This document shows, in pieces, positions 1-28,652 of a DNA stretch of 28,652 nucleotides. A program made the translations under genes and the position numbers. Within the stretch, counting starts at the first letter, position 1, and each line of letters starts with the position of its first letter. The notes beneath the pieces were generated by a model, which had not been told where the DNA came from, did not search any database, and saw only the letters and a program-made list of their open reading frames with translations. The stretch lies in NCBI GenBank assembly GCA_046076415.1, contig JBJTRZ010000636.1, positions 1 through 28,652 of the forward strand. Reading direction: 5' to 3'. The DNA is from Armatimonadota bacterium. Lineage in GTDB: Bacteria > Armatimonadota > Armatimonadia > Armatimonadales > Armatimonadaceae.

Positions 1-44
1 TGGCCTTGGGCCTGGCCGCCCGGGACAGCCTGATCGGTTCGTAG
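1..44 (+). CDS. pilM: 3' end of probable type IV pilus assembly protein PilM (partial)
   Basis: Frame from nt 3 reads ALGLAARDSLIGS*, resembling the PilM C-terminal A(V/L)GLALR motif, and lies directly upstream of pilN. Only 13 codons are visible. Confidence 0.6.
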   Translation, partial: ALGLAARDSLIGS

Positions 45-137
45 GCCTCGGGTGGACGGTCTCGTCTACCGAAGATGGATGAGTCAGCGTGAAGGCGGCC
101 GCCGCTCCGGCGGTCGAATGGAGTCCGAAGGAAAACG

Positions 138-905
138 ATGCTGCGCATCAATCTATTGCCCGCGTACATCGCGGAACAGCGCAAGACCCGCATGGCATGG
201 GTCGCCACCGGTTTCGGTGTCGCGGCCGTGGTTGGCGGGTTGATCGGCTACGAGTTCGCCTACCTCCAGCCCAAGGTCTCCGAGATGACCCAACAGGCCC
301 AGAAGGCGGATTCCGAGGCCAGTGCGGTTGAAAAGCTGGAGCAGGACGCCAAGAACGAACTTGCAAAGATCCAGCCGATCCAAGCGAAGGTCACCTTCGT
401 GAAGGGCGTGCAGTACTTCAACCTGCTGGTTCCTCAGATCTACCGGAATGTGGCGCGCTACACCTACAACAAGGTCGAGTACAGCTCCATGAATGCGTCG
501 GGGGACACCCTCACCATCAACGCGATGGTTCAGGATCTCTCCGACGTTGGGCGTTTTTACCTGACGCTGTTCGCCAACCCCGACATAACCGCGTTGAGCA
601 TCAAGGGCATGCCGGGTTGGCCCAACGCCACCACCGCATCCAATCCGCTGCCGGGTGAAGGCAATGTCAACCCGGATCGCGGTGGATTCCCGCTCGGCGT
701 CACCGCGAAGCTCGCGCAGGCAGTTGCTCCGCCCGCTTTCGCGGGAGCCCCCGCGGCCGCCGGCGGCGGCATGGGCGGGATGATGGGGGCCGGCGGCGCC
801 CCGATGATGGGCGGAATGATGAGCGGGGGCATGGCCGGTGGAATGCCCGGCGGCGCCGGTGGAGGCAGCATGGGTGGTTCCGGCGGAACGCAGAAGGGCG
901 AATAG
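138..905 (+). CDS. pilN: Type IV pilus assembly protein PilN-like with Gly/Met-rich C-terminal tail
   Basis: Hallmark N-terminal INLLP motif (MLRINLLP), one TM helix, coiled coil, then a periplasmic domain. AAGGA SD upstream. Position after pilM. Confidence 0.85.
   Translation: MLRINLLPAYIAEQRKTRMAWVATGFGVAAVVGGLIGYEFAYLQPKVSEMTQQAQKADSEASAVEKLEQDAKNELAKIQPIQAKVTFVKGVQYFNLLVPQIYRNVARYTYNKVEYSSMNASGDTLTINAMVQDLSDVGRFYLTLFANPDITALSIKGMPGWPNATTASNPLPGEGNVNPDRGGFPLGVTAKLAQAVAPPAFAGAPAAAGGGMGGMMGAGGAPMMGGMMSGGMAGGMPGGAGGGSMGGSGGTQKGE
762..902 (+). repeat. Gly/Met-rich coding low-complexity tail of PilN
   Basis: Encodes GGGMGGMMGAGGAPMMGGMMSGGMAGGMPGGAGGGSMGG...; near-identical copy in pilO. Confidence 0.9.
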
Positions 906-923
906 GGCGAGGAAAGCACGACC

Positions 924-1691
924 ATGTCCAAGATTACTCGGGCCCAGATCTACATCATTGGCGCCGTCCTCGTCGTCATCGCCGGTGTCGGCATATTCTT
1001 TGGCTTGATCAAGCCGTCGATGGAAGAATACGACGCTCAGGAAAAGAAATTCAACGACCGGAGCACCGTGGCTGCTCGGCGCGGTCAGGCCGAAAACGGC
1101 CTCAAGGACGCCAAGAAGCAAGTCGCCCAGGCGGAAGCCGATTGGGGAGTGTATCTCGATCGATACATGCCTCCGATCGATGTCACCAACACGTACAAGG
1201 CCTGGCAGTCGCTGGTCAACGAACAGGTCAATGTCCTGGGGCCGATGCTTGACAAATTCGTGAAGGCGGACAAATCGGTTCGCCTGCAGCAGTACGGGTT
1301 TTCGTTGCCTGCTGCGCCGGATGATCCCAATGCGGCGCTCAGCGAACTCTTCGTGTTCAGCCCGGGATCGATTCAGGTTGCGGGAACGTTCAAGAACGTG
1401 CTGCGGCACGTGGAGCGTTGGAACAACTTCGGACGACTGGCACTGGTAACGGGACTCCAGTTGCAGGGCAACTCCCCGAACCTGGTCGGGCAGTACGGCG
1501 TCACCATTTACGAATTCACCCGCGGCGACAAGGCCAAGGCGGTGATCATCCCGCAGGCCGGCGGTGGAGCCGGGGGTGGCATGGGCGGCATGATGGGTGG
1601 CTCGGGCGCCATGATGGGCGGAATGATGAGCGGTGGCATGGCCGGCGGAATGCCGGGCGGTGCGGGTGGCGGAAGCATGGGTGGAAAGTGA
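924..1691 (+). CDS. pilO: Type IV pilus assembly protein PilO-like with Gly/Met-rich C-terminal tail
   Basis: N-terminal TM helix (IYIIGAVLVVIAGVGIFFGLI), coiled coil, and a PilO-like core (IQVAGTFKNVLRHVERWNNFGRLALV). Follows pilN. GAGGA SD. Confidence 0.75.
   Translation: MSKITRAQIYIIGAVLVVIAGVGIFFGLIKPSMEEYDAQEKKFNDRSTVAARRGQAENGLKDAKKQVAQAEADWGVYLDRYMPPIDVTNTYKAWQSLVNEQVNVLGPMLDKFVKADKSVRLQQYGFSLPAAPDDPNAALSELFVFSPGSIQVAGTFKNVLRHVERWNNFGRLALVTGLQLQGNSPNLVGQYGVTIYEFTRGDKAKAVIIPQAGGGAGGGMGGMMGGSGAMMGGMMSGGMAGGMPGGAGGGSMGGK
1572..1688 (+). repeat. Gly/Met-rich coding low-complexity tail of PilO
   Basis: Encodes GGGMGGMMGGSGAMMGGMMSGGMAGGMPGGAGGGSMGGK. Confidence 0.9.
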
Positions 1692-1705
1692 TCCGAGCGA
1701 GGATT

Positions 1706-2572
1706 ATGAACGGAATGAACAACCAAGCGATCGCCATTTCGCTGCTTCTCGGCTTGACCGCGTTGACGGGATGCACGAGTTCGGACGATGCGGGTTCCGC
1801 GGGTGCGGGAACCGCTGCGCCGGCCCCGGCGGGCGCGGGTCCGACCGCTGGCGGAACCGGCGCGTCCCCGATGGGAGGGATGCCTGCCGCAGCCGGTGCC
1901 GGTGCTACCGGCCAGGTCGCCGGGTCGGAAGCGGGCAAGGACCTTGACTCTTGGTCGACCGTGGCCAAGCGGGTGCCGGGTTTTCCGGCTCCGGCGGCGG
2001 GTCAGGCGGGAGCCGGCAAGCCGGCCGAGGTTGCGGCGGGTGTTCCGCCGCCCAATCGCGCGGACCCGTTCGAGTCCTTCCGCAAAATCGTCGTACCGGA
2101 AATTCCCGCGTACACGATCGCGCTGCCGAGGCGTCTCGCGGCGGAGTACCGTCCGCCGGCCCCCAAGGTCGACGACGTGGATCCGAACCTGACCAAAGGT
2201 CCGTTGCCTCCGGTTCCCCGCCGAATCGCCGGTGTGATGTACAATGGGGCCATCACGGCGATCCTTGAAACGGGCGATGCCAACGGATCGGTTCAACACG
2301 ATGTCATTCGACCTGGTTCGGTGGTGCCCTCCGGTATCGCGGACCCGGCGGATCTCGTGGTCGAATCGATCACGATGAAGGCATTGGTTCTGCGCGCAGC
2401 GGATGGACGTTCCGTGGAAGTGAAGTTGTCGGGGCTTCCTCCGGCGGTGGCGGATGCGTTGCGCGGACAATTCGGCAACGGCACGGGAAATGCCGGCGGC
2501 GATGCGGGCATGGGTGTCGGTGCGGGAGGCGGCGGTGGTGCCGCCGGTCCCGGCGCGAAAATGGGTAATTAG
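1706..2572 (+). CDS. Lipoprotein in the PilP position (PilP/GspC-like)
   Basis: Lipoprotein signal ending LTALTG-C, Ala/Gly/Pro linker, RADPF motif, and a C-terminal beta domain (IAGVMYNGAITAILETG...ITMKALVL). Start uncertain: GTG 1688, ATG 1706 or ATG 1715. Confidence 0.6.
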   Translation: MNGMNNQAIAISLLLGLTALTGCTSSDDAGSAGAGTAAPAPAGAGPTAGGTGASPMGGMPAAAGAGATGQVAGSEAGKDLDSWSTVAKRVPGFPAPAAGQAGAGKPAEVAAGVPPPNRADPFESFRKIVVPEIPAYTIALPRRLAAEYRPPAPKVDDVDPNLTKGPLPPVPRRIAGVMYNGAITAILETGDANGSVQHDVIRPGSVVPSGIADPADLVVESITMKALVLRAADGRSVEVKLSGLPPAVADALRGQFGNGTGNAGGDAGMGVGAGGGGGAAGPGAKMGN

Positions 2573-2637
2573 GCGTTATCGGCGAGCGTTTTGGTGTGGT
2601 CCGGAACCCGACGGGTTTCCGGGATTCGTGAGGTGAC

Positions 2638-3261
2638 ATGATGAACAATGCGATTCGATTTTCGATGATGGTTGTCGGACTGGCGACGGTTGGCACGGTC
2701 GTGTCGGCGCCGGCGCTTGCGCAACAAGAGCGCAATTCCAGTACGGTCACCCTCGACCTCAAGGATGCTCCGATCCGCACGACGCTCGAAATGGCGTTCA
2801 AGCAGGCCGGCATCACCAATTACGTGATCGACAACAATGTTGCGGGATTCGTCACGATGACGATCACGGAGCAACCGTTCGAGAACGCGTTGAAGTTGAT
2901 CATGCGTGCCGCGACGGTTCCGCTCACCTACATCAAGGAAAACAACGTTTACATCGTCAAGCCGCGACAGATTTCGCAGCCCCAGACGACTCCTGCGCCC
3001 GACATCAATCGTGAAGAGGAAAACTCCCAGGACAATGTCACGTTCGAGCGCATTCCCCTCACCTACATCGACCCGATGGACCTGCAACTTGCCTTTGGTC
3101 AGATCCTCTATGTTCGTCAATTCATGGGCCGGATGATGTCCGGTGGCATGGGTGGCATGGGCGGTGGGATGGGCGGCATGGGCGGCGGCATGGGCGGCAT
3201 GGGCGGCGGCATGGGTGGTTTTGGAGGAATGGGTGGATTCGGCGGAGGCCGCAACTTCTAA
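2638..3261 (+). CDS. Secreted stand-alone secretin N-terminal (STN/N0) domain protein with (GGM)n tail and no secretin barrel
   Basis: GAGGTGA SD, Sec signal (..SAPALA-QQ), STN-like domain (VTLDLKDAPIRTTLEM...VAGFVTMTITEQPFENALKLIM), a partial N-domain (ERIPLTYIDPMDL), then a Gly/Met repeat to the stop. Confidence 0.75.
   Translation: MMNNAIRFSMMVVGLATVGTVVSAPALAQQERNSSTVTLDLKDAPIRTTLEMAFKQAGITNYVIDNNVAGFVTMTITEQPFENALKLIMRAATVPLTYIKENNVYIVKPRQISQPQTTPAPDINREEENSQDNVTFERIPLTYIDPMDLQLAFGQILYVRQFMGRMMSGGMGGMGGGMGGMGGGMGGMGGGMGGFGGMGGFGGGRNF
3124..3249 (+). repeat. Coding tandem repeat (GGMGGGM-type units)
   Basis: Imperfect tandem ggc-ggc-atg / ggc-ggc-ggc-atg units encoding MMSGGMGGMGGGMGGMGGGMGGMGGGMGGFGGMGGFGGG. 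Confidence 0.9.
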
Positions 3262-3357
3262 TAGTCGCTCGAAATGTTGCCAGGGACCGTGCAGGAATTC
3301 GCGCGGTCCCGTTGAAAGAAAACGGGATTGCGCGAACACACGATGTGGAGGACTTGT

Positions 3358-5028
3358 ATGCGTAACCAGTCGCGGCGCGCCCAGCGAGGCGTGCTGATGG
3401 CGGCCTGGGCACTGACGGCCCCGGTGTTGATGATTCAGCCGGCTAGGGCTCAGGATTCGGTTCCCGCTGGGGCGACCGTCACTTTGGAGTTGCGGGATGC
3501 CCGCATGCAGGATGCCGTCACGGCGCTCACCGCCAAGAGCGGCATGAACATCGTGATTGTTCCCGGTGCGTATCAGAACGTTACGCTCAAGCTGGCGGAA
3601 ATGCCTGTGGACAAGGCGCTCAAGGCGATCGCCTCGGCCGCCGGTGCGACGCTCGAGGAAGCCGATGGTATCTACTACCTTCGTCCCGCGGGCTTCAAGC
3701 AGCCAGAGCCGAAGGTCGAAGCGAAGCCGGCCCCGGCTCCCGTGGCCGAACCCGTGGTGGTCGCGCCCCGCAAGGGTCCGATGATCTGGGCGAAGGTCGA
3801 GCTGAAGTTCCTTCCTCCGAAGGCGGCGCTTGCCATTCTCAAGAACGACCAAGCGGGCCAACTCATGGCATCCGACACGCGGTTCGCTGAACTGCAACCG
3901 CGGGTATTGGGTGGCGCGCCCGCCCAGTTCGCCTTGAATCCCTCGAATCCGTTGGTGCCGGCGGCTCCGGCCAATCGCGGTCCCATTCAAGGGGGTTCCC
4001 CTGAAGTCGGCGGAACCGATGGCGCCGGACAACGCGGCGGCATGGGCGGTTTCGGCGGTGGCATGGGCGGCATGGGCGGCGGCATGGGTGGCATGGGTGG
4101 CGGCTTCGGCCAAGGTGGCCTCAACGGCGGTGGCGGAGCGGGCCGCGGTTTTGGCCAGGGCGGTGCCCAGGGTCAAGGCGGCGGTGCACTCCTTCCCGAC
4201 GGAATCCGCAACCTGATCACCGGCGACTCGGACAACTCGCTGATCGTCCAGGGTGAAGCGCAGGCCATCGAGGAACTCAAGCAGATCATTCGCTTCCTCG
4301 ATGTTGCGCCGAAGCAGTTGATGATCAAGGCGGAATTTGTCACGGTCAACATCTCCGATGCCCAGGGTTTCGGTATCGACTGGAAGATCACGCCGGCCGG
4401 CAACCTCGACATGAACATCGCTCCCACGACGTTCAACGCGGCGCCGAGCGTGACTATGGCATACGCCTCGGGTAATGCGGTGGCCGCGTTGCGCGCCGCC
4501 GCCACGAAGAACACGTCGAATATTCTTCAGGCGCCGATGATCACCACGTCGAACAACCAACCGGCGATGATCCAGACGTTCCTGACCACGACGATCTTCA
4601 TCAACCAACAGGTGATCACGGCGTTTGGGTCCTTCACCCAGACGTTGCCGATCCAGATTCCGGTTCAGAGCGGGCTGAACGTGACGCCGCACATCAACGG
4701 CGACGGTACGATCAGCATGTTCCTGACGCCGCAACTGTCCTCGTTCCGCGTGGTCCCCGGTGTTGGCACCTCCCCTGGTTTTGAAACCTCCACGCAGTTC
4801 CTCACCACGTTCCGACGCCTCAAGAACGGCGAAACGATGGTGATCGGTGGTTTCATCACCAATCGCGAGGACAAGAACGAGACTCGTGTTCCGTTGCTCA
4901 GCGATCTGCCGATCATTGGAAATCTGTTCACACAGCGTTCCAAGGCGGCAAACGGACAGGAAATTCTGGTCTTCATCACGCCGACGATCCTGGATGATCC
5001 CGGTTCGACCACGGGCGTGAATCTGTAG
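3358..5028 (+). CDS. Secretin (PilQ/GspD family)
   Basis: GGAGG SD 6 nt before ATG 3358, signal peptide, STN domain, N3-like domain (NSLIVQGEAQAIEELKQIIRFLD), and secretin core (KQLMIKAEFV...GETMVIGGFI...RVPLLSDLPIIGNLF...EILVFITPTI). Confidence 0.92.
   Translation: MRNQSRRAQRGVLMAAWALTAPVLMIQPARAQDSVPAGATVTLELRDARMQDAVTALTAKSGMNIVIVPGAYQNVTLKLAEMPVDKALKAIASAAGATLEEADGIYYLRPAGFKQPEPKVEAKPAPAPVAEPVVVAPRKGPMIWAKVELKFLPPKAALAILKNDQAGQLMASDTRFAELQPRVLGGAPAQFALNPSNPLVPAAPANRGPIQGGSPEVGGTDGAGQRGGMGGFGGGMGGMGGGMGGMGGGFGQGGLNGGGGAGRGFGQGGAQGQGGGALLPDGIRNLITGDSDNSLIVQGEAQAIEELKQIIRFLDVAPKQLMIKAEFVTVNISDAQGFGIDWKITPAGNLDMNIAPTTFNAAPSVTMAYASGNAVAALRAAATKNTSNILQAPMITTSNNQPAMIQTFLTTTIFINQQVITAFGSFTQTLPIQIPVQSGLNVTPHINGDGTISMFLTPQLSSFRVVPGVGTSPGFETSTQFLTTFRRLKNGETMVIGGFITNREDKNETRVPLLSDLPIIGNLFTQRSKAANGQEILVFITPTILDDPGSTTGVNL
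4036..4110 (+). repeat. Coding Gly/Met/Phe repeat inside the secretin N-domain loop
   Basis: Encodes GGMGGFGGGMGGMGGGMGGMGGGFG, the same unit as the upstream STN-protein tail. Confidence 0.9.
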
Positions 5029-5046
5029 GGTTTTCCAAGCGAGAAC

Positions 5047-5082
5047 AACGGGGCCGGTCCTTCATGGATCGGCCCCGTTTTG
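5047..5082 (+). terminator. Intrinsic terminator after the pilus/secretin operon
   Basis: AACGGGGCCGGTCC-ttcat-GGATCGGCCCCGTT stem (one G-U) whose 3' end runs into a TTTTGT tract. Confidence 0.75.
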
Positions 5083-5092
5083 TGCGCCACGG

Positions 5093-5098
5093 TACAAT
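5093..5098 (+). promoter_or_regulatory. Putative -10 box (TACAAT) for a leaderless aroK transcript
   Basis: TACAAT lies 5 nt before ATG 5104, with no SD motif, just after a terminator. Confidence 0.5.
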
Positions 5099-5103
5099 GC
5101 GCC

Positions 5104-5685
5104 ATGCCGACGGAGGGTCTTTCTTCCTGCGATCCGCGCCCACTGCCGGAGAATATTGTCTTGGTCGGGTTCATGGGTTGTGGTAAGTCGACGCTGGGTC
5201 GACTGCTCGCGGAACGTCTTGGTTGGCGTTTTGTCGACACGGACCGAGTCGTCGAAGCGGCCGCCGGGATGACCATTGCGGAAATCTTTACCGAATCGGG
5301 CGAGGCGGCATTCCGGGACAAGGAAACCGAAGCCGTCCTTGGTGCCTGCACTGGCCTTGGCCAAGTAATAGCGACGGGTGGCGGCGCGGTTATGCGGGAT
5401 GCGAACGCGCGGGCGATGCGTGCTGCGGGGATGGTGGTTTGGTTGACCGCACGTGCCGAGGTCATCGCCGCGAGGACTTCCCGCCGCCAAGGGCGCCGAC
5501 CATTGCTCGATGGCGATGAGGATCCTCTGATCCGTATCCATCTTATGCTGGCCGAGCGTGGACCTATTTACCGTTCGGTGTGCGACCGAATTGTGGACAC
5601 AAGCGATCGACCACCCCGGCAAATGGTGGCCGAATTGGAACGTGTGGTTCGAGGCATTTCCCGTGTTCCGGAGCGGAGCCGGTGA
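5104..5685 (+). CDS. aroK: Shikimate kinase
   Basis: NIVLVGFMGCGKST Walker A, FVDTD, IAEIF, GEAAFR, VIATGGG and RPLL motifs. Confidence 0.95.
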   Translation: MPTEGLSSCDPRPLPENIVLVGFMGCGKSTLGRLLAERLGWRFVDTDRVVEAAAGMTIAEIFTESGEAAFRDKETEAVLGACTGLGQVIATGGGAVMRDANARAMRAAGMVVWLTARAEVIAARTSRRQGRRPLLDGDEDPLIRIHLMLAERGPIYRSVCDRIVDTSDRPPRQMVAELERVVRGISRVPERSR

Positions 5686-6803
5686 AACGTACCGTCGAGG
5701 TGGCATTGGCCGGAGGTCGTGGATACACGATTCATATTGGTCCCGGGCTTCGCCATGGAATCGGTGGATTGGCACCGTTCGTGGGATCGACCGGACGAGT
5801 GGTGGTGCTTGCGGACGCCAACGTTTTGAGCGATTCGGTGCCATGGGGCGTCGAATTGGCCACGGAATTGGTTCGTGCTGGATGGCGGGTAGATTCGCTT
5901 GGCTTTCCCTTGGGAGAAGTCCGGAAACAATGGCCGTCGGTTGAAAAAATGCTCGACGGACTGTACACGCTCGGTGATGTCGACCGCAAATCGATTCTGA
6001 TCGCCGCGGGGGGTGGTGTTGCGGGCGATGTGGTCGGGTTCGTCGCGTCGCTCTGGATGCGCGGTGTGCGCTACGTGCAATTCCCCACGACATTGCTTGC
6101 GGCGGTGGATTCCAGTGTCGGGGGCAAGACCGGAATCGATTTCCGTTCGGGCAAGAACTTGGTCGGTGCGTTCCACCAGCCGAGTGCGGTGTTCGTTGAT
6201 ACCGATTGCTTGGCGTCGCTGCCGGTGGAGGAGTTGCGATCGGGTGCGGCGGAGGTCGTCAAGTACGGATTCATCGCCAATGCGGATTTGCTCGACCGTC
6301 TTGTCGATTCCCATGGGGGGGCGTTCTGGGAGAATCCCGAGACGCTCTCGGAGGTCATCGCGGAGTCGTGCCGGATCAAGGCCGAGGTGGTGGTTGCCGA
6401 CGAGCGTGAGGAATCCGGGCTTCGTGCCACATTGAACTACGGGCATACCATCGGCCACGCGCTCGAAGGGGCGACCGGCTACGCGCGCTTCCGGCACGGG
6501 GAAGCGATTGCGATCGGAATGGTTTCGGCGGCCTGCATCGGCGAAGTGGTCGGGTGCACGCCTCCGGATGTGCGCTGTCGTACGGTTGCGGCGTTGCGAT
6601 CCCTTGGTCTGCCTTGGCGTCTTCCCGACGACATTTCCGACGATCTGTTGGTTGCGATTACGCGACGCGACAAGAAGGCCTCTTCGGGTGCGGTTCGGTA
6701 TGTACTCGCGGACGAAGTTGGTCGGGTGGGCCTTCGGGCGGTGGAAGAGGCGCAGGTGTTCGAGGGATTGGCGCGGCAACGGGCGATGCGGGAGTTGGAT
6801 TGA
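5682..6803 (+). CDS. aroB: 3-dehydroquinate synthase
   Basis: GGGVAGDVVGF, RGVRYVQFPTTLLAAVDSSVGGKT, GKNLVGAFHQP, AEVVKYG, LNYGHTIGHALE and HGEAIAIGM motifs. GTG start overlaps the aroK stop (GTGA). Confidence 0.95.
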   Translation: MKRTVEVALAGGRGYTIHIGPGLRHGIGGLAPFVGSTGRVVVLADANVLSDSVPWGVELATELVRAGWRVDSLGFPLGEVRKQWPSVEKMLDGLYTLGDVDRKSILIAAGGGVAGDVVGFVASLWMRGVRYVQFPTTLLAAVDSSVGGKTGIDFRSGKNLVGAFHQPSAVFVDTDCLASLPVEELRSGAAEVVKYGFIANADLLDRLVDSHGGAFWENPETLSEVIAESCRIKAEVVVADEREESGLRATLNYGHTIGHALEGATGYARFRHGEAIAIGMVSAACIGEVVGCTPPDVRCRTVAALRSLGLPWRLPDDISDDLLVAITRRDKKASSGAVRYVLADEVGRVGLRAVEEAQVFEGLARQRAMRELD

Positions 6804-6994
6804 AAACCATTTCACCGATCTGGGACATTGCCGGTGCGGCTTGGGTCGTTCTGGCCGTCGCCGTGCATTACCTTCCGCAATTGGGACTGCCTGTTCCCTT
6901 CGCGGCGGCTACGGCGGTCTACGCGGCGTTGGTGATCCTGGGGCTCGCTCGCCTCGCCCTGTCGTTGCTTGGCAGATCGGGGAGCGCCGTATGA
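6800..6994 (+). CDS. Small (64 aa) two-TM membrane protein of unknown function
   Basis: TTG start overlaps the aroB stop (TTGA) and the stop overlaps the kinase ATG (ATGA). Two hydrophobic stretches (IAGAAWVVLAVAV; FAAATAVYAALVILGLA). Confidence 0.6.
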   Translation: MKTISPIWDIAGAAWVVLAVAVHYLPQLGLPVPFAAATAVYAALVILGLARLALSLLGRSGSAV

Positions 6995-8820
6995 CCGGGG
7001 CCGAGGGTGCTGCAGGCAACGTTCCCACGTTTCCTGCGGAGATGGATGGGCGGTACGAGCTTCTTGAGCGCCTCGGCCGCGACCTGCTTACCACCGCCTA
7101 TCGTGCCAGGGACCGGGTGCGCAATCGGATCGTCGTGGTGCGGTTCCTGCGGGACGAATGGGTGGGGCACGCGGGAATCGCGCAGGGATTGCAACGGGGT
7201 GTCGCCGATACATTGGCCTTCCGGGACACCGGTGTGGTTCCGGTGGTGGATCTTGGGGCGTGCGCCGACGGACGGGTTGTATTCGTGGAGGATGTCGATC
7301 GCGGTTCGACATTGGCGGATCGGGTCCGCCACTCCGCCCCGTTTCCTCCGGAAACCGTCCGCTCGCTGGCCGTCGCCATCGCGGATGCGGTCGGCTACGC
7401 CCATTCCCGTGGGCTCGCGCATGGTGACTTGCGTTCCGAGCGCGTTTTGGTTGGCGGCGAACCTTCGGCCCGGGTTGGCGGATTCGGCCAAGCCGCTGCG
7501 GTTCGCGCCGTGGCCGATATCGATCCCGCGACTTTGGCGACGACAGTGGCGACCATCGCTCCCGAGGTGGCGACCTTGGGTCCGACGATGTCCGGCGACG
7601 TCTACGCCCTTGGCGTGATGATGTACGAGATGTTGGTGGGTCGGGCACCGTTCCTTGGAAATCCCGTCGAGGTGGCATTGCAGCATGCCCGCACGGAAGC
7701 GCCCCGCGTATCGGATACCGTTCCCGGTACTCCCTCCGATTTGGACGCGATCGTCGCCCGCTGTCTTGCCAAGGCTCCGGGGGAGCGATTCGCCGACGGT
7801 CGGGCCTTGGCGAAGGCGCTGCGCCAGGGCGGAACCGCGGCGGCCCCGTCCGTTCCGGAGAGCCACGTCGTGGAGGTTGGCGAGCCGCCCACCGTGGCGC
7901 GGATTCAACCCGGGGTGCGGGGAGCCGTGCCGATCGAAGTTACGGAGGAAACCATGCCAAGGCGCACCGCGCGTCCCGTCGCCGCCCCACCGCAGGGCAA
8001 GCCACGCGGTGCAAGTTGGCTCACCATAGCGATGATGGCGAGCGCGTTCCTGTTGGTTGGTTCCATCGCGTTGGTCTTCTCATGGGTGAAACCCTTGCTG
8101 ACACCGGCGACGACGATTCTGGTTCCGAACCTGGTGGGAATGCCCCTCGGGGAAGCGGAGGCGCTCGCACGCGAGCGGGGATTCTCGGTCCAGGTCATCG
8201 ATCGCCAGTTTCGGTCCGACCCTCCCGCCGATGTGATTTATCAAATGCGGGACAAGATCGGGGTTCCGATACGAACGGGCCAACCGGTTGCCGTTTGGGT
8301 TTCGAAGGGTCCGGAAATGGTGGAGGTTCCGGATGTTGCCCGTATGCGCCTCGACAAGGCGCGCGAGGTATTGGAGCGCGCGGGTCTCAAACTTGGCGTG
8401 CAGACCCGGCAATACGATTTCACGGAAGCCGCGGGCAACGTGATCGAACAGGCGGGTTTGCCGGGGCAGCGCAAACCCCGCGGAACCGCGATCGATGTCG
8501 TGGTTTCGAAGGGTCCGGAACCGCAGGAGGAACCGGTACCGGAGGAGCCCGCGCCAAAGCCCGCGGAGTCCCGCAAATCGGAACCCCAACCGGCCTCGCC
8601 GGCCCCGCCGGAGCGCGTGTTCAGTGTCCCGTACAAGGTTCCGGACGACGGGAAGGCCCATCAGATCCGCATCGACGTGGAGGACGGCGACGGATTGCAC
8701 ACGGCGTACGATGAGTCGGTGGAAGGGGGCAAGGAGTTGAACGTCGAGGTGACGGTTTCGGGGAAACGGTACCAGATACGTCTCTACGACAACGACGTAT
8801 TGAAGGGAACCGCGCCGTGA
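6991..8820 (+). CDS. PknB/StkP-like membrane Ser/Thr kinase-fold protein with PASTA domains; catalytic motifs degenerate (probable pseudokinase)
   Basis: GRYELLERLG, APE and DVYALGVMMYEMLVGRAPF kinase scaffold, a TM helix, two PASTA repeats (VPNLVGM..., VPDVARM...) and a C-terminal beta domain. Confidence 0.85.
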   Translation: MTGAEGAAGNVPTFPAEMDGRYELLERLGRDLLTTAYRARDRVRNRIVVVRFLRDEWVGHAGIAQGLQRGVADTLAFRDTGVVPVVDLGACADGRVVFVEDVDRGSTLADRVRHSAPFPPETVRSLAVAIADAVGYAHSRGLAHGDLRSERVLVGGEPSARVGGFGQAAAVRAVADIDPATLATTVATIAPEVATLGPTMSGDVYALGVMMYEMLVGRAPFLGNPVEVALQHARTEAPRVSDTVPGTPSDLDAIVARCLAKAPGERFADGRALAKALRQGGTAAAPSVPESHVVEVGEPPTVARIQPGVRGAVPIEVTEETMPRRTARPVAAPPQGKPRGASWLTIAMMASAFLLVGSIALVFSWVKPLLTPATTILVPNLVGMPLGEAEALARERGFSVQVIDRQFRSDPPADVIYQMRDKIGVPIRTGQPVAVWVSKGPEMVEVPDVARMRLDKAREVLERAGLKLGVQTRQYDFTEAAGNVIEQAGLPGQRKPRGTAIDVVVSKGPEPQEEPVPEEPAPKPAESRKSEPQPASPAPPERVFSVPYKVPDDGKAHQIRIDVEDGDGLHTAYDESVEGGKELNVEVTVSGKRYQIRLYDNDVLKGTAP

Positions 8821-9494
8821 GTCCCAATCCGCTCGTCTGGGCCCCTTCGCTGCTTGCCGCGGACTTCGGCGCCTTCGCCGACGCAGTGCGTCGTTGCGGC
8901 GACGCCGGGATCGATTGGTTCCATTTCGACGTTATGGACGGTCATTTCGTGCCGAATTTGACGTTCGGTGCCGGAGTGGTGGCGAGTCTGCGCAAGGTGG
9001 CGCCCGCCGCAACGTTCGATGTCCACCTGATGGTCACCAATCCCGACGCGCACATCGCAGGCTTCGTTGCGGCCGGGGCGGATGCGATCACGGTGCATGC
9101 CGAAGTGGCCCCGCATCTGCAGCGGACCCTTGCCGCCATCGGGGCGGCGGGTTGCCGTGCCGGAGTCGCTCTGAATCCGTCGACCGGTTTGGCGCCGCTG
9201 TCGTATGTCTGGGACGACATCGATCTGGTGTTGGTGATGACCGTGAACCCCGGATTCGGTGGGCAGTCGTTCCTCCCCGCGGCGGCTCGTAAAGTGGCGG
9301 AGCTCGACGCGATCCGCCGGGAGCGGGGACTTTCCTTCCGCATTTCGGTGGACGGAGGCGTGGATCCGCGGACGGCGCCGGGTTTGGTGGGGGATGGCGC
9401 GGACGTATTGGTGGCGGGCACGGCGTTGATGTGCCACCCGGATGGGCCTGCCGCCGGGCTTGCCGCGCTCCGGGCATCGATCGGAAATCGATGA
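8817..9494 (+). CDS. rpe: Ribulose-phosphate 3-epimerase
   Basis: APSLLAADF, HFDVMDGHFVPNLTFG, DVHLM, MTVNPGFGGQ and SVDGG motifs. GTGA overlap with the kinase stop. Confidence 0.95.
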   Translation: MSPNPLVWAPSLLAADFGAFADAVRRCGDAGIDWFHFDVMDGHFVPNLTFGAGVVASLRKVAPAATFDVHLMVTNPDAHIAGFVAAGADAITVHAEVAPHLQRTLAAIGAAGCRAGVALNPSTGLAPLSYVWDDIDLVLVMTVNPGFGGQSFLPAAARKVAELDAIRRERGLSFRISVDGGVDPRTAPGLVGDGADVLVAGTALMCHPDGPAAGLAALRASIGNR

Positions 9495-9871
9495 AGGCGG
9501 CCTTGCTGGTGGGTTTGGCCTTGAACATCCTTGTGCTGGTGCTGGGATATCCGCGGGGGTACGGTGCGTTGTCGCCGCGTTCGCGCTTGTACCGTACGGG
9601 TGGGCTCGGTTTGTTGCTGGTGTTGTTGGTGGTCGGGGTCGCCTATGTGTCGTTGCCGCCCCTCGACGGTACGCGCATCACCGCGTTCCGACATCTGATG
9701 CTTTTCTCGATCGGTGTGATGTTGGCGTTGTCGCTGGCGTGCGTGGCCGTGCTCGACGCGCTCGAGTCGTGGTCGGTCTTGCGTCGCGAGCAGCGGACCG
9801 TGTTGCGGACGATGGCCGAGGATGCGGCGCGCGTGGCGGAGGCGGCCCGCGAACGGAAGCAGCGTCGTTGA
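9491..9871 (+). CDS. Hypothetical three-TM membrane protein with charged C-terminal helix
   Basis: ATGA overlap with rpe and TTGA overlap with ribD. Three hydrophobic segments, 126 aa. Confidence 0.7.
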   Translation: MKAALLVGLALNILVLVLGYPRGYGALSPRSRLYRTGGLGLLLVLLVVGVAYVSLPPLDGTRITAFRHLMLFSIGVMLALSLACVAVLDALESWSVLRREQRTVLRTMAEDAARVAEAARERKQRR

Positions 9872-11031
9872 CCGCTTCGGCCGCCGAGGATCTGGCGTGG
9901 ATGCGCCGTGCACTGGCCTTGGCGCGTCGCGGTGGCCGTACGCACCCCAATCCCAGTGTGGGCGCCGTATTGGTTCGCGATGGACGGCTTCTAGCGGAGG
10001 GGCGCCACCGCGGTGTTGGTACCGCGCACGCGGAGGCAGATGCGCTGTCCCGTGCCATGGACGGAGTGCGGGGCGCCACGCTCTACGTGACGCTTGAACC
10101 GTGCGTGCATGAACGTCGCCCGGATGGAAGTGCCCGGGTGCCTTGCACGCGGCGCTGCATCGACGCCGGCATCGTTCGCGTGGTCGCGGCTATGGAGGAC
10201 CCGGATCCTTTGGTCGCCGGCGGGGGCTTCCGTCGGCTTCGTGCGGACGGCATACGCGTGGACGTGGGGGTCGGTTCCGAGGCGGCGGTCGGGATACTGG
10301 CCGCGTATGTGAAGCATCGAACCTATGGATTGCCGCTCGTGACCCACAAAGCGGCGTCCACCCGCGACGGCAAGATCGCCGCGGTGGGCGGGGATGCGCG
10401 CTGGGTGACCGGGCCCGAGGCCCGCCGTGCGGTGCATCGTTTGCGAGCCCGTGCGGATGCGGTGGTGGTGGGGGTGGGGACGGTCTTGGCGGACGACCCG
10501 CAATTGGACGTTCGCCTCGCCGGGCGTTCCGTCGCGAACCCGCTCCGGGTGGTGTGCGATAGTCGGTTGCGCACTCCGCCCACGGCCCGGGTGGCGGTTC
10601 CCGGGACCTTGGTGGCGACGTCGGAGGCCCTCGTTTCGAGCGATGGGGCCCGTCGCCTTGCGGATCGGGGGGTGGAGGTGCGGGGGTATCCCGTCCGGGC
10701 GGATGGCCGCTTGGATGTGGTTGCGATCGCGCGGGATCTGGCGCGGCGCGGTATTTGCGAGGTCTTGCTCGAGGCCGGGGGCACCCTGTCCGCGGCGTTC
10801 CACGAAGCGGGATTGGTCGATCGGGTCTGGTTCCATTTCGCACCGAAATTGGTGGGTGGGGCATCGGCTCCCACGCCGATCGACGGGGGCGGATTGGTCC
10901 GCCGAATGGCGGATGCGGTCCGGTTGACGAAGGTGCGCGTCCGGAGGTATGGTGAGGACATCGCGATCGAAGCTTGGATCGACGCGGACCCGAATCGACT
11001 TCGACCGGAGCAGGCCGCGGGAGCGGCGTGA
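9868..11031 (+). CDS. ribD: Bifunctional riboflavin deaminase/reductase RibD
   Basis: PNPSVGAVLV, HAE, TLYVTLEPC..PC zinc motif, DGKIA, AVVVGVGTVLADDPQL and LLEAGG motifs. TTG start overlaps the upstream stop. Confidence 0.93.
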   Translation: MTASAAEDLAWMRRALALARRGGRTHPNPSVGAVLVRDGRLLAEGRHRGVGTAHAEADALSRAMDGVRGATLYVTLEPCVHERRPDGSARVPCTRRCIDAGIVRVVAAMEDPDPLVAGGGFRRLRADGIRVDVGVGSEAAVGILAAYVKHRTYGLPLVTHKAASTRDGKIAAVGGDARWVTGPEARRAVHRLRARADAVVVGVGTVLADDPQLDVRLAGRSVANPLRVVCDSRLRTPPTARVAVPGTLVATSEALVSSDGARRLADRGVEVRGYPVRADGRLDVVAIARDLARRGICEVLLEAGGTLSAAFHEAGLVDRVWFHFAPKLVGGASAPTPIDGGGLVRRMADAVRLTKVRVRRYGEDIAIEAWIDADPNRLRPEQAAGAA

Positions 11032-11042
11032 TGGGAGCGACC

Positions 11043-11738
11043 ATGTTCACGGGCATCATCGAGGCGGTTGGCAAGGTGGCGGCGATCGATCGCGGCGGCT
11101 CCAATGTGCGTCTCACCATTTCCGCCGGCAAGGTGGCCGAGGATGTCCAACTTGGGGATTCCGTGGCGATCAACGGCGTGTGCCTGACCGTGGTGCATGC
11201 GGCTCCGCCGATACTGGAGTTCGAAGCCGTCACCGAGACCCTGCGCCGAACGTCGCTGGGGGATTTGCGTTCCGGCTCCACCGTCAATCTCGAGCGCGCT
11301 TTGCCCGTTGGTGGACGTCTCGGGGGGCATGTGGTCCAGGGGCATGTGGACGGCACGGGCCGGATCGCTTCGATTCGTCCGGTCGGAGACTCCTGGTGGA
11401 TCTATGTCGATGTCTCTCCCGAATTGATGCGTTACATCGTCGACAAGGGTTCGATCGCGGTGGATGGCATTTCGTTGACGGTGGCGGAGGCGGCGGATCG
11501 GACGTTCGCCGTGTCGATCATCCCCCATACTTGGGACAACACGACGCTGTCGGACAAGCGTGCGGGCGACTCGGTGAATATCGAGTGCGACATCCTCGGC
11601 AAGTACGTTGAGAAATTGCTTGGCGGGTACATCGCGGGTGGCGGCACCGTTTCCGGGGTTTCCGATCGTTCCCGTGGAGTCACGATGGATTTGTTGGAAC
11701 GGTCCGGTTACGTGGCGGCGGAGGAGGATCGTTGGTAG
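11043..11738 (+). CDS. ribE: Riboflavin synthase (alpha chain)
   Basis: Starts with the diagnostic MFTGII; GDSVAINGVCLTV, VNLER, GGHVVQGHVD and KGSIAVDGISLTV motifs. GGAG SD. Confidence 0.95.
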   Translation: MFTGIIEAVGKVAAIDRGGSNVRLTISAGKVAEDVQLGDSVAINGVCLTVVHAAPPILEFEAVTETLRRTSLGDLRSGSTVNLERALPVGGRLGGHVVQGHVDGTGRIASIRPVGDSWWIYVDVSPELMRYIVDKGSIAVDGISLTVAEAADRTFAVSIIPHTWDNTTLSDKRAGDSVNIECDILGKYVEKLLGGYIAGGGTVSGVSDRSRGVTMDLLERSGYVAAEEDRW

Positions 11739-12946
11739 GGGATCCCCCCGACGACGTCGCGTTTTCGTCGATCGAATTGGCGCTCGAGGATTTGCGCCGG
11801 GGCCGGATGATCATCCTGGTCGACGATGAGGATCGCGAGAACGAGGGTGATTTCGTGATGGCGGCCGAGCATGTTTCGGCCGAGGCCCTCACGGTGATGA
11901 CGCGCGAAGGGTCGGGCATCATCACGGTGCCGATGCCGGCGGATCGACTGCGGGCGCTCGATTTGGACCTGATGGTCCGCAACAATACCGAGAGCATGCG
12001 CACGGCGTTCACGGTCACCGTGGATGCGGCGTCGGGTACGACCACGGGCAGCAGTGCGCAGGATCGCGCAACCACCATCCGGCGGCTGGCGGATTCCTCC
12101 GCGGGGCCGGACGATTTCCTTCGCCCGGGGCATGTGAATCCCCTGATGGCCCGCAATGGCGGTGTGTTGAAACGTCCGGGCCACACCGAGGCGGCGGTCG
12201 ACCTGATGCGTCTGGCGGGCTTGTCTCCGGTCGGGGTGATCAGCGAGATCATGGGCGACAGCGGAGAGATGTCGCGCGTGCCCGAACTCGCCGCGTTGGC
12301 CCGTCGCCTCGACCTGCGGTTGGTCACCATAGCGGATCTGATCAAACACCGTCGCCGCACCGAGAAGTTGGTCCGGCGCATTGCGACGACGCGATTGCCG
12401 ACCCGGTACGGGCGATTCACGGCGCATGCCTATTTGTCGGACGTGGACGACAACGAGTATTTGGCGTTGACCCTCGGCGACCTCGAGGGCGATGCGCCGA
12501 TGTTGTGCCGAATCCACAGCTCGTGCGTGACGGGGGATCTCCTCGATTCGTTGCGATGCGACTGCGGCGACCAGCTGCACCTTGCGCTCGAGAAAATCTC
12601 GGCCGAGGGGCGCGGGGTGCTCCTGTACATCGAGCAGGAGGGCCGTGGCATCGGTCTGGTCAACAAGATGCGCGCGTATGCGCTCCAGGACGAGGGTGTG
12701 GACACGGTGGACGCCAATTTGCAATTGGGGTTCAAGGCGGATGCGCGGGATTACGGGATCGGGGCGCAGATCCTGGTGGATCTGGGGTTGCGGCGATTGC
12801 GCTTGATGACCAACAATCCGGCCAAGCGCGAGGGGATCGACGGGTTCGGTCTGGAGATAGTGGAGCGCGTGCCGATTCCGGTGGAACCCAATCCGGACAA
12901 TGCGCGCTACATCGAGACCAAGCGCACCCGCATGGGGCACGAATGA
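11732..12946 (+). CDS. ribBA: Bifunctional DHBP synthase / GTP cyclohydrolase II
   Basis: DDEDRENEGD, RPGHV, GHTEA, RCDCG, EGRGIGL and LMTNNP motifs. Confidence 0.95.
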   Translation: MVGDPPDDVAFSSIELALEDLRRGRMIILVDDEDRENEGDFVMAAEHVSAEALTVMTREGSGIITVPMPADRLRALDLDLMVRNNTESMRTAFTVTVDAASGTTTGSSAQDRATTIRRLADSSAGPDDFLRPGHVNPLMARNGGVLKRPGHTEAAVDLMRLAGLSPVGVISEIMGDSGEMSRVPELAALARRLDLRLVTIADLIKHRRRTEKLVRRIATTRLPTRYGRFTAHAYLSDVDDNEYLALTLGDLEGDAPMLCRIHSSCVTGDLLDSLRCDCGDQLHLALEKISAEGRGVLLYIEQEGRGIGLVNKMRAYALQDEGVDTVDANLQLGFKADARDYGIGAQILVDLGLRRLRLMTNNPAKREGIDGFGLEIVERVPIPVEPNPDNARYIETKRTRMGHE

Positions 12947-13028
12947 TGGGACGCGGGAACTTGGGTGCACGGGAGGTGCGTAGGTAAGACAGCGCATGTC
13001 CTCCTATGCATATCCATCCCAATGATGG

Positions 13029-13060
13029 AAACCCGGTCCTTGCGGACCGGGTTTTTTCTT
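13029..13060 (+). terminator. Intrinsic terminator after the rib operon, possibly bidirectional
   Basis: Perfect 11-bp stem AAACCCGGTCC-ttgc-GGACCGGGTTT followed by TTTCTT, between convergent ribBA and the sigma gene. Confidence 0.85.
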
Positions 13061-13085
13061 GTGTGGTGGGGGCGTGGCTGCGCGG

Positions 13086-14000
13086 TCAGGCTTCGACCAG
13101 TGCCCTGAGCAGACCCTTGCGGGCTTCCTGCCGCAGTTTGCGCAGCGCTTGGGCCTCGATCTGCCGGACCCGTTCCCGGGAGATGTTGAGTTCTTCGCCG
13201 ATTTGGGCGAGCACGCATCCATCCTCGCCGTCGAATCCGAAGCGCCGGCGCATGACGGTTTGTTCGCGTTCGTCGAGGAGTTCGAGAATTTTGGCGACGG
13301 CTTCCCGAACCTCGACATCGAGGAGGCGGTTTTGCGGATCGGGCGCGGTGCGGTCGGTGAGCAGGGCTCCGAGCGACGTGTTTTCCTCATCGCCGACGGG
13401 CAGGTCGAGGGAGATCGGTTCCTGCGTCGTGTTCATCAGCGACTGGATCTTGCGGGGCGATATGCCGGTGCGTTCCGCGAGTTGTTCGACGGTGGGATCC
13501 TCGCCGAGTTCGCGGCGGAGGTCGGTGCGGGCGCGGTCGACCTTGCGGAGGGATTCGGAGACATGCGCCGGGAGCCGGATCGATTTGGCCTTGTTGTCGA
13601 CGGCGCGCCCGATGGCCTGTCGGATCCACTGGGTGGCGTAGGTGGAGAAGCGAAATCCACGATCGGGATCGAATCGTTCGGCGGCGGTCATCAAACCGAT
13701 GGCGCCTTCCTGAACCAAGTCTTCGATGGGGATGCCGGAGGCGCGGTAGGCCTTGGCGATGGACACGACGAGGCGCATGTTGCATTCCACCAAGCGGTGC
13801 TTGGCTCGTGCGCCGTCGACCCCGCCGCCGCGGGTCCGATTGGCCAGATCAATTTCCTCCTGATGCGTCAGGAGACTGGCCCGTGTGAGGCGGGTCAGGT
13901 ACGAATGGGCATCGTCGCCCCGGGAATCGGCCTGCGGAGCGGCCTCTCCCCGTGTTCGCACCGAGCTGTTGCGCTGTCGCTCCATTGGCATCTGGCCCAT
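13086..14000 (-). CDS. RpoD/RpoS-family sigma-70 factor lacking region 1.1 (group 2-like)
   Basis: Region 1.2 (SYLTRL..LLTHQEEIDLA), region 2 (NMRLVVSIAKAY, DLVQEG.IGL, FSTYATQWIRQAI), region 3 (IRLPAH, EPISLD) and region 4 (IGEELNISRERVRQIEAQALRKLR). AGGAAAGG SD; alternative start at 14072. Confidence 0.9.
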   Translation of the reverse strand: MGQMPMERQRNSSVRTRGEAAPQADSRGDDAHSYLTRLTRASLLTHQEEIDLANRTRGGGVDGARAKHRLVECNMRLVVSIAKAYRASGIPIEDLVQEGAIGLMTAAERFDPDRGFRFSTYATQWIRQAIGRAVDNKAKSIRLPAHVSESLRKVDRARTDLRRELGEDPTVEQLAERTGISPRKIQSLMNTTQEPISLDLPVGDEENTSLGALLTDRTAPDPQNRLLDVEVREAVAKILELLDEREQTVMRRRFGFDGEDGCVLAQIGEELNISRERVRQIEAQALRKLRQEARKGLLRALVEA

Positions 14001-14104
14001 GGCGTCGCCTTTCCTGTCTCGGAATGGAATGACCCGATATTCCCTTCCTTCGGGAACTTCTCCTTCCGTCATTCCGGTATTTTTGCGAATTCCGAAAGGT
14101 TCCC

Positions 14105-14135
14105 CCAACCGGTTGGCTTGCGCGCTCGCTGTCAA
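14105..14135 (-). promoter_or_regulatory. Consensus -35 (TTGACA) with a 12-bp palindrome at the -10 position, upstream of the sigma gene
   Basis: TTGACA at 14135-14130 on the minus strand; perfect palindrome CCAACCGGTTGG at 14105-14116. Confidence 0.35.
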
Positions 14136-16135
14136 ACGTTGAAAAATGTCGCCACGTCCTCGCGCGAATCGGTCCGCGGGCAATCGGGCAGATCGTCGAG
14201 CAGCGTGCGACCGTAATCCCGGGACCACAGACGGGCGTCCAGGACGGCCACCACGCCACGATCGGTGGTGGTGCGCAGCAGTCGTCCGAAGCCCTGTTTG
14301 AGGCGCAGCGACGTGGAGGGCAGGGACCATTCCGCGAACGGGTCGCGCCCCTCGCGCCGGAGCCGTTCCTCTCGGGCGCGCTGGGGAGGGCTGTCGGGAA
14401 TCGCGAACGGGAGTTTGTCGATGATCACCATCGACAGGGCCTCGCCGGGAACATCCACCCCCTCCCAGAACCCCCCCGTGGCAAGCAGCACCGCATTCCC
14501 ATCCGCCGCGAAGGCTTCGACGAGCCGTGCCGGGGGCAGGTCTCCTTGGACATGGAGTTTCCACGGCAGCGCATCCCGAAAAGCGTCGCGGGCGAGCGCG
14601 AGCATCCGGTGGGACGTGAACAGGACGAAGGCGCGTCCGCGGGAGAGCTGCAGCAGCGCATGAATTTCGTCGAGGGTCTTCCGGGCGTAGTCGTCGGAGG
14701 GCGACGGTGGGCCGAGTCGTCGCGGGACGTACAGCAGGCAGTTGCGGCGCGTGTCGAAGGGCGAGCCTTGCAGCGACTCGATCGGGTCCGTCCGTATTTG
14801 TCGCTCGTCGACTCCGAGCCGGCGGCGCGCGATTTCGAAGGTGCCGAGGGTGGCGAGGGTGGCGGAGACGAAGATCGAGCGGGGGATGCGGTCGAGGAGC
14901 TGACCGGCAATGGGTTCGGCCACGGAATAGGGCGTGCGGGTGAATGTCAGTTGCGGGTTCCCGCTGCGCAGCGTGCGCGCTTGCACCCAGTGGAACGCGT
15001 CATCGTCGTCCTCGTCGGGCGCCGCCATCGCCAGTTCGGTCGAAGAGCGAGTGGCGATGCGCGCGAGTCCGGCGGCACGATCCTTGGCGACGGCCTCGTC
15101 GGCGGAGTCGGCGATACGTACGAGGTCGCGGGAGAGGCGATCGAGCGCGGTCCGCAGTTCGGTCCGGAGGGCGGCGAAGTCGGAGCGATCCGCGGGGTTG
15201 CGGAGGACTTCGCGGAGAAACTTTTCCCCTTGGGTCCGCGCGAGGATGGGTGCCACCAACCGCGCATGTTGGGTTTCGATCAGGGCGAGCAGGCCGGGTT
15301 CCAGGCCGTCCACGCGGCGGCACCGAGCGAGCAGTCGCGGGACGCCGCCGGAAATCCATTCGGTTCCGAAGGATCGGGACGCGGTTTCCTCCACATGGTG
15401 GGCTTCGTCGAACACCACGGCATCGTAGGCGGGCAGCAGTCCGGGGGCGCCGGGCGCGGCTGCTTTGAGTCGAAGATCTGCGAAGAACAAGGCGTGGTTG
15501 ACCACGATGAGGCGCGCATCGTCGGCGATGCGGCGCGCACGGTAGAAGAAGCACCGGTCGTAGTGTCGGCACTCGCGGCCCCGGCAGGTATCCGCGTTCG
15601 CGGCGATGTCCGTCCAGAACGGTACCGCGCGGTCCAGGTCGGCGTGGTCACCCGTTTCGGTGCGTCCCGCCCAAGCCTTGATGGATTGGAAAACAGGATC
15701 GGCCGCGGCCCAAGGTTCCGCCGCGGAGATATCGAGTTCCTGGAGGCAGAGGTAATTGCGGCGCCCCTTGAGCACCGCCGCCTCGATGGGCGACTCCAAT
15801 GCGCCCAGGAGTGCGGGGATGTCGCGCTCGACCAACTGCGACTGCAGGCCGATGGTGTGGGTGGAAACGATGGCGCGTGCTTCGTTGCCTTCGAGCCATC
15901 GCACGAGGGGCACCAGATAGGCCAGGGTCTTGCCTACTCCGGTACCCGCTTCCGCGAGGCAGGGGCGACCTCGGTCGAGGGCTTCGCCGACGGATTGGGC
16001 GAGCGCGATCTGCTGCGGCCTCGGAACGAAACCGGGAAGTCGCTGGGCAAGCGGGCCGCGCGCGCCCAGCAATCGCTCGAGGGCGGTTTTCGAGAGTGTC
16101 CGTCGCGGTCGGCTTTTGCGGGCCTGCCCCGGCAC
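14132..16135 (-). CDS. dinG: ATP-dependent DNA helicase, DinG/YoaA family (Fe-S type)
   Basis: Q motif (RPQQ), AGTGVGKT, KGRRNYLC plus CRGRECRHYDRC Fe-S ligands, VVNHALF, DEAH, FVSATL, LFTS, FWEGVDVPG and QGFGRLLR motifs. Confidence 0.92.
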   Translation of the reverse strand: MPGQARKSRPRRTLSKTALERLLGARGPLAQRLPGFVPRPQQIALAQSVGEALDRGRPCLAEAGTGVGKTLAYLVPLVRWLEGNEARAIVSTHTIGLQSQLVERDIPALLGALESPIEAAVLKGRRNYLCLQELDISAAEPWAAADPVFQSIKAWAGRTETGDHADLDRAVPFWTDIAANADTCRGRECRHYDRCFFYRARRIADDARLIVVNHALFFADLRLKAAAPGAPGLLPAYDAVVFDEAHHVEETASRSFGTEWISGGVPRLLARCRRVDGLEPGLLALIETQHARLVAPILARTQGEKFLREVLRNPADRSDFAALRTELRTALDRLSRDLVRIADSADEAVAKDRAAGLARIATRSSTELAMAAPDEDDDDAFHWVQARTLRSGNPQLTFTRTPYSVAEPIAGQLLDRIPRSIFVSATLATLGTFEIARRRLGVDERQIRTDPIESLQGSPFDTRRNCLLYVPRRLGPPSPSDDYARKTLDEIHALLQLSRGRAFVLFTSHRMLALARDAFRDALPWKLHVQGDLPPARLVEAFAADGNAVLLATGGFWEGVDVPGEALSMVIIDKLPFAIPDSPPQRAREERLRREGRDPFAEWSLPSTSLRLKQGFGRLLRTTTDRGVVAVLDARLWSRDYGRTLLDDLPDCPRTDSREDVATFFNV

Positions 16136-16142
16136 GACCGCG

Positions 16143-16928
16143 TCAGGACCCGAGATCGAGGCCGAGGATGTGGCAGCCGGAATCGATGTGGATGATTTCG
16201 CCCGTGATGCCCCGGCTCCAATTGGAGACGAGGAACGCGCAGGTGTCGCCGACTTCGTCGGGATCGGTGGCTTTGCGCAGCGGCGCTGTTTCCGGGATCC
16301 GGCGGTACATATCGCGGAATCCGGAGATGCCGAGCGCGGAGGACGTCAGGGTCATTCCCGGCGAGACCGCGTTCACCCGGATACCCCGCGGCCCGAGATC
16401 GTTGGCGAGGTAGCGCACGGACGCCTCGAGGGCGGCCTTGGCGACGCCCATGATGTTGTAGTTGGGCACCACACGTTCGCTTCCGAGGTAGGTCATGGTG
16501 ACCATGGACCCGCCTTCGGGCATCAGCGCCGCCGCGGCGCGGGAGGCGGTGACCATGGTGTAGGCCGACACGTCGAGCGCCAGGCGGAACCCATCGAGCG
16601 AGGTTTCGGAAAAGTGTCCCGAGAGCTCTTCCTTCTTCGCGAAGGCGACTCCGTGGACCATGAAGTCGAGCGTGCCGACCGCGTCGGCGATCGCCGCGTG
16701 GAGTGCTTCGACCTGCGCTTCGTCGGTGAGGTCGCAGGGTGCGACCAGCGCGACGGAGTCGCCCAGTTTGGCCGCCAACGCGCGCACATCCTTTTCCTCG
16801 CGTTCGCCGAGGTAGGTGAGGATCAGGCGAGCCCCTTCCCGGGCGCAGCTCTTCGCGCACCCCCAGGCCATCGAACGTTCGTTGCGAACGCCGTAGATCA
16901 GTCCCTTCCTGCCGTCGAGCAAACCCAT
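16143..16928 (-). CDS. fabI: Enoyl-ACP reductase FabI
   Basis: GVRNERSMAWG, VHGVAFA, TYLGSERVVPNYNIMGVAKAALE, GIRVNAVSPG and ITGEIIHIDSG motifs. GGAGG SD before ATG 16928. Confidence 0.95.
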   Translation of the reverse strand: MGLLDGRKGLIYGVRNERSMAWGCAKSCAREGARLILTYLGEREEKDVRALAAKLGDSVALVAPCDLTDEAQVEALHAAIADAVGTLDFMVHGVAFAKKEELSGHFSETSLDGFRLALDVSAYTMVTASRAAAALMPEGGSMVTMTYLGSERVVPNYNIMGVAKAALEASVRYLANDLGPRGIRVNAVSPGMTLTSSALGISGFRDMYRRIPETAPLRKATDPDEVGDTCAFLVSNWSRGITGEIIHIDSGCHILGLDLGS

Positions 16929-16944
16929 GGGAAACCTCCGGCGC

Positions 16945-16950
16945 ATTCTA
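16945..16950 (-). promoter_or_regulatory. Putative -10 box (TAGAAT) for fabI
   Basis: Minus strand reads TAGAAT-gcgcc-GGAGG-tttccc-ATG. Confidence 0.45.
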
Positions 16951-16963
16951 CCGCGGGTCGTGG

Positions 16964-19711
16964 TCAGCGCCGGCGCGGCGCGGGGCGGGCGGCGGGTTTG
17001 CGCGCGGAGGGGCTGGCGGCGACCGGTGGTTTCACCACGAGTTCGTAGCAGAGGGTGGCCTTGCCGTCGGGGCCTTTTGTTTCGAGCACGAAGGCCAGGT
17101 TGTTGCCTTCGCGCTCCACGGGAACGGTGGTGAGGCGCCGTCCGGCCGCGTCGAGCCGCCACAACTCCGCGTCTCTGGCCGGGGCCGTGCGAACGAGCAG
17201 GACGGTCGCCTTGCCACGGCGCGCGAGTTGGGGCGCACCTCCCCAACGTTCGAGCACCTTGCGCTCCGACGACAGGAAGCGCGTGTCGGTGTTTTGGACA
17301 TCCGTGATGTGGCTCACGAGGAGGCGATTGCTTTCGGGTACCGGCTTGCCGTCGAGGGAAGTCGCCCAGACCGCCGCATCCGCATCCTCGATTTGCGCCA
17401 CCATCCTGCCGAATTTGAGGGTTTCGGATTCGGGTCCCACGCCGCCGATGGTGAGGGGGGTGATCACCCGCAGGCTGCCGATGGTGCCTTCGACGAAGAT
17501 CTCATTGGTTTCGCTATGGCGCAGGTCGGCGTCGAGGCTGGTCTTGTTGCCCTCGTTGAGCCGTCCCTCCTGGAGGAGCTTGTCGATCCCCGCCGCCGCG
17601 TCCGCGCCGGAAAGGCGAACTTCGGTGGGCCGGGCCTCGGGCAGGGGGCGGTTCTTGTCGACGATGCGGCTGCCGACGCGCAGGACGTAGGCGAGTTCGG
17701 GGAAGCCGGGCCCGGGCGCGGTGTCGAACCGTTCGAGGACCGTTTCGCGCGAAACCAGGTCGGTGAGTCCCTGCACGCCCGGCCGGGCATCGCGGCGTCG
17801 GTAGAGGAGCGCGGCGAGTCGCTCGGCGGCGAGCACGGCGGGGTCTCCGGCAACGTTGTCGAAATCGAGGATCGCAGGGGCGGCCGGGTTGATGGTGGCG
17901 GTGGACCAGCGCTGGGCAAACAGGCCGTCCCAGTCCTGCAGCGACGCCATCGCGGCGGTGGCGAGCGGGCCTTCGAAACGACTCGGATTCGGAGCGAAGT
18001 AGCGGTGGGCCGAAACAACGAAAGGTTTGCCGTAGATGCGCCGCATGGCGACGGCATGGGGTCCGCCGCGCGGTGGCGCGAGGGTTCCGTCGCCGTTGTC
18101 GCGACCCGACGACGGCAGGCCACCGGGTTGATCGAGGAAAACGGGAGGATCCCAACCGAACTGCGCGTCCACGAGATCGAGCGGCATGCGCGCCGACGTG
18201 TAGGCCCCCCGGTGGACGGGACCGTTGAGGTCGGTGAGGAGCAGATTGGTGCCGATTTCCTTGCGCAGGAAGGTTTCCATCCGCGCGAACGCCTTGGCGT
18301 GAAGGGTGGCGGCGAACGCGGAAAATTCCCGTCCCGCCACGTCTTCGCCGACCTCCCGGGGCAACGGGCGCACGGGGAGCGATCGGTCCTTCCGCCATGC
18401 GTTCCAGGCGGCTTCGAGTTCGCCGCGGAGCGGACCGGTGATCCTGGGCAGGATTTCCGGGAGGTTGGGGTTGTCGATCACGCCGACATAGGCGAGGGCG
18501 GGTTCGTCCTTCCACGCGACTCCGGTGTGCGGATTGACGTGGAGGAGGAATTTGCGCGCCTGTTCCTTCCACGTTTCGAAGGCGAAATCGCGCAGCAGGA
18601 CGGCCGCCTTGAAGGTTTCCGGGTCGTATCCGGCAACGGGACGTGCGAACCAGAGGTCGGTGGTGAGCCAAATGCCCCGTTTCTTGAGTTCGAACGCAAA
18701 CTGGTCGAGCCGCGCAAGCGCGTCGCCTTCGAACAGCGACCCATCATGTCCTTGGAAGCGCACCGCGTTATAGCCCATCCGCGCGAGCCGTTCGGCGAGG
18801 AGTTCGGCGGCGAGGGCTTCCGGGGCCAGGGCCGCTCCCGAGAGATTCACCCCCCAGAGCCTCAGGGGTTTGGTCCCCTTTTCCGTTCCGAGGTGTCCGT
18901 CGGAGCGCACCACAACGCGCCCGGTCGAACCCGCGGGCGGCTCCTTGAGCACGGCGGAAAGATCCAGTGCGCTTCCGGCGAGCATGTTGGCGGGCGGGTC
19001 CAGCGGAATCCAGTCGTCGCCTGCGGCGAGCACAAGCGGTTCCTCGCGGAATAGGCGGACCGGTCCGGGAAGGGCGACCACCAGTTCGAACGTTTCGCGT
19101 TTGCCGGCCGCCCAGATGCCCTCCGGCGCATCGGCCGGACCCACGCGGATGTCGATTTCGTCGCCGTCGGGACGTCGGTCGTCGACCCGCAGGGGTTGGG
19201 CACCGGGTTCGACGCGCAGTTGGGTGCCTTGCCGGGTGACGAGCAGGTCTCCGGCACCGAGGGCGAGGAGGGGTTTGCGATCGCCCTCGGCGGACACGAA
19301 GGCCTCGTCCTCGCCGCGGGACATGCGGGCCTTGGTCCATTCCCGGGCGGGAATCGAGAACGTGATGGACGGGGCTCCCCCGGGCAGGTCCTTTTCCGGA
19401 ACGAATGCGCAACGCAGGCGCAGGATGCGGCTGTCGGCACCGGCCTCGACCGTGGCGGCGATGTCCAGATCCACCCGGACCGGCGGCGAACCGACGTGGA
19501 AGCGTGCCTTGCCGGCGTCGTCTCCGGGGGCCGCGCGCTGGGGAGCGCCGGAACCGACGCGCACTTCGGGTCGGACGGAGAGGACCGGCGCGGGATCGAC
19601 GGTTCCTCGAACCAGGATTTCGCCGTTGCGCGCCAGGGTTGCCCGCAGTCGCGGGGGTGCGGACCACCCAGCGGCGGCCAGCCAGAGCACGAGGATCAGC
19701 GCACGGAGCAT
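16964..19711 (-). CDS. Large secreted glycoside-hydrolase-like (clan GH-A-like TIM barrel) protein; catalytic Glu residues apparently absent
   Basis: Signal peptide MLRALILVLWLAAAGWSA, LRLWGVNLSG, LAERLARMGYNAVRF, KKRGIWLTTDL and NPHTGVAWKDEPALAYV segments, recalled as typical of GH5-related families. AAGGA SD. Confidence 0.6.
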   Translation of the reverse strand: MLRALILVLWLAAAGWSAPPRLRATLARNGEILVRGTVDPAPVLSVRPEVRVGSGAPQRAAPGDDAGKARFHVGSPPVRVDLDIAATVEAGADSRILRLRCAFVPEKDLPGGAPSITFSIPAREWTKARMSRGEDEAFVSAEGDRKPLLALGAGDLLVTRQGTQLRVEPGAQPLRVDDRRPDGDEIDIRVGPADAPEGIWAAGKRETFELVVALPGPVRLFREEPLVLAAGDDWIPLDPPANMLAGSALDLSAVLKEPPAGSTGRVVVRSDGHLGTEKGTKPLRLWGVNLSGAALAPEALAAELLAERLARMGYNAVRFQGHDGSLFEGDALARLDQFAFELKKRGIWLTTDLWFARPVAGYDPETFKAAVLLRDFAFETWKEQARKFLLHVNPHTGVAWKDEPALAYVGVIDNPNLPEILPRITGPLRGELEAAWNAWRKDRSLPVRPLPREVGEDVAGREFSAFAATLHAKAFARMETFLRKEIGTNLLLTDLNGPVHRGAYTSARMPLDLVDAQFGWDPPVFLDQPGGLPSSGRDNGDGTLAPPRGGPHAVAMRRIYGKPFVVSAHRYFAPNPSRFEGPLATAAMASLQDWDGLFAQRWSTATINPAAPAILDFDNVAGDPAVLAAERLAALLYRRRDARPGVQGLTDLVSRETVLERFDTAPGPGFPELAYVLRVGSRIVDKNRPLPEARPTEVRLSGADAAAGIDKLLQEGRLNEGNKTSLDADLRHSETNEIFVEGTIGSLRVITPLTIGGVGPESETLKFGRMVAQIEDADAAVWATSLDGKPVPESNRLLVSHITDVQNTDTRFLSSERKVLERWGGAPQLARRGKATVLLVRTAPARDAELWRLDAAGRRLTTVPVEREGNNLAFVLETKGPDGKATLCYELVVKPPVAASPSARKPAARPAPRRR

Positions 19712-19855
19712 CGGCGGTTCCTTTCCGGTACGAACCTTGCGTCATGGTTCGCGGGACGGACGCGAACCCGGCAGGAATCCGGGTTTTGTCCTCCGAGGCC
19801 TCCTGCGCGGGGACATCGGAACCCGAAAAAGGATACCGCAGGTATCAACCCGACG

Positions 19856-20263
19856 ATGCGATCGATTCACGCCCCGATGCTGTTCGTCGCCGCACTGGCG
19901 ACGGTGGCAGGCACTGTCCGCGCTCAGGCGCCGCTTCCCCGCGAACCGGGGGAGATGCGTCGCGCCTTGGGACTGCGCCGGGGGCAAGTGCGTCGCATCG
20001 TCGCCATCGACCGCCGCTACAGTCCGCGTTACGCGGCCGTGGCGTCGCGGTACCTGCCCGAGGTCGCGGCATTGCGCAAGCGGCTCTCGGAGCTCGAGGC
20101 GCGCTATGTCGCGGAGATGCGCCCGTTGGTTGCGGAACGCGGCAGGGAGGTCGATGCGGTGCTGACGCCGGGGCAACGTGCCAAGGCGGCGGAGATCGAC
20201 GCGGCCTCGCGAGCCCGGTACGCCCGCGTGCGGGCGGCGGCGCTCGCTTCGGTACGCCCTTAG
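19856..20263 (+). CDS. Spy/CpxP-like periplasmic helical protein (Arg-rich)
   Basis: Signal peptide (..AGTVRA-Q), LGLRRGQ and VLTPGQR (LTxxQ-type) motifs, all-helical character. Confidence 0.65.
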   Translation: MRSIHAPMLFVAALATVAGTVRAQAPLPREPGEMRRALGLRRGQVRRIVAIDRRYSPRYAAVASRYLPEVAALRKRLSELEARYVAEMRPLVAERGREVDAVLTPGQRAKAAEIDAASRARYARVRAAALASVRP

Positions 20264-20283
20264 GATGGCCGACAATGGGTGCG

Positions 20284-20292
20284 TGATATAGT
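20284..20292 (+). promoter_or_regulatory. Putative extended -10 promoter (TGaTATAGT)
   Basis: TGn-TATAGT in the intergenic gap upstream of the second Spy-like gene. Confidence 0.45.
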
Positions 20293-20361
20293 TCAGGCAA
20301 CACGTTGTCGCCGATTTTCGACAAACGTGACGTGAAAACGTCACGGAAGGCAGGATTGACC

Positions 20362-20847
20362 ATGACCAAGACGTCCGCGCGGCTCGCCGCCGCCCTCTTC
20401 TCCGCCGTCGCCCTCTCCACGACGGTCATCGGGGGCGTGCGCGCCCAGCAGCCGCCGTTGGGGGGAGCTCCGGGCGGTGCGCCGATGCAGGATCCGCTGG
20501 GTTTGTCGGCCGATCAAAAGAAGAAGATCGACGCGATCCAGAAGAAGTACAAGCCGCAGATCGAGACCCTGCAGAAGAAGTGGCAACCGCAGTTCCTGGC
20601 CATTCAGAAGAAGTACCAGGCGCTTGCCCAGCCGCTGGCCAAGGACAATTCCCCCGCCGGCCAGAAGAAGCAGCAGGAGCTCATGGGCAAGATGCAGGCG
20701 GAAATGAAGCCTCTGATGGACAAGGCGATGAAGGAGACCAAGCCGCTTCAGGAAAAGGTCACCAAGGAAATCAACACCGTCCTCACGCCCAAGCAGCAAG
20801 CAACGCTGAAGCAATTGCTCGGCGGCATGCGCGCCCCGGGGATGTGA
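20362..20847 (+). CDS. Spy/CpxP-like periplasmic helical protein (Lys/Gln-rich)
   Basis: Signal peptide (..IGGVRA-QQ), LGLSADQ and VLTPKQQ (LTxxQ-type) motifs. AGGA SD. Confidence 0.75.
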   Translation: MTKTSARLAAALFSAVALSTTVIGGVRAQQPPLGGAPGGAPMQDPLGLSADQKKKIDAIQKKYKPQIETLQKKWQPQFLAIQKKYQALAQPLAKDNSPAGQKKQQELMGKMQAEMKPLMDKAMKETKPLQEKVTKEINTVLTPKQQATLKQLLGGMRAPGM

Positions 20848-20867
20848 TGCTTCGGGTTCGGTGAACG

Positions 20868-20901
20868 AAACGCCCTCCGGTATCCGGAGGGCGTTTGTTT
20901 T
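20868..20901. terminator. Intrinsic terminator, probably bidirectional
   Basis: Perfect 13-bp stem AAACGCCCTCCGG-tat-CCGGAGGGCGTTT then GTTTT, between convergent genes. Confidence 0.85.
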
Positions 20902-20916
20902 GTGGTGCGGATCCGT

Positions 20917-23490
<2,574 letters not shown>

Positions 23491-23494
<4 letters not shown>

Positions 23495-24339
23495 GGCTGG
23501 TCCAGGGTTCGGGCGCCGCGGCGCCACGCGAGCAGGGGCCCGCGGCGCACACGGATTTCGGTGAGATCGCGCTGCGGATCCACGCCGAGTTCGCGTAGGA
23601 TTTCCACCACCTGGGCGGCGCCGAATCCGACTTCCGAGGGGCGGTGGCTGTCGGCCCCGAACGTCAGGGGAACATCGCGTTCCACGAGCAACCGCAGCAT
23701 ACGTCGATTCGGAAACGGCTCGTCGCGGTCGGGACGCTTGCGCAGTCCGGACGTGTTGATTTCGACGATGCAACCGGATTCCGCGACCGCATCGGCGACC
23801 GCCGGGTACAGGCCGTCGGCGAGGGCTGCGGGCGGCACGGGGGCATAGGCCTCCACCGCCGTCAGGTGCGAGAGGATGTCGAACAGTCCGCTGCGGGCGG
23901 CGTCCGCGACCTGCCCGTAGTAGTCGCGGAAGACCTGCTCGGGATCGTCGCGCAGCCAGCGGTCGCGTTTGAAAATGCTGGATCCCAAGCTGTAGTGGAC
24001 CGAACCCAGCACATGGTCGATGCCGGGGCGGTCGAGCCAGCGCGCGAGTTCATCCGACCGGCCGGGAATCCAGTCGGCCTCGACCCCCACCGAAACCGGG
24101 ATGGTGTGCCGCATCTCTTCGACGAGCAACCGTGCGTCCTCGAGGTAACGGGGAAATTCCGACACGGCCATTTGGGTGGCGGGCTGGGCATGGTCCGTGT
24201 CGAACCACCACGCGGGCCCGTGGTCCGAAACTCCGAAACGACGCATACCTGCGGCCGCGGCCGCCAACGCGTACTCGCACATCTCGCCGACGGCATGCCC
24301 GCAACGGTGGTGGTGGCTGTGATAATCCGCGGGAACCAT
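23491..24339 (-). CDS. PHP-family phosphatase (histidinol-phosphatase HisJ-like)
   Basis: DYHSH..CGHA, GVSDH, GVEAD, GSVH, SHL, EINTSG and GADSH metal-ligand motifs. Confidence 0.88.
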
Positions 24340-24390
24340 GGGTCGGTGGCGCGCCGCCCAGGACGGCCACTCCAGTTTACCCCGCGGAGT

Positions 24391-24612
24391 TCAGTCGGTT
24401 TCGCGGCGCATAAGGCGACGGCCGATTTCGCGCCATGCCTGCTTGGACACGGGTATGGGAAGCCGGCCGACCCAGACGAAACTGTCGCCGGGCGTCCAAC
24501 CGGTGATCATGGCGAGTCGCACGGCCCCGAGGGGACGCTTGGCCGGGCGGGAACCGTTGTCGTGGGGGAGGTGCGCGGGGTTGACGCGCGTCGCGGCATG
24601 GGTCGTGGTCAT
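24391..24612 (-). CDS. Small hypothetical protein (73 aa)
   Basis: Fills the gap between PHP and the divergent epimerase; GGAAGA upstream of ATG. No recognised family. Confidence 0.4.
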   Translation of the reverse strand: MTTTHAATRVNPAHLPHDNGSRPAKRPLGAVRLAMITGWTPGDSFVWVGRLPIPVSKQAWREIGRRLMRRETD

Positions 24613-24743
24613 AGGTTCTTCCAACCGTGGGGTCCTGTCGTCGGGTTCCATTCCCTCGGTGGTCCGACGGCGTTAATATTTCCCAGCGGCTGCGTTTCCA
24701 AACCCACGGAGGGATTCTTTTTTGCAGGGCGAACGGTGGAGCC

Positions 24744-25766
24744 ATGGACGTGTGCATCATCGGCGGGTCTGGGTTGATCTCCACCGCCATCGTCGATCAT
24801 CTGCGGGACCGGAACGTGAACGTTACCTGCTACAACCGCGGGCGCAGTGCGGTGCGCTATCGGGACCCGGCCGGGGTCGAGGTTTTGGTGGGCGATCGCA
24901 AGGACCGGGCGGCGTTCGAGGCCACCTTCGCGGATCGAACGTTCGATGTGGTGATCGATATGATTTCGTTCACGCCCGACGACGCGCGCTCGGCGCTGAG
25001 GGCGCTGCGCGGCCGCTGCGGGCATTACGTGCACTGCTCGACGGTCTGCGTCACCAGTGGAACCCCCGAGACGATTCCGACGCCCGAGTCGGAGCCGCAC
25101 CACTCGATCGGCGGTTACGGCAAGGACAAGGGGGCGATCGAGGATCTGTTGCTCGCGGAGCACCGCGACCATGATTTTCCGGCCACCATCCTGCGACCGT
25201 CGCACTCGTACGGCGAGGGAGGCGTGCTGATCCGTCCCTTCGGTGCCTGGGATTCGTTCACCACGTTTCCCTCGCGGTTGCGCGCGGGCCGCAAGTTGAT
25301 CGTTCCCGGGGACGGCGTCGGCCTGTGGGCGTCGTGCCATGTCGACGACGTGGCCGCGGGTTTCGCCACGGTGCTGGGTCGACCCGAGGCGTTCGGCGAG
25401 GTGTACCACGTGACCGGGTCGGAAAACGTGACTTGGGACGACTACCATCGCATCGTCGCCGAGGCGGTGGGGGGAACGTTCGAACCCGTGCACATTCCCC
25501 GCGAGGTGCTTTGCCGCATCGCCCGTCCGGATTGGTGCGGAGGCATGAACGAAATCTTCGCGTGGCCGAGCATTTTCGACACGTCGAAGCTGCGTGCCCT
25601 CGGCTGGGCCGGTCAAACGATCTCGTGGAAGGACGGTGCGGCGCGCACGGTGGCCTGGATGGATGCCCAAGGGTCGACCAAGCCCGCCGAGGCCGACGGG
25701 GGTTACGAGGACCGGTTGATCGCCGCATGGGAGGCGGCCGTGGGGCCTCTGGAGGCGGTGGCATGA
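24744..25766 (+). CDS. NAD-dependent epimerase/dehydratase (extended SDR)
   Basis: IIGGSGLIS Rossmann motif, YNRG, FDVVIDMI, YGKDK (YxxxK), TILRPSH and HVDDVA motifs. GGAG SD. Confidence 0.88.
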   Translation: MDVCIIGGSGLISTAIVDHLRDRNVNVTCYNRGRSAVRYRDPAGVEVLVGDRKDRAAFEATFADRTFDVVIDMISFTPDDARSALRALRGRCGHYVHCSTVCVTSGTPETIPTPESEPHHSIGGYGKDKGAIEDLLLAEHRDHDFPATILRPSHSYGEGGVLIRPFGAWDSFTTFPSRLRAGRKLIVPGDGVGLWASCHVDDVAAGFATVLGRPEAFGEVYHVTGSENVTWDDYHRIVAEAVGGTFEPVHIPREVLCRIARPDWCGGMNEIFAWPSIFDTSKLRALGWAGQTISWKDGAARTVAWMDAQGSTKPAEADGGYEDRLIAAWEAAVGPLEAVA

Positions 25767-27046
25767 CCCGATCCTGGCCCGTGGATTCGGCGACCCTCGA
25801 CGCACGCCGGACCCGTCTCGCGGCGGAATGGAAATTGGAGGCGGACGAGGCCGTCGTGGTCGCCGCCGGCACGCCGATTCCGCGGCCCGGAGGTCAGGAC
25901 CAATGCCTGCCGTATCGGGTCCATCCCCATTTCCGCTGGCTCACGGGGTTGACCGAGGCGGGCGGAATGCTCGCGTTCGATCCCTCCGACGGGTGGACGG
26001 AGTTCCTGCCGACGCCCACGCCGATGGACGCGGTGTGGGAGGGACGTTTGCCGCTGGGACGCGGTCGCGACATCGGGGAGTACGAGGGTTGGCTGGCCGC
26101 GCGCGCCGGCCGCACCGTCCATCGGCTCGGATGCGGCCACGATGCTCCCGAGGATGCGCGGGCGGATGCGCTCGAACGCGCGTTCCTGCATGCCCGTCGC
26201 CCCAAGGACGCGGACGAGTTGGTGTTGTTGCGCCGTGCGGTGGCCGCCACGGCCGTTGGATTCGCCGAGGCCCGCGCGCTGCTGGCGGAGGGAGTCACCG
26301 AGCGCGCCGTGCAGATCGCGCTCGAGTCGGCGAGTTTCCGAGCGGGTGGCGAAACGATGGGCTACGACACCATTGTGGGTTTCGGTCCGACGTCGGCGAT
26401 TTTCCATGCCGCGCCCGGTGGCCGAGCGCTCGCCGCCGGGGATCAGGTGCTGGTCGACGCGGGCGCCGAGGTGGAGGGGTACACCGCCGATGTGACCCGC
26501 ACTTGGCCGGGACCGGGCGGATTCACGGCGCTGCAAAAGGACTGTTTCGACCTGCTCTCCGCGGTGGAGACCGCCGCCTGCATGGCGTGCCGCCCTGGAG
26601 TGGAATGGCACGACATCCATCGGCTGGCGGCGCGGGGCATCGCGGAGGGGCTGCGCGGGTTCGGCCTGCTGCGCTGCGGTGCCGACGAAGCGCTCGAAAC
26701 CGAGGCGATCGCCTTGTTCTTCCCGCACGGGGTCGGGCACTTGGTGGGGCTGGGTGTACGGGATGCCAGCGGAACCGGGCCGGGGCGGCCGGTGAAACGG
26801 CGCTGCTGCGGCACCACGCCACGGTGCGACCTGATCCTCGAGCCGGGCTACGTGGCCACGGTCGAGCCGGGAATCTATTGCATTCCCACGTTGCTCCGCG
26901 ACCCGGACCTCCGGGCACGGTATGCGGGGCAGGTGGCTTGGGACCGTGTGGACGCGTGGATGACTCCGGGCGGTTTCCGTATCGAGGACGACATTCTGGT
27001 GACTCACGGGGAACCCGAGAATCTCACCGCGGGTATTCCGCACTGA
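25763..27046 (+). CDS. M24B metallopeptidase (Xaa-Pro aminopeptidase/prolidase-like)
   Basis: Metal ligands VDAG, ADVTRT, HGVGH, TVEPG and RIEDD, plus N-terminal F(R)WLTG. ATGA overlap with the epimerase stop. Confidence 0.9.
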   Translation: MTRSWPVDSATLDARRTRLAAEWKLEADEAVVVAAGTPIPRPGGQDQCLPYRVHPHFRWLTGLTEAGGMLAFDPSDGWTEFLPTPTPMDAVWEGRLPLGRGRDIGEYEGWLAARAGRTVHRLGCGHDAPEDARADALERAFLHARRPKDADELVLLRRAVAATAVGFAEARALLAEGVTERAVQIALESASFRAGGETMGYDTIVGFGPTSAIFHAAPGGRALAAGDQVLVDAGAEVEGYTADVTRTWPGPGGFTALQKDCFDLLSAVETAACMACRPGVEWHDIHRLAARGIAEGLRGFGLLRCGADEALETEAIALFFPHGVGHLVGLGVRDASGTGPGRPVKRRCCGTTPRCDLILEPGYVATVEPGIYCIPTLLRDPDLRARYAGQVAWDRVDAWMTPGGFRIEDDILVTHGEPENLTAGIPH

Positions 27047-27063
27047 GGAGGGTGGCCGTGGGG

Positions 27064-28652
27064 ATGCGACGGTCCGGGGCAACGGGATTGGCGGCGGCGT
27101 TCGCGCTGGCGTGCGGCGCGGCGGTTCCGGCCCCGCCGCCGGCCGTCGAACGCCCGGCGCGGTTCGCCGAGGACCGCTTCGAATCGTCCGTCCGCCCGGT
27201 GCTGCTTTCCCAGTGCGTTTCCTGCCATGGGCCCGCGCGGGCCGAAGCGGGCCTCCGCCTCGACCGTGCTCCGGGAGCCAAATGGGGGCCGCGCATCGCG
27301 CAGGCGGTGCGGGGCGAGGGGGCGGTCGCGATGCCGCCCACGGGAAAGCTTTCGCCCGAACGGGTCGACGCGCTGGGTGCCTGGGGATCCGCCGGGGCGC
27401 CTTGGCCTTCGGCGGTGGCTCGACCCAAATCCGGGCAAACCCACTGGGCATTGCTGCCCGTCGCCCGACCGCTTCCGCCGCGCGACCCGGATCGTCGCTG
27501 GAACGACAATCCCATCGATGCGTTCGTGCGCGAAGGTCAGCGCCGGGCCGGACTTTCGCCCGCGCCCGAGGCTGATCGGCGGACCCTGATTCGGCGGGCC
27601 ACCTGGGAATTGACCGGCCTGATCCCGACCCGCGGGGAGGTCGACGACTTTTTGGCGGACGCAGCTCCCAACGCGTTCGAGCGCGTCGTGGATCGTTTGC
27701 TCGCCTCGCCCGCGTACGCCGAACGGCAGGCGCGCCACTGGTTGGATCTGGTGCGCTACGCCGACACGAAGGGCTACATCTACACGGGGGAACCGCGCTA
27801 TCCGTTCGCGTGGACGTTTCGCGACTGGGTGGTCGACGCGTTCGATCGCGATGTTCCCTACGACCGTTTCCTGATGCTGCAGATCGCGGCGGATCGGATG
27901 CCCCGCGCCGAGGACCGCGATCTGGCGGCGCTCGGGTTTTTCACGGTGGGACGTCGTTTCGTCAACAACGTGCCGGATGTGTTGGACGACCGTATCGACG
28001 TGCTCGCCCGCACGACGATGGGGCTCACCGTGGCCTGCGCGCGCTGCCACGACCACAAGTTCGATCCGATCCCCACCACCGACTATTACGCGCTCTACCA
28101 AGTGCTGGCGTCCTCGACCGAGCGCTTCGTTCCGATCGGAGGTCCTCGTCCGGCTCCGGATTCGGCGCACGCGGTGGAACTGCGCAAACGCACCGCAGCG
28201 CTTTCCGACGCGTTCCAGGCCGCCCGGCGCGAGGCGCGCGACCGCATGCGTCGCCAGGCCGACCGGTATCTCGCGGCGGTTCCCCACGTGGCGGAATTGC
28301 CCGGAAACGACTTTTACGTGATCCTCGCCGACGAGGACGTGAACCCGGCGCTGGTGCGGCACTGGAAGGAATGGCTCGACCACCACGCGCGCCCGGACCA
28401 TCCGGTGCTCGGCGCCTGGGCCACGTACGCCGCGCTGCCTCCGACCGACTTCGCCGCGCGCGCGGCGGCGGTTCGCCCCGGTGCGGCGTGGCCCGCGACG
28501 CTCCGCTCCCGATTCGCGACGGTTCCGAAATCGATGGACGACGTGGCGGCGCGGTATGGCGCCTGGTTCGTGGCGGTCGACAAGGAAGTGCGGGCGCGCG
28601 AATCCGCGGGGGCACCGGGGCCGCTGGCGGATCCCGGCGACGAGGCGGTGCG
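27064..28652 (+). CDS. Planctomycete-type cytochrome c / DUF1549 protein (PSCyt family), partial and running off the window
   Basis: Absent from the ORF track; read by hand from ATG 27064. Signal peptide, VRPVLLSQCVSCHG (CxxCH at 27214-27228), HWA, NPIDAF, RRTLIRRATWELTGL, HWLDLVRYADT, FRDWV and CARCHDHKFDP (28036 onward). Confidence 0.9.
   Translation, partial: MRRSGATGLAAAFALACGAAVPAPPPAVERPARFAEDRFESSVRPVLLSQCVSCHGPARAEAGLRLDRAPGAKWGPRIAQAVRGEGAVAMPPTGKLSPERVDALGAWGSAGAPWPSAVARPKSGQTHWALLPVARPLPPRDPDRRWNDNPIDAFVREGQRRAGLSPAPEADRRTLIRRATWELTGLIPTRGEVDDFLADAAPNAFERVVDRLLASPAYAERQARHWLDLVRYADTKGYIYTGEPRYPFAWTFRDWVVDAFDRDVPYDRFLMLQIAADRMPRAEDRDLAALGFFTVGRRFVNNVPDVLDDRIDVLARTTMGLTVACARCHDHKFDPIPTTDYYALYQVLASSTERFVPIGGPRPAPDSAHAVELRKRTAALSDAFQAARREARDRMRRQADRYLAAVPHVAELPGNDFYVILADEDVNPALVRHWKEWLDHHARPDHPVLGAWATYAALPPTDFAARAAAVRPGAAWPATLRSRFATVPKSMDDVAARYGAWFVAVDKEVRARESAGAPGPLADPGDEAV

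What the first reader, a model, noticed from the sequence alone, without database searches (positions are those of the whole stretch)
138..5028. Type IV pilus/secretin machine carrying Gly/Met-rich modules on four components
Seen: GM-rich segments at the C-termini of PilN (10 Met by my count) and PilO (10), at the C-terminus of the STN-only protein (11), and inside the secretin N-domain loop (5). The lipoprotein also has MGGM and GMG patches. By topology all are periplasmic. Established: MxxM/MxM 'Mets' motifs bind Cu(I)/Ag(I) in CueO, PcoC and Ctr1, GGM repeats form the GroEL tail, and classical PilN/PilO lack such tails. Inference: a shared module running from inner to outer membrane could form a Met-rich mesh, a metal-binding or oxidant-scavenging lining, or a low-complexity assembly signal. 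This is the best candidate here for an undescribed variant of the T4P/T2SS machine.
Basis: partly seen in the sequence, partly recalled or inferred. Interest (0 to 1): 0.8.

Follow-up and report, generated by a model that had tools for sequence, protein, structure and literature searches.

The report
Glycine-methionine tails on pilus machine
A freshwater Armatimonadota bacterium builds its type IV pilus machine from parts that each carry a floppy, uncharged glycine/methionine-rich segment in the space between the two membranes; this is the local "methionine flavour" of a glycine-rich trait shared across the phylum, for which I found no description in the papers searched, and it more likely forms a flexible sticky collar than a metal-binding site.

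Summary
Only 7 such segments exist in the 3.46-Mb genome, and 4 lie in this operon.

The Met-specific interpretation is weakened. In 16 related genomes the same five proteins keep Gly-rich, almost uncharged segments at the same positions. The partner residue, however, changes by lineage: Met, Tyr/Pro, Phe or Leu. Across the phylum, Met-rich PilN/PilO tails recur in several families but are not conserved.

PilN and PilO tails match each other within a genome far better than between genomes. Here, 39 aligned codons show 2 amino-acid changes and 12 synonymous-only codons. This indicates concerted evolution under constraint.

The best reading is a flexible "sticker-spacer" module, similar in composition to GroEL tails and abductin, that forms a cohesive or elastic periplasmic collar. 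That function is inferred, not shown. Cu/Ag binding or oxidant scavenging could at most be a lineage add-on.

This scan has flagged the same glycine-rich trait before in other Armatimonadota genomes. I found no paper describing it.

The parts
3..44 (+). 3' end of pilM (last 13 codons ...ALGLAARDSLIGS + TAG). The rest of the gene lies at the end of contig C319.
   Evidence: Read directly. It matches the C-terminus of orthologous PilM. C319 ORF: 65% identity to G009 PilM, PF11104 PilM_2 at 7.9e-38.
138..905 (+). pilN (255 aa): N-terminal MLRINLLP motif, TM helix, periplasmic core, Gly/Met tail.
   Evidence: A profile of 15 orthologues hits M. xanthus PilN 3jc8_Na at E=6.9e-9. No Pfam hit for the single sequence.
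741..902 (+). PilN Gly/Met tail (aa 202-255; 46% Gly, 10 Met, 2 charged residues, both at the very end).
924..1691 (+). pilO (255 aa): TM and coiled-coil helix 6-81, helix 90-115, ferredoxin-like domain 120-198, disordered tail.
   Evidence: AF2 mean pLDDT 76.6. Top Foldseek hits are M. xanthus PilO 3jc8_Oa (7e-5) and P. aeruginosa PilO 2rjz/5uvr. Sequence hits to T2SSM/PilO are weak.
1542..1688 (+). PilO Gly/Met tail (aa 207-255; 49% Gly, 10 Met). Its last 25 aa are identical to a block in the PilN tail.
   Evidence: pLDDT below 50 for aa 213-255.
1706..2572 (+). PilP/GspC-like lipoprotein (lipobox LTGC, Cys23) with a C-terminal beta-domain and Gly-rich ends.
   Evidence: A profile of 15 orthologues has Neisseria PilP as its top PDB hits: 4av2_M (E=0.01) and 2ivw (0.067). 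Pfam PilP/T2SSC hit in 2 members each. Support is weak but consistent.
1826..1885 (+). Gly/Ala/Pro patch with MGGM near the N-terminus of the lipoprotein.
2462..2569 (+). Gly-rich C-terminal tail of the lipoprotein (GMG patch; only 2 Met, the weakest of the five segments).
2638..3261 (+). Stand-alone PilQ N0(-N1)-like exported protein (207 aa) with a Gly/Met tail.
   Evidence: TIGR02515 PilQ positions 3-116 at 4.1e-11. Sub-threshold STN hit. A copy sits directly upstream of the secretin in all 16 other loci examined.
3121..3258 (+). Gly/Met(/Phe) tail of the N0-only protein (59% Gly, 11 Met, 4 Phe). It is a 21-nt tandem array and ends in GGFGGGRNF.
3328..5028 (+). T4P-type secretin (longest ORF 566 aa; true start not fixed): N0 at 50-120, an N3-like domain split by the loop, secretin domain at about 330-555.
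   Evidence: PF00263 at 4e-34. Best NCBIfam match is PilQ, but below its cut-off. AF2. The profile hits solved GspD and PilQ chains.
3979..4206 (+). Gly/Met/Phe/Gln loop (aa 218-293) inserted between helix 1 and strand 2 of the N3-like domain. V. cholerae PilQ has about 12 residues at this position.
   Evidence: 21-nt tandem array at 4034-4104.
5080..6803 (+). aroK and aroB directly downstream of the secretin (context only; the two longest ORFs overlap, so the aroB start is later than 5580).
   Evidence: PF01202 at 4.7e-47; PF01761/PF24621.

Best explanation
This is the trans-envelope part of a type IVa-like pilus machine of an Armatimonadota bacterium. The gene order is pilM (cut by the contig end), pilN, pilO, a pilP-like gene, a stand-alone PilQ-N0 gene and the secretin.

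Each periplasmic component carries an intrinsically disordered, almost uncharged, Gly-rich segment studded every 3-4 residues with a hydrophobic residue. In this genus that residue is Met. In sister lineages it is Tyr(+Pro), Phe or Leu.

I propose that Met acts as an interchangeable weak hydrophobic "sticker" in a Gly "spacer", not as a specific ligand. If the parts are ring-forming with about 12-15 copies each, roughly 280 residues per protomer set (about 4000 per machine, an inferred figure) would crowd around the pilus conduit between the inner-membrane platform and the secretin N0/N3 rings. There they would form a flexible, self-cohesive, elastic collar or gasket. Such a collar could couple the two membrane subcomplexes, or seal the conduit around a moving fibre.

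PilN and PilO tails are kept alike within each genome. This suggests they act as a matched pair on the PilN/PilO heterodimer.

Shown here: the existence, position, composition, conservation pattern and concerted evolution of the segments. Inferred: disorder, periplasmic crowding, cohesion and the mechanical or sealing role.
For: - **Machine identity.** PilM PF11104. PilN profile to 3jc8 PilN at 7e-9. PilO fold. PilP-like top hits. N0-only protein to PilQ N-terminus at 4e-11. Secretin PF00263.
- **Specificity.** 4 of the genome's 7 Gly/Met segments are in this operon.
- **Position conserved, sequence not.** Gly-rich segments sit at the same five positions in most of the 16 other genomes of the order examined (secretin identity down to about 31%). 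A few members lack one on PilO or PilP. The partner residue switches M/Y/F/L/P, and charged residues stay at about 5% or less.
- **Phylum-wide tails.** PilN was found in 105 of 121 genomes. Tails are Met/Pro-rich in families f3, f13, f15, f27, Tyr/Phe in others and Ala/Pro in others.
- **Concerted evolution of the PilN and PilO tails.** The own-genome PilO tail is the best match for 8 of 17 PilN tails, where about 1 is expected. In this window, 39 aligned codons have 2 aa changes and 12 synonymous-only codons. The 25-aa identical block has 8 synonymous and 0 non-synonymous differences. The same matching is visible in distant families.
- **Contrast with the cytoplasmic part.** The cytoplasmic PilM insert in relatives is acidic and Pro/Ala-rich, not Gly-rich.
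- **Disorder.** AF2 pLDDT is below 50 for the tails and the loop.
- **Precedents by composition.** GroEL's (GGM)4M tails on a ring oligomer depend on flexibility plus hydrophobic attraction (PMC11978752). Abductin, with its [GGFGGMGGGX] repeat and 58% Gly, is a random-coil compressible elastomer (PMC9999432).
Against: - No experiment or structure shows where the segments sit or that they cohere.
- Whether the N3 loop points into the lumen or outward was not determined.
- Low pLDDT from a 14-15-sequence alignment is only suggestive of disorder.
- The flavour need not match between parts. In G014 and G011 the N0-protein tail is Gly/Met while the secretin loop is Gly/Phe. In most relatives the inner-membrane parts (GYPGG) differ from the outer-membrane parts (GGFGG).
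- Some relatives (G023, G028, G019) have little or no Gly-rich tail on PilO or PilP, so not every segment is indispensable.
- PilN/PilO tail matching could be maintained by gene conversion between adjacent repeats rather than by selection for pairing.
- Gly-rich segments of lineage-dependent flavour also occur on an unrelated conserved secreted protein. The trait is therefore not exclusive to the pilus machine.
Confidence: 0.5

Rival explanations
1. Met-specific chemistry. The MxxM/MxxxM-rich segments bind Cu(I)/Ag(I), as Mets motifs do. Alternatively they act as a periplasmic methionine sink for oxidants, or as a redox switch through Met-sulfoxide that protects or regulates the machine.
For: - MGGM, MGGGM and MM spacings are abundant.
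- Met-rich tails recur in several Armatimonadota families, and Met-rich secretin loops occur in other phyla. Met is therefore a favoured partner residue, not a one-off.
- The genome encodes MsrA and two Oxidored_molyb (MsrP/sulfite-oxidase family) proteins.
- Met-rich low-complexity domains that respond to oxidation are discussed in the literature (papers listed, e.g. PMC8394241; titles and abstracts only were read).
Against: - Orthologous segments in the same order have 0-3 Met and use Tyr/Phe/Leu/Pro instead. Met cannot carry the conserved function.
- There is no His, Cys or Trp co-ligand in the tails.
- No copper or silver genes are adjacent.
- Another secretin in the same genome uses Gly/Phe loops.
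- The presence of Msr genes is near-universal and does not discriminate.
Confidence: 0.1
2. Passive entropic spacers or tethers. The Gly-rich segments are non-interacting flexible linkers or bristles. They let the inner- and outer-membrane subcomplexes find each other across a wide or variable periplasm or through the peptidoglycan, without forming a cohesive phase.
For: - The secretin loop and the N-terminal patch of the lipoprotein do connect folded parts.
- Lengths vary widely between relatives, for example an N0-protein tail of 46 aa here against 97 aa in G008/G009.
- The N0-protein tail ends in a conserved GGFGGGR(N/G)F-like motif that could be a docking peptide on a tether.
- One earlier follow-up of this scan favoured this reading (e1-3693021).
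Against: - Three of the five segments (PilN, PilO, PilP-like) are free C-terminal tails with nothing beyond them to tether.
- Known periplasmic spacers such as TonB and TolA are, to my knowledge, Pro- or charge-rich. These segments are nearly uncharged with regularly spaced hydrophobic residues, a composition typical of collapsed, cohesive chains.
- Exact matching of PilN and PilO tails is not needed for a mere spacer.
Confidence: 0.2
3. Largely neutral repeat expansion. GC-rich 9/12/21-nt repeats expand by replication slippage in tolerant disordered regions and are homogenised between neighbouring genes by gene conversion. The flavour then reflects lineage drift, not function.
For: - 21-nt tandem arrays with 86-92% matches occur in the N0-protein tail and the secretin loop.
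- Copy number differs between congeners.
- The PilN and PilO tails share 95 nt at 82% identity.
- The flavour of an unrelated secreted protein (the C434 family) shifts by lineage, partly in parallel.
- An assembly gap falls inside the repeat in G005.
Against: - Segments persist at the same five positions across an order, and PilN/PilO tails across a phylum.
- In the PilN/PilO block, all 8 differences in 25 codons are synonymous. By my arithmetic this is about 5e-6 by chance if changes fell at random. The high synonymous divergence (about 0.5 per synonymous site) argues against very recent conversion.
- Charge is consistently excluded.
- A sample of 44 Acidobacteriota secretin ORFs shows such inserts are not a general by-product of secretin genes: 3 had a Gly-rich stretch (only 1 a long Gly/Tyr repeat) and none had Gly/Met.
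Confidence: 0.15

Closest known systems
T4aP alignment and secretin subcomplex PilMNOPQ (M. xanthus model 3jc8; P. aeruginosa PilO 2rjz/5uvr; N. meningitidis PilP/PilQ 4av2; V. cholerae PilQ 6w6m)
   Same: - Gene order pilM-N-O-P-Q followed by aroK-aroB.
- PilN INLLP motif.
- PilO fold and a PilP-like beta-domain.
- N0-N3-secretin architecture.
   Different: - Every periplasmic part carries a 35-76-aa Gly-rich disordered segment that is absent from the solved homologues.
- An extra stand-alone N0(-N1) protein sits before the secretin.
- No AMIN domains were detected.
- The N3-like domain is split by a loop of about 76-100 aa where V. cholerae PilQ has about 12 residues.
- Single sequences fall below the Pfam/NCBIfam cut-offs for PilN, PilO, PilP and PilQ.
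GroEL C-terminal (GGM)4M tails
   Same: - Gly/Met repeats on subunits of a ring oligomer.
- Disordered, uncharged and mildly hydrophobic.
- Function depends on flexibility plus hydrophobic attraction between tails (PMC11978752).
   Different: - Cytoplasmic chaperonin; there is no homology.
- GroEL tails are 13 residues. These segments are 35-76 residues and sit on five different proteins.
- Met is strongly conserved in housekeeping GroELs but not here.
Abductin (molluscan hinge elastomer, [GGFGGMGGGX] repeats)
   Same: The composition is almost identical to the N0-protein tail and the secretin loop. Abductin has 58% Gly, high Met, some Phe and about 1% Pro, and is a random-coil compressible rubber (PMC9999432). 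The tail here has 59% Gly, 24% Met and 9% Phe.
   Different: It is an animal extracellular bulk material that relies on covalent cross-links. The likeness is convergent composition only. Elasticity of the bacterial segments is untested.
Cohesive FG-nucleoporin and Met-rich low-complexity domains (sticker-spacer phases)
   Same: Uncharged Gly-rich spacers with regularly spaced Phe/Tyr/Met, anchored around a transport conduit at high local concentration. This comparison rests on my own knowledge and on titles listed.
   Different: These are eukaryotic and unrelated. No permeability-barrier or phase behaviour has been shown for the bacterial segments.
Mets-motif Cu(I)/Ag(I) binders (CueO insert, PcoC/CopC, CusF, Ctr1 N-terminus)
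   Same: MxxM/MxM-type spacing in a periplasmic or extracellular setting.
   Different: - No His/Asp/Trp partners and no cupredoxin or OB fold.
- Met is replaced by Tyr/Phe/Leu in orthologues.
- No copper-resistance genes in the neighbourhood.

Membership tests
T4aP PilMNOPQ machine | PilM (actin-like, PF11104) encoded directly upstream of pilN | tested here: met
   The last 13 codons lie at window 3-44. The remainder is on contig C319, with PF11104 at 7.9e-38. The gene is contiguous in relatives.
T4aP PilMNOPQ machine | PilN: conserved N-terminal INLLP-type PilM-binding motif, one TM helix and a periplasmic core | tested here: met
   MLRINLLPAY has invariant L/R/L/P columns. The profile hits M. 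xanthus PilN at E=6.9e-9. The single sequence gives no Pfam hit.
T4aP PilMNOPQ machine | PilO: TM helix, coiled coil and ferredoxin-like core | tested here: met
   AF2 model. Top Foldseek hits are PilO 3jc8_Oa, 2rjz and 5uvr. Sequence-level Pfam PilO/T2SSM hits are only weak, in 4 of 14 orthologues.
T4aP PilMNOPQ machine | PilP: lipoprotein with a C-terminal HR beta-domain that binds secretin N0 | tested here: inconclusive
   A lipobox is present. The profile's top PDB hits are Neisseria PilP, but at E=0.01 and 0.067. Pfam PilP/T2SSC hits occur in only 2 of 15 orthologues each. Binding was not tested.
T4aP PilMNOPQ machine | PilQ-type secretin (NCBIfam TIGR02515 at its cut-off) | tested here: not met
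   The PF00263 secretin domain is clearly present (4e-34). TIGR02515 scores 164.5 bits against a cut-off of 284.35. It is therefore a divergent T4P-type secretin, not a curated PilQ family member.
T4aP PilMNOPQ machine | Extension/retraction ATPases and platform protein present in the genome | tested here: met
   8 PF00437 matches over the cut-off and several PF00482 genes. Which of them serve this operon was not tested. Pilins were not searched.
Mets-motif Cu(I)/Ag(I)-binding segments | Clustered MxM/MxxM motifs | tested here: met
   MGGM, MMGGMM and MGGGM occur throughout the tails. This is trivially satisfied by any Gly/Met repeat.
Mets-motif Cu(I)/Ag(I)-binding segments | Ligand Met residues conserved in orthologues | tested here: not met
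   0-3 Met in the corresponding segments of most other genera of the order.
Mets-motif Cu(I)/Ag(I)-binding segments | Metal binding measured, or a copper/silver homeostasis gene context | not testable with these tools
   Binding needs ITC or spectroscopy. The adjacent genes are aroK, aroB and a PASTA kinase.
Cohesive sticker-spacer / elastomer-like disordered domains (GroEL tail, abductin, FG repeats) | High Gly, near-zero net charge, regularly spaced hydrophobic residues, predicted disorder | tested here: met
   Composition table. pLDDT below 50.
Cohesive sticker-spacer / elastomer-like disordered domains (GroEL tail, abductin, FG repeats) | Demonstrated self-association, gelation or elasticity | not testable with these tools
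   This requires purified peptides or in situ imaging.

The most novel reading that the evidence does not exclude
The Gly-plus-sticker segments of PilN, PilO, PilP, the N0 protein and the secretin together form a self-healing periplasmic gel, like FG-nucleoporins or abductin. This gel would both seal the open secretin around the moving pilus and couple the two membranes elastically.

PilN and PilO tails would be held identical by selection for in-register homotypic pairing. The sticker flavour would help keep paralogous secretin machines in one cell from cross-assembling. In this genome the operon uses Gly/Met, while the second secretin on contig C499 uses Gly/Phe.

In the Met flavour, oxidation to Met-sulfoxide would loosen the gel and so give a redox-sensitive gate.
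Probability: 0.15. Interest if true: 0.85.

Novelty: new variant of a known kind. Interest (0 to 1): 0.6.

Why it matters
Type IV pilus and secretin machines are among the best-studied envelope nanomachines, yet all structural models come from a few phyla with compact, folded periplasmic parts.

A whole phylum in which every periplasmic ring component carries an uncharged Gly-rich disordered module would add a new physical element to such machines. That element would be a flexible, possibly cohesive or elastic phase. It bears on two open questions:
- How an open secretin stays sealed around a moving fibre.
- How retraction forces are transmitted between the two membranes.

The Met/Tyr/Phe interchange and the within-genome matching of the PilN and PilO tails provide natural "mutants" for testing sticker-spacer ideas in bacteria. 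For this window specifically, the result tempers an attractive but unsupported metal-binding story.

Tried and rejected
- **Pfam and NCBIfam on the single proteins.** There were no hits for PilN, PilO or the lipoprotein, so profiles of orthologues and a fold search were needed.
- **The three other Gly/Met proteins of the genome.** These are a C434 secreted 650-aa protein, a C132 secreted 363-aa protein and a C252 PhyH enzyme. The first two have no family hit, and their neighbours are unrelated to pili. A link to the machine was therefore not established. The C434 family is conserved in 31 of 31 relatives, and its flavour shifts by lineage only partly in parallel with the pilus operon; G018 is discordant.
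- **Genome-wide Met preference in Gly-rich regions.** This is rejected. The same genome has Gly/Phe, Gly/Leu-Ile and Gly/Phe/Pro repeats on other proteins, including another secretin.
- **Gly/Met loops as a general secretin feature.**
  - A pattern-seeded search found Gly/Met(/Tyr) loops in secretins of Bryobacteraceae, Vampirovibrionales, Nitrospirales, Hydrogenedentes, Verrucomicrobiota and a proteobacterial MAG. That search was biased, because the tool used MGGMGGGM as a seed.
  - In an unseeded sample of 44 Acidobacteriota secretin ORFs, 3 had a Gly-rich stretch (only 1 a long Gly/Tyr repeat) and none had Gly/Met.
- **Msr genes.** MsrA and MsrP-family genes are present, but this does not discriminate.
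- **Apparent frameshift in the G005 secretin.** It is an N-run (assembly gap) inside the repeat, not a real break.
- **Literature.** Four searches found no paper on Gly-rich or Gly/Met segments of T4P or secretin components.
- **Sequencing runs.** No RNA holder is listed. The best DNA holder is a freshwater metagenome that may be the source sample.
- **Complex prediction.** Not used, because no specific folded interface is claimed.

Full report
**What is there**

The window is a whole contig (C636) of a 3.46-Mb, 661-contig MAG. Its best DNA holder is a freshwater metagenome.

Bases 3-44 encode the last 13 residues of PilM. They match the C-terminus of the orthologous PilM. The rest of pilM lies at the end of contig C319, with PF11104 at 7.9e-38.

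Five co-directional genes follow:
- pilN at 138-905.
- pilO at 924-1691.
- A lipoprotein gene at 1706-2572.
- A stand-alone STN/N0 protein gene at 2638-3261.
- A secretin gene at 3328-5028.

After these come aroK, aroB and a PASTA kinase.

**How the parts were identified**

Single sequences gave no Pfam or NCBIfam hit for the first three proteins. Alignments of 14-15 orthologues did:
- The PilN profile hits M. xanthus PilN (3jc8_Na) at E=6.9e-9. The N-terminal MLRINLLP motif is almost invariant.
- An AF2 model of PilO has mean pLDDT 76.6, with a TM/coiled-coil helix, a ferredoxin-like core and a tail below pLDDT 50. Its top structural matches are M. xanthus and P. aeruginosa PilO.
- The lipoprotein profile has Neisseria PilP as its two best PDB hits, but weakly, at E=0.01 and 0.067. 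Pfam PilP/T2SSC hits appear in a few orthologues.
- The STN-only protein matches positions 3-116 of the PilQ model TIGR02515 at 4e-11.
- The secretin has PF00263 at 4e-34. It scores best with PilQ but below that model's cut-off.

AF2 shows the secretin has an N0 domain at 50-120. It also has an N3-like domain whose first strand and helix (153-181) are separated from its last two strands and helix (293-324) by a stretch with pLDDT of about 30. In the alignment to V. cholerae PilQ (6w6m), the corresponding gap is about 12 residues.

The genome also holds 8 T2SSE-type ATPases and several platform proteins.

**Check of the observation**

| Segment | Gly | Other composition |
|---|---|---|
| PilN tail | 46% | 10 Met |
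| PilO tail | 49% | 10 Met |
| Lipoprotein patches | 43% | 4 Met |
| N0-protein tail | 59% | 11 Met, 4 Phe |
| Secretin loop | 54% | 5 Met, 3 Phe |

All contain at most five charged residues and no His.

A six-frame scan of the whole genome finds only seven Gly/Met segments, and four are here. The other three are on two orphan exported proteins and, oddly, at the C-terminus of a cytoplasmic PhyH dioxygenase. GroEL ends in a short GGGGGMGGMY.

The N0-protein tail and the secretin loop are 21-nt tandem arrays encoding GGMGGMG.

**Relatives**

The secretin has orthologues in 29 of 31 related genomes. I fetched 16 complete loci of the same order.

All have the gene order pilM, pilN, pilO, pilP-like, N0-only, secretin. 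Most keep Gly-rich, nearly uncharged segments at the same five positions. A few family-f2 members lack one on PilO or PilP. The partner residue changes by lineage:

| Genomes | PilN, PilO, PilP-like | N0 protein | Secretin |
|---|---|---|---|
| Congeners G008, G009 | Met | Met | Met |
| G014 | Met/Pro | Met | Phe |
| G018 | Tyr (PilN/O), Phe (PilP) | Leu/Phe | Phe |
| G015, G029, G030, G022, G024 | GYPGG-type | GGF-type | GGF-type |
| G011 | Phe/Tyr/Pro | GGMM | GGFQ |

So the conserved trait is Gly plus a hydrophobic residue without charge, not Met. The inner-membrane parts often share one flavour and the outer-membrane parts another.

In a phylum-wide sample, PilN was found in 105 of 121 genomes. 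Among the loci read, PilN/PilO tails are:
- Met/Pro/Gly-rich in families f3, f13, f15 and f27.
- Tyr/Phe-rich in others.
- Ala/Pro-rich in f22 and f26.

Met is thus a frequent flavour but an interchangeable one.

The cytoplasmic PilM of relatives carries a different, acidic Pro/Ala/Glu insert.

**Concerted evolution of the PilN and PilO tails**

The PilN and PilO tails share 95 nt at 82% identity. Over 39 aligned codons there are 2 amino-acid differences and 12 codons that differ only synonymously.

In the 25-residue block MMGGMMSGGMAGGMPGGAGGGSMGG, all 8 nucleotide differences are synonymous. About 17 of the 75 sites are synonymous. By my arithmetic this has a chance of about 5e-6 if changes fell at random. 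The synonymous divergence of about 0.5 argues against a very recent copy.

Across 17 genomes, a PilN tail's best-matching PilO tail is its own genome's in 8 cases, where 1 is expected. Scores are 45-65 within genomes against 10-30 between genomes for G000, G009, G014 and G018. The same matching is visible in distant families with entirely different repeats. An example is ASQGAPGG in both tails of G065, and further cases are G136, G104 and G046.

Orthologous tails therefore diverge quickly, while the two tails of one machine stay alike. Repeated conversion plus purifying selection, or co-evolution, both fit this. I could not separate them.

**Is it a general property of the genome or of secretins?**

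It is neither.
- The same genome has Gly/Phe loops in another secretin (C499), Gly/Leu-Ile repeats (C117) and Gly/Phe/Pro repeats (C60, C630).
- The C434-family exported protein is conserved in all 31 relatives. Its two Gly-rich regions also change flavour by lineage, only partly in step with the pilus operon.
- A collection scan used MGGMGGGM among its seed patterns, so it is biased. It returned secretins with long Gly/Met(/Tyr) inserts from Bryobacteraceae, Vampirovibrionales, Nitrospirales, Hydrogenedentes, Verrucomicrobiota and a proteobacterial MAG. It also returned an Abditibacteriaceae locus with the full Armatimonadota-like arrangement. In the proteobacterial GspD-like protein, the insert splits a Secretin_N domain exactly as it does here.
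- In an unseeded sample of 44 Acidobacteriota secretin ORFs, three had a Gly-rich stretch (only one a long Gly/Tyr repeat) and none had Gly/Met.

Gly/Met inserts in the secretin N3 domain are therefore sporadic elsewhere. The all-components trait belongs to Armatimonadota and close neighbours.

**Interpretation**

The data argue against neutral junk for three reasons: positional conservation, exclusion of charge, and the synonymous-only differences.

They also argue against a Met-specific ligand role as the conserved function. Met is replaced in orthologues, there are no co-ligands, and there is no metal-gene context. Incidental Cu(I)/Ag(I) affinity or oxidant sensitivity of the Met flavour remains possible and untested.

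Free C-terminal tails on three components are hard to reconcile with simple tethers.

The composition matches two known flexible, mildly hydrophobic Gly/Met systems:
- GroEL's ring-anchored (GGM)4M tails, whose function needs flexibility and hydrophobic attraction (PMC11978752).
- Abductin's [GGFGGMGGGX] random-coil compressible rubber (PMC9999432).

I therefore favour a flexible, self-cohesive or elastic collar formed by many copies of these segments around the pilus conduit. PilN/PilO tails would act as a matched pair. This is an inference; confidence for the functional part is about 0.4 and for the descriptive part about 0.9. Where the N3 loop points, and the stoichiometry, are not established here.

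**Novelty**

Four literature searches found nothing on such segments in T4P or secretin parts.

This scan has reported the same glycine-rich trait several times in other Armatimonadota genomes. Those notes are unchecked AI notes. I re-derived the conservation independently here.

This window adds three things:
- The Met flavour and its interchange with Tyr/Phe/Leu.
- The split between inner-membrane and outer-membrane flavours.
- The quantitative evidence for PilN/PilO tail matching.

Noticed in passing
window 2638-3261, and the orthologues in L021-L037: The stand-alone N0 protein's tail ends in a conserved short motif (GGFGGGRNF here; GGGRGF, GGFGR, GGGRGY and similar in relatives), usually with a C-terminal aromatic residue. 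It could be a docking or targeting peptide at the end of the flexible tail.
   Followed up: partly
G000 contig C434: 651-2600 (-) = L052: A 650-aa exported protein with no family hit and two long Gly/Met regions (24 and 23 Met). Its middle domain is conserved, mostly as a single match, in 31 of 31 related genomes, and its Gly-rich regions switch flavour (Met, Phe/Pro, Tyr/Pro) by lineage.
   Followed up: partly
G000 contig C252: 10731-11648 (-) = L053:5735-6649: A cytoplasmic PhyH-family dioxygenase (PF05721, 2.8e-33) ends in a GroEL-like MGSMGGG x3 tail. This is an unusual place for such a tail.
   Followed up: no
G000 contig C132: 3297-4388 (+) = L051: A 363-aa exported protein of unknown family with a central Gly/Met/Ser region of about 150 aa, lying between glnD and dnaG.
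   Followed up: no
G000 contigs C499, C117, C60, C630: The same genome carries other Gly-rich repeat proteins with different partner residues. These are a second secretin with GGF loops (C499, 898-aa frame), a GGGGL/GGGGI array (C117) and GFP-type repeats (C60, C630).
   Followed up: no
L021:1017-2456 (PilM of G009): The PilM of relatives is about 480-590 aa. It carries an acidic Pro/Ala/Glu/Val-rich insert of about 90 aa in the actin-like fold. This cytoplasmic low-complexity insert has quite different chemistry from the periplasmic segments.
   Followed up: partly
L039-L050 (loci of other phyla): Secretins of Bryobacteraceae, Vampirovibrionales, Nitrospirales, Hydrogenedentes, Verrucomicrobiota and a proteobacterial MAG carry 50-150-aa Gly/Met(/Tyr) inserts before the secretin domain. 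Several of them are TPR-secretin fusions of about 1000-1090 aa.
   Followed up: partly
L112 (G005:C32): The closest relative's secretin appears split into two frames, but the break is an N-run inside the Gly/Met repeat. It is an assembly gap, not a frameshift.
   Followed up: yes
window 5080-6803: aroK and aroB follow the secretin directly. To my knowledge this pilMNOPQ-aroKB arrangement is also known in proteobacteria, a striking conservation of synteny in a distant phylum.
   Followed up: partly
window 6991-8817: A PASTA-domain Ser/Thr kinase homologue (Pkinase 7.8e-20, PASTA 5.4e-22). Another first-reader note calls it a pseudokinase; I did not examine this.
   Followed up: no
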